Source: Eledone cirrhosa (taxonomy: Eukaryota). Taken from it: 64,000 bases of DNA. The stretch covers positions 234,794,001-234,858,000 of the forward strand of contig OZ024743.1 in the NCBI GenBank assembly GCA_964016885.1. Reading direction: 5' to 3'. The position numbers were made by a program, and so were the translations under genes. How positions within the stretch are numbered: position 1 is the first letter of the stretch; each line of letters begins with the position of its first letter. Below are positions 1-64,000 of the stretch, in pieces. The notes beneath the pieces were generated by a model, which did not search any database, was not told the DNA's origin, and saw nothing but the letters and a program-made list of their open reading frames with translations.

Positions 1-1052
1 GATTTTATATGTGGCTGATGCTCAGGTGCAATAAGTAGCAAATGCCCACAGGATACTAGCTCCTTCTACTGCCCAGATGGTTCTATAGAAATAGTGGACA
101 CTTTCCATTACCTGGGTGACAAAATCAGCAGTGGTGGAAGGTGTTCTGAAAGTACAGTAGCCAGAGTCAGAACGGGATGGAAAAAGTTCAGAGAGCTAAT
201 ACCACTGTTGGCCACAAAATGTTTCTCTCTAAAAATGAAAAGCAGATTGTATGATGCAGTGAGTCATGAGAATTGTGTGCAGAGGACCTGCGCAAATTGG
301 AAAGGAACGAAGCATGCATGCTCCGTTGGATGTATAATAGTAATATACACAAACAGCAAAACATAAATGAACTAAGTGATAAATTAGGAATAAGAGAGAT
401 CAGATGCTGTTTACTTGAGAGAAGATTATGTTGGTATGGTCATGTGATGTGCATGAAAGACGACAGCTGTATAAAAAAGTGCAGGGCGATCAAAATTATT
501 GGAAGTTACAGAATAGAGAGTAAGTAGACCCAGAAAAACCTGGGATGACATGATAAAATCCGACCTTGCACACTTACATCTCTCTAAGATAATGTCACTG
601 GATCGAGATCTTTGACGCTATGCAGTAATACAGAAGACTCGCCTTCCCTACGTACAAAGTTAACCTACAGTCAGTAGGCACCTCATAATCAAATATACAG
701 CCCAACCCACTACCCCTACTTCATCCTTCCAATCCCACCAACACCACCCTTTCTCTGTAAAGTTATGTTGGTATCACAACATCTAAACCAATCTAAAGAG
801 GTTGTGTAGGTGTCACAACAAAAAAACACCCAGTCCACGCTATAAAGTGGTCGTGTAGGAGACACAGTAAAAAGGCTCCCAGTCCACACTGTAAATGTGG
901 TTGGTGTTAGGAAGGGCATCCAGCCATAGCAAACCTGCCAGATACAGTCCTATATGAGTGATACATGGTCACCCAATCAATCTTGCCTCAAGTGGGACAA
1001 TTCCCGTCTAACCCATGCTAGCGTCGAAGATAGACGTTAAACGATGATGATA
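1..1052 (+). mobile_element. 3' part of RTE-clade LINE (RT C-terminus, 3' UTR, (TGA)n tail), degenerate
   Basis: Frameshifted peptides FHYLGDKISSGGRCSESTVARVRTGWKKFREL and [12 protein letters not shown]...RRLCWYGHV; 3' module GGTGTTAGGAAGGGCATCCAG then GACGTTAAACGATGATGAT; same organisation inverted at 22421-23213. Boundaries approximate. Confidence 0.85.
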
Positions 1053-1189
1053 ATGAAATAAATATCGAGCAAAGGAACAAAAATGGAGAGTTTCTTATGA
1101 GTTCAAATAATAGAACATATTCATGCAGTGTATATCATACTATTAGTAAAATTTAGCATGTTCTATGACTTTATTTCAAACAATCCTTC

Positions 1190-2440
1190 AATGACGCACA
1201 CATTCCACATGGTGGGCACATCACTCGTGGGATCTTGCTGGAGCTGCTGGACACATTCGGAGAGATGGGGCTTTTCTCATCTGTCAATCATTTGTATCCT
1301 AATAAGTATAACAAAAAATAAATCAAACACAAATCAAAAACAAAATATATCCAGAATCAAGATAAGCAGTTGGAATTAGATGAGAGAAAGAAACTTGAAT
1401 ATAAGGTTAGGGAATTGAGAAGGAAGGTTAGTAAGCATAAACAAAAGATTGATGCAGTGTGAAAAAGTAATCAGGAGTTAAGGCAAAAGTTAAATGAAGT
1501 GGAAAACAGATCTTTATAGTTAGAGGCAGAGAAACACGACATAGAATTGGAAAGCTAGAATTAAGGGAGGAAACAACAGGGCATTGAACAACTAGGAGAA
1601 GTCTGTTGAAAAATGTGTAATCGAACTATTTGGGGAAAATGATATTCCAACTGCAAAGGTTTGTAATGTGACACTCTTGTTAGCAAATGGATTTTTAATA
1701 AGAACACTGTAGAAAATATACCCTCTGCCTTGACTGCAAATATAATGATGGACAGGGCATATGTTCTCAGCAAACTTCATGTCAGTGAAGGAATTTCAGA
1801 ATTGGCAGGATGGACATTACATAGGAATGGAACATCAAGGAATGACAAAAAGATAGTGGGGCAACAAGTAGCACTTGATAGTGGGGAAACTATGTTTGGA
1901 GGAATTTCTAGTGTGGCAGTTGAAAATAGCACCACACTCCTTGATAATGGGATAGCTATGCTAAGCAATTCAGTTGGTTGGGGAAGAGAACATGGTTGAT
2001 ATACAAAATGTAGTGTTAGGGAAAATGTTTACAGTTATGTCAGATCGTTTTAGCGTCAACAAATATTTCAACACAAAACTCAATAAGGATTCTGTAGACC
2101 TGCAATTTTTATACTGCAATACACACTTTTTACTAGGTCTTTCAAATGTTTGTGAGAGTGCACTGAAAGAAATTGAGCTTTTTCAAAATTAGCCTGGTTC
2201 AATTCAAGTGGTAAGTCAGCAGGGACTAGATATGTTCAGACAGGGTGTGATGTGTTGGGGCCAAGGATGCGGGAATAACAAAAAAATGGTTGCAAACAGC
2301 AATGGGATGCTTTCTGTCTGGAACAGCTGAAAATAAAATCAAATGTCACAAGTTTTTGAATAAATAGGTTTAACAGCTTTTTCCAAAGAGCAGCAGGCCT
2401 TTTTTCTCTCCATGATCCCATCAAGCAGTTCTGCCAGTGG
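1190..2440 (+). pseudogene. Decayed DNA-transposon (DDE-type) transposase relic
   Basis: Broken frames with TLHRNGT (expected D position), VMSDR, FLYCNTHFLLGL (CxxH) and NRFN-like motifs; several stops and frameshifts; superfamily not assignable by eye. Confidence 0.5.
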
Positions 2441-2638
2441 AAGGCAGTTTCAGGAAATCAATATTTACCTTTCAGAAGTTTATTATGTAAAACAGTAATT
2501 TTTTAGTTAATAAACGAGTAGCTATGAAAATGTTAAAACTCACTTTTCGACAATACAATGATATATAAATGAAAGGAAATACTTGTTAAATTAATCTTTA
2601 TGCTGTGTCATGAAAATGCTCATACTTTATACTTGCAG

Positions 2639-2853
2639 GCAGGACCTTCAAACCAAGTTTTGTCCAAGTGTTGGCTCCACCAGTTCAAATAAGCAAACCA
2701 AAACCAAAGCCTGTGGAAAAATCTTGGCCGCGGGAGAAACGAATATTTGTTGTTGCTGATCATCAGCGTTGTGTTATGTCCAATCTAGCATCTCTTTGGA
2801 AAAGTGGAAAAGTGTGTGATGCCGGTATTGGTAATGGCTCATCTACTGTGATG
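2639..2853 (+). CDS. BTB/POZ N-terminal-half exon, copy A (paralogue of 43111-43405)
   Basis: Acceptor tttatacttgcag (2638; alternative AG at 2642 gives phase 2 like the paralogue); open frame ...KRIFVVADHQRCVMSNLASLWKSGKVCDAGIGNGSSTVM; donor ATG|GTAAGT at exactly the same codon as the paralogue. Confidence 0.8.
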
Positions 2854-3211
2854 GTAAGTATATTGCTCTAAACATTTGAGATTCTCTTAAACAACATTAT
2901 CTCTTAACATCTTGTACTGCATCAAACTGTGTTAGCAAGACTTTCTTAAAAGGTACAAAACAGCACTATTTACTCTAATATTTAGAAATTTAGATTAACA
3001 AACCATTTTTTCTGCTAAATTGTTACAGGATTTTAAGGATTAGAGAAATTCAGAGTATTTTCCTCCAAACTAATCATTTAGAATGTTTTCTTCTTTAGAC
3101 ACTAAGCCCTATTACTTGTAAGGGGCCAATATGCTTTATTGAATCAACTTAATTGTATTATTTGCACCTACTTTATAGACCCGACTGGAAATGAAATTTT
3201 TTGGTTACTTA

Positions 3212-4560
3212 TCATCACCATCATCATCGTTTTTACACACTTTTCCACACTTGCATAGGTTGGATTGTTCCTTCTCAGCATGACACCCCTCCATTCACTG
3301 CATTCCTTCATCATCTCCCCATGAGTGTCAATGATTTGAGGTCAGCTCTCCCCACCTCTACCCAGGTCTTTCTTGGTCTACCTCTACAGTGGCTTCTTTC
3401 CACTGGAATTTCCTGGCACTTCTTCACTCAGCAATCATCATCCATGCATATCACATGTCCATACCAATCCAGTCTTCTCTCCTGCACACCACTTTGGATA
3501 CCTCTTAAACCTAGCTTTTCCCTCAGTTCATCCAAGCTCTGACTTTCTCTCACACTTTCATTGCACATCCAATGAAGCATGGTTGCTTCATTTCTCTCCT
3601 GTCTATGCATGTCCTCTGTAGTTATAGCCTATGTTTCCCTACCATGCAACATCGCCTTTCACACACAGACATCATACAGTCGCACTTTTGTAGTCAAAAG
3701 TGGGAGTAGCTCTCTAAAATTTTCCATCCTATCCTTATTCTAGTTATTATTCACTCAGCACACCCTCCTCTGCTGCTAATTAAGTCATCTAGATAACAGA
3801 AGCTATGAACTACTTCTATGGACCCTTCCTGTGACTCAAAAAGATTTATATCACTGATGCTCTTCTCCTTGATTACCATTATGCATCTACATACAAAGTC
3901 TTCCTTTCCTGTTAGTCTACCTGTTATCCCACTACATCTCCTGTGTATCCAAAATTTACACTGTACATAGCATGGAGTTTATACCTACTCCTTTTCTACA
4001 TATTGAGCAGGGCCACTTCTCTGCAAGAATTAGAATCCTATCTTCTTTCCTACTCACTATCACTTTAGTTTTTTGGGGCTGTTTACTCTCAGACTTTTTG
4101 ATTCCAAATTATGTTTCCATAGGTGGAACCTATTTTCTAGTTATTTTATGGTTTCAACTATAAGGACCAAATCATCTGCATAGAGAAGTTCCCATGGACA
4201 GCCTGTTTTAAACTCCACTGTTATGGCCTAGAGAACTATGACGAACAGCAGTGGGCTAAGAACCAAACCTTGAATTTCTCACTTCACTAACAGCTCCTCT
4301 GTACTGCTCTAACAAGCCATTCTTCAACACCTAATTTCCTTAAGGACCACCAGATAATAGATTGAGATACTCTGTCAAAAGCCTTTTCTAGATCAACAAA
4401 AGCTAAATATTTTTGGCTAGGAACTTCTCTTGTAGTTGCCTCACTAGAAAGAGGGCATCTGTAGTATTTTACCCAGCATGGAACCAAACTGCATCTCATC
4501 TAATTTGGCTCTTTCCCTAATTAGCTGCACTATAACTCTTTCTGTTGCTTTCATAACACC
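3212..4560 (-). mobile_element. RTE LINE fragment (RT region to 3' end), degenerate
   Basis: YLAFVDLEKAFDRV...WWSLRKLGVEEWLVRAV and RRLDWYGHV peptides on minus strand; catcatcat tail at left end. Confidence 0.85.
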
Positions 4561-4826
4561 AACCTCATTTACAGTGAGTGCTGGCTGCTTTTTTTTTTTC
4601 CATGGCGCCTACACGACCACTTTGCAGTGGGAGGATGTGGGGGCATATTGTCTATATGCTTCAGCTTCGGCTTGTACCCGTGGGGGGGGGGGGGGGGGGG
4701 GTGTCATCATCTGTATTACTGTGTGACGCCAGAGGTCACGGTCGTGTGTCATCGCCTTTGAGAGGTGTAATTAGGTAAGGTGTGTGTGTATATATATATA
4801 TATATATTTGATGGATTGATATATAT

Positions 4827-5149
4827 CATCATCATCATTTTATGTCCACTTTTCCCTGCTTGCAAGGGTGGGACGGGAACTGATTCTGGCTTGTTTTCTA
4901 CAGCTGGATGCCCTTCCTAACACCAACCTCATTTACAGTGAGTGCTGGGTGCTTTTTTGCCGTGGCACCTACACGACTACTTTGCAGTGGAATGATAGGG
5001 ACCCCAGTCCCTATCATCTCATTTCTACAGCTGAGTAAACTGGAGCAATGTGAAATAAAGTGTCTTGCTCAGGGAAACAAGACATCACCCGGTCTCACAA
5101 CCTCACAACCTTTCGATTGCAAGGCCAATGCTCTAACCATTAAGCCATA
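4827..5149 (-). mobile_element. tRNA-derived SINE with RTE-type 3' tail
   Basis: Close reverse-complement copy of the SINE at 45778-46119 (ORF-track translations nearly identical). Confidence 0.85.
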
Positions 5150-5341
5150 AAGATGGGGCCGCGGCGTGTCTCAACCTCTTGGCTTTAGCCGGCGCCCAGA
5201 GGGAGTATATGTCGAAAGTATGCCTCTCCGGTCGCACCCGTCACCCACGGATATGGGCTAGAATTGTGGGTAGTTTCCGCTGCGGGAGTAAGTTACAAGG
5301 GATTTCTTGCCTTCATGCGCGTTGCTGCCAGATTCAGCCAT

Positions 5342-5344
<3 letters not shown>

Positions 5345-5379
<35 letters not shown>

Positions 5380-5425
5380 TTATATATATATATATATATA
5401 TGGTTATATATATATATATATATGG

Positions 5426-5457
<32 letters not shown>

Positions 5458-5473
5458 CCATATATATATATAA

Positions 5474-5505
<32 letters not shown>

Positions 5506-5521
5506 CCATATATATATATAA

Positions 5522-5554
<33 letters not shown>
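5345..5554. repeat. (TA)n microsatellite with TGGT / ACCA interruptions in inverted arrangement
   Basis: Direct reading. Confidence 0.95.
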
Positions 5555-5557
<3 letters not shown>

Positions 5558-5809
5558 ATGTAAATACTAAAGGGTTAAGTCCATTGTCTATTAGAAAATA
5601 GCAATACTGTTTTATATTACACTGTGTAATAACAACAGATTTTTTTCATTAGTGTTTCTTGGTTTGCAATTACTGCATCACAGATATGTATATGTTAACC
5701 AGCCCATACCAGCAAGTAAAATGATTTATTTGAGAAACACTATTTTTACATGTTTTCTTGTTGATGTTTATATCCTTTGGCAAAACACACTATTTAGTTT
5801 GAACTGAAA

Positions 5810-6290
5810 ATCAGAACCAAAGCAGGCAGCAAGGAATATTATCGTTATTTTGATTCCAATATCATGGACAGGATGAGTGAATGACAGGACGTCCCATTCT
5901 GAAGAAATTATTCTGTTCCCATGTCTGTTATTTTGTCAACATAACACATAGACAGCTACCAGCTACTGTGGTTTGAACAATTTGATTGCAGCTTTGACAA
6001 GAGACAAAAAAATCTCAGAACTATCTGAATTCTATAATTGCTCTGAAAACATTTGGCCGACAACGATTCTGATCATACCCTGTCATATCTTCTTCCAGTG
6101 AGAGATCGTTTTCTCCATTAAAAAGAGTAAATCATTTTACGGGGTGTTCTCAAAGTGAAGGGAGATTGAATAATTTGGTCTTCATTTCCATGAATAACGA
6201 GCTTTTGAAGAAGTTGAAAGTATATTTTATAGCTAGTGATCGATGAATTTGCCAAAAGGAATCGAAGAATTGAACTGATTTACAAATAAA
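5810..6290 (+). pseudogene. hAT transposase C-terminal (dimerisation domain) relic
   Basis: PVISSSSERSFSPLKRV...RLNNLVFISMNNELL-like reading with frameshifts; the ERSFS motif is typical of hAT C-termini. Confidence 0.65.
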
Positions 6291-6339
6291 TTTTTAATAT
6301 CTCATTATTTGTAGGTTTTATCATTTTCTCAAATTTCAC

Positions 6340-6725
6340 TCGTAACCAATAATGGTCATCATTGCACGTCTGTACCAAGGTATTACCAATAGGGGAGGGG
6401 CTATAGATATCTCATCTGGGACGCCACAGTCAGTGACTTTTTTGTTCTCTCCCACATCATGGATACCGCGGTAAATGTGAGGGTCACTGCTTCTGTGGTC
6501 GACCAGGAAAATCTAAAATATCAGGAATTATCAAGTAACTATTTTCTCAAGCCTATAGAGTTCGAGACACTTGGTGCCCCTGACGGCGAAGTTCTTGTCA
6601 TCGTTAGAAGCTCGCCTTACCGAGGTGTCAGGTAATTCCCGTGAGGGTGCTTGGTTGTCTCAGCGTCGTAGCCTCGCCATCACCCACGGTAATGATGCGA
6701 GTGTGTTGGCTTGTCTCAAAAATTT
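6340..6725 (+). mobile_element. CRE-like non-LTR element 3' fragment (restriction-like endonuclease), decayed
   Basis: LIWDATVSD, PIEFETLG, REGAW.SQRRSLAITHGNDASVL readings. Confidence 0.65.
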
Positions 6726-7516
6726 CTGACGATCCTTGTGGTGTGTGATCGATTGACACATTTGGTGTTGAATTGCTGGATTTTTTTTCTCTTGCTTTGA
6801 TTATATATATTTGTGTATTATATTTATAAGGTTCCAAGCAATTAATATATTATTTGTGTTTATACTTTCATTCTATAAGAATTATAAACAATTTGTATCG
6901 TTATTTATACAACTATAAATAAATCTATAGTTATCTCCCTTGTTAGTTTCCTTCATATTTACTAAATATAGGAAGTGAAAAAAATCTTCATTCTTCGCAA
7001 TTTCGAGACCGAAACTCCATTGTAGAAATGTTTTCGAAGAAGTAGGGCTTTGTGCTTTGAGGCAGATTTGGCTGCTTTTTCTTGCATTTTATAAAAAAAG
7101 TATTTGCAGTTTCTTGTGTGTTATGATTTAGTGTCCCCCCTTCCCTGGATTTCTTAAATTAACTTAATCATGCTTATTTTAAATAAGATTTTGAAGAAAT
7201 ACTTTTTCCAGGATGTAGATTACATTGGTGAAATTGTATTTCGTTTTTAATTCAGAAAGAAATGAAGTTATAGACATCTTGCATAATTTAGGGAATCTTC
7301 AATTAGTTGCCAGTTGAAGTATTTAGTTTCTAAATTTTTATTTTCTGAAGAGTTGTATAAATAACATTACTAATAATTAGAGAAAGGAAAAAATAAAGAA
7401 AAAAAAGAAAGAAAAAAAAACACAAACAGGTAATACATACATCTAGGACCACATACAACAAACAAACCCCTACCAGGGCAAAACAACAATAGCGCGAGGA
7501 GCACTGGGAAACCTCT

Positions 7517-8030
7517 TTAATAATTTTTTAGGTAAGCCAGCACGCTCGCAGCGTTACCTTGGATAATGGTGATGTTGATGAGCTGAAACAACCAAGTGCC
7601 CTTACGAGCATCTGTCAAATTATTTACCAGAGTAAAAGCATGGCCTGGACGGTGCAGGTTTCCCTTCCTTGCTCGAGCCAGTGGGGCTTGACCGGCAAAA
7701 GACCAGACGGCATAACAATCTTCCCGTTCCGCGGGGGTAGGCCCCTTATCTGGGTTGCTACATGCTGTGACACCTTCTCTAGTGCCAACGTGGTGCGTTT
7801 GGCTAACAGCCCAAGCTTCACTACCCAACAGGCCGAAGAAGGCAAACTGTCCAAGTATCGGCCGCTCTGATAGGTTTGTGGTAGAGCCTATAACAGTGGA
7901 GATTTCCGGCGTTCTTGACCCTTGGACCACATCCCTCCTCACAGCTACTGGAGCGGAGTTGGCTGCCCGCAGGTGCGAGGTGGAGTGGCTGTTCCAGCGC
8001 GTCTCCCTCGCCGTCCTCCGATGTCAAGAG
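7517..8030. mobile_element. Two divergent CRE-like RLE fragments (7517-~7640 minus; ~7640-8030 plus)
   Basis: Plus: GKRPDGITIFPFRGGRPLIWVATCCDTF...AEEGKLSKY...PITVEISG...WLFQRVSLAVLR; minus: WLFQLINITIIQGNAASVL. Confidence 0.75.
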
Positions 8031-8517
8031 AATATGCATCTTAATAATGCATATTTTAAAAATGAAATCGTGTAGAGTCAAATTACTTAATATCGTACAA
8101 TTCAAGTGATTTCTAGAAAAATATCTTTGTTAATTCGATTGATTTGTTAAAAGATGGGTTATGAGATTTTTTTCTTTTGGGTTATATCAGTCATAATGGT
8201 GTGACATTAAATTCCTCAAAATTATCTGATTATTGTTGGATGTAGCACTTTATTGTTGGAGGGGCACTTTAGCTGATTTTCTCAACTATTACTTATAGTT
8301 ATCAACTATTATTATACTCATTTACTTCGGGACGACTACATTTCTAATTTTTCCGATTTTTTTTCAGTTGATTAGATGTTCATATAAACAGTTTACCAGC
8401 GGTTTCAAGAGGAAAACACCTGTTTTTGTCATAAAACAGCTGATAGTCCAGAGTTAAGTCACATTCCACATATGATGATAGCTCTTTTTTTTCTTTGTAC
8501 CTACAATTGCGTATACA

Positions 8518-8715
8518 TACAAAGGTCGGCTGAAAACTTCATAGTTGACCAAAATACTCTCATGGAATGACCAAATGAGATCATTTTTCAATAGTCCCTG
8601 GAAAGAATCAACGCAGTTATTAATAAGAAGAGTTGAAAATAATGCATGCAAGATTTCACAGCTCTAGTATCACTCCTTCATAGTTAGTCTATGAACATTT
8701 CAGCCCACACTCGTA
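8518..8715. mobile_element. Tc1/mariner-type MITE
   Basis: Imperfect terminal inverted repeats (GGCTGAAAACTTCATAG ... CTATGAACATTTCAGCC) flanked by TA. Confidence 0.55.
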
Positions 8716-8784
8716 CATACCGTATTTTTTTATCTCGTATATTAGACGAGAAATTTTAAACTAAAATTGTCTCAACATTTTGTA

Positions 8785-8945
8785 TAAGGCCAGCAATTTG
8801 AAAGGGAGGTGGGGAAGTCGATTAAATCGACCCCAGTTCGTTATTGGTACTTTATTTTATCGACCCCGTAAGGATGAAAGACAAAGCTAACACCGGCGGA
8901 ATTTGAACTCAGAATATAAAGGGCCGTAACTCTATGCCGCAAAAC
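8785..8945 (-). mobile_element. SINE fragment (second family; related copies ~38060-38150, 51700-51870, 57430-57540, 63080-63210)
   Basis: Shared GGTACTTTATTTTATCGACCCCGTAAGGATGAAAG core and reverse B-box GGAATTTGAACTC. Confidence 0.7.
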
Positions 8946-9493
8946 GTCCGTCTCTAAGGCAAAAAAGGGGGTCATATTATACACGAGCATTCATTTTCAG
9001 ACATCTTTATTAAGCTTAAAATTACTAATTTGAAATGGCAAGATTGCACATACATGTTGATAACAGTTGCTTATAAATGGTATTTTATATATCGGCAATA
9101 TTTTAGTATTTGAGGATCAGCGTAACCGAACGCCGTTTATATCAAAGATAGGAAATTGATTAATTAATAACAAGACTACGTAAGGTCTGACATGTTTTCA
9201 TAACACTTATATTACAACTGGGACCTAACTATTGATAAATATATACTCTTTGCCGCTTGAATAACAAGGTCATAATTTCCATGCTGTGAAGTTGTTTGCT
9301 AAACAGTTATTCCTCCTTTTGTTGACATAAGTACTCGGTTTGAAAACTAAATACGTAAATAACACCAATGTAATTATTCTGCTATATAAAGTATTCGCTG
9401 ATACTGGTAAATTTAAACTGCCAAATACTACGGTAGTTTATGAGGAGATAAAATATTAGTGGATTAAACATACTTAAGATTATATTAAAAAAA

Positions 9494-9949
9494 ATGCAAA
9501 TGGATTCTAATAGGAAAATGAAACGGACTGCATATAATGCATCATTTAAACTGAAAGCAATTGAATATGCAGAAAAAAGTAACAACTGTGCAGCAGCAAG
9601 ATACTTTGGTATTTCTAAATGCAACATCAGGCATTGGAGAAAAATTAAAGACAAACTGAAACTAATGCCTAATTGTAAACAAGCTAATCGTGGTAAACAG
9701 GCAAAATATCCACAACTTGAGAAAGATCTGGTCAACTGGATAGAAAACAAGAGGAATGAGGGTTACATTATAACACAAAGCCATGTCAAACTCCAAGCAA
9801 TTAAAATGTCAAAGGTACCCAGGTATGAAATTAATGCTACCTTCAAATTCTCAAATGGATGGTGCACTAACTTTATGAAGAGGCACTCTCTATCAGTACG
9901 CCAGAGAAACAGGCTATCTCAAAAACCTTCATCTGATTTCGACCAGAAG
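9494..9949 (+). CDS. Variable exon V1: pogo-type transposase DNA-binding region (Brinker-like HTH + CENP-B HTH), 152 codons
   Basis: AYNASFKLKAIEYAEKSNNCAAARYFGI...IRHW and YPQLEKDLVNWI...FKFSNGWCTNFMKRHSLSVR; no stops; ends at AAG|GTAATG (phase 0); no DDE domain follows. Confidence 0.75.
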
Positions 9950-10043
9950 GTAATGGATTTTCAACTTCTCATATTATAAACTATTTTTTCTCTCTCCCCC
10001 TTATTTATTTACACACACACATATATATGTATATATATATATG

Positions 10044-10109
<66 letters not shown>

Positions 10110-10114
10110 ATCTC

Positions 10115-10563
10115 TTTCTCTTAATTTCGAGTATATTTTTTTGACCGGCCACCTTCCTGGTGGCAAGGTTGTAAAAGAAAAGAAATTGTCATCCCTTGAA
10201 TCGCAAGAATGTTTTGCAAATTTTGAAGGTGCCAGCTATCGCAGCCATTTGTAGACTATGAATTAGGGAGCTGCGCTTTTTGTCCGCAAATCCAAGTTCA
10301 GTCATACTTTGGTCCAAGCGGGTTGGTATATAACCCGTAGCTCCAATAATGATGCGTATGAAGCTAAAGGTGTATCTTGGATACTGGATTTGTAAACTCC
10401 CCATTAATGGTCCGTAGATGTCCTCCCTCTCCTGTAATTTTCTGACAACGTTTATATCAAGTGGGCAGCTGATCTCCACAACAGAACACGTTTTCAATGT
10501 GTGGTCCCAAACAACAATATCAGGCCGGTTGTGCTTTAATTTAGTGGCAGTTTTTATTTTCAT
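10115..10563 (-). mobile_element. 5'-truncated R4/Dong-like non-LTR element (RLE endonuclease end) inserted in (TA)n
   Basis: HNRPDIVVWD...VVEISCPLD...IIIGATG ORF open to its stop; (TA)n on both sides. Confidence 0.75.
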
Positions 10564-10603
10564 GTTATGTATGTATGTATGTATATATATATATATATGT
10601 ATG

Positions 10604-10678
<75 letters not shown>

Positions 10679-10762
10679 AAAGTTATATTTAAATTGTTGT
10701 GTTACAACTAGTAAATATTTATAACTGATATAAAAGCACTCGACAAATATTTGGAGTATATT

Positions 10763-10958
10763 TACAATATTAAATAAATGGAAACTATATTTATAAAACC
10801 ATATTTATTTCATTATATATATTTCAGGGATAACATATTAACAATATGCTATGCCTTCCTCAGTATTTTGTCTGAGGAAGGCATAGCATATTGTTAATAT
10901 GTTATCCCTGAAATAAATATGGTTTTATAAATATAGTTTCCATTTATTTAATATTGTA
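10763..10958. repeat. Inverted repeat (~90-100 bp arms, 8-nt spacer), probable Penelope-like pseudo-LTR with hammerhead core
   Basis: TTTCAGGGATAACATATTAACAATATGCTATGCCTTCCTCAG / exact complement starting 10872; CTGAGGA-stem-GAAA core. Confidence 0.7.
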
Positions 10959-11116
10959 TATATATATATATATGTATATATATGTATATGTATATATATA
11001 TGTATATATATATATATATGTATGTATATGTATATATATATGTATATATGTATATGTATATATATATGTATATATATGTATATGTATATATATATGTATA
11101 TGTATATATATATATG

Positions 11117-11147
<31 letters not shown>

Positions 11148-11148
11148 G

Positions 11149-11284
<136 letters not shown>

Positions 11285-11310
11285 TATATGTATGTATATA
11301 TATATGTATG

Positions 11311-11425
<115 letters not shown>

Positions 11426-11524
11426 GTATCTATATAAAAAGGATCGATCAACTTTCGTCAAATCGGACCGTGGGAACAATGTTTCCGTTGGTCTTTCCAA
11501 TTGCTAATACTATCTATCGGTCGC

Positions 11525-11635
11525 AACTCCAGGTAGAAGGGCTCAAGGACATAACGCATCGCCTGGTCCAGGAATCGAACTCACAACCTTACGATTGCGA
11601 ATCCAATTCTCTAACCACTCAGCCACACGCCTTCA
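11525..11635 (-). mobile_element. tRNA-derived SINE head
   Basis: Reverse complement contains A box TGGCTGAGTGG and B box GAGTTCGATTCC. Confidence 0.65.
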
Positions 11636-12137
11636 CATGTATATATATATGTATATATATGTATATATATATGTATATATATATTGTATAATATATATGT
11701 ATGTATATATATATATATATATATATAGATATATATATTATATATATATGTATGTATATATAGTATGTATATATATTATATTATATATATATATATATGT
11801 CTATATATGTATATGTATATATATATGTATATATTATATATATATATATGTAGTATATATGTATATGTATATATATGTATATGTATATATATATATATGT
11901 ATATGTATATATATATATATGTATATATATATGTATATGTATATATATATATATGTATATGTATATATATATATATGTATATATGTATATATATATATAT
12001 GTATATATATATGTATATGTATATATACTATGTATATATATATGTATATATATATATGTATATATATATGTATATATATATGTATATATATGTATATATA
12101 TATGTATATATATATGTATATATATATGTATATATAT

Positions 12138-12171
<34 letters not shown>

Positions 12172-12242
12172 ATATGTATATGTATATATATATGTATATA
12201 TATATATATGTATATATATATGTATATATATATATATATATG

Positions 12243-12280
<38 letters not shown>

Positions 12281-12284
12281 TATG

Positions 12285-12349
<65 letters not shown>

Positions 12350-12364
12350 GTATATATATATATG

Positions 12365-12395
<31 letters not shown>

Positions 12396-12406
12396 GTATA
12401 TATATG

Positions 12407-12445
<39 letters not shown>

Positions 12446-12498
12446 GTATATATATATGTATATATATATATATGTATATATATATGTATATATATATG

Positions 12499-12558
<60 letters not shown>

Positions 12559-12588
12559 TGTATGTATATATATATGTATATATATATG

Positions 12589-12628
<40 letters not shown>

Positions 12629-12661
12629 TGTATGTATATATATATGTATATATATAATGTA

Positions 12662-12692
<31 letters not shown>

Positions 12693-12968
12693 ATATATAT
12701 GTATATATATATATATATATATGTATAATATATATATATATATGTATGTATATATATATATATTATATACATACATATATATATATGTATGTATATATAT
12801 ATATATACATATATATGTATATATATATATATATATGTATGTATATATATATATATATATACATACATATATATATATGTATGTATATATATATATATAC
12901 ATATATATGTATGTATATATATATATATACATATATATGTATGTATATATATATATATATATATATAC

Positions 12969-13010
<42 letters not shown>

Positions 13011-13020
13011 GTATGTATAT

Positions 13021-13451
13021 ATATTGTTATACTTTGGGAGGGTCATGTTGCCAATAAGAAACACACGCACCAGTTGTTTTCACTTCAATTTATTATATAT
13101 TTATAAATTTATAATTTACAAATCTACAAACTTATAAATTTCTGGTTGGTTGGTTGGTTCCACAACCAGATAGTGACACACAGAAACAAAATGGCGTAGG
13201 ACAGAAGAAAGGAAAGGCACAGAAACAAAGAAAGGAATCCCCAGTCACTGAAGAGGTCACAGAGTGTGTGACGAAAGGACTATGACTATATATAAACAAC
13301 TATCTGGTTGTGGAACCAACCAACCAACAGAAATTTATAAGTTTGTAGATTTGTAAATTTATAAATTTATAAATATATAATAAATTGAAGTGAAAGCAAC
13401 TGGTGCGTGTGTTTCTTATTGGCAACATGACTCTCCCAAAGTATAACAATA
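13021..13451. repeat. ~150-bp inverted repeat with ~120-bp spacer (Penelope-like terminal structure)
   Basis: Arms ~13021-13174 and ~13298-13451 are near-perfect complements; the spacer holds a hammerhead motif. Confidence 0.8.
13243..13287 (+). ncRNA. Minimal type I hammerhead ribozyme motif
   Basis: AGTCA-CTGAAGA-G-GTCACA(gagtg)TGTGAC-GAAA-GGAC-TA-TGACT: stem I AGTCA/TGACT, stem II 6 bp, near-palindromic minimal stem III. Confidence 0.65.
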
Positions 13452-13512
13452 TCGGTTTCAACACACGATTTCAGATAAAGAATCTTGCTAAACAAATTCA
13501 GAAACGAAATAT

Positions 13513-13573
<61 letters not shown>

Positions 13574-13575
13574 TG

Positions 13576-13648
<73 letters not shown>

Positions 13649-13673
13649 ATATGTATGTATATATATATGTATG

Positions 13674-13736
<63 letters not shown>

Positions 13737-13737
13737 G

Positions 13738-13777
<40 letters not shown>

Positions 13778-13828
13778 TATATATATGTATATATATGTGT
13801 GTATATATATATATATGTATGTATATAT

Positions 13829-13869
<41 letters not shown>

Positions 13870-13915
13870 TATAAGTATGTATTATATATATATATATATG
13901 TATGTATGTATATAT

Positions 13916-14165
<250 letters not shown>

Positions 14166-14260
14166 GTATATATATGTATGTATATATATGTATATATATG
14201 TATGTATATATATGTATATATATGTATATATATGTATGTATATATGTATGTATATATATG

Positions 14261-14297
<37 letters not shown>

Positions 14298-14351
14298 GTA
14301 TATATATGTATATATATGTATGTATATATATGTATATATATGTATGTATAA

Positions 14352-14384
<33 letters not shown>

Positions 14385-14486
14385 TGTATGTATGTATATA
14401 TATATGTATGTATATATATATATATGTATGTATATATATATATATATAGTAATATATATATGTATGTATATATATATATATGTATG

Positions 14487-14517
<31 letters not shown>

Positions 14518-14518
14518 G

Positions 14519-14557
<39 letters not shown>

Positions 14558-14594
14558 ATGTATGTATGTATATATATATATATATAAGTATATG

Positions 14595-14630
<36 letters not shown>

Positions 14631-14632
14631 TA

Positions 14633-16730
14633 TACTCTTTTACTCTTTTACCTGTTTCAGCCATCCGGCTGAGGCCATGCTGGGGCACCGCCCTTGTTGC
14701 TACACATTTTATCTCCAGCCTGTATAGGTTGGCCACTGGTGTAGGAGGGAGTTTGTTGCTGCTGCCCTTAGGTTTCCCTCGTGTCTTGCTGTGGGCTCAT
14801 CCGGGATCCTGGATAACAAGGTGTCGAGATGTTTCTTAAAGACATCCACCTCCACGTCATGCAAGTCTCGCAGATGCCTCGGCAGCCTGTTGAAGAGTTG
14901 AGGGCCCTTGAATCCCAGGCTATTGCAATACCTGCTCCTTATTCTAGATGTGGAAGACGGGACCTTTGGCACCACACAGTGACGTCCTGTTCGACGGTTG
15001 GTCCAGCTCCCAATGCCAAAGTTTGGTGCTAGTCCTCCAGGATTTTCCACATGTAGATCACTGCGTATCTCTCCCGTCTTCGCTCCAAGGAGTAGAGGTT
15101 CAGTTCCTTTAGCCTCTCCCAGTAGCTTGTCTCCCTCATCTTGGCAATCCTCTTGGTGTAGCTTCGCTGGATTGCCTCAAGCTCCGTGGTTAGTTTGACA
15201 CTATGGGGTGACCACAGCTGGGAGCAGTAGTCCAGGCGGCTTAGGACAAAAGTCCTCCACAGTGTCAACATGGTGTCTCGATCTCTTGTAAGGAAAGTCC
15301 TCAAGATCCAGCCAGCGAATCGTCTACATGTTGTCGCCACCTTCATGATGTGTGAAGAAAAAGATGCATCATCACTCATGTCTATGCCCAGGTCTCGTAT
15401 CGATTTTGACACGGGGATATCGGTCCCTCCTGGTCCTGTGTAGCTGTGTTCCGCTATATTTGTGTTTGTGTTTGCAGGTTTGTATTGTAGGGCTTGGAAT
15501 TTGCCAGCATTAAACTGCATGTTGTTTTCTTCCGCCCATCTGTATATGGCATCCAGATTCTGCTGTAAGAGGGCAGTGTCAGCCGGGTTTTTGATTGCCT
15601 GTGCTACCTTAGTGTCATCAGCATAGCTAGTGAGGGATGTTGTTGCATGCACCACAGAGGGCATGTCCGAGAGAGCCACCAAAAACAGTAGTGGTCCCAG
15701 GACTGTCCCCTGGGGCACCCCACTTGTTATCAGTGTTTCCCTCGAGAGGGCCCCATTTGCTGCGACTGCCTGGCTTCTGTCCCTTAGGAAGCCATGCAGC
15801 CACTCACCTACTTTTCCAGTTATGCCGAGTCCGTGTAGTTTGTGACATTTCATTCCGTGGTCGACCTTGTCAAAGGCCTTCGCAAAGTCAAGATATATCA
15901 CGTCTACATGTGAGCTGTCTAGTAGTTGTCTCAGTAGCCAGTCGTAGTGATGTAGCAGCTGTGTAAGGCAGCTTCTTCCTGGGCGGAAGCCATGTTGGGT
16001 GCTAGTCAGGCGGTCATTTTCTTCGAGGAAAGTGATTAGTTTCTTTCTGACGACTCGCTCCATGACCTTACTGATATGCGACGTCAGGGAGACTGGCCTA
16101 TAGTTCTTGGCCTCCGCTCTACTACCTCCTTTATGGATAGGGCATATTGTGCCTTCTTTCAGCTCCCTGGGTAGTACACCGCTAGCCAAGGAGCTTCTGA
16201 AGAGCATCTTCAGTGGAGTTGCTAAGGCCCGCTTACATATTTTTAGGAGAACTGCTGGGAACCCATCAGGTCCAGCAGCCGAGTCTGTTCTAATTTCATC
16301 AATGGCGTACACCACATCCTCCTCCATTATGTCTATGTGGTTGATGGTTGCCATTTCTTGATGTAGTGTTGTGGCATCAAAGAACTCCTCTGGCTTCGTT
16401 ATTTGCATGTGCCTCAGTGGACATGTGAAGACACTTTTGTACTGTTCGTTCAGTATTTCACATATCTCTTGGGGATTTTCGGTTAATGAACCGTCCGTGT
16501 GGAAGAGTGGTCCAATCTTGCAGTGTACTGAGGCAGTTTCTTTTGCAAATTTAAAGAAGGCCTTAGGGTTTGTTTTAATGTTTTCTATGGCCTGTTCTCT
16601 TTCTTTGCCCTCTCATTCTCATGTGAAAGCTTGAGTGCAATCTCGGTGTCAAGTAGTGCACGTTTCAAATAGGATTCCTTCTTGTTTTGGTTTTGTTGAC
16701 TATTCAACTGGTTTGAGAGTTTAGTATACT
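14633..16730 (-). mobile_element. CR1-like LINE (RT domain to 3' end), cut by assembly gap
   Basis: ORF 15029-16408 with YRPVSLTS, QHGFR, YLDFAKAFD, GVPQG, YADD; frameshift into 14709-15050; (GTAAAAGA)2 tail abutting (TA)n. Confidence 0.92.
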
Positions 16731-16930
16731 NNNNNNNNNNNNNNNNNNNNNNNNNNNNNNNNNNNNNNNNNNNNNNNNNNNNNNNNNNNNNNNNNNNNNN
16801 NNNNNNNNNNNNNNNNNNNNNNNNNNNNNNNNNNNNNNNNNNNNNNNNNNNNNNNNNNNNNNNNNNNNNNNNNNNNNNNNNNNNNNNNNNNNNNNNNNNN
16901 NNNNNNNNNNNNNNNNNNNNNNNNNNNNNN
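16731..16930. other. Assembly gap (200 N)
   Basis: Run of N. Confidence 1.
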
Positions 16931-16994
16931 TGTAAATATGTATATATGTAAATATGTATATATATATATATGTAAATATGTATATATATATATG

Positions 16995-17053
<59 letters not shown>

Positions 17054-17269
17054 GTACATATATGTAAATATATATATGTAAATATGTATATGTAAATATG
17101 TATATATATATATGTATATATATATATGTAAATATGTATATGTATATATATATAAATATGTATATGTATATATAAAACAAAAATAAATCAAAAAAAATAA
17201 ATTTAAAAAAAAAAAATATATATATATATTGAAATACTTAACTAAAACACACACACACTCAAAACTAGA

Positions 17270-17605
17270 ATGGCTAACCAGCAAAAATCCAAACAGAACT
17301 GGTCTGATAATGAAATCGACATTCTAATAAACACATGGCATTGCCTTTCCCAAACAGAAAATATAGATGCTTCATCTCTGAACGACATTGCTAAACGTAC
17401 AGTTCAATTTTTGAAAACTCGATCTGAACAACAGATTCAAATAAATTAAAGCAAATCGAAATTGCTTTTAAATTAATCAATAAACATTTGGATAAACTAC
17501 GGTGTGTTTTCTCTTCGAATGCTGTCCAGCAGCAGCAACAACAACAACAGCAGCTACAACAGCAACAACAACAACAACAACAACAGCTACAACAACAACA
17601 ACAGC

Positions 17606-17636
<31 letters not shown>

Positions 17637-18429
17637 GTGTGAACCACTCCTTGATTCATCAACAATGGCCGATCTACTAAATGAAACTATTGACCCCCCA
17701 GTAGCCTCTGTCTCACAGCATGAAACGCCACATCCTTTCTCTGGCCCAGCAGTCCAATCATCACCACTGCCAACATCTCTGCCTACTACTACTACTACTA
17801 CTACAACATTTTTGTCTACTGCTATGTCAAGGAATTTACCTTCTAATACCAGAACAAGAACTCTCCCTCCCACAGTCCACAAAGGTCGTCAAATCCTACC
17901 CAAACCATCATCTACACCTCTCACAACACCCACACCCACATACCCACCCACTCGAAACCCCATCATTTGCCGCTACTCTCTACGCTATAGAATATGTACG
18001 GATAGTGGCTGCAAATTCACCCATTTACCTAGGACAAAACGATCTATCCCCACAAACAGCCACCACCATAATACATACTCTAATTTAACACCAACACAAC
18101 CACCAATAACTCAAACAAGGAATCCACAAATCTGCCGTTTTTCCCTGCGAGACAGATTGTGTTTAGACCGGGATTGTCCCTTTACCCATCTCCCGGGGAC
18201 CCGTCGGATAAATGAAAATAAAATTAAAAATAAAAGCAAAAACAAAAACCATAACCTACATAAAAATAACCACTACCACAGTCACCAACAGTCTTCTAAA
18301 CAGGAAACTTCTTCCTCTTTTTTAGCCATAATGAATCTGGCAAAAGAACTGGAAAAAAACATTCGAGCTATCACCCAGCACCACCCTCCACTATCACCCC
18401 ACTGCACAAACTCCCATTGCTGCCATTAA
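17270..18429 (+). CDS. LINE ORF1: Myb/SANT-like N-terminus, polyQ, two CCCH zinc fingers (one 1-nt frameshift near 17440)
   Basis: ATG 17270 [23 protein letters not shown]...RSEQQIQ; adding one A continues NKLKQIE into ORF 17488-18429; two C-x8-C-x4-C-x3-H motifs. Confidence 0.7.
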
Positions 18430-21400
18430 CAAACAAACAAATTAACAACACACCAAAACAATTAAAACCATCCACTCTCGCCTCTACATTTTTGCTTAAC
18501 GCCCAAGGCATCAGCCCTTCCACCAATACTCAAAAATGGAAGATCAAATTCCTGGAGGACTGGATTGATGTCCATCCAAACCACATCCCTTTCTTCGTCC
18601 TCACTGAAACCCATCTCAGTAACCTCCACTTGGAAGCCGAGGTGAAAGTGAAAAATTTCAAAGCCATCCGTGCTGATCGCGCTGGCAGAAGAAAGGGCGG
18701 AACTGCCATTTATGTCCATAATTCTTTCTCAACAGAGGCTATGAACATATTCACTAATGGATACTGTGAGGCAGTCACTGTATTCAGTCAAACCAACAAC
18801 CTATTAGTAGTTGGGCTCTATAGGCCACCCCAAACGCCTGTACCATGCTTCAAGGAATGCCTCAACAGCATAAAGTGTTTCATCCAAGAGTGTCACCCTG
18901 ACAACATCTTAATGATGGGGGACTTCAACCTCCCCGGAGTTGACTGGTCCACAAACACCCTGCCACCAGGTTCTTCTGCCTCAACCTCTGACAGGGAAGC
19001 TGTGGAATCGCTTCTTGACTTCATGGATGATTTCTTCCTATCCCAACTAGTGCTCGAACCAACGAGGTGCCACAAAAACGTCCTAGACTTAATTTTCAGC
19101 AATCACACTGACAATATCCACAATATTGCAGTGGAGAAAACTCTACTCTCTGATCATGACATGGTTCTCTGTGATCTGAGATTCCACCGTCCAATATACA
19201 AACCCAATGTCATTTCTCCTGTCCATCCGTTTGACGCTATGGATTTCCACAATGCAAACTGGGAAGCGATCAGTCATGATCTTGCACATGTCGACTGGTC
19301 CTTCACGCACACTCATACACCCACTAACATCAAAAAGTCCTGGCAGACATTTGTGGACACTGTTACAAACATATGTGCTAAACACACCCCATTAAGAACT
19401 ATAAACAAATCTAAGAGCAGAATCCCTAGAAATAGAAAAACACTCATCAGAAAAATTAAGAGAACGAACAAAAAAATCAACAAGCTGAAATACTGTCAGC
19501 AGCAACACATCAACTTGACTGCCATTTCATCACTAGAGATTAAAAAACATAACCTCCAAAACAACATAATGTCCCTCATCAACAATCAGAGAAGAGCTGA
19601 AGAGGCCTGGGCCATTGAGAAGATCAAACTCAATCCCAAAGTGTTCTTTTCATTTGCAAAAAAACACAAAATCACTGGCTCTACTGTTGGCCCTCTAATT
19701 GATGAAAATGGCACTCTTCAAGACAATGCTAAAACCATGGGTGAGATACTGCAGAAACAATACTGCTCTGTTTTCAGCAATCCTGATATGGCCGATCTGG
19801 GCTGTATCGGCGATGTTACTCCCCATTACACCTTATCGGACATAACGTTTGGCGCCCCTGATGTCTTGGCGGCAATAAAGGAAATCAAGCATAATTCAGC
19901 AGTAGGTCCCGATAGGTTCCCTGCTTGTGTCTTGAAGGCGTGTCAACACCAACTTGCTTCTCCTCTTGCCAATCTGTGGCGGAACTCACTGGATGCTGGA
20001 TATGTGCCAGAAAACCTTCTATCCCAGTCTGTTGTCCCAGTTTTCAAAAAGGGAAACAAATCCCTTGCCGTGAATTACCGTCCAATCTCACTCACCTCTC
20101 ATATCATTAAGGTATTTGAGCGAGTGGTGAGATCGCGAATGACCCACTTCCTTGAGAGTAACAATATGCTGAACTCCAACCAGCATGGATTCCGTAATGG
20201 AAGGGATTGCCTGACGCAACTACTGCATCACTTTGATGACATTTTGAGAGCCTTGGGAGAGGGTTCCAACACTGATGTTATCTACCTTGATTTCAGCAAG
20301 GCCTTTGACAGGGTTGATCATAACATTCTACTGAGAAAGCTGTCCAATATTGGTGTCACTGGAAAGCTGCTGCAGTGGATCAAGAGCTTCCTGTCAAACA
20401 GAACCCAACATGTTGTAGTTGAGGGAGTCAAATCAAGCCCAGCCAAAGTCAGTAGTGGAGTCCCACAAGGCACTGTGTTGGGCCCACTTCTCTTCATCAT
20501 CTATATTAATGACATCACTGACATCATCAAACACAGCAACATTAAAATTTTCGCTGATGATTCCAAGCTCCAAAAGGTCATCAATGGCGTGGATGACCGG
20601 ATAAGCCTTCAGTCAGACCTACTGGCTGTTACCCAATGGGCAGAAAAGAACAACATGTTACTGAACGAAGACAAATTCGAACTGATCCACTTTGGAAAAG
20701 AGGATGCTCTGAAACTCCCGTACTCCCTTCCCTCCGGGGAAACTCTCGTGGCATCTAACAACATCAGAGACTTGGGAGTAACCGTGGACAGCAACATAAG
20801 CTGGACCACGCATATAAGCAGCAAAGTTGACATGGCCCGCAGAATGTGTTCCTGGATCCTCAGAACCTTCCAGTCGAGAGATTCCCGCACCATTATCCTT
20901 CTCTTCTCTACTTTCGCCCGACCACACCTTGAATACTGTTGTCCACTGTGGTCTCCCCACACGAAACAAAGTATCATGAAACTTGAAGCTCCTCAAAGGG
21001 CAATCACGAAAAAGATAGATGGCATGTCAGACCTTGACTACTGGGGTCGATTGGAAAACCTGAAACTTTACTCACTCCAACGTCGCCGTGAGCGTTATAT
21101 TATCTGCATGATGTGGAAAATGTTCCATCATCACTGCCCAAATGATGTTGGCATCGCCTTCAAGATACACCCAAGGCTTGGGCCCCGTGCTATCCGTCCC
21201 ATTCAAAAATCTAAATCGCAACTCATAACAACAATACGGCACAATTATTTCACCTCAATCGGCCCTGCTCTCTTCAACATCACACCAGGACACGTCAAAA
21301 CAGAAACTGACCACACAAAATTCAAGAAGTCTTTGGACAAATTCCTCCAAGTAATCCCGGACAAACCACCCACACCCGGATATGTCTCCGCAAACAGTAA

Positions 21401-21437
21401 TTCTCTTCTCGAATGGGCCATGGTGCCCAAATCCTGA
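18300..21437 (+). CDS. LINE ORF2: apurinic endonuclease + reverse transcriptase, uninterrupted
   Basis: APE motifs ETHL, GLYRPP, GDFNLP, LDLIF, SDH; RT motifs [31 protein letters not shown]; frame open from 18300, with no ATG before the APE domain starts. Confidence 0.95.
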
Positions 21438-21522
21438 ATTGAAAGACTTCGCCAGGTGGTGCTATTAAGTTAGACATGGCCTGGGCCAATACTGGCCAAA
21501 ACATTTCAAAGTTATTCAAAGT

Positions 21523-21825
<303 letters not shown>

Positions 21826-22021
21826 GGAAGGTGTTCCCTCAAAAACCAGTATGACTCTAAAAACCGGTTTGTCTGTGTGTTTACATACAGAATAGCTGGG
21901 TGCTCACAGTAAAGCAACCAGTGAAAGACTTGTTACATATACATATGTATATGTGTGTGTATTCATATACACACTAGTATTTCAGTATGCATATGTAGAT
22001 GTAATTTTTTAAACTTAATTG

Positions 22022-22087
<66 letters not shown>

Positions 22088-22105
22088 TGTGTATATATAT
22101 ATATG

Positions 22106-22184
<79 letters not shown>

Positions 22185-22351
22185 GTGTATATATATATAT
22201 GTATATATATATATGTATATATATATATGTATATATATATATGTATATATATATATGTATATATATATATGTATATATATATATGTATATATATGTAAAT
22301 ATGTATATATATATATGTATATATATATGTAAATATGTATATATATATATG

Positions 22352-22385
<34 letters not shown>

Positions 22386-22420
22386 TATATGTACATATAT
22401 GTAAATATGTATATATATAT

Positions 22421-23213
22421 ATCATCATCATCATCAACGTTTAACGTCCGTGTTCCACGCTTGCATGGGTTTGGACGGGGGTAGTCCCACTTGAGGCAAG
22501 AGTGATTGTCTTGCTCGCATAGGACTGTCTGGCAGGTTTTCTACAGTTGGATGCCCTTCCTAACACCAACCACATTTACAGTGTGGGTCTGGGAGGTTTT
22601 TACCGTGTTGCCTACACGGCCACATTACAGCGTGGACTGTGTGTTTTTTTGTCGTGACACCTACACGATCTCATTTGTTTCGGCCTGGATGGCGCGGCAC
22701 CAACATAACTTTACATAGAACGGGGTGGTGTGGATGGGGTGGGGGTGGTGGCGGGACGGGGTGTATTTTGTTAGAGATGCCTACTGGCAAGGCGGGTCTT
22801 CTCTGTTACTGAGTACCGCCAAAGGTCACGGTCCAGTGACATAGTCTTGGAGAGGTGTAAGTGTGTGAGGTCGGAGTTTATCAGCTCATCCCATGTTTTT
22901 CTAGGTCTGCCTATTCCGTGGCTACCGTCTATCTTTATTGCCCTGCACTTTGTAATACAGCTATCGACTTTCATGCGCATCACGTGTCCATACCAACGCA
23001 GCCTTCTCTCGAGTAAACAACATCTGATCCCTCTTATCTCTAATTTTTTTCCTTAGTTCGTTTATGCTTTGCCGTTCACGTATATTACTGTTACACATCC
23101 AGCGGAGCATGCAAGCTTCGTTCCTCTCTAGTCTGCGTATATCCTCTGCACACAATGCCCAGGTCTCACTGCCATGCAACATTGCTGCTGTTCGTATGCA
23201 GGCATCGTACAAC
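22421..23213 (-). mobile_element. RTE LINE 3' fragment
   Basis: [18 protein letters not shown]...[12 protein letters not shown]; GRPRKTW; same family as 1-1052. Confidence 0.85.
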
Positions 23214-23250
23214 CTATATATATATATATATGTACATATATGTAAATATG

Positions 23251-23286
<36 letters not shown>

Positions 23287-23305
23287 TATATGTACATATA
23301 TGTAA

Positions 23306-23346
<41 letters not shown>

Positions 23347-23360
23347 TATATGTAAATATG

Positions 23361-23400
<40 letters not shown>

Positions 23401-23422
23401 TATGTACATATATGTAAATATG

Positions 23423-23460
<38 letters not shown>

Positions 23461-23716
23461 TGTACATATATGTAAATATGTATATATATATATATGTAAA
23501 TATGTATATATATATATATATGTACATATATGTACATATATGTATATATCTATATGTATTTGTGTGTATATGTATACACATGTATATTTGTGTTTGTATG
23601 TATGCGTGTGAGTGTATTTATTTGTGTATATATATGTGTGTATGTATGTGTATGTGTGTGTGTATGTGTATATATATATATATGTGTGTGTGTATATATG
23701 TGTATATACTTATATA

Positions 23717-23751
<35 letters not shown>

Positions 23752-24343
23752 GTGTATGTATGTGTGTGTACATGAATATATTTTTATATATGTGTGTGTG
23801 TTTTGATGTGTGTATATGTGTTTGTGTGTGTGTTTATGGTTGCGCGTAAGTGTGTGAGTGAGTATGTGTTTTTTTGTTTTTTTGTGAATGTGTCTGTTGA
23901 TTTTTGGCATATAGTTGATTAGTTTAAGAGAAGTTCGAAGATAATAGTAAGATATGCACTCAGTATTTTGAATCTGTCTGCAGAATTCTCTAGACCTTTG
24001 TCACTTAGTAGAACCTTAATGACTTTAGCTTTTAAAGAATCTCCCTTTTCTTTAATTCTATCGACCATGACTGACCCCCCACTGATTTTATAGACATCTG
24101 TTAGCTTAAGAGAAACTTAATGACAAGGAATGGTATGCCATCCGGAACCTGTTTATAGAATTCTGTCTGCCCTTGTTACTCTAAAAACATAAATAAAATA
24201 AATAAAAATAAACTATAGCTTTGTAGAATTAGCTTTTAATGAATTCCCTTTTCTATCAACCAATGACCTGCACCCATCCCACTCCCCACCCTCTCCTACC
24301 ACTTGTAGAGACCTATAAATACCATATTTATTTTTTGATACCC

Positions 24344-24394
24344 AGATTCCTGATGATTTCTAATGAATGAAACAGTTCTAGTCCTGTAGAATCT
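24344..24394 (+). ncRNA. Type I hammerhead ribozyme motif
   Basis: AGATTC-CTGATGA-tTTC(taat)GAAt-GAAA-CAG(ttctagtc)CTG-TA-GAATCT: stem I 6 bp and stem III intact, stem II weak; partial related copy on minus strand near 36880-36917. Confidence 0.65.
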
Positions 24395-24483
24395 CATCTA
24401 TATTAAAACTTTTATACTCTGCTATGTATTGAGTACCTTACTTACTGTGGTTACCTCCGATTCAACCCGGAATAACGTATATG

Positions 24484-24514
<31 letters not shown>

Positions 24515-24695
24515 GTACATATATATATATGTACATATATATATATATGTACATATATATATATATATGTACATATATATATATATATATGTACATATAT
24601 ATATATATATATGTACATATATATATATATATGTACATATATATATATGTACATATATATATATATATGTACATATATGTATATATATATGTACA

Positions 24696-24733
<38 letters not shown>

Positions 24734-24753
24734 TATATGTACATATATATATG

Positions 24754-24792
<39 letters not shown>

Positions 24793-25499
24793 GTACATAT
24801 ATGTACATATATATATATGTATATATATATATGTATACCGCAACCAAAACCAATACAAACACATAACACAGCATATAGGGTGACTGCCTCAGAAGTGTGT
24901 TCATATGGCACGTGCCACCCCAATAAACAGGAGACAATATGCATATGCAGACTCAATACAGACTGCGGCAGCAGTCTTTAGGGGGAAAAGGTGGAGAGAA
25001 TTGTGAGACAACTGACCTGGCAAAATCGTTTTCAGAGCCAAAGGGACTCACACCAACACTCAAGACCATCACAATCAAAAGACCCAGGGTGGCCACCACT
25101 GACACCAACCCAAATGCCATATCAACAGCCACTGCTGACACCCTAAAGTTAAAGCACTGAAACATCATACCCCTAACGGTCAACTGATAAGATGGGACTC
25201 TGTATTTGTTAATTTTCCCGTCTTCGCCCATATTTTTTATTTGTTCATTTGTGTTTAGCCATGTGGAACTCTTTTCAAATTCTTAACATATATATATTAG
25301 TTGGACCTGCAAGTTTTGTGGGCTTTTTGGCTTTAGGTAGTCTTAGGCTGCAGATAACTAGATGATGATCAGTGAATTATTGATCTCTGCCTCCGATTGC
25401 TCTGATACCATGTAAATTTATAGATGTGTTTATGCTGGAATGTGTTCATAATAGAGAGCCTATTACCAGAACAGAAGTCTAATAAGGCCGCTCCATTCG

Positions 25500-26000
25500 T
25501 ATTTAGATCAGGATTGTTGTTCTTTCCAATTGTGTCAGGTAGTCAATGCCAACATGAACATTGAAGTCTCCCATTAGGATATATGACTCAGTCTTAACTA
25601 CATTTAACACTGCAGTGACTTCATCAAGGAAATACCTGTTTGGGACATAAACTTGCACCACCCACAAAGACCTTTCTTTTAGCTTAAGCTTCAAGAGTCA
25701 AATCTTCCTTCCTAATGGGATCCAGTTCATAACACATTCTGACATCGAGGTGCTTGAGAGTATCTTTACTCCTACCTGTGCAGTCATTTCTGACACCACA
25801 CATGAATATTGAAGTTTTCATCCTCCATCCAAATCTACAGTACCAAAGCCACGGAAATTTGTTTAGGAAACTCCGACTATATCTAGCAGGTAGCATTTGG
25901 CCTCCTTCACTAATTCATGCTCCTCACCTGTAAGGGTTGCGTTGTTCCAGGTTCCAATTGTCAAGGTTTGCTCCCTTCTGGACCTTCTTTGACGTCTCCA
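25500..26000 (-). mobile_element. LINE (RTE-like) endonuclease fragment
   Basis: LTIGTWN...LDIVGVS and VVQVYVP...ILMGDFNVHVG. Confidence 0.7.
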
Positions 26001-26679
26001 GCTACATAACCTTTGTACCCCCCTCCCCTCACAATTCCTAGGAGAGGTCGCAAGCCCATTGCCAGTTCTTGCAATATTGGGTGGGGAGACAGCAAGATAT
26101 TTTTTTAACAAGCCACTCTATCTAAGGCTTGAACACGTCCCTTATCTCATGCAAAGGATGATGTGGTATGGATGTTGATACTGTTTCCGGCCATATTGCT
26201 ATGTTTTGGTGGTTTCATTCATGCCAGTCAGCTATCTGGTACTTTCCTCAGACCCATAAAAACTAGGCTTTTTAAAGATAACCTTTACTTGCCTCATTGT
26301 TGCTACATCATTGGGTTGTATGAGTTCTCTTGGAGCTAACAGTGTCACCCATTGCTCCATCTCGCCTAGTAGTTTACTGCTGTTTGTCCAGCAGGAGCCT
26401 GCTTATACCACAACTAACCATTATATTTGGTCGCTGTGTCACTATCTGCTACCTCTGACCCATTCTCTAGCAGAACAGTTCTGCCAAGAATATATATATA
26501 TATAAATATATATACACCTCTTTTGTCCAATCTATGCATACAAGAATGGAAAGCTGGACATGCTCCACATTTGCTCCCTCATGATACTGCTACCACGACA
26601 AAAAAATCACTAACTCCACCCTATATAGTGATCTGGTGCAACAACAACAAAATCACCCAGTCCACCTTGAAAATCAGTG

Positions 26680-28235
26680 AAGGCTAGAAAGAAATGAAGT
26701 ATGTTCTAGTGAATGTGTCAGTGGAAATCAGGATGTCATTGGAGAGATATGTGTTCATAATGACTCTGGTACACATAACCTCATTGATGCTCAGAAGAAA
26801 GAAGCCTGGAAATGCTACAATGGGAGGATGAGTGGATGGAAGGAAGAGGGACTACATCTATAGACTCAATAGAGGGGCTGGCTATCAAAATAGGCAGTTA
26901 TGGGGTCAAACAGGCAACCAAGGAGATGAAAAAGGATAAGGCTGCTGGACAGTCAAAGATAGTCATTGAGATCCTAAAATCAAGCTAGTCACCCACATTG
27001 TCAAATATATAATATATGATAGTGCCATACCCATTGACTGGTGTAGCTGTATAATCATTAACTGCTTTTATTCATTGTTGCTGTTATTGTTAATATTGTC
27101 ATTGCAGGATCATTTTTTTTAAGGGAATTTTTTGACTTCTGAGGTTAACATTTTTGTTTGTTTTAAATTTATTTTCTTTCTCTGTGCTTAAGATAGTTTC
27201 TGGCAATAAATACATTTAAAGCAAAAATGTTTCATGAACCCCTAAAATACCTTGTTTTGCTTGCGTAGGTCCTCAAACATTTTATATGGACTCCAGTTGA
27301 GAACTACTGCTGTAGTTCTCTATGCCATAACAGATGAGTTTAAGATGGGCTGTTTATGGGAACTTCTGTATGCTAATGATGCGATATTTATAGCCAATTC
27401 TGTGGAAGAGCTTGTGAAGAAGTTCATGTTGAGGAAACAGAACAGAATCGAAAGGGTTCAGAGTAAAGATAGTAAAGACCCAAGTTTTAGTAAGTAGGAA
27501 AAAGGACATGACTCTGATTCAACCAAGGAAGTAGTCATGCTTGATATATAGAAAAAGTAGAAGGTGGGGACTCTGAACAATGTACACAATGTCAGGTGTA
27601 GGAAGAGCAGCAGTGAAGTAACCCTTTTCAATTCAGGAAGGTTCCATAGAAGTAGTTGGTAGTGACTGTTACTCAGTTGCCCTAATTAGCTGCAGAGAAG
27701 GCTGCTCTGAAAACATAGTAACTTGAATAAGAAGAGCCTGGAAAATGTTTAGTGAGCCATTATCTCTGTTGACAACAAAGGGATTTTCTGTATGAGCAAA
27801 AGAAAGATTGTATGATACCTGTATGAGATGTTGTGATGTTGCATGGCTGTGAGACATGGGCAGTAAATGTAGAGGATAGGCAGAGACTGGAGAGAAACAA
27901 AGAGGACATGCTCTGTGGGTGTGTAATGTTGGTATTCATGAACAATGGGGCATGGGAACTGATAGAAAAACTGTATATAAAAGGAATCAGATGTAGTGTA
28001 GTCTGCACTGGTATTGATATGTGATGCATATGGATGATGAACGCTGAGTGAAGAAGTGCCAGAAGATGCTGTTAGAGGGAAGCTGCATTAGAAGATTGAG
28101 AAAAACCTGGGCTGATGTCAAAATGCTGAAACTCACCGAGATGACGAAGGAATGTTAAAAGTGAAGGAACCCTGTGCCAGAAAGGACCCATCCAACCCAT
28201 GCAAGCATGGAAAATCAGACATAAAATGGTGATGG
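26680..28235 (+). mobile_element. Decayed RTE LINE fragments
   Basis: EFKMGCLWELLYAND, MLHGCETWAV and other matches to the 59-62 kb element. Confidence 0.75.
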
Positions 28236-29847
28236 TTTGTGTGTAGGGTTTGAGAGAGCTTTTCAATCCAGTGTAGCATGTGACAACTTCTTGATTGCTG
28301 GTGCCACAGTAAAATACATCCACTTCACTTTGTAAAGTGTTCGAAAAACACACACAATACACCTGTTAGGTGTTTGGAAGGGCATCCAACTGTAGAAACC
28401 ATGCCAAATACAGAAGGAGCAAGAGGGGTCTCTCCGATTTATCAAGTCTTGCTTGAACCATGTCAAACCGGCCAATGCATGCCAACTTAGAAAGCGGACG
28501 TAAGATGAATATATATATATATCATAAATCATGTCTATAGAATCACCCGATAAAATATATACCATTTCCTCTCCCAATTAGCATAATTAACCATATAAAA
28601 AATCGATTAGACCAAGCTATAAGAATAAAGGCTTTTATGAAGAAATCTCCGACAAATAACCGAAAGCAACCCTTCGCGACGGAGTATTTATCGAGTATTT
28701 CGACAGCGTGTATAAATCGTCCAGATATACAGTCAACTAAACAGAATTAGGTGTAAAATAAACTAGGAGAAAAGTGAACATAATATATATATATATATGT
28801 ATCCGTATGTAGTTGATGGCTAAGAGAAAAGAGTACTCAATACCGAAGTAGAATTTAAATATTCACTTTTTAAGGCTAAATTGTGAGTTTTGTTACTCTG
28901 GAATGTTGCTTGCTTTTCACAGGGTCATCAAATTCCAGGGTAACAAAACTCACTATTATATATATATCACGTACTTTTCAGCCCCAGATATTTAATAGGA
29001 GGGAATTTTCGTTAGACATTTCCGTTTCGTCAAGTGGACGTTCGGCGAATGGATTTGCATATCTTCAAATAAACAAATAAACTGAAACCGTAGCGATGGA
29101 GACTTTTGGCTCCCTTACCACCTCCTTGTATACTACTATTAAGTTGGGAGGGCCATTTCAACGCGTTACCTTTGCTACAGTCAGCCATTCTGTTCGCTGG
29201 GACAACCTTGTCCCTGGGGTTCTACACGCCAGAAAGCCTTCACCAATTGTCTAGGTGCGCAGTAATGAGGTAGAGCTGATTGAATATTCTTTCCCGGGTT
29301 TTATGAATAAAAAAAACAAAACAATGTTGCACTCTTTGTTTGTTCTGTTGACATCAATATGCTATATAAATACATTAGGAAATACAAGCATAAAATCTAG
29401 TGTAAATACGATAATGAGTATATATCGTTAGAGGATTTATATTTTGTTTATACGAAGACCAGACCATTGATAAATTCTACAGCACTATTTTTATTTTTAT
29501 CATAATGAATATTTAAAAAAATATATATATTGCATACATTTTAAACGATATATTGATTGGATATAAATTATATGCGAGTCTGTACGTGTTATTGTAGTTG
29601 TGTATATAGAGTAAATAGTACTTTTCGTCATAAATACTTTTCCGTTTCGCTTTTTACTTTTATTTTACTTCTACCATGGTAAACCTATTGGACGCTGAAT
29701 GGCTTTTAATTCACAGGCTGGAGTAAAAAAAAAACAGTTGTTTACAACTGTCTATTGTTTTTAATTTACACACGCAGTATTGATTGAAATCTATAGATTT
29801 ATTCTGTAGTACATTATCGAATTAATTTATTGATATTTTTTGTAACT

Positions 29848-30219
29848 ATGGAGTTCACTCTGACAAAACGTGGCGGCAGAAAATTGCTATACAATGGGTA
29901 CGCTTATACTGTTGATAAAAAGAAGGATACTGTTACATATTGGAAATGTGAAGAAAGAGGAAAATGTGGAGGGCGACTTAAAACAATTAACGATGTTCTA
30001 CGAGGTTCTCCACCTCCACATTCTCACCCACCAGATGCTAGTAGAGCTGCTGTACTTAAAACAGTACAAAACATGAAAGCAAGAGCCAATGATACGGATG
30101 AAGTTACACGTACTATTATTCAGTGTTGTACATCAATATTTCCCCTAGAAGCAGCTGATTCTCTTCCCAAAAAGGAAAGTCTTAGCAGAATGATACAAAG
30201 ACAAAGGAAAATATCTGAA
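29848..30219 (+). CDS. Variable exon V2: FLYWCH zinc finger (MULE-transposase N-terminus), 124 codons
   Basis: FTLTKRGGRKLLYNGYAY...YWKCEERGKC...HSHPP, then LPKKESLSRMIQRQR; uninterrupted; ends GAA|GTAACA (phase 0, weaker donor); no catalytic domain follows. Confidence 0.7.
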
Positions 30220-31429
30220 GTAACAGACCAACTTTTTTTTAATCATTTATGCAATTTATCAAAAGTTCTAAATATATAAGTTTGAAATAATGAAATGATT
30301 ATTTTTCAAAATATTTGCTTAAATTACCCCCTACGAGTTCATACATACATACATACATGCATACACACACACATATATATATATGTTTTTCTTGGTGTCA
30401 CACTTTTTAACTGTTGTATTTACTCTAGACGGTAATGTATTAACATATCACTATTGAGTGCTTTCTGATTGCCTCAAACAACTCGATTAGTACCTGCTAT
30501 ATGGCAGCTACAACTTCGATTCATACCTAAAGAAACTAGGCATCACCCATTTTCTAACATTTTCAGATACAAAACCTAAAACCTATTTAGAAACGAAATA
30601 TTTCAAAACCCTACAAAAAAACAGAAAGGTTATTTTTAACCCTGTTGTTGTCCCCTTATTTGCGAATCACCTCATGAATTTTTTTAGGCGTCGAATTGAC
30701 CTAATTAAAAAAAAATCTAGCATTTCTTTCGATATCCTCACTGCCATTGTTTATAACTGTATCGTGATCAAATTTACTTTCGAAGCCAGATCACATGTTT
30801 CTAATTGGATTAAGGTCCGTAATTGGATCAAAACATGGCCCCGAGATGCTTAAACTTCTCTACCTGCTTCAGTGGAACTCCATTCACATGTAGAGTGCAC
30901 TGCGCAGGCTTCCTTGAAGGGACAAGTATCTCAGTTTTCATGTAAATAATGTTATCAGAATAATTATTTACATGAATCGCCTCACGTGTTCGTCTGAAGA
31001 TATGACATCTTGTTCTACTGGAAGCAAAACACCTCTTAACAGTTCCGCACACTGATCATTGTTTAAAGGGCCATGGAATTGTTGTATAGGACAACATACC
31101 ATAGAAGGCTCCATTCTGTCTGCTGGGACCACGAAGCGGCCTACACAAGGTTCCCACATACAAGAGATCACTATCCAACTCTGTCGGAGCCAGCATCACT
31201 GGGGTAGCGATGCTGAGTTGTATGTACTTGTGGGACACATCACAAAACTTTATTCTTAGAATTGACTCTTTGTTCATTTAAGCTGGTGGTTCTTCCGTAA
31301 CAAACAGCAATCAGCTGTTTCATTTGGCAGTGAGGCTTTTGAATGACATGTTTGACTTTTATGTAACATCGTACTTTGTATATAGTGAAACTTTTTGTTG
31401 TCAAAGAGGTTGTAGCTCCTTGAATTTTC

Positions 31430-33960
31430 CCCATCTTGTTCTTATACTAGCCTCTATGCTTTCAGAGCAACCTCCGCCACTGCTAATTAGGTCACCTAGG
31501 TAACAGAAACTATCAATTACTTCTTTGGAAACTTACTGAGATTGGATAGATAACATTTATTTCCCTGGGACTCTTATTACTAACTACTCCTGTGCATCTC
31601 CCACATAGAAAATTTACCTTTTGTGTTACTCTGCCTACAATCCTACTACACCTTTTTTACATATCGAGCAAAAGTCCCGTTTTCTTTCCTTTTTTTGGGG
31701 GGGCCACTTATTTCTAAGAGGGTCTTGGGGGTAGAGTCTGCAAACACTCCTTCCAGCGGATCCTGTCAGAAGCAGCCGTTTCCAATTGATCCGGCTGGAT
31801 CCTCAGGCTAAACAAGTCGAGCTCATGAATGTTGTTCAACCATCTTCATTGGAGTCTCCTGCTAGTTGGTTTTGCCTGTAAAATATGTCCAGTGATTCTT
31901 TCCTGAGACATTCTAAACACATGCCTATAATGTTGGAGCTGTGGTCTCTCAATTCGGGGAAGTAGCAGCTCTACCTGCAACAACTCTCTGATCTCCGAGC
32001 TACACACTCTATCGAGTAATGTTAGTCTAAAGACACTTCAGAGGAACCCCATTTTGGCTGCTTGTATTCGTGATTGTATTCGTTCCGTCAATACCCAAGA
32101 TTCAGAACCATAGGTAAAGGTTGGCAAGATAGCGAGTTTGGCCTTTACACCAACCTCCCTTCTTCTGATTACTGAATACACATTACTGCACCAGCTCCTG
32201 CAATGCTTGTACCTAATTCAGCCACCTACTTACTATCACTTGTGAACACAGCCCTGAGATACTTGAACTTCTCCACCTGCTTCAGTGGAACTCCATTCAC
32301 ATGTAGAGTGCACTGCGCAAGCTTCCTTGAGGGTTCAAGTATCTCAGTTTCCATAGCACTAATTTTCATTCCAACCATGCAGCACTCAGCATCAGACCTA
32401 TCAAGTGCATGTCAGAGATAACCTTCTGATGAGTTAAGTAATACCATCATCATCACCATTTGACGTCTATTTTTCCACACTAGCATGGATTAGACAAGTT
32501 GTCCCATTGTGAGACAAGCCAGATCAGATGTACATGTCTTGCTTACACAGAACTGATTCTGGCTTGGTTTCTATGGCTGGATGCCCTTCTTAATGCCAAC
32601 TGCATTTACAGTGTGTACTGGGTGCTTTTTGTCATGACACCAACATGACCACTTTACAGTGGGTACTGTACTGGGTGCTTTTTATCATGGCACCAAAACG
32701 AACACTTTACAGTGTGTAGTAGGTGCTTTTTGTCATGACACCTATACAACTACTTTACAGTGTGAGCTGGCCACTTTTTGTTGTGGAACCAAAATGACAA
32801 CTTTACAGTGTGGACTGGGTGCTTTTTGTTGTGACACCAACATGACCATATGTCTCCAATTATTAAAATTTTGATATCTGCTAGGTTTACTCAGAGTCCT
32901 TTTGTTTCTAAGTTTTGTCTACACAGTAGGAATTTCATCACTAGCTCTTCCACAGAATCAGCTACAAGAACCAGATTAACAACATAAAGGAGTTCCCATG
33001 GGCAACCGGTCTTAAACTCCTCTGTTATGGCCTGTAGAACTATGATAAACAAAAGTGGGCTGATGACTGAACCATGATGAACACCTACCACATTGAATTC
33101 TTCACTAAACTCATTACCTACTCACACTTTGCTGACAGCATCTGTACATGGCTTGCATTGCCCTTACAAGACACTCATCTACACCCAGTTTCCTTAAAGA
33201 CTACCCGATAACAGATTGTGGAACTATGTCAAAGGCCTTCTTCAAATCAACAAAAACTAGATATGTTGGCTTACACACTGCTAGGAAGAGGACATTTGTG
33301 GTACTCCTTCCTGGCACAAAACCAAACTGAATCTTATCTAATTTGACTCTTTTCCTAATTAGTTGAGCTAAAACGTTTTCTGTTACTTTCATAACTTGGT
33401 CCATCAATTTTATGCTTTTGTAGTTGCTCCTTTCTAGAACATCACCTTTTCTCCTGTAACAATGATTATCTTGCTACACCTGTCATTGCGTATAACACCA
33501 TCATGTAATACCTGATTGACTCTGCAGGTGGCTGGCTCAACTCCTATTTCACTGGATGATTTCAGCATCTCAGCAACTGACTGTCCAGCAACTTCTTTTT
33601 TCATCTACAATAGCCAGTCTCTCAGTTGAATCTACTATAGGTAGTCTCTTTTCCGTCCACTCATTTTCCAGATTCATCAATATTTCACAATAACATTTCC
33701 AAACATCTTTCTTCTAATCATCAGTGAAGTTAAGTACCCCGGTGTCATTCCAAACACACTTTTCCCAAACAACATCCTGATTCCTACCGACACATAGCTT
33801 TGCAATGTTGAAAGTCTCATGCCTCTAATCATCATATCGAAGAATGTTGGCAAACTTCTTGTGTTCAGCGTTTTTACATGTTTTGTAACCCTGTTGTCTT
33901 GCTTCGCATTTTGCTACTCTTGATATTCTTTGCTGTCCCCACTTTTCTATTTTTTTCATA
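31430..33960 (-). mobile_element. Cluster of decayed RTE-type LINE fragments and SINE-like module
   Basis: QVEKFKYL, GVHHGSVISPLLF, FVDLKKAFD peptides on minus strand. Confidence 0.75.
32604..32850. repeat. ~42-bp degenerate tandem repeat (x5-6) inside SINE/RTE 3' module
   Basis: Unit like TTTACAGTGTGTACTGGGTGCTTTTTGTCATGACACCAACATGACCAC; similar array inverted at ~49000-49200. Confidence 0.75.
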
Positions 33961-35559
33961 TCCACATCTTATTATAAATCATAGTTTTGTCTTTTGTAAT
34001 GTCATATAATGATTTTTTTCTAAATAGGTTGTATCTGAAATAGTTAAAAAATGAGGGGTGCCTTGTTTCTTTTTTCTAGAGGTGTGTGTATATATATATA
34101 TATCTTACTGATTAACATATATGTACAATCTGATTGTTGGGCTTGTATTTTAATAATACAAACTTTTGAGTGAGTAAGAAAATGACTGAGGCTGTGTTGA
34201 TTCTATTAGACAAGCTTCGTTACTTATTTATATATGTATGTATGTGTATATAAATATATATAGATAGAGATATAAATCAAAAGTCAGATGAGAAAATGTG
34301 TTGCATTGGAATATGAGATAAATCAGATGTAATAAAACAAGTGGGAAATGGAACAAATTACTAAGAAACAGTACAGTATAGACACAGGTGAAAAACAAAA
34401 GTGGAGAACATGACAGATATAACAATAATAAATTCCTATCGTCAGACAATTTTTTTTTTTGATAAGTAAACAGTCAGCAATCTATAGCTTAGTGTTCTTC
34501 CACTATAATACTTCCAAATTAGGAAGGTGTCGTTCAGAAGAGATGACCAACGCGAGGAACAGAATACAATGTGTGAACGATACAGACAGAATTTTTCATT
34601 GTTATTGTTTTTCACCCGTTTCTGTACTGATCTGTTTGTTCGTGTTTTGTCTGATTTTCCACATGTTTCATTACATTTGGTTTATATACACATTGGATAT
34701 TTCTCTTTAGATATATAAAATAATTCTATAAAATGAAAGTGAATTAAAGTGAAAAGAAAAACCCACACATAAAATGAAACTGAGTGAAACATGCAAATTT
34801 TATTCAAACTGCTGAGGCAGCTAATCAACACAATGTTTAGATGGTGTGGTTTTGAAATTCTCATGAGTGGAGAATATATTTATGAAGTTTTAATATTTGG
34901 ATATTTACCTCTTTTTACCATTTCATCCATTCTATAAAGTTTCAACAAGTTTCTTGTTTACTTCCAGCCACTCACATTCTGGGAGTAGTTGAACACAAGA
35001 GATGGAATAAGAGAACATAAAGTAGAAGAGGGAGTGAGAGAGAGGGGAGGCACAGCGAGAAAAATAAAATACAAGACAAATAAGATTGAAAGAAAAAGTA
35101 TAATTAAGTCACAGAAAAACAGTCAACGTGTGTGTTTCATTGTAAAATAATCACTCTAGATATTTTAGCACCTTATTTATGTAGAATTTGAAGTTAGTGA
35201 AAATAGGCAAAATATTGACCTCAAATAGAAGCCAACCCCCATTTTACCATCTATTTTCTTTTGTTACACTTCTTGGCTTATATACGAGTATATATGGTAA
35301 GTCTTTTCTTCTGAGAAGATGTACTAGCCAACATAGACTAGTTAACAGTGACATCAGAATAAGAATTAGATGGAACAATCTGGAGAAAGAGGATGTTGAA
35401 AGTAAAGGAGTCTTCTGTCAAATATAGGTTCCAGAAATGTTCTAAGTAATGCTTGTAGTGAAGAGGGGGAGGGGTTAATGCATATGATACAGAAGGCATT
35501 TGGAAGTTTCTATGTCACAATAGCTGGAGCAAGGTACCAGCCAGACAGACAAAAGATGA

Positions 35560-36420
35560 CTTGATGGTATTAAAACTAACAGACTAGAAGAAAAAGGACA
35601 GCAAAGAACAATATCAAGTAGCTAAAAGAGAAGCTAGATGACAAGTTTACATAGCATGTAGAGAAGCTGAAAGCAGGAGTTTTGCCAAAATCTTGTGATA
35701 TGAGGATCAGAGCCATGAAGTATTCTAGATTGCAAAGCAGTGTGTCAGTGTCAATCAAGGTGTCACTGGGGAAAAGTGCATTTGGAATTACATCAGTGCA
35801 CTTAGCCTCTCTGATGCTTAGAAGAAAAAGGCTTGAAAATGTTACCATGAGAGATTACTGAATGTACAGAATGAACAGGAGGAACTACCCCCAATAAACA
35901 TAACAGAGGGACTAGTTATCAAAGTTGACAGATATATGTTTAAAAAAGAGACCATCAAGGATATGAAAATGGGGAAAGCAGCTGGATCAACAGAGATAGT
36001 CACTGAGATGCTGGAAATATCTGGTCATGTAGGAATCAAGCTAGTCACTCAAGTAATACATGATGGTGTCATACCCAATGACTAACAGCAGTATTACCAT
36101 TAATTGCAACAAGGGAAAATATGATGCTCTAGAAAGGAGTATCTACAGAGGCATTAAACTGATGGATCAAGTTATGAAAGTGACAGATTCTTAGTCCAAC
36201 TTATCAAGAAAAAATCAGATTAGATACAGTTTGATTTTGCGCCAGGAAGGAGCACCACAGATGCTTTCTTGGTGAGGCAGCTAAAAGAGAAATTCTGAGC
36301 TAAGTATAAGCTGCTATACCTAACTTTCTTTGATCTGGAGAAGGACCTTGATAGAGTACCTTAGGTGTAGATGAGTGGCTTATGAAAGTAGGTAATGAGT
36401 TAGGGAGGAGCTCAAAGTAT
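35560..36420 (+). mobile_element. Decayed RTE LINE fragment
   Basis: YRGIKLMDQVMKV region matching the 61.1 kb sequence. Confidence 0.7.
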
Positions 36421-37761
36421 AGATGGATTTCCAGCCTCACCATCTTTATATTGGTTGGTTTTGAGCCCATTTTCCATAACCTGTATGCTATGTGTATCCC
36501 AGATTTTAGAATAGATACAATGTATCCCTGCATGTCATAAGAGGCAAATAAAAGGGTTGGTGTCAAGAAGAGCATTTGTCTGTAAAACATCAATGATGAT
36601 GATGATGTTCCTCTGTCTCTCATGCTTGTCCATTAGCTTCTTAAGGAAAGGGATCCAGCCATAGAAACCAAGCCCAAATCAGTTCTGTATGAGCAAGACA
36701 TGGTCATCCGACCTGGTATGTCTCACAAGACAATTCGTCTAACTCATACTAGCATGGAAAAATGGATGTTAAACAAATATGATGATATATATATATGTAG
36801 GATCCTGATGTAAAACAGGAGGTGACCACTGTTAAAAAAGGAACTGAATATGTCAGTAGAGTATAGGTATATTCATTTTATTTTAGAAATGACTTCTACA
36901 GGACTAGAACAGTTTCATATATATACACACACAATTATTTAATGTCAGCTTTTTCATACTAGCAGAAGTTTGAGAGGTCATCAGAGACTAAGCTAGCACT
37001 CGATCGAAGCCACAGTCCTCATAGACAGGCTTGGGGCTGCATCTTGCTCATGTACATTCCTACAATTTACAGTGTACTGGGTACATTTTATCGAGGTACT
37101 AGCACTAGCGAGGTTGTCATGCTCTTAACACAAATGTTTGGCAAGTTTTCTACTGACAGATGCTATCCAAACAGAAACCACTTTACAGAGTGTATTTTAT
37201 CATGGCACCATCATTAGGGAGGTTTGGGTCCTTTCAACCCTTTGCTTCTCAATTTTTCTACAGCTGGATATAAACATCAAGAGGTTTCAAACAGTATTAG
37301 CCTAGGACATGTCTAACTTAAATGCACCACCTAGTGAATTATCTTAAAATCATATTTGGGAAAACCATAGTCCATGGAACAAATTTGGAGATTGGCTGTT
37401 TTGTGTTTTTATCCATGTACTTTTTGAAGACTATCCATGATTTGTATTGGGAGATAGAGTTAAAAATGTTGCTTTAAACTTCACCAAAACAGCCAGCAAT
37501 GCACATTACCACAACCATCAACATTATTATCATCACCACCAATTATTATTACCACCTACAAACACCACCACAACATCATGTCATGTGACAGGATTTGAAT
37601 TTTATTTCACATAATTGATTTATTAATCACATCCCCCACCTACATCTCCTCTACTCACACCAAGATAAAATATTTGTACCACAAAGTGGTTATGTATGGG
37701 GTCCCAGTTTCGTGTGTTATTTGAACTTGATGCCAACAGTATTTGAGCAAAGTTAATGGTA

Positions 37762-37980
37762 TATAGTGTACCCCGGCATTCGCGGAATTGTAAATATCTT
37801 CCGCGATTTTTTATGCTTTTTGCGTGGGAATATATATTTTTCACGTTTTTTAACGCTAAATTATTAATAGCAATATACCTTACGTTATATTTTGACATTT
37901 ATAGGCAAATATTCGCGGTTTTTAACTATTCGCAGATGCTCTAGGAACATAACCTCCGCGAATACCGGGGGACAACTATA
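37762..37980. mobile_element. Tigger/pogo-type MITE
   Basis: TIRs TATAGTGTACCCCGGCATTCGCGG / CCGCGAATACCGGGGGACAACTATA with TA ends. Confidence 0.75.
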
Positions 37981-38476
37981 TATATATATATATATAATTA
38001 ACCTTTATATTTTCAATAATGCAAAAAACATTTTTTTCGATGCTCAGTGTTGTTTTCTAATAATTGTTTCTACTTTAGGCACAAGGCCAGCAATTATCCA
38101 GTGCATTACTGCTACTTTATTTTATCGACCCCGTAAGGATGAAAGGCATCATTTGAAATTGTCTGTAAATAACTTTATATATCCAATAATGAAAAAAAGG
38201 CTCTAAAAATGTGTCAACAGGAAGCACTGGATGATGGCAATATAATATTTGTATGTGTAGTCTTTACAAAATATTCCGTTTTCATGTCATTAAAAAGGAA
38301 AAAGAAAACGAAAGTGTACAACCGACATAATACTTTCGTGTATGTTTATATTTCTTTTCCAATCTTTTATCAAATCTCTTGTCAAACAAACATAATTCAA
38401 GAATGTGTGGCAATCCTTCATAATACGACCGTAAACTTAAAATTAATTATAAATAGAAACTACATCTTTTCAAGTA

Positions 38477-38623
38477 CAAATTAAAATAATCTCGAAGCAG
38501 ATTGAAGTAAACTAGAAGCAAATTAAAATATTCTCGAAGCAAAACGAAATAATAATATATAACCTCGAAACAAATTAAAATAATCTCGAAACAAATTAAA
38601 ATAATCTCGGAGCAAATTAAATA
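38477..38623 (+). repeat. 21-bp tandem repeat CAAATTAAAATAATCTCGAAG (x6-7)
   Basis: Direct reading; ends ~100 bp upstream of the V3 ATG. Confidence 0.85.
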
Positions 38624-38722
38624 GTAGATACTTAGATGAAGCATTGTAGATGTTTATGTTTTGAATTTGACTCTGATTCGTTTTAAATTTAAATTAATTT
38701 CATCATTTGACTTCGTTTTTCA

Positions 38723-39154
38723 ATGCTACGATTACTTATGGAAGACGAAAGCCATGATAGCTTGTCTCAAGCTACAAGTTCTGGTATTTCACGAGGTGTT
38801 AAACAAGGAAGTAAGCGGGGGTCATACAAGAAGTCTGCACTTGAAACTCGTATGCATATACTGGCTGCCGCCGAAAGAGGAGAAGATTGGGAATCAATAG
38901 CTGCAGCTCATGGTGTTAAGAAGACAACAGCATATAATTGGGTGCGCAGGGATCGTGCATCACATTTGCACCGCGGAGGTGTCCGTGATAAAGTGAAGAA
39001 GATAAAACATGAACATATCGAATCACTTGTTGGCTGGTTAAACAAATGTCCACAATTAACATTGAAGAATCTTTGCGAACGTTTACAATCAACATATGGT
39101 TTGACTGTGTCCCAACAAACAATAGCAAGTCATCTCGATGGAAGAATGATGTTG
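38723..39154 (+). CDS. Variable exon V3: Tc1/IS630-type tandem HTH / winged-helix DNA-binding region, 144 codons
   Basis: ILAAAERGEDWESIAAAHGVKKTTAYNWV...RGG...PQLTLKNLCERLQSTYGLTVSQQTIASHL; uninterrupted; ends TTG|GTCAGT (phase 0). Confidence 0.75.
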
Positions 39155-40542
39155 GTCAGTAACAACTTTACAAACTCACTATGTGGAAATGAATTTCATT
39201 AAATCGTTTGGCATAACTACAGTTTACTTTCAACATATTTTGTAGTAGGCTAAATGTAAACTCGGAATTTCATATTGATAACGAATATTGTTAATTAAGC
39301 TAGTGTCATAGATTTTCTATAGGAACGTAATGTCATTTCTACTACTATGAATTACGAAATAAATATACTTTTAATTTAATCGTAATCCACCTGTTCGAAA
39401 ACACACCTCTGCAAAATTTCATTTCTCGCGAGGGTGCTTGGCTGTTTCAGCGCATCAGCCTCGCCATCACCCGAAGCAACGCTGCGAGTGTGCTGTCTTT
39501 TGCTCTGGTGTTGCTCCGTTGTTCACACCTTCCTTTACAGTTTCTTTAATATTGTCGCAGTGAAGGAATATATCTTTCGTTATATCATCCTTTGTAGTGT
39601 TACCGAGGCATTTGTAATGTTGTTTATGTATATATTTAAAACATATTTGTTATGTTATTCTACTGTAAATTAACTGTTTATATTTTCATTCTGAAGGAAT
39701 TGCAAACGATTTGTAATGTTATATATAAAAGCTAATAAACGGTTTACTAATATAAAATATACAGAATTAAGAAAGTTATGAGAAAACAAAGCCAGAATGT
39801 AAACATTAAACTGTAGTTAAGCCTATATATATAATATACAAAGTGTCCTCCCAAAATGTATGCACACTTTGATTACCTGTACAGGGAATATTTATTTAAA
39901 TGATTTTTCAATTTTCATGTACATGTAATATATTTTTCAATAAAATTATAAAACTCATTAGTAAAAAATCAATAAGATAAACAAAACTGCTTAATTAATG
40001 TTTTATAATTTTATTTAAAATATAATAGTATCGTTTATTTAATGTTTGTAGAACATGGTTTTGTTTATATTAATATATATTTTTTAGCTATACTAGTTTA
40101 ATATGAGATGGTGTGTTGCTTGTGAAGGAGACATACATGAAAGTATTATGCTCGTTGTTTAATTTTTTAACAACATATAAAATATAAGCTATATAACACG
40201 ACAAAATTACGGACGAAACTCCCCCACCTACATAAAATTTATGTGAATATGAATAATAAATACTATCTATTTTTATTAACGACTTTCATAGAATGCAGGT
40301 GTGTATGCGCGCGTATGTTTCGTTCCTGCTTCGCTTAACAAATACTTGGCTGTGTGAGAATTCGTTTAACGTTCACCACTTCGAACAAACTGTTCATTGA
40401 GTTATACGTTTAGCGAGAGGCGTACGAAATTACGTTTTCAGTTTAATTTATTTTAATGCATGTTAACTGGAGGTAAACTTAAGGCAGAATCTAAGATTCC
40501 TTGCTTTCTCTCCAGTTTTGCGAAATAAATTTTCGAATAATA

Positions 40543-40977
40543 ATGGCACCCAGACCAAAAATAAAAAAAAAACGGAGAATCTTAACGATTCAACAAAAGC
40601 AGGAAATTATAAATAAGTACGAACAAGGTTTTAAAAAGAGAGTACTTTGTACTGAATACGGACTTCCTTCTTCGACTGTTGCAACCATATGCGCCCAGAG
40701 AGAAAGACTAAAATCTGTGAAGGTAATTGATAAATCGACGAGAGTGTTTAAAAGCAGGTCATTCATAGTGGAAGTAGAGAAGCGATTGTTAACTTGGATT
40801 AAAGAAAATCATACAAGGGATCTCATAAATGTTGAAGTTATTCGCGAAAAAGCCCTAGACTATTATGAACAGGTGAAGAGGAGCTTCCCTCGTTGTCTTG
40901 GGAGTGAAGTTCGTCCATTTAAGGCAAGTCTAGGCTGGTTTCATAAATTTAAAAAGAGAGCTGAAATTACGAATTTG
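40543..40977 (+). CDS. Variable exon V4: Tigger-type psq-HTH + CENP-B HTH, 145 codons
   Basis: KRRILTIQQKQEII...YGLPSSTVATI...VEKRLLTWI...IREKAL...FKASLGWFHKFKKR; ends TTG|GTAAGT (consensus donor, phase 0). Confidence 0.85.
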
Positions 40978-41084
40978 GTAAGTGTATGGTACTATCCTCA
41001 TATTTGTCTGCTAATAATGCAGCACTTTCCAAGTTTAGATGTTAACCATCCAATGAGGCTGAAATTAATTAACCAATTATAATC

Positions 41085-41345
41085 GAAGCCAAGCATTCTT
41101 TATAAAGTATATCGGCAATACCAGGACTTAACAAACAAAATTATTTTTTCCAGCCTGTGGCGTTCGAGACGTTTGGTGGAGTTGGACCACTGACAGCGAA
41201 GTTCTTGTCCTCACTGGCAGCTCGCCTTACTGAGGTGTCTGTCAGTTGATGTTCATGAGGGTGCCTGGTTATTTCAGCACCTTAACCTCACCATCACCCG
41301 TGGTAATGCTGCGAGCGTGTTGGCTTGCCTGAAAGTGTACAGTTA
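41085..41345 (+). mobile_element. CRE-like RLE 3' fragment (further pieces ~29200-29280, 39425-39500, 41700-42110 minus, 43710-44030, 52200-52780, 54495-54570 minus)
   Basis: FQPVAFETFGGVG...EGAWLFQHLNLTITRGNAASVL. Confidence 0.7.
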
Positions 41346-42809
41346 ACCCCCAAGGTGTGAGATGTTGCCTGCCGATTGTCGCACTTGGTGGTGAATTGTG
41401 TCCCCCCCCCCCCCCCTTCCTTTATTATTTTTGTTCATGAATTTATATTTTTGTGTCATTATACAACATTTGCCCTTCTGAACGAATTGCCAGCAATTGG
41501 TTATGTTATTTATGTATATATTTAAAACATATTTGCAACGTTATTCTGTAAATTTATACAACTATAATAAAAATATTATATATGTATAGTTAGATATAAA
41601 TTAATAGTATTAATAGTAATTAATAGGTCATGATTTACAAAACTAAATCAATAAAAAAAATTGTGTAGAAGAAAAAAGGGAGAAGACATGCACACTTAAT
41701 TACATGCTATAACAGGTAATGTTGATGTTGCCATCTAAACATTTTTGAGGCAAAGCTAAGGCACAAGAATAGCCAAGTGCCCTCTCAAACATCACTTGAT
41801 ACAAATGTTTCAAATGCCACTAGCTGAAAAATTTGATTTCTCACTAAATCACTGTCCATAGCATTTAAGATGCAAAAGAATATAAGGCATCTTCTAACTG
41901 AAGGGAAAAGTTAAAACCATCGGTCTTCTCATCGAACCTGGGCAATTCAGCCAGCTTTAGAATTCAAAGGATATTGACTTTGGCTAGGGTCTGTTTTATG
42001 ATTAGGTTCAACTAGGTGTGGCAAGCGAAGCAGCCCCCATTTAGTCATAGCAATCCGTGAAGACCCATGGAATCAAGGGGCTTGCCACATCAATATTTCA
42101 ATCTCCCACAGACATTGGAATGAGTAAGCCATAGATCTTTGTCACAAGCAGATCATCAACCCAAATACATAGAAAGCTGGTGGCTTCTTGAATATTGATC
42201 AAAATGAGAGTTGAAAATATATTTCAAAAATAGATTGTCCCAAACCCTCGGAGTTAATTTATCCTGCTCTGAAACTTATAAACCTCACTCCCTCCTCTGT
42301 AGTGAAGCTGTTTTTCTTTTGTTCTAAAGGTTAACCATTTGTGGGTTTATGTATATATAAACATACATATAATATATACATATGCACATCATTTTACATC
42401 CATTTTCTATGTTGGCATGGATTGTGCGAGTCCTCATGCTCCTCAGTTGAATGCCTTTCCTTAACACCAACCACTTTTTGAGTGTATTGGCTGCATATTT
42501 CATGGTATCAACACTAAAGAGATTGTCAAAGGGTCGTCTTAACTCTGTTGTCTCAGTTCATTCATCGAGGTGTAATGAATGTATTTTATCATGTTTGTCT
42601 TTCTATACTGGCATGGGTTTGACACATGTTTGTATGTATATATGTGTGTGTGTCTATATATCATCATTTAACATTCAGTTTCTCTACTAGTAAGGGTTGA
42701 ACATGTATATACATGAAACTTTATATTTTCTAAATATTGTGAAAATGTTTTTCTACATAAAAGTTCTCAATTGTTTACTGTTTTTAAAGTATTTATATTA
42801 TTATTGTAG

Positions 42810-43015
42810 ACTAGTATATCAAAGAAACAATTATATCAACTCAAAAAGAAGCGACTGCCTACCTCTTCTACAACAGTGCTTATCCCAGATAACCCCCATC
42901 TTCCACCTTCACCTCCAGCTACCAAAATTCCCCAAAAGCAAATTTATACTAAGGTGTTTCGAGAAGAAAATTTGAAAAAGGAGGAACAGTGTCAAGAAAA
43001 TGTTTTTACTGACAG
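42810..43015 (+). CDS. Constant exon C1 (basic/Pro-rich linker; not in ORF track)
   Basis: Acceptor ttattgtag|ACT; open phase-0 frame TSISKKQLYQLKKKRLPTSS...QENVFTD (68 codons + AG); donor AG|GTAAAT (phase 2) joins 43111 in frame across a 95-nt intron. Confidence 0.82.
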
Positions 43016-43110
43016 GTAAATTAATGAGGTTTTGACATATATTTTCAATATGCTGCAATTTTGTACTGAAGAAAAAATATATTTGTCATGGCTTTTATCT
43101 TAAATTTCAG

Positions 43111-43405
43111 ACAAACCATTAATCATATTTCTGAGATGGCTGGGAAACCTCATGAAATTTCAGCTCAAAACTCTATTTGTGTGGTGGATGAATCTGAAAA
43201 TGTGCCACATCCAATTCAATTTTCAACTCCTGAACTTCCGATGCCTGTTAGGCAACCAAAGTCCATTGAAAAACCACAACCTCAAGGGAAGAAAATATTT
43301 ATTCTTGCTGATCATCAGAGAACTGTAATGTCCAACTTGGCATTGTTATGGAAGAGTGGAAAATTATGTGATGCTGGCATTGGCAATGGTTTATCTACAG
43401 TGATG
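43111..43405 (+). CDS. Constant exon C2: BTB/POZ N-terminal half, copy B
   Basis: Acceptor aaatttcag (phase 2); ...KIFILADHQRTVMSNLALLWKSGKLCDAGIGNGLSTVM; donor ATG|GTATGT (phase 0). Confidence 0.88.
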
Positions 43406-45777
43406 GTATGTTAGACAAAGACTTTTATTTGTATTTATTAGTTTCTTTTTCTATGTATTTCTACATAAACATGTAGTTAAATAATCTTGGAAAAAAATTA
43501 CTGTTAGAAGTGGGGGGTCAGCTTATATTCGGGGTTAATATTTTGATGATTTTTACCAACTTAAAATTCTACATTGCAAGAATTGCTGGAACAATATGCT
43601 TTTAGCAATCATATAGTGTTATTTCTATATAAAATAAAGTTGTCTCCTGTTTCTTTTACTAAATATTTTCCTTGATCTTTGTATTTCCATTTCACAACTC
43701 TATCGCTACAGTACCGGTCGCCTTCCACGTGATGCTGCTCTCAACGAGGTCATAAAGCATGGCTAGAATGCTGCAGGTATCTTTCTATTCTGCGGTGGTA
43801 AACCCCTTGTCTGGGATGTGCAATCTGCCACTAACCCAGGCTCTGCTGCACTTCGGGCTGAGGAGGCTAAACTCTCCAAGTATCAGTCACTCTCCGACAG
43901 GTTTGCAGTCTCCTAGCAGTGGAGACCTCTGGTGTCTTTGGCCCTAGGGCTACCTCCCTACACACCACCATAGGCACTTAGCTGGCGAGCTGCAGGTGTG
44001 AGCCTTGCGAGATGGAATGGTTCTTCCAGGAAAATGCCTTTTCTGTTTTCTCCACCGGGGCCCTGGGACCCCATTTGTTCATAATAGTGAGAGATGGAGG
44101 CGATGACAATGGGAGTTTGGCTCCCCTGTAGTTGGACCTGGTGTACGTGTGTGTGTATGTTTATTTCTATTCATTCGATATGACAGTATCTACACTTTAT
44201 CATACATCAGAGGACCTATGCACTTTATCTATAGTAATCTCTAGATTGCCTCTTGTTTGGTCTGCTTCTAACTGGATTTGGTCTTACCAACAAAGCAATG
44301 TATCTTCATTACTCATGTACCATGTACAGCTACAAAGAAATAGCTCTCTACAAATGTTAGGTTTTTGTTGCTGACAATTTTATGATCACATTTACTTTAC
44401 ACATTCTAGACTTCATCAAAGCCTAAGAATATTTTACTCTTAATAATTTTTTATCTTATTTGTTAAAAGAAACATTAACTGTGAGATTATACGTAGGAGT
44501 TCTGCCACCACCATTTACTAGCACATTCTAGAGAATATCCCCAAAATGATTGTCTGCCTTTGATCCATAACACTCTACAATAACTGCTCCATCATCATAC
44601 AGTATCATCATCATCACTGTTTTATGTCCAGTATCTCTCCTATAATTCCAAGATAGTTATTACCATAGTTTTTGCTCCTCTGGACTTGAATATAAACCAC
44701 TTAAATCTAAGTTTCAACTGTGTATCCACCTTTTGTGTTATTACTCCTGTAATATCTACAATCTTCTCAGTACTGATTGAACTAACAATTAGTTCAATTA
44801 AGAATGCTATGGCATGGACAAAAAGTTACTAAAAACAATAACTTATAAAAAGATGTGACATTCTTAAAAGAATTCATGGTATCTTGAAACTAGTTCTAAA
44901 GTTTAAAAATCATATTTTTCACTGTTTTACAAACTGTAAAGTCTTCTTTATGTCCCTATAAATCAATGTTTCTGGAATGAATTTTAATGATTCTCTGAAG
45001 AAAAAATTCCGAAAGAAATATTTAAAATAAAAACAATATTTAAAAACATTTTTCTATTTTCTTTTTATTGATCTTTTCAAAATATATCCATAAAATATCA
45101 ATAAGAGATTGAGAACATGTTGTTTACAAAAGAGAAAGTAGTATATAAATATTTCTGTTATTGAATTCACTAATGCAATACATTAAGAAGTGAAGTTTGA
45201 TTTCAACAAAATTATGTTTTTTATAAGTTCTTTGGTTGTTTGAAAGGTTTACAACTAATATCTGATTGGAAGATAGAAATATAAATTATAAACCTGCAAT
45301 AAAGTTTCATTAAAAGAATGGTATCCAGCTGTAAAGTTTTAACCAGGAAAAAAGGGATAAACAAAGGAAACATGAACTCTGCAAACTGTTGCACAGGGGA
45401 GCCTTTGAATAAAAACTTATATAGATTAGAGACTCTTTGGTTCTGTTACAGACAACCTCTTTAGTGTCAGTGGCATGTGAGATATGTCCAACCCATGCAA
45501 AACAGTAAAACTTTCTGAAAGTTCAGGAAAAAAGTTTTCATAAAATTGAAATAAAAATAGAAACTTCTCAGTAATATTTTGACGTATAAACTCTGCATGT
45601 AATTCTCATAAAATATTTAGTTGTACTAGGCAGCTATTATGCTATTAGCCAATTAAAAAAAAATCTGTAATTCAAAGTGAAGTAACCCAGATTTCATTCA
45701 TTAATCTCATTTTCTGTAGCCTGAAACAGGTTTTTTTTAACATAGCTATTATAGGTAACTTCTCAGATAAATTTTAG

Positions 45778-46119
45778 GCACATGGCTTAGTGGTTAGAGC
45801 ATTGGCCTTGCAATCGAAAGGTTGTGAGTTCAATTCTCAGACCAGGTGATGTGTTGTTTCCTTGAGCAAGACACTTTATTTCACAGTGCTCCAGTTTACT
45901 CAGCTGTAGAAATGAGATGATAGGGACTGGAGTCCATATCATTCCACTGCAAAGTGGTCGTGGAGGTGCCACAGCAAAAAAGCACCCAGCACTCACTGTA
46001 AATGAGGTTGGTGTTAGGAAGGGCATCCAGCTGTAGAAATCAAGCCAGAATCAGTTCGCGTCTCACCCTTGCAAGCAGGGAAAAGTGGACGTAAAATGAA
46101 ATGATGATGATGATGATGA
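45778..46119 (+). mobile_element. Full-length tRNA-derived SINE with RTE-derived tail
   Basis: A box TGGCTTAGTGG, B box GAGTTCAATTC, central TCCTTGAGCAAGACACTTTA...CTCAGCTG, 3' CACCCTTGCAAGCAGGGAAAAG...(TGA)n shared with RTE end at ~62460-62513. Confidence 0.9.
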
Positions 46120-46616
46120 CTCTCTAGTAGGCAAATATAATTATTTTGCTGAAAAGTCTGGTAAACCTGCAAAGGAATATTAACAGGTAGTGCACATGTT
46201 CATTCAATTTCTATTTTTAAACTAATTTTAAATAACTCACTCCTATTTTCTTTGGCTTCAAAACCACTGATATAGGCTGACCAGTAGTACTTTAAAACTT
46301 CTGTTGAATACAATAGTTATGGTCGAGTCATAATACACAGAAAATCTTTGGTATTGGAATGCAATAGAAAAGTAAAATATTTGTTATAGCTGGGATGGAC
46401 CAATTTACTGTCATTTTAGAAATGTTTTATAAGGCTTCAAATACAGCAGTAAAACTGAGGATATTTATTCAGGAGAATATCTACTTGTAACATTCATAGT
46501 TTGATTAAAGAAAAAGTTTGAAGTTAAAAGAACAAATTATTTTCAAGTATTCTTTGGTATTAATATTTCATAAATCCCACAACTGTTTTTTCTTATCTTT
46601 TTTTTTTATGTTTCAG

Positions 46617-47639
46617 GTACATAAAGTTGTTTTATCTGCTGTGTGTCCTAAGCTGTTGTCAGTATTTGGTACAGATATGCTTTCTCAGAGGTTTCTTCAA
46701 ATTAACTTACCAGAAGAAGTTAGCACAGAAGCTTTAAATGCCTTTGCTGAATACATGTACAATGGGATTCTAGATCTTGATACAGATATTTTACAACAAT
46801 TAAAAATCATTGCAAAACAATTAGACATGAAAGAATTTGAACAATTGTGTGATAGTCAACTGCCCAGTCCAACACCTCAGCAATCTACATCAACTGCTAA
46901 TGTATTTGGTGGTTCAAGCCAAATACAGAATGATATATCAATGTCACCAAACACCACTACAACACCAATTCAACCAGTTTTATCTTTTCCGTCTATATCA
47001 TCTAAATCTCTTTCAACTGTCCGTACACAGGTCATTAATATTAAAGATAAGATTTCAAAAACTGAACTATCACTACACAAGGAAAATAAAGTTAATGTGT
47101 ATGGACCTGAATCTGAAGTTGTCTTAATAGATACAAGTGTAGACAGCAGTTCTGGAGGTTTTGTCATGGTTCCCAGTGTGAAAAATGAACCTATGGAGCA
47201 TGAAAATGACAATTATCAAGAACATAATAATGAGTTTTACATTTCCACTCCAGTTTCAATCGGTTCTCGGACATTAACCAATAGTTTGAATTCCAAAGTT
47301 GCATCAACTACAGAATTTGTTTTACCATTTTCAGACAGCATAGATAGCAATGTAACAACAAATGTGATACATGGAACATCATCTAAATTAAAATCTAATG
47401 TATTTGAAAGCTCTCTAGTTTCTGACTTATCTCCTGTATCATGTATTGAAGAGAAAATGTGTTCCCAGTCCAGTCCCATAAGAAAAGATCCTTCTAAACA
47501 ACTAAATCGAACTGGTAGCCATGAAGGTGTCTATCCTATAGAACTTTTTACAGCAGGAGGAGACAGTTTACCATTATCATCATCACAAGTTACCAATGTT
47601 AAAAATATAGGTTTATATAAAACAAATGATCTTACCTGA
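46617..47639 (+). CDS. Constant exon C3: BTB/POZ C-terminal half + S/T-rich tail, with stop codon
   Basis: Long polypyrimidine acceptor ...tttcag|GTA CAT AAA (phase 0); VHKVVLSAVCPKL...EALNAFAEYMYNG...IAKQLDMKEFEQLC completes BTB (LCD...HKVVLSA...YMYNG); TGA 47637-47639, followed by ATTAAA. Confidence 0.9.
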   Translation, partial: VHKVVLSAVCPKLLSVFGTDMLSQRFLQINLPEEVSTEALNAFAEYMYNGILDLDTDILQQLKIIAKQLDMKEFEQLCDSQLPSPTPQQSTSTANVFGGSSQIQNDISMSPNTTTTPIQPVLSFPSISSKSLSTVRTQVINIKDKISKTELSLHKENKVNVYGPESEVVLIDTSVDSSSGGFVMVPSVKNEPMEHENDNYQEHNNEFYISTPVSIGSRTLTNSLNSKVASTTEFVLPFSDSIDSNVTTNVIHGTSSKLKSNVFESSLVSDLSPVSCIEEKMCSQSSPIRKDPSKQLNRTGSHEGVYPIELFTAGGDSLPLSSSQVTNVKNIGLYKTNDLT

Positions 47640-50143
47640 TATTAAAAATAATATATTGTGTGTTGTGCTTGTATGCATTTATGTTAGTATGTGTGTGTAT
47701 ACACATATATCACACCATCATCCTCAGTTTCATTGTCATCTTCATCAACAGTTACATCACTATCTTCTCTATCATCATACCACCAACCCACATCATCACA
47801 TTCCCCACCCCACGTCCCCATGTAACTTTTAATTAATGACATTTCTCTGCCACAATCAACTCTTTACCATTTCCTCTTACCCTCACTGACCCCGCCACCA
47901 GCACCTTCACTAATGGCTATTCATCTTCTACCTATCAGCTTCGTCACCATCATAATGAGCACCACTGAATTCATCATCATTACTCCTACTTCTATTACTA
48001 CCACTTTATTTATTTACATATGTACTGAGTTATTAATTTATTTGAATATACCTTTAATCCTTATCTACCGTCTAACCCATACTAGCGTGGAAAGTGGACG
48101 TTAAATGATGATGATGATGATGCCATCATCATCTCTGTTTTCCTCATCAACCCCACATAACCCAGCACCATCATCAACTTCACCTGTTCACCTATCTGTC
48201 CTTTTATATCAATTTACACTATCTTTTTATTCCCTGAATTGATGCTTCAGTATATATAAACCAGGCCCCAGCTATATTTTCACAGGTTGACAAGTGTCCT
48301 TAAGCTTGAAATTCTAGGTTCTTTAGTCACTGATGTAGCTTTATGGCTATAATAAAGTATATCAGTTACCATGACACATCCCTATTGCTATCTTGTTGCA
48401 TAGCTCATGTTGCTTTTCTACTCAATCTCCTACCTACCACTGTCACTCTCTCCCCTCCCATCCTATCACTTTGTTTCTTTTTTTATATTTAAATCATAAT
48501 CTCTCTGTCACAGTTACCTTGCAAAAACAGAGAATACATTGGATGGAACAGTCTCTTTAACCTTGAAGTGGACATAACAGCGTCTCTCGTGCTGGGGCAA
48601 TGATAAAATGTACTCAGTACACTCTTTAGAATGGGTGATGTTAGGAAGTGCATACAGCTGTAGAAACCATGCCAAAATTGGGATGTACAGATAAGTCTTC
48701 GCCCCCAAGTCACAGTCCCTTTCTCATCTAGGAGAGCAATAACAGTTTCTGCCTACTGAATTCACTCACAAGGCATTGTTTGGCCTACACATTTGAATAG
48801 GGCACAGACCATGTGTTTAAGAAGTGAACTTGCTGACGACGTAGTTATATATATATATATCAACTAGAAATTGATTGACATATAAATATATCTAAAATAA
48901 ACATATGAAGGCGCATGTCTATCTGACATGATACCCTTAATTTAACTTAATTTTGGATATATATATATATATATATCAATTTACTCTATTGAGGTAATGC
49001 TGATATGACAACAAAAGGCACCCCTGTAACTACTCATGCTGATGCCATAAAAGAGCACCATGTTCACCCTGTAAGATGGTTGTACTGGTGCTATGACAAA
49101 AAGTACCCAGTCCATTCTGTAATGTAGTAGTAGTGGTACCACAATAAAAACTCCAAGTACACGCTGCAATGCAGTTTACATTAGGAAGGGCATCCAGCTG
49201 TAGAAAACTAGGGCCCAAATGGATTGTACGAGCAAGACCTATCTACCCCTGCAACATGATAGACTGTCTAACCTATGCAAGCAAGGAAAATAAATTATAT
49301 CTTAAAATAACCATCAATAAATTTAACTATACATATTTAAAGCTATATTTTTGTATTAAACATTTTCACAAAAAATATTTCTTTGTTGTATGTTTTATTA
49401 TATGATAAAGTAAAAAATCTTGTGAGATTAGTTGCTCATATGTAACATTGATTACAGAAACTCCTTTTCTGATTTTCATTTATATATGTTACCCAGCTCG
49501 GTAGGCTAATGAATCAGTGCTTAAATATCTAGTATTTCATATTGTATAAGTGGTGTTGCAACATTCCTTATTATCAACCATTTTAAAGAGTTTTAGCAGT
49601 GATGATTAGTCGTGGTCGCCAGTGTGGTAAAATGATGGTATCCTCGTTGGATTGTCTTGTCGACATAGACATGAGGGAAGGTCCCTTGATCTATTTACCA
49701 TCTTTGTATTTACAATATTCCTTTCGTCAGGTCGCCAATTCCAGCAGCATGGATTATAGATGTTATTGAGACACGAGTAACATAATAATGATTTCAACAG
49801 CAGAAATTAGAGATGAAATGTATGTTTTTTTTTTTTATGTAGTACAAACAATGTTTGTTAACTTATATGGTTGAAGTTACATATAAAAAGAGGTTACAAA
49901 AGGGAATGTGCCATTGTGCCGGCGAGGCTAGGGGTACAAAATCTCACCGTTACATTGTGCGTGTTGCTGGTTCGAAGTTCCTGGTACAAGAGAAAGATTC
50001 TTCAAATCTTCGCGGGGAATTTCTTCCTCAGGGCGTGTAGGGATACATCCTCTTCTACTGGCGTTGATTGGCTGAACTGAGCCAAATCACGCACAGAGAA
50101 TGTATGTGAGCCCGCAGAATGTAGGTCACTACAGAGTCTACTA

Positions 50144-50419
50144 CAGAGGTTCTCAAACATTTTGGGCCATGGCCATGCAATACTGCCTACACGCAAATTG
50201 TAAATAATATATATAAATAAAATCGTTAATTTATATATAATACGTATAATATAATATATACTATGTATAAATAAATATATATTTTTTATTTTACTATATT
50301 TATATATATGTATCATTTGATATTTAATATATTATTAGATCATCTCTATAGGCCCCAGCACCCCATGGACCTTCTCAATTACCTATGGGGAGCAGTAGCG
50401 CCCACTTTGAGAACCTCTG
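50144..50419. mobile_element. hAT-type MITE
   Basis: 14-bp TIR CAGAGGTTCTCAAA / TTTGAGAACCTCTG; flanking 8-mers GTCTACTA / GTCTTCTC (6/8 match). Confidence 0.8.
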
Positions 50420-52839
50420 GTCTTCTCGGTGAATTTTTATTGTGGCACCCACACTAAGGATGTTGCTGCATGGAAGCAAAATATGGCTTTTTAATTATAC
50501 GTGGAAGGGCATCCAGCCGTAGAAAACCAGCCAGAAGTAGTCCAATGTGAGCGAGACACGGTCATTTGACCCAACTTGTCTCTAATGGGACTAACCCATG
50601 CTAGCGTGGAAAATAGACGGAAGATAGTTGGTGTTTAAATGAAGACAACATAAGGTTGAGAAGATGCCTTTAGCAATATCAGTCTAAAGTATGTCTCGAG
50701 CCTGGAGGCTTATCCCGGTTTCCGTGGCTTTAAGTGACTGAGAGTACAAGACTCCCCATCCGCTGGACAGGATGTCAGTCCATTGCAAGGTTAAATTCCC
50801 AGCTATTGCTGGTACTCATTTTCAGCTGAGTACTGGAGCAACGTGAAATGTGTTTTGTTCAAGAAGACAACATACAACCCAGTCCAGGAACCAAATTTAC
50901 ATTTGGAGAGTAAGTCCAACACGCCACTTTAGGACATAATGACTTCTCTAATGCTGATATCATGATAAAATGTACCTACTACACGCTGTAAATCAGTCGA
51001 TGTTAGAAAGGGCATCCAACTTACACTTAGCATTCAAACAACTTCTATTCTGTAGCTAGTGGCTTCTGTGATGTCTTATGGAAAAGAAATATTTTCAATC
51101 AGTTTTTTTTTCAAAGGTTGAACCATTTCTAACCAATTATAGTAAAGTGACATTTTCCATTCCAACTCCACTTTGCAGGAAGTCGAACTAATCCATTATT
51201 GCGTTTTTATTCACACAAAGCTGGTCCATAATTGTTTCCTGTTTTAAGTTTCAGCCCTCATCATTGTAATGACATGAGGATTTTGATCTTTTACTGGTTT
51301 CAGTCACCAGAAAGTGGCCATGCTGGGTTCTAACTTTCAAAACATTTAGTTGATCATACCGGCCCCAGTACTTATTTTTCAAGTCTGTTGCTTATTTTAT
51401 TGATCTAAGTTATCAGGCATAAACAAACAGTAAACGTAAACATAGATAGGCAGATGCACATATACGATAGGATTTTTCAGTTTCTGTCTACCAAATTTCC
51501 CTCATAAAGCATAGGTGAACTCTTGGCTATAGAAAATTGTTCAACCACATAGTCCCTATGCAAATATTTAATTTTTCTGCACAAGGCTACACATTTTCAG
51601 AGACAGATCAACCACGGTACTTGATTAAAACTTTATTTTCTCAACACTGGAAAGGATTTGAAATCAGAATGTTAAGGGAGATAATTAAGTATGGATTTCT
51701 AATTTAGGTACAAGATTAGTAAAGTTTTGTAGGGAAGGCAAAGTTGATTAAATCAACTCCAGTACTTGACTAGTATTTTATTTTATCGACTCTGGAAAGA
51801 TAAAAGGCGAAGTTGACCCTAGGGGGTTGAGCCAGAATAAATACCGCAACAGCATTTTAACCGACACTTTATAAATTCAGAACCTGTACTAATTCTGTCA
51901 ATTAATCCATCGTTGTTTTCATTAAACATATAAGTATTAGTGTGCATTTCCAGTTTTGTGTGAAGTCAGTTCGTTTTTCTAAAATCTATGAAAAGTAAAA
52001 CAATTGCAAAACAAAAAGATCCGGAATGTTGATCTATGGTTTTGAGTTACTCATTTCACTGGCTTCCATTCTGTGGACGTCCAATCTCTCAAACGCAAAT
52101 GCGACACAAGCCAGCGCAACAAAGCTTCGGACAGCGTTGTGTACATGCTTTACCATCTGGCATGTTTTCGCTCTGTCTCTCAACTCCTTAACAGTACTTG
52201 ACTAAATATTGGACTCTCGTCAACTGGTACTCACCTGGGCAGCGACTGTTTATGCATCGGTGCTTCCTCGAAGCTCGCCCTCCATATCAGCAAGTAACAC
52301 AAATTATGCTGCGGAACCATGGTGTATGCTTTCGGCCTTCATTCATTATCATGCCATCTCATGGTCGACTGCCTCTCTCAACAAAATCGTTGGGCATAGC
52401 TTTGACGCTGATGGCGTCGTACAGCAGCTCGAACCAGTGGGATTAAACCTAGGAGACAGCATCAGAATCTGTGGTAAGCCTCTAATCTAGGACGCGATAT
52501 GTAGCGACACTTTTTCCCGCAGTAACTTACTGAATTCAGCGATAGACCTATGTTTCGTTGCTCAACAAGCTGTAGAAGTATCGGTCACTTTCTGATAGAT
52601 TTGTCGTCGATCTTATAGCTTTAGTAACTTCTGATGTTGTAGGACCCCGAACCACCTCTCTGTTCGGTGTTAATCACCCGCAGGATTGAGCTCCGCTAGT
52701 TGGAATGGATATTTCAATGCGTCTCTTTAGCTATTCCCTGAAGTAACGCTTTCTCTATTTTGTCCGCTGGCATCCTGAGGTAAACATGTTGTATTACTGG
52801 CACAGCATAGACGCATCTCTGGCAAAAAAGGTAAATATT

Positions 52840-53300
52840 TAAAAAAGCACCAGTTAGTTCTTCCTTTTTTTTTTTTTTTTTTTCGTGTTTTCAACTAACT
52901 TTGAACGACTCCTTTTTCTGAAAACGGAGAGAGACCCTCGAAGTTACAGATAAGTACCCCTATGTCGTTTAAATTTATAGAAAAGCACTTGTTGGAGTTC
53001 GGTGAGAAATGTTTCCCCTCGCCTTTTTCGTGTTTTCAACTAATCTGATTGCCAACCCACTCGCAAACGAAGGGGGATCGGATCGAAGTTTCAAGGTTTC
53101 TATGGTGGGAATTTTTTCCTCGTTTTCAACGAATCTGACCTCCAAATTAGCTGGAAAACAAAATATACACTATGAGGTTACTCTCGTAATTTTATTTCAC
53201 ACCAGAACTTAGTATTTTTCTACCTTCGAAACTAGAAAGCTACATAGTTCTCTCGGCACAGCCGTATTTTTGTATCTTATACAGCAAAGAATTTTACAGA
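52840..53300 (+). promoter_or_regulatory. Probable POLR2D promoter / 5' UTR
   Basis: CpG-retaining stretch directly upstream of the ATG, with three copies of a GTTTTCAAC(T/G)AA motif. Confidence 0.5.
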
Positions 53301-53385
53301 ATGGCCAGCAGTTCTTCTGCTGCAGGTACAACATCATCCACCGAACAAACCGAAGAAGATGCTTCAGAATTACAGTTTCCTAAAG
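53301..53385 (+). CDS. POLR2D: RNA polymerase II subunit RPB4, exon 1
   Basis: MASSSSAAGTTSSTEQTEEDASELQFPK; donor G|GTATAT; five exons join to 441 nt / 146 aa. Confidence 0.95.
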
Positions 53386-54914
53386 GTATATTATCCATTA
53401 GTTCTTTCCATCCACGCAGTTACTTATGTCTAGACACTATATGTTATTAAAAGTAGAAACAATTATATGTTATTATTTAAACGCTTATACTCTTTAAATC
53501 TATCCGTTCTTTTAGAGAGAAATAAGTAATAGTTGATTCTTATTTATTATAAAGACGAATGAAAAGAATGAATTTTCTGTGGGTTTTGAATTCAGGGAGA
53601 TATAATAGGAATTAAAACACATAAATATTATATAAACAATCTAATTCAATGCCTGGTGCATTGTTCTATTCAGCTTCAAAGTGTTAAATTTATTAGGGAA
53701 GTAGTTTCGTATTATTGGCGCCGTCAGTTAAACGGACAAATTAGGATTTTTTTTAATTAAAAACGGAAGAAAGTATATTATAACCACGATGTTTCAAATG
53801 AAAATAGAGTTTATGGAACCTTATAAATATAATATACAATCAAAGTCAAAAGAACAAAAACATCTAAGTGCTTCAATCGGTCACACCACAAGGGGCATCG
53901 GAACCCCCCTTCTAATACTTTTTGAGGCAAGCCAACGCGCTTAGGAATCGAAACCGAATTGCTGACATTTCCTTTTTAAAATCTTAATCTACTGCATAGT
54001 TAAATGCTGTTTACAAAATACTATTTTTTTTTTAAACAAGAGGAAACGGACAATTGTACCATCTCTGGCTTTCTTTCATTAATAAATATTTTCACTCGAT
54101 TATGCAGTAGGATAATTTCTCTACTTTGTAAGCTTAAGTATCGACTCACTGGTACTTATTTCGAACGCAAAATATAAAAACATCTTCCTTTTTGTTGGAT
54201 AACTCCATTGACTTCATGAACCACAAATAAACAGAAATATTTGCTAAAAAGTGATTTGAAGCAAACTGGCAATCTTTCGTTTTAGGTTACTTAATGTTAT
54301 TTTTAACCTCATATTATACTTTTTATTACCGATTTCACTTTTATACTTTTTATTATCGATTTCACTTTAGAAGTACATACATATAATCAATTAATTATTA
54401 TATTAAACCTTATAAATGTAATAGACAAAATTATATAATCAAAGTGAGAAAAAATAGGAAAAAAATCCATCATAATAAGGGTCATCGGAAATTTTTGAGG
54501 CAAGCCAACACGCTCGCAGCAATACCACGTGTGATGGCGAGGCTAAGGCACTGAAACAACCAAGCACACTCACTTAGTGAGATTGATATACTTGATGTTG
54601 ACTTTGAACATCTGCTAGTGAATGTGACCAAGAATGATATTCTTTAGGGTTTATGTTCTGGGGAGGAAAGAATGTGCATAGTGATTAGTGTGGGGTCTTT
54701 GATGGTGATAGTGTACAACTAGCTAGTTCCAGGGAACAGATTCTATTGTAACAGGAGTAGAATAGGCAGAGGAGACAGTGTTTATAGGGCTAGAGGTTGA
54801 GGTAGGTTGCTGAGGGAATCTTTTGGATGCAGTCTAAGATATTTGTATGTTTAGCAGCAACACCACTTCAGATGTTGGAACATCCATTATGGGTCTCATT
54901 TAAGCTTTCTAGAG

Positions 54915-55169
54915 TAGTGCTTCTCAATGTTTTCTTCCTTGTGACCCATTTTTGGTGTAAAAAAATGTCAGGCTCACATTAGCACAAATAGGAATTTTAT
55001 TTACTAAAGCAAAATGTAGTAGAACATATATTTACTTTTAAAAATAAAGTAAAGCAGTTTGTATTTTCATAATTTTATGCTATTCAGGAAAAAAAAAAGA
55101 ATTTCAAAGCCTACCTATTTCCCTATAGGCCCATTAAAAATATTTCTAGGTCTATATTGAGAATCACTG
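54915..55169. mobile_element. hAT-type MITE in POLR2D intron 1
   Basis: Perfect 8-bp TSD TTCTAGAG (54907-54914, 55170-55177); TIR TAGTGCTTCTCAAT / ATTGAGAATCACTG. Confidence 0.85.
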
Positions 55170-55538
55170 TTCTAGAGTGTTAGCAGCTAATCAGAATTGT
55201 GAGTAACAATTATTATGTGATTAAATTACTAGACTACTGACATGTTAAGTTGTTATGACTACTGGCATGGCCATAGTTCAAACCTTACAGTCATTCTGTT
55301 ATGTCCTGACACCTTACTTAGTTCTAGTTTTCTTAACCATAAAATAGACTCGAATCCCCGTTTTACAGTTGAGTGATTCAGATTAATAAGGATACTATCC
55401 AACTGTGAAAACTATTTCTCCAACAAATGAACCATCCCATCCATGGAAGCATGGATAAATGGATATAAAACAGTAAATAATATATTAAATAAAATAAATA
55501 ATTCTAATTATTGATTGTATTGTTAAATTTTTCTCCAG

Positions 55539-55596
55539 AATTTGAATCTGCTGAAACTTTATTAATATCAGAAGTACATATGCTTTTAGAGCACAG
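55539..55596 (+). CDS. POLR2D: RPB4 exon 2
   Basis: ttctccag|...[20 protein letters not shown]...|gtaagc. Confidence 0.95.
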
Positions 55597-56929
55597 GTAA
55601 GCCCTTTTGAAGTTTCTGTACTACCAATAGATATTTGGTTTCTTGATGTTTTTAAATGTTTTATTTATTATTTAATATACATTTTACTTATTATGGAGTT
55701 AAAATGAAGGGTAAGTCATAATTAACCAGGCAGTCAATGTATTTTATTGCAAGGTTCACAGATAATTTTTTAAACATCTGCTTCAAAATATATTGAGGAA
55801 CGGGGTCAGCTTTTCGAACACTTACTTTTACTTATATATTTTTAACTACATTTGTTTGATATTTTTATAATTTCATACATTATGACCAGAATTTTAGTAA
55901 ATTTTTCGAATATATATCTTGAATTGTCTGGTTACTTATGACTCACCCTATATTTAAATAGACACCTAGATATAGAAATGGTGTTTATTTTCCTAGATAT
56001 GTAAAAATTTTCTGACTAAGGAGCTAGTGTTCTTTGTTACCATTTCCGCCTTAGTCGTATATATGTGTAATCAATCTTCACTGTTGAATTGGTTCCTATT
56101 GTAGTTTAACCAAACTGAATTAACTGTATTTTAACAGACTATCTGAGGATTAGTCAGACAATCATATTTACTTTGCCATGAGTAAAAGTTAACATTTATA
56201 GATATACATTAAGTATGATTTATTGTTTATCTATGTCATACCACTTTAAATACACTGTAGTTTTATCTTTAATTTAAAAAAAATATTTGATGTATTAAAA
56301 GGTTTCTAATGAGTGGCGTATTGCTGGGAGTACATCCAAAAAACTGTCTGAAAAATTAGTAATTTTTGTTGGAAAATTATGAATGTCTGCACCCCCCAAA
56401 ATGAAAAGGACAATACGCTTATGTTTCTAATCATACTTTCAAAGCTTGCAAAATATTTGTCAACTAAGCTTATTAATACGCAAGGTTAAACATTTGTAAA
56501 CTTGCCTAAACTGTACTGTAACTAAATTCTTTGGATAGAAAGCATTTGTTTTAAAGTCTTTATATTTAAACCAAGCAGCATAAGTTTATGTAAAAATCTT
56601 TTGTATTCCAAACACCAATTTAATACTGTAGAAGTCTTTTATTTAACTCCTCTTAATTTTTTATGATTAAAAATAACCTTAGACAATGGTTATGAAAGCG
56701 TTAAAGCTTTCATTTAACTTCTACTTGATATATTTTAATTGATCATTTTCTATTAAATATTTTTTATCATTTTGGAAAGGCTCTTTACCAAAATGTAAGT
56801 AGTTTTACAGATAATCCAAAACACTTTAATTTTATACAGAAAGTTGATAAAAAATTGTAAAAGTTTATTTTGATATATCTTGTATGAATGAAATTGAAAC
56901 TGAAAATATTTGCTGTTTTGTTGAATCAG

Positions 56930-57052
56930 AAAGCAACAAAATGAAAGTGCTGAAGAAGAACAGGAATTATCTGAAGTGTTTGTTAAAACGCTGAACTATA
57001 CAGAACGCTTTAGCAAATTTAAAAACCGAGAAACAATTTCTGCTGTAAGAAG
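56930..57052 (+). CDS. POLR2D: RPB4 exon 3
   Basis: [40 protein letters not shown]; AG/GT boundaries in phase. Confidence 0.95.
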
Positions 57053-58082
57053 GTAAATGTTTCTTATTATCTTTTAACGAAAATGTTCATCTTGAGACAT
57101 CTATCATCACCATTTAACGTCAACTTTCCCTGCTATTAATGGTTGGACGGGTCTACATAGACCAAGTCAGTACTGAAGCGGGGTTACAGGCCGAGGGTTC
57201 TGTATTTCGCTAATGTATGGTCATATCGAGTACAGAGGAGAAGTTTTTGTGTCTTTTAAAACAAAATGAAGGGCCCACCTAATTCCTTGTTTGGCAAGCT
57301 TTCTATGGCTGGATGCCCTTCCTATCACCAACCGCCTTACAGCATGTACTGGGTGCATTTATCATGTAGATCACTAACAAAGGGTCCTCTCTATATTTAA
57401 CAGAATTTCTTAAAGCATTAAATAATTGTTTCTACTTTTGGCACAAGGCCAGCAATTATCCAGTGCATTACTGGTACTTTATTTTATCGACCCCGTAAGG
57501 ATGAAAGGCAAAGTTAACCTCGGCGGGATTTGAACTTAAAGCATTAAATAATCTCAGCTGATGAGAGAGAGGGGAGGGTAATTATTTAACTTGTATTATA
57601 TTTAATGGAACCTTTTTTTAATAAATTAGTTGACCTCCAAACTGATACCTAGTCCGAATATTTGCAGGAAATGTGTGGGTGGGGAGGGAACTAGTCTGAG
57701 TACTTGCAATAGGTAGTGTAAGTGGTGGCAGTGGTGTTAAACCCAGCAATGTGTTAGGCCTAACCCAATGGAACGATTTTGCTCATATTTATATTTGATA
57801 AATGGTTCAGGATATATATAAGAGCTGAAACACTAGCTTGAGGGGGTTTCTTTTTGAAGATCTGCTGTCCACCTCTCTCAAGAATTTCTTGCCACCACTA
57901 CAGTATACAGAAGTTCTTAATTTCTCTGAATTACAATTTCTTTTATTGGAGATAAATCAGACATTGTTTAACCCATGTTAGCATGGAAAAATGAAGATTA
58001 AACAGTGATGATGATGAGTGTTTAGCTGGGATTTTTCATTATTGAACGTTTTACATTAAGATTTGTTTTTCCTTCTTTTCAG

Positions 58083-58178
58083 TCTTCTACTTCAGAAAAA
58101 CTTACACAAATTTGAACTAGCAGCTCTAGCCAATCTCTGTCCAGACAACGCTGAAGAAGCAAAATCATTAATACCCAG
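58083..58178 (+). CDS. POLR2D: RPB4 exon 4
   Basis: [31 protein letters not shown]; AG/GT boundaries in phase. Confidence 0.95.
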
Positions 58179-58874
58179 GTATGTTTCTATGGTTAATACC
58201 TACATATAACACAAAATTGAACCCCCCCGATCTGGGATTATATTTAATTCATATGTTATATTTTGAGAGTCTTTGCCAGCATCAACATGTTTATCTTAGG
58301 AGGTAAGTTATTGGAGATTTAGCTGGAAGTTTTAAGACTTGATTATATTATTATAATCTAGCAAGTTCCTTCTCATTATATAGCTGGCTAAGTTTATTAC
58401 CTGGTGTGGGACTGTACAGCTACAATAGACACTGCACCACCATCAGCAGCTGAAACAAAATTCTTCAGGTGCAAATCCATGGTCTTTCGAGACCGATGGA
58501 TGATAAGAAGATATCATCATCATTATGTAACGTCTGTTTTTCCATCTTGCTATGGGTTACACATGACATGCTTGTGTATGTATATCATGTAGCTGTGTTT
58601 AAGTATGTATATATATTATTATAATAATACTGAACTGTAACACTCAGCTCCAATTATATGAGCTCCTTCTAAAGTCAACAGTTGACATGATCTTGTATCA
58701 GTAATGACGGTAATATATGTATGTGTGTGTGAGTGGCGTGTGTGTGTTTGTATGCATGAGTGTTGGTATGTGAGTGAGTGTGAGTGGCGTGTGTGTTTGT
58801 ATGCATGAGTGTTCGCGTGTGAGTGAGTGTGTGTGTGTGTGCCATACGTATGAGTGTCAATAAATGTTTTGTTT

Positions 58875-61800
58875 TTTTTTGCGCGGGGACATAGAAATAA
58901 TTGGGCTGGATACCCGATCGTGCAGTTAAACCACTGGGAGTGAAGGACCCCTAGCCCTTGTCAGAGCATTCTTCTAGGAGAAGGCATCTCAGGAAACTGG
59001 GTTAACTCCGACATAAAACCTGCGGCTCAGTAGTTACTGATGATGTTGATCTTTTCTTCTTTTTGGGTGATAGCTACTGTCGCTCAGAGAGTGGGATTGG
59101 CTCAGTGCACAGTCTTTCCTCACTTTAAAAATATTCTTCACACACAGGCATTGCACGATTGCATTAATTAATAACTATTAATAGTATTATTGTTATTATT
59201 GTTATGACCATGCTGAAAAATAGAGGGGTAGAGAGGGCCTATGGGTCCAGTAAGACATCCTCTCTAGTGTTGGTGGCACGAATAAAAGCACCCAGTCCAT
59301 GCTGTAAAGTGGCACTGGTGTTAGGAAGGGCATCCAACCAGTGTATCAATACCAAAACAATTATGAGCACAACAACAAATATATATTGCAATAACTGCGT
59401 AAACAGCAATAGTACTAATCATGTTAGGGCTGTGCACGGTAGTGGGGTGGCTGGTGCGGCCATGTGCAGGAACCCTCCGACCGTCTTCAAGCAATCGCAC
59501 TACAGGAAAAGGAACAACAAAAATATGAAGACGCCGCATCTCAGAGTTGCAACACTTAAAAGTAGATCTGGTGAAATAGTGGAGATGCTGGAGAGAAGGC
59601 ATGTGGATGTGTGCTGCGTGCAAGAAGTGAGATAGAGAGGTGCCTCTGCGAGACTAATTGCAGGCAAACATGTTAGTTATAAGCTTTTCTGGGTAGGTAA
59701 GGATGATGGGTTAGGGGGAGTAGGCATTTTCCTAGCTGAGAGATGGATCAATAAGACAATAGAGGTAGTTCGAGTTAATAATAGACTAATTAAGCTTAGA
59801 TTAGTTGTAGGCAGGAGACTACTGACAATCATCTCTGCCTATGCTCCCCAAGCAGGCCTAGGTAAGGAAGAGAAAAACTGCTTTTATGAGCAACTTTTAC
59901 AAACAGCCGTAATGACAGAGGATGGAGACATCGTTATGCTAGCAGGGGACTTCAATGGTCATGTTGGACAGCTCCAGGATGGTTACACTGGGGTACATGG
60001 TGGGCATGGTTACGGCTCAAGAAATGAAGGAGTGAGACTTCTTGAATTTTGTGATGCAAGTACACTGACCATTTGCAACACTAACTTTGAGAAACCTGCC
60101 AACCACCTAATAACCTACAAATTAGGCGAGCACATAAGCCAGATTGACTTCTTACTAGTTAGGCAGCGGGACAGGCAGATGGTGTCAAATACCAAGGCAT
60201 ACCCTGGGGAAGAATGTACCCCACAGCATAGGTTAGTTGTTAGTGATATCTCAGTAAGCAAGAGACGGAATGAGACATACAGGAAGGTGTGGAGAAGAAA
60301 GGTTTGGAAGCTAAAAGACCTTTCACTAAAATACAAATTTAGGAAAGCCCTTCAAGATGTGTATGATGAAAAAGAAGATGATTTAGAGTCGTATGACATA
60401 GATGATAACTGGAATTTCTTACGTGACAACTTACTGCAGGCTACTGATGAAACTTGTGGCTGGAGCAGAGCTCCAACCAGACAGAGAGTGACCTGGTGGT
60501 GGAACAGCACGGTATATAGGGCCATTAGAGACAAAAGACTAGCATGGAAGGCTTGGAAAAAGGGTGGGAGTAGAGAAGCTAGACGTCAGGTGTACTTAGC
60601 ACGCAGGGATGCTGAGAGTTGGACGTTTGCCAATGTTCTGCGACGGGAAGATCAGAGACGTGGTGTTCCACATTGCAAGGCAGTGTCAATGCAAATCAGG
60701 ATGTTGTTGGAGACAACATCCTGATTTGCATTGACACTGCCTTGTCCGGAATGATGCCGGTGTACTTAGTGTCATAAATGATAAGAAAAAGGAGGCCTGC
60801 AAATGTCATTATGAGAGATTGATGAATATGGAGAACGAATGGGAGAGAGAGAAATTACCCTCAGTAGATCCGTCAGAGGGACCAGCTATTGAGATTGACG
60901 AATATAGGGTCCAAGAGGCGATTAAGGAAATGAAAAATGGTAAGGCCGCTGTACCGTCGGGGATAGTTGCTGAGATGCAGAAGGCATCAGGGGACGTAGG
61001 CACTAAATTGGTTGCACGCATCATCAATCAGGCTATATATGGCGGTGTCATATCCAAAAACTGGTGAGGCAGTATTCTCATAAATTGCTACAAAGGTAAA
61101 GGGGATGCTCTGGAGAGGAGCAATTATAGGGGTATAAAACTGATGGATCAGGTTATGAAAGTGGCAGAAAGGATATTAGCACAACTAATTAGAGAAAGGG
61201 TCAAACTAGATGAGATGCAGTTTGGTTTTGTGCCTGGGAAAAAGTACAACAGATGCCCTCTTCTTGGTGAGACAATTACAAGAGAGGTTCTTAGAGAAGA
61301 ATAAGCCACTATACTTAGCTTTTGTTGACCTAGAGAAGGCCTTTGATAGGGTACCCCGATCTGTCATCTGGTGATCCCTATGGAAACTAGGTGTTGAGGA
61401 ATGGCTTGTGAGGACAGTGCAAACTTTGTACAGAGGTGCTGTCAGTAAAGTCAGGGTAGTAATGTAGTTTAGTGAGGAATTCCAGATACAAGTAGGAGTA
61501 CATCAGGGTTCGGTCCTCAGCCCGCTCTTGTTCATTATAGTTCTCCAAGCCATAACAGAGGAGTTTAAGACTGGCTGTCCATGGGAACTTCTCTATGCTG
61601 ACGATCTGGTTCTTATAGCAGAATCAGTAGACGAGCTAGAGAATAAATTCTGGCTATAGAAACAGCAGTTGCAATCAAGAGGACTGAGAGAGAACCTAGC
61701 TAAGACAAAAGTGTTGATGAATAGAAAAGAGGACAAAACTCTGATTCCGTCAGGGAAATGGCCATGTTCGATATGCAGAAAAGGAACTGGCATAAATTCT

Positions 61801-62513
61801 ATAAAATGCACACAATGCAGATCTTGGGTACACAAGACATGTAGTGGGATAGCAGGCAAACTAACAGGTAGGGAGAAATACGTATGTACTGGGAAATTAG
61901 ACAGTAGAAGTCGCATTGATAGACACATTTTTCAAATGCAGGCGGGTGCTATAGAATTGGTTGATAGCTTCCGGTACCTAGGAGATCAGATTAACATGGG
62001 AGGGGGGTGTTCCGAGGCCATAGTATCTAGAATAAGGACGGGTTGGAAGAAGTTTAGGGAACTGCTTCTGCTGACGAAGAAGGGTTTCTCCCTGTGTACG
62101 AAAGGCCGGTTATATGATGCCTGTGTGAGGAGCGCGATGCTGCATGGTAGAGAGACTTGGGCAGCAACTGCAGAGGATATGAGACGGCTGGAGAGAAATG
62201 AGGCAAGCATATTCCGTTGGATGTGTTGAGAGGGATAGAATGTAGTGTGCGAGAGAGGAGACTGCAGTGGTATGGACATGTGATGCGCATGGAGGATGAC
62301 CGATGGGTGAAGAAGTGCCAGGAAATGCCAGTTGAAGGAAGACATAGTAGAGGTAGACCACGAAAAATATGGGCGGAGGCAGTGAGAACAGACCTCAGAT
62401 TGCTGAAGCTCACAGTGGAGATGACGAAGGACCGTGACAAGTGGAGAGATGCTGAATAAGACCCGTCCCACCCTTGCAAGCAGGGAAAAGCGGCCGTAAA
62501 ATGATGATGATGA
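58875..62513 (+). mobile_element. Near full-length but inactivated RTE LINE in POLR2D intron 4
   Basis: APE (VCCVQEVR, ISAYAPQ, GDFNGHVG, QIDF, QHRLV), RT (FVDLEKAFD, HQGSVLSP, YADD), PHD-like Cys cluster, (TGA)n tail; multiple stops and frameshifts. Confidence 0.93.
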
Positions 62514-62749
62514 TATATATATATACACATACATATATAATAGTACATTATTTTTTTTTTCCCTTTGAAATGCCTTCTTTCTAATGTAAAACTTCAAGCA
62601 ATGGTTAATTTTAATAAAATATATATGCATAAATTATATTTAAGTCGGTATTATTATATATAATGTTGGTACTATTTTTATGTTTTGTTGACTTCTATCT
62701 CTTGTAACTGGGCTAGGTTATCTTACAACATTTAGTGTCAAAGTGATCA

Positions 62750-62946
62750 TTTTGGAGCCACAATAAAAGGCACCCAGTACACACTGTAAATGTGGTTAGT
62801 GTTAGGAAAGGCATCCAGCTATAGAAACCAAACCAGAAACAGTTCTATATGAGCAAGACACGGTCACCTGACCCGACTTGCCTCAGATGGGACAACCCCT
62901 CTAACCGATGCTAGCTTGGCGAATAGACGTTAAACGAGGATGATGA
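62750..62946 (+). mobile_element. SINE/RTE 3' module
   Basis: GTGTTAGGAAAGGCATCCAGC...GACGTTAAACGAGGATGATGA. Confidence 0.7.
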
Positions 62947-63689
62947 ATAAAAAATAAATTAGTTGTAAGCACAAAAATGATCTGGCTCACAAATATTGGA
63001 ATAAAAATATAAGAAATGTTGACAACAATTCTTTGACTTTTGACTGAACTTATGATGGTGTATTGGTAGTTGTTAGAACATCATATAGAATGCTTTGTGG
63101 TATTCATTCCGACCCTCTGCTCTCTGAGTTCATATCCCACTGAGTCAACTTAGCCTTTCATCTATTCAAGATCAATAAAAAAAGTACCAGTCTAGTACTG
63201 GGATCAATTCTTCCTCTATATCTTTTGCTTACTATCTATCCTTCAATGGAAGAAATCTGCTGTTGACAGGCTTGGAGAAAGATGGGCTCCGCCAGGCTTA
63301 AAATGCCCTCAAAATGCTGTATTCACTATAGCACCCTTACGACTCCATAAGGAGTTACGGGACCATACCATACCAATTATGATCCTCTGACCTTTAACAT
63401 AAATTAATTAGTTAATTTACATTTACCTTGAATTTTCTAGAAATAGCTCTGCATATATTTACCATATATACCTGAATATAAGCTGACCCCGCCCCATTTT
63501 ATGTCTGAGAAAAGGGTAAAATCCAAACCTCATTTATAAGCCGAGGCAGCTAATCAACACATTATTTAGATGGTTTATATAAGTTGACCGCTCCCCACTC
63601 TATTTTACCATCGATTTTTTGGTCACATATTTCTTGGCTTATATTCGAGTATATACAGTAATAAGAAATTGCCATTAAAAAGACACTAA

Positions 63690-63791
<102 letters not shown>

Positions 63792-64000
63792 AAAATAACC
63801 ATTGTAATTACCTCAATTTCATTATAAACCATTCCTTGTCATTTTATATTTTTTTCATTCTATATTTTCCTCACTAATTCTTGTAATTAAACACATTTCT
63901 TACATGAAAGCTTGTAAAAATCTGAACTGAATAAATGCTTGAATTGTTGAGTAAATATTTGAATTAATTGTGTAAATTATTTCATATCTTCCATGTTATT

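Follow-up and report, generated by a model that had tools for sequence, protein, structure and literature searches.

A pogo-type transposase exon as a likely alternative first exon on a shared BTB body in an octopod gene

What kind of gene arises when the DNA-binding part of a transposase stands, in its own exon, in front of a BTB domain? The question is raised by a locus of the octopod Eledone cirrhosa, contained in a stretch of 64,000 nucleotides (hereafter, the window). A first-pass annotation had read there a four-exon chain encoding a domesticated host-transposase fusion, in which the BTB lies C-terminal to the DNA-binding domain, and had presented this reversed order as its distinctive trait. 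The chain itself was reproduced in every respect, i.e., 1959 nt encoding 652 aa plus the stop, without internal stops, with intron phases 0, 2, and 0 and with GT..AG at all three introns. Its first member, V4 (40543-40977, + strand, 435 nt, 145 aa, donor TTG/gtaagt in phase 0), is a variable first coding exon with a pogo-type bipartite DNA-binding domain. Three constant exons follow on the same strand: C1 (42810-43015, 206 nt), a basic/proline-rich linker entered in phase 0 and left in phase 2; C2 (43111-43405, 295 nt), whose final 39 codons, starting at about 43289, cover the N-terminal extension and the core start of the BTB; and C3 (46617-47639, 1023 nt), which carries the BTB core (46617-46862), then a Ser/Thr-rich tail and the stop.

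The domain order also stood. Pfam places CENP-B_N (E 9e-11) and HTH_Tnp_Tc5 (E 5e-11) in V4, and the BTB in C3 (positions 25-106, E 4.5e-7), its first part being encoded at the end of C2; the two domains thus occupy separate exons, with the head at residues 8-143 and the BTB at about residues 290-394. HTH_psq, which the first-pass annotation had proposed to look for ahead of HTH_Tnp_Tc5 and BTB, is not among the five Pfam matches of V4. No zinc-finger family was found behind the BTB, and the layout of the ZBTB/TTK group, i.e., an N-terminal BTB and a C-terminal DNA-binding domain, is not that of this gene.

V4 has the features of a domesticated exon. It is single-copy, the next best of its 138 genomic matches being 41% identical, so that a close source family is no longer present; 39-40% identity is found to the N-termini of two genomic ORFs of 546 and 614 aa. 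These two belong to a set of four long transposase-like proteins (546, 614, 380, and 390 aa) that align to the window over heads only, and a search for catalytic DDE remnants behind V4 and the other heads described below found none. Judged at the protein level, V4 is 78 and 77% identical to its two Octopus orthologues (isoform X1), its best-conserved parts being its two HTH motifs, and the orthologue of V4 matches the DNA-binding structure of CENP-B (1hlv, E 4.6e-6). The linker exon C1 is conserved at 57-59%.

The same protein is annotated in Octopus bimaculoides, O. sinensis, and O. vulgaris, with a head 77-78% identical. Indeed, XP_014782240.1 of O. bimaculoides (646 aa) and XP_029634353.1 of O. 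sinensis (636 aa) align from end to end with the spliced protein and keep the same register across the V4/C1 junction, and the annotations of the three species join V4 to C1 at an identical residue. The corresponding RefSeq genes, LOC106877745 (O. bimaculoides) and LOC115209904 (O. sinensis), annotated merely as uncharacterized, share with the window gene the same constant exons and two isoforms: X1, which begins with V4, and X2, which begins with a FLYWCH exon, V2, and is found in O. bimaculoides and in O. sinensis/vulgaris.

For E. cirrhosa itself, contigs came from four runs of one study (X1-X4). Runs X1-X3 cover introns and exons alike in contigs of about 1 kb and were left out as expression evidence. 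We read run X4 as RNA because it contains a GT..AG joint, from 43015 to 43111, at a depth of 14.3; by this joint the linking exon C1 is spliced, as the first-pass chain requires. The library type of X4 is unrecorded, and its intronic contigs reach a depth of 4-4.5, close to that of the head contigs (3.5-6). The contig over C2 continues into unaligned letters at its 3' end. At V4, a coverage gap (40870-41034) takes in the donor, so that X4 is silent on the V4-to-C1 joint either way.

This gap leaves some room for a different reading, in which V4 would be a small domesticated gene of its own, the BTB gene would begin at or after C1 with the ATG at 43136, and the joined models of the orthologues would be artefacts. 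The V4 frame does stay open for 34 codons beyond the donor, up to a stop at about 41080, and no X4 contig spans that donor. However, three Octopus annotations make the same join, C1 is both spliced and conserved as protein although it lies upstream of ATG 43136, and V4 ends in a strong donor, gtaagt, whose phase is the one needed. We regard a separate V4 gene as very improbable.

The window holds three more exons of the same make, all upstream of V4, the head that lies nearest C1 and is the best conserved. V2 (29848..30219, +, donor GAA/gtaaca, phase 0) is an alternative first coding exon of 124 aa with a FLYWCH domain of the Mutator type (Pfam E 1.5e-10); it is 65-66% identical to its counterpart in isoform X2 of the orthologues, single-copy (next best 37%), and has a CpG o/e of 1.27. 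V3 (38723..39154, +, donor TTG/gtcagt, phase 0), a likely alternative first coding exon of 144 aa, encodes a Tc1/IS630-type HTH (Pfam HTH_23/HTH_32) and has one intact copy in the genome. It shares 74-77% identity with the HTH encoded by a complete Tc1 transposase exon in another Octopus BTB paralogue; the Tc1 family behind V3 would provide an exon of the window gene here and, in Octopus, an exon of a different BTB paralogue with the whole transposase. A young intact Tc1 insertion at V3 was ruled out, since V3 is single-copy, lacks a catalytic part, and has an RNA contig that ends at its donor. Direct repeats with a 21-bp period (38465..38637, +) lie upstream of V3 and are possibly, judging from the sequence, a leftover of the end of the source transposon. 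V1 (9494..9949, +, donor AAG/gtaatg, phase 0), a candidate first exon of 152 aa with a Brinker DNA-binding domain and a Tc5 HTH (Pfam E 5e-13 and 4e-16), is the weakest of the four heads: it has one intact copy (next best 43%), its CpG o/e is background-like (0.58), and the search for its orthologue (at 83-266 aa) yielded none among three candidates at E<=1e-25. No isoform with V3 or V1 was found in the orthologues of the window gene.

All four heads are single-copy and intact, lie on the same strand, and end at a phase-0 donor directly after the DNA-binding domain, with next-best genomic identities of 41, 43, 48, and 37% for V4, V1, V3, and V2, respectively. The agreement of the four donors is not an independent count, because three of the four were chosen by the analyst and the search was centred on alignment ends. 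No convincing terminal inverted repeats were seen around V1-V4. In run X4, contigs stop exactly at the V2 donor (30219, with 23 unaligned letters beyond) and at the V3 donor (39154, with 12), and we infer that the partner exon of both is C1.

These heads bear directly on whether the gene is, as had been proposed, a stand-alone pogo-HTH/BTB fusion with a single isoform, V1-V3 being unrelated transposon debris in the upstream spacer. Such debris would be no surprise in a genome with many pogo-, Mutator-, and Tc1-like fragments; V4 is both the head closest to C1 and the best conserved one, and V1 finds no backing in the orthologue search or in its CpG content. On the contrary, isoform X2 begins with V2 in the orthologues from both O. 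bimaculoides and O. sinensis/vulgaris, the donors of V2 and V3 are where X4 contigs end, and each of the four heads is an intact single copy that breaks off where its DNA-binding domain ends, so that we give the stand-alone fusion hardly any credence. The domestication that had been claimed thus holds for a single-copy, conserved pogo-type exon (possibly of the Tigger lineage, as first proposed) devoid of a DDE part, but as an isoform of a multi-head locus. We consider it likely that the window contains an expressed octopod gene in which V4 and V2, likely V3, and possibly V1 serve as alternative first exons for three shared BTB exons, its products being likely sequence-specific chromatin regulators with exchangeable heads.

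The same layout is found on a larger scale just upstream, where a neighbouring locus, which we call the master locus, has about 30 head exons on the same strand and RefSeq isoform names that run to X36. The N-termini of these isoforms comprise THAP, CENP-B/Tc5, FLYWCH, Psq, Brinker, Tc1-HTH, and DUF3504 domains. Among 3343 ORFs scanned, the head ORFs are all on the + strand and none is on the - strand; 22 lie upstream on scaffold C4, and seven intact ones plus a broken one on the unplaced contig C581. The best-scoring donor is in the acceptor phase of the next joining exon for 27 of 29 heads (6/6 in phase 1 for one tier). Left out of this count are J3 (a joining exon), an exon on scaffold C1, and the broken copy of CENP-B type on C581, which is spread over two frames; since donors were searched for around the ends of alignments, we do not lean on a probability for it. 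One BTB body served by many DNA-binding exons is thus what we observe, with two heads annotated in the orthologues, two more candidates here, and about 30 at the neighbour. The variable-head layout recurs at C4:285.92-286.08 Mb, and two other paralogue pairs bear different heads on one body.

Each head may have its own promoter. CpG o/e has a median of 1.14 at 30 head starts versus 0.46 in 3000 random windows (p 1.8e-11), and is 0.09-0.30 in the constant exons C1-C3. Upstream of V4, a CpG-rich region (40243..40542, +; CpG o/e 1.57 over -300..+149, against a background median of 0.46) is the putative promoter and 5' UTR, and an X4 contig (40356-40855) runs unspliced into the V4 ATG. Unspliced X4 contigs are found upstream of both V3 and V4, contigs being a kind of data that cannot show transcript starts. 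An acceptor-like ctccag is present 27 nt before the V4 ATG.

Heads could instead reach the constant exons largely by trans-splicing, as in mod(mdg4), rather than in cis from separate promoters. What speaks for it is the head of the O. bimaculoides master isoform X18, whose sole intact counterpart (77% identical, donor at the same residue) lies on another scaffold, at C1:342,788,672. This displaced Tc1-type exon sits 133 nt before an aminoacylase-1-like ORF, however, and could be a piece of that gene or wrongly placed, another portion of the array being already on an unplaced contig; moreover, every head found at the locus lies upstream in sense orientation, and each tier splices to the nearest downstream phase-matched joining exon, as cis-splicing predicts. 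Trans-splicing as the main route is, in our opinion, quite unlikely.

The window gene appears to be a daughter of the master locus. Its C3 is 79% identical to the last exon of the latter over 1085 nt, and in a BTB tree it clusters with the named orthologues and one further paralogue pair (93/93). Its BTB is 83-85% identical between species while that of the master is near-invariant, and in view of this faster evolution the window gene may be a minor or relaxed paralogue. The C-terminal tails of LOC106877745 and LOC115209904 are more diverged from the master's than is the tail of the window gene. At the other end of the window, a remnant of a further copy of the constant region of the master locus (2482..3197, +, exon-like part 2639-2856) retains 84-92% nucleotide identity to it; in this remnant the C1 acceptor and the 23 nt that open C1 run, out of frame, straight into the 3' part of C2. 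A profile search, meant to show how far the family extends beyond cephalopods, gave 199 matches at E<=0.001, of which 150 were listed; names were retrieved for 10 of them, and the strong matches with a name came from octopods, Argonauta, and cuttlefish. In a protein of Lymnaea (E 3e-8) the BTB also comes late, but no head matched the head set used.

The BTB itself points to host proteins. From residues 279-283 onward the orthologue aligns to the BTBs of BCL6, ZBTB17/18, and NS1A-BP, including the N-terminal extension of the dimerising subtype; the Atlas model aligns over 270-397 to BTB proteins with a TM of 0.75-0.84 (predicted models); and the PDB and Atlas neighbours are dimerising domains of the ZBTB/BCL6/SLX4/Kelch type. 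KCTD structures are absent from the 32 PDB matches of the orthologue. The TTK motif FxLRWN, as defined in PMC11426971, is absent from the N-terminal extension of the window gene and of the paralogues compared. A transposon origin of the BTB, as worded in the main text of PMC10027918, was rejected, its relatives being host ZBTB, Kelch, and SLX4 domains.

The same architecture might still serve another purpose, with heads that make contact with proteins or RNA and a BTB that acts as an adaptor of the ubiquitin-ligase type. There is a precedent, since a captured Tc1/mariner HTH in Caenorhabditis F-box proteins (F-box A2) is reported not to act in transcription (PMC12062965), and the PDB sequence closest to the BTB belongs to a Kelch-family protein (6n34, E 1e-7). 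But neither P0055 nor P0056 contains a BACK or Kelch domain, the heads come from unrelated folds (HTH, THAP, FLYWCH, Psq, CG-1, FAR1-like) whose common property is DNA binding, and it is the two HTH motifs that are best conserved in V4. We find the adaptor function unlikely; DNA binding, dimerisation, and repression by the products of the window gene are putative activities.

In the model that we propose for these regulators, any DNA transposon inserted in sense upstream would bring both a promoter and a head, and would need only a donor in the right phase. Each head would then be what is seen in the window, i.e., a single-copy intact transposase N-terminus with a phase-0 donor behind the DNA-binding domain and the catalytic part gone. 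Heads would be joined to C1, as the annotation displays for the orthologues and the RNA contigs in part for E. cirrhosa. Every head would have its own unmethylated promoter, so that promoter choice would select the isoform. From what is known of BTB biology, the BTB and its N-terminal extension would dimerise, and isoforms with different heads could form pairs that bring in co-repressors or that organise chromatin at a pair of DNA sites. The window gene itself may have arisen when the constant exons of the 30-head locus were duplicated in tandem, and would have kept or captured heads of its own.

Among vertebrate genes, the clustered protocadherins and UGT1A have tandem variable first exons with their own promoters and shared constant exons, the variable exons being duplicates of one ancestral exon. 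The octopus heads are unlike these, being unrelated domains taken from a variety of transposons, and in the master locus the joining exons are nested. A closer likeness is with Drosophila mod(mdg4) and lola, with 31 mRNAs (mostly FLYWCH) and 20, respectively (as given in PMC13490949 and PMC11426971), where one constant BTB body is also combined with one of many alternative DNA-binding exons. In these genes, as there described, the BTB is N-terminal and of the arthropod TTK type, the variable exons are 3', and trans-splicing is used; in the octopus locus the order is mirrored, the heads are first exons, in sense, from several transposon superfamilies, and FxLRWN is lacking. The first-pass annotation had compared the gene to KRAB-transposase fusions such as POGK, a gene absent from the main text of bioRxiv 10.1101/2020.05.07.082677. 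Fusions of the KRABINER type, according to the same source, do resemble it in that a transposase DNA-binding domain in its own exon is spliced to a host regulatory domain, but the direction is opposite: there the host KRAB is N-terminal and an acceptor lies upstream of the transposase ORF in eight of nine cases examined, whereas here the transposon exon comes first, supplies the donor, and is one of several alternatives.

The order of head before BTB is not new by itself, and so loses the distinctiveness first ascribed to it. In KCTD1 isoform b, an upstream transposon gave a Crypton-derived N-terminal domain (DUF3504) that precedes a C-terminal BTB (PMC3212892); as described there, this is a single captured head without an array, and DUF3504 heads also occur in the octopus master locus. 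Two Drosophila TTK-type proteins have mid-protein BTBs (PMC11426971), and the main text of PMC10027918 states that a BTB/POZ domain is present in most of the CENPB and THAP factors of Octopus. Those CENPB-BTB and THAP-BTB proteins are probably the same as the proteins described here; that main text counts them as separate genes and uses neither "isoform" nor "fusion".

We found no paper on octopus head-exon arrays. They constitute what looks like an independent, second realisation of the mod(mdg4)/lola principle, in mirror order and with several transposon superfamilies. Published counts take Octopus "CENPB" and "THAP" factors for separate domestications; many of them may instead be alternative products of a small number of loci, and a few genes would yield dozens of DNA-binding regulators, likely three to four heads for the window gene and about thirty for its neighbour. 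As a small daughter of the master locus, with two heads that are conserved and two candidates specific to the lineage, the window gene offers the simplest case for studying head choice, head-specific binding, and capture. More tentatively, and with more doubt than belief, cephalopod BTB loci may be standing capture platforms, in which a splice donor would cut transposons inserted upstream down to their DNA-binding domain and so turn them into new first exons, each with a promoter of its own, capture would be ongoing by lineage, and promoter choice among at least 30 heads, multiplied by BTB pairing of isoforms and of paralogues, would form a combinatorial regulator code. If this were true, these loci would be a cephalopod counterpart of KRAB zinc-finger diversity and could control transposons and cell identity.

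The first-pass annotation had proposed a four-exon gene with its DNA-binding head ahead of the BTB domain. We confirmed the chain exactly: the head exon V4 (40543-40977) and the constant exons C1 (42810-43015), C2 (43111-43405), and C3 (46617-47639) are joined in phases 0, 2, and 0, with GT..AG ends, and encode 652 codons plus a stop. Pfam places CENP-B_N at residues 8-56 and HTH_Tnp_Tc5 at residues 77-143, both in V4, and the BTB core in C3, the BTB start being carried by the last 39 codons of C2. The domain order is genuine, yet it is the lesser point of the locus. The product aligns end to end with isoform X1 of both O. bimaculoides LOC106877745 (646 aa) and O. sinensis/vulgaris LOC115209904 (636 aa), and identity to the O. 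bimaculoides and O. sinensis orthologues is, respectively, 78/77% in V4, 57/59% in C1, 68/69% in C2, 83/85% in the BTB, and 47/46% in the tail. Judged by its sequence, the four-exon gene is a conserved gene; the window spans C4:234,794,001-234,858,000 in a genome of 3.0 Gb, and its protein relatives are octopod. V4 is single-copy (the next best among 138 genomic matches reaches 41%), the head is the only part of the window to which long transposase-like genomic ORFs align, and the head of an orthologue matches the CENP-B DNA-binding structure 1hlv. In sequencing run X4, read as RNA-like although its library type is not on record, the C1-C2 intron appears as a GT..AG joint at a depth of 14.3. 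The same run covers 40356-40855 of V4, unspliced; cover is absent at the V4 donor, and the V4-to-C1 joint is thus unseen in Eledone cirrhosa. That V4 is a separate gene is hardly credible beside the two end-to-end orthologues. The tail (46863-47639) shows 65% identity to the neighbouring upstream paralogue and 46-47% to its own orthologues, either by faster drift in Octopus or by gene conversion in Eledone cirrhosa.

V4 is not the only head of the gene. In both orthologues, isoform X2 opens with a FLYWCH exon matching V2 (29848-30219, +; 65-66%), followed by the constant part that X1 also has. V2 is intact and present once (next best 37%), and so are two head-only ORFs upstream of V4 in sense, V3 (38723-39154, +; Tc1-type HTH; next best 48%) and V1 (9494-9949, +; Brinker and Tc5; next best 43%). 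Each of the three has a phase-0 GT directly behind its domain and gives, with C1-C3, an open product of 631-659 aa. X4 also contains intronic contigs at a depth similar to that of the head contigs, so head cover alone tells little, and the evidence lies in exact contig ends: one contig stops at 30219, the V2 donor, with 23 unaligned letters beyond, and another at 39154, the V3 donor, with 12, letters which probably belong to C1. V1 is a weak candidate, with no orthologue among three candidates and a CpG o/e of 0.58 at its start. A 200-N scaffold gap (16731-16930) separates V1 from V2, so more heads could be hidden there and the linkage of V1 to the gene crosses it. The earlier reading of a domesticated fusion holds in part, for a conserved, single-copy, transposon-derived head joined to BTB in the orthologues; a stand-alone fusion gene is very improbable, as the orthologues show a second head. 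Elsewhere in the window, the long ORFs at 15032-16612 (-), 59168-60721 (+), and 61660-62226 (+) resemble LINE reverse transcriptase and endonuclease pieces. The 333-aa Gln/Thr/His-rich ORF at 17428-18426 (+) contains two Cys/His repeats, matches nothing in Pfam at E 0.1, and is possibly the first ORF of an adjoining retroelement family.

The neighbour is a larger version of the same design. This BTB paralogue, whose end lies some 9.2 kb upstream of the window, corresponds by orthology to O. bimaculoides LOC106877732; RefSeq isoform names there reach at least X36 among the 15 of 32 main-cluster members listed, with THAP, CENP-B/Tc5, FLYWCH, Psq, Brinker, and DUF3504 heads. Searching 350 kb upstream, we found 22 head ORFs, 226 to 14 kb before the window. 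The unplaced 88-kb contig C581 (27423-77761; DNA pieces L059-L067) carries seven intact heads, a broken one, and the first joining exon of this master locus, and would fit its sole scaffold gap, which lies 133 kb upstream of the window. These counts are a lower bound, since the queries were known heads only. Among 3343 ORFs scanned, all heads lie on the + strand and none on the - strand. They feed three nested joining exons, then C1, and in 27 of 29 heads, the best-scoring donor near the head end has the phase that the next acceptor requires (by group 3/3, 6/6 in phase 1, 11/12, and 7/8). The third joining exon, 96 nt long and shared, lies at L012:4190-4286, about 35.8 kb upstream of the window, and encodes the C-terminal half of several THAP fingers; splicing thus builds the zinc finger itself. 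With heads so ordered and phased, trans-splicing as the main route joining heads to body is improbable. One O. bimaculoides master head has its only intact counterpart (77%) on another scaffold (G000:C1:342,788,672 onward; L053:1501-2131), where the donor falls at the matching residue and an aminoacylase-1-like ORF (PDB 1q7l, E 1e-6) follows 133 nt downstream; reading the sequence revealed in-frame acceptors upstream of the ATG of that ORF. This could reflect misplacement, fusion to an enzyme gene, or trans-splicing. At 30 head starts, two of them placed a few bases off, the median CpG o/e is 1.14 versus 0.46 in 3000 random windows (p 1.8e-11). The constant exons of the window's gene range from 0.09 to 0.30, the C1 of the master locus being the exception (0.95), a pattern suggesting unmethylated promoters over methylated gene bodies.

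The two genes have three constant exons in a common layout, the last of which is 79% identical at the nucleotide level, and positions 2482-3197 hold a remnant, out of frame, of a third copy of the constant region. In a BTB tree (30 rows, 126 columns), the window's gene groups with its named orthologues and one more paralogue pair (93/93); the BTB of the master locus is near-invariant among octopods. V4 reaches at most about 36% identity to any master head, so it was not recently copied from any of them. In O. bimaculoides and O. vulgaris, another paralogue carries a complete Tc1 transposase as an exon, and V3 shares 74-77% identity with the HTH of that transposase; the exon has either been relocated, or a single Tc1 family has been captured on two occasions. 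A second Eledone cluster (C4:285.92-286.08 Mb; L080-L099) comprises six BTB bodies, the first three of which are preceded in sense by head-like ORFs (CG-1, THAP, FLYWCH, Brinker/Tc5, and CENP-B); of the V3-type family, it retains just one decayed piece (285,964,909-285,965,215). Two paralogue pairs of proteins (P0098/P0099 and P0071/P0223) carry two different heads on one body. Cuttlefish entries (P0019; cluster of P0069) include the BTB family and a head-first protein, which suggests that the design is older than the divergence of octopods and decapods. In a Lymnaea protein and unnamed relatives (P0109, P0113, P0240, P0115), a late BTB follows a conserved, repeated N-terminal module without a Pfam match; these proteins are possibly a gastropod relative of the head-first design.

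We consider it quite probable that captured heads are chosen by promoter, cis-spliced to the shared exons, and brought together by the BTB into DNA-binding dimers whose specificity can be exchanged. Of this mechanism, we demonstrated the exon structure, the domains, the conservation, and the phase matching. Seemingly separate promoters would select one head, which would be cis-spliced to the shared exons, and the BTB, which has an N-terminal extension like that of dimerising types and lacks the TTK motif, would pair isoforms that may bind DNA and repress. That the product is instead a non-transcriptional adaptor is unlikely. In mod(mdg4), 31 mRNAs are described, a constant N-terminal BTB part being trans-spliced to 3' exons (PMC13490949), and lola is described as similar (PMC11426971); the window's locus works alike in mirror order, and differs from this group in exon order and BTB type. 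A transposon domain already precedes BTB in KCTD1b (PMC3212892), KRAB-transposase fusions are reported to arise mostly by capture via an acceptor (bioRxiv 10.1101/2020.05.07.082677), and the BTB of Octopus CENPB and THAP factors is already on record in a study that handles them as separate genes (PMC10027918). A literature search of titles and abstract openings, with most subscription journals outside its scope, found no description of such a first-exon array. The window's gene belongs to a family of cephalopod BTB loci with transposon-derived first-exon arrays, as a small member that lends itself to testing.
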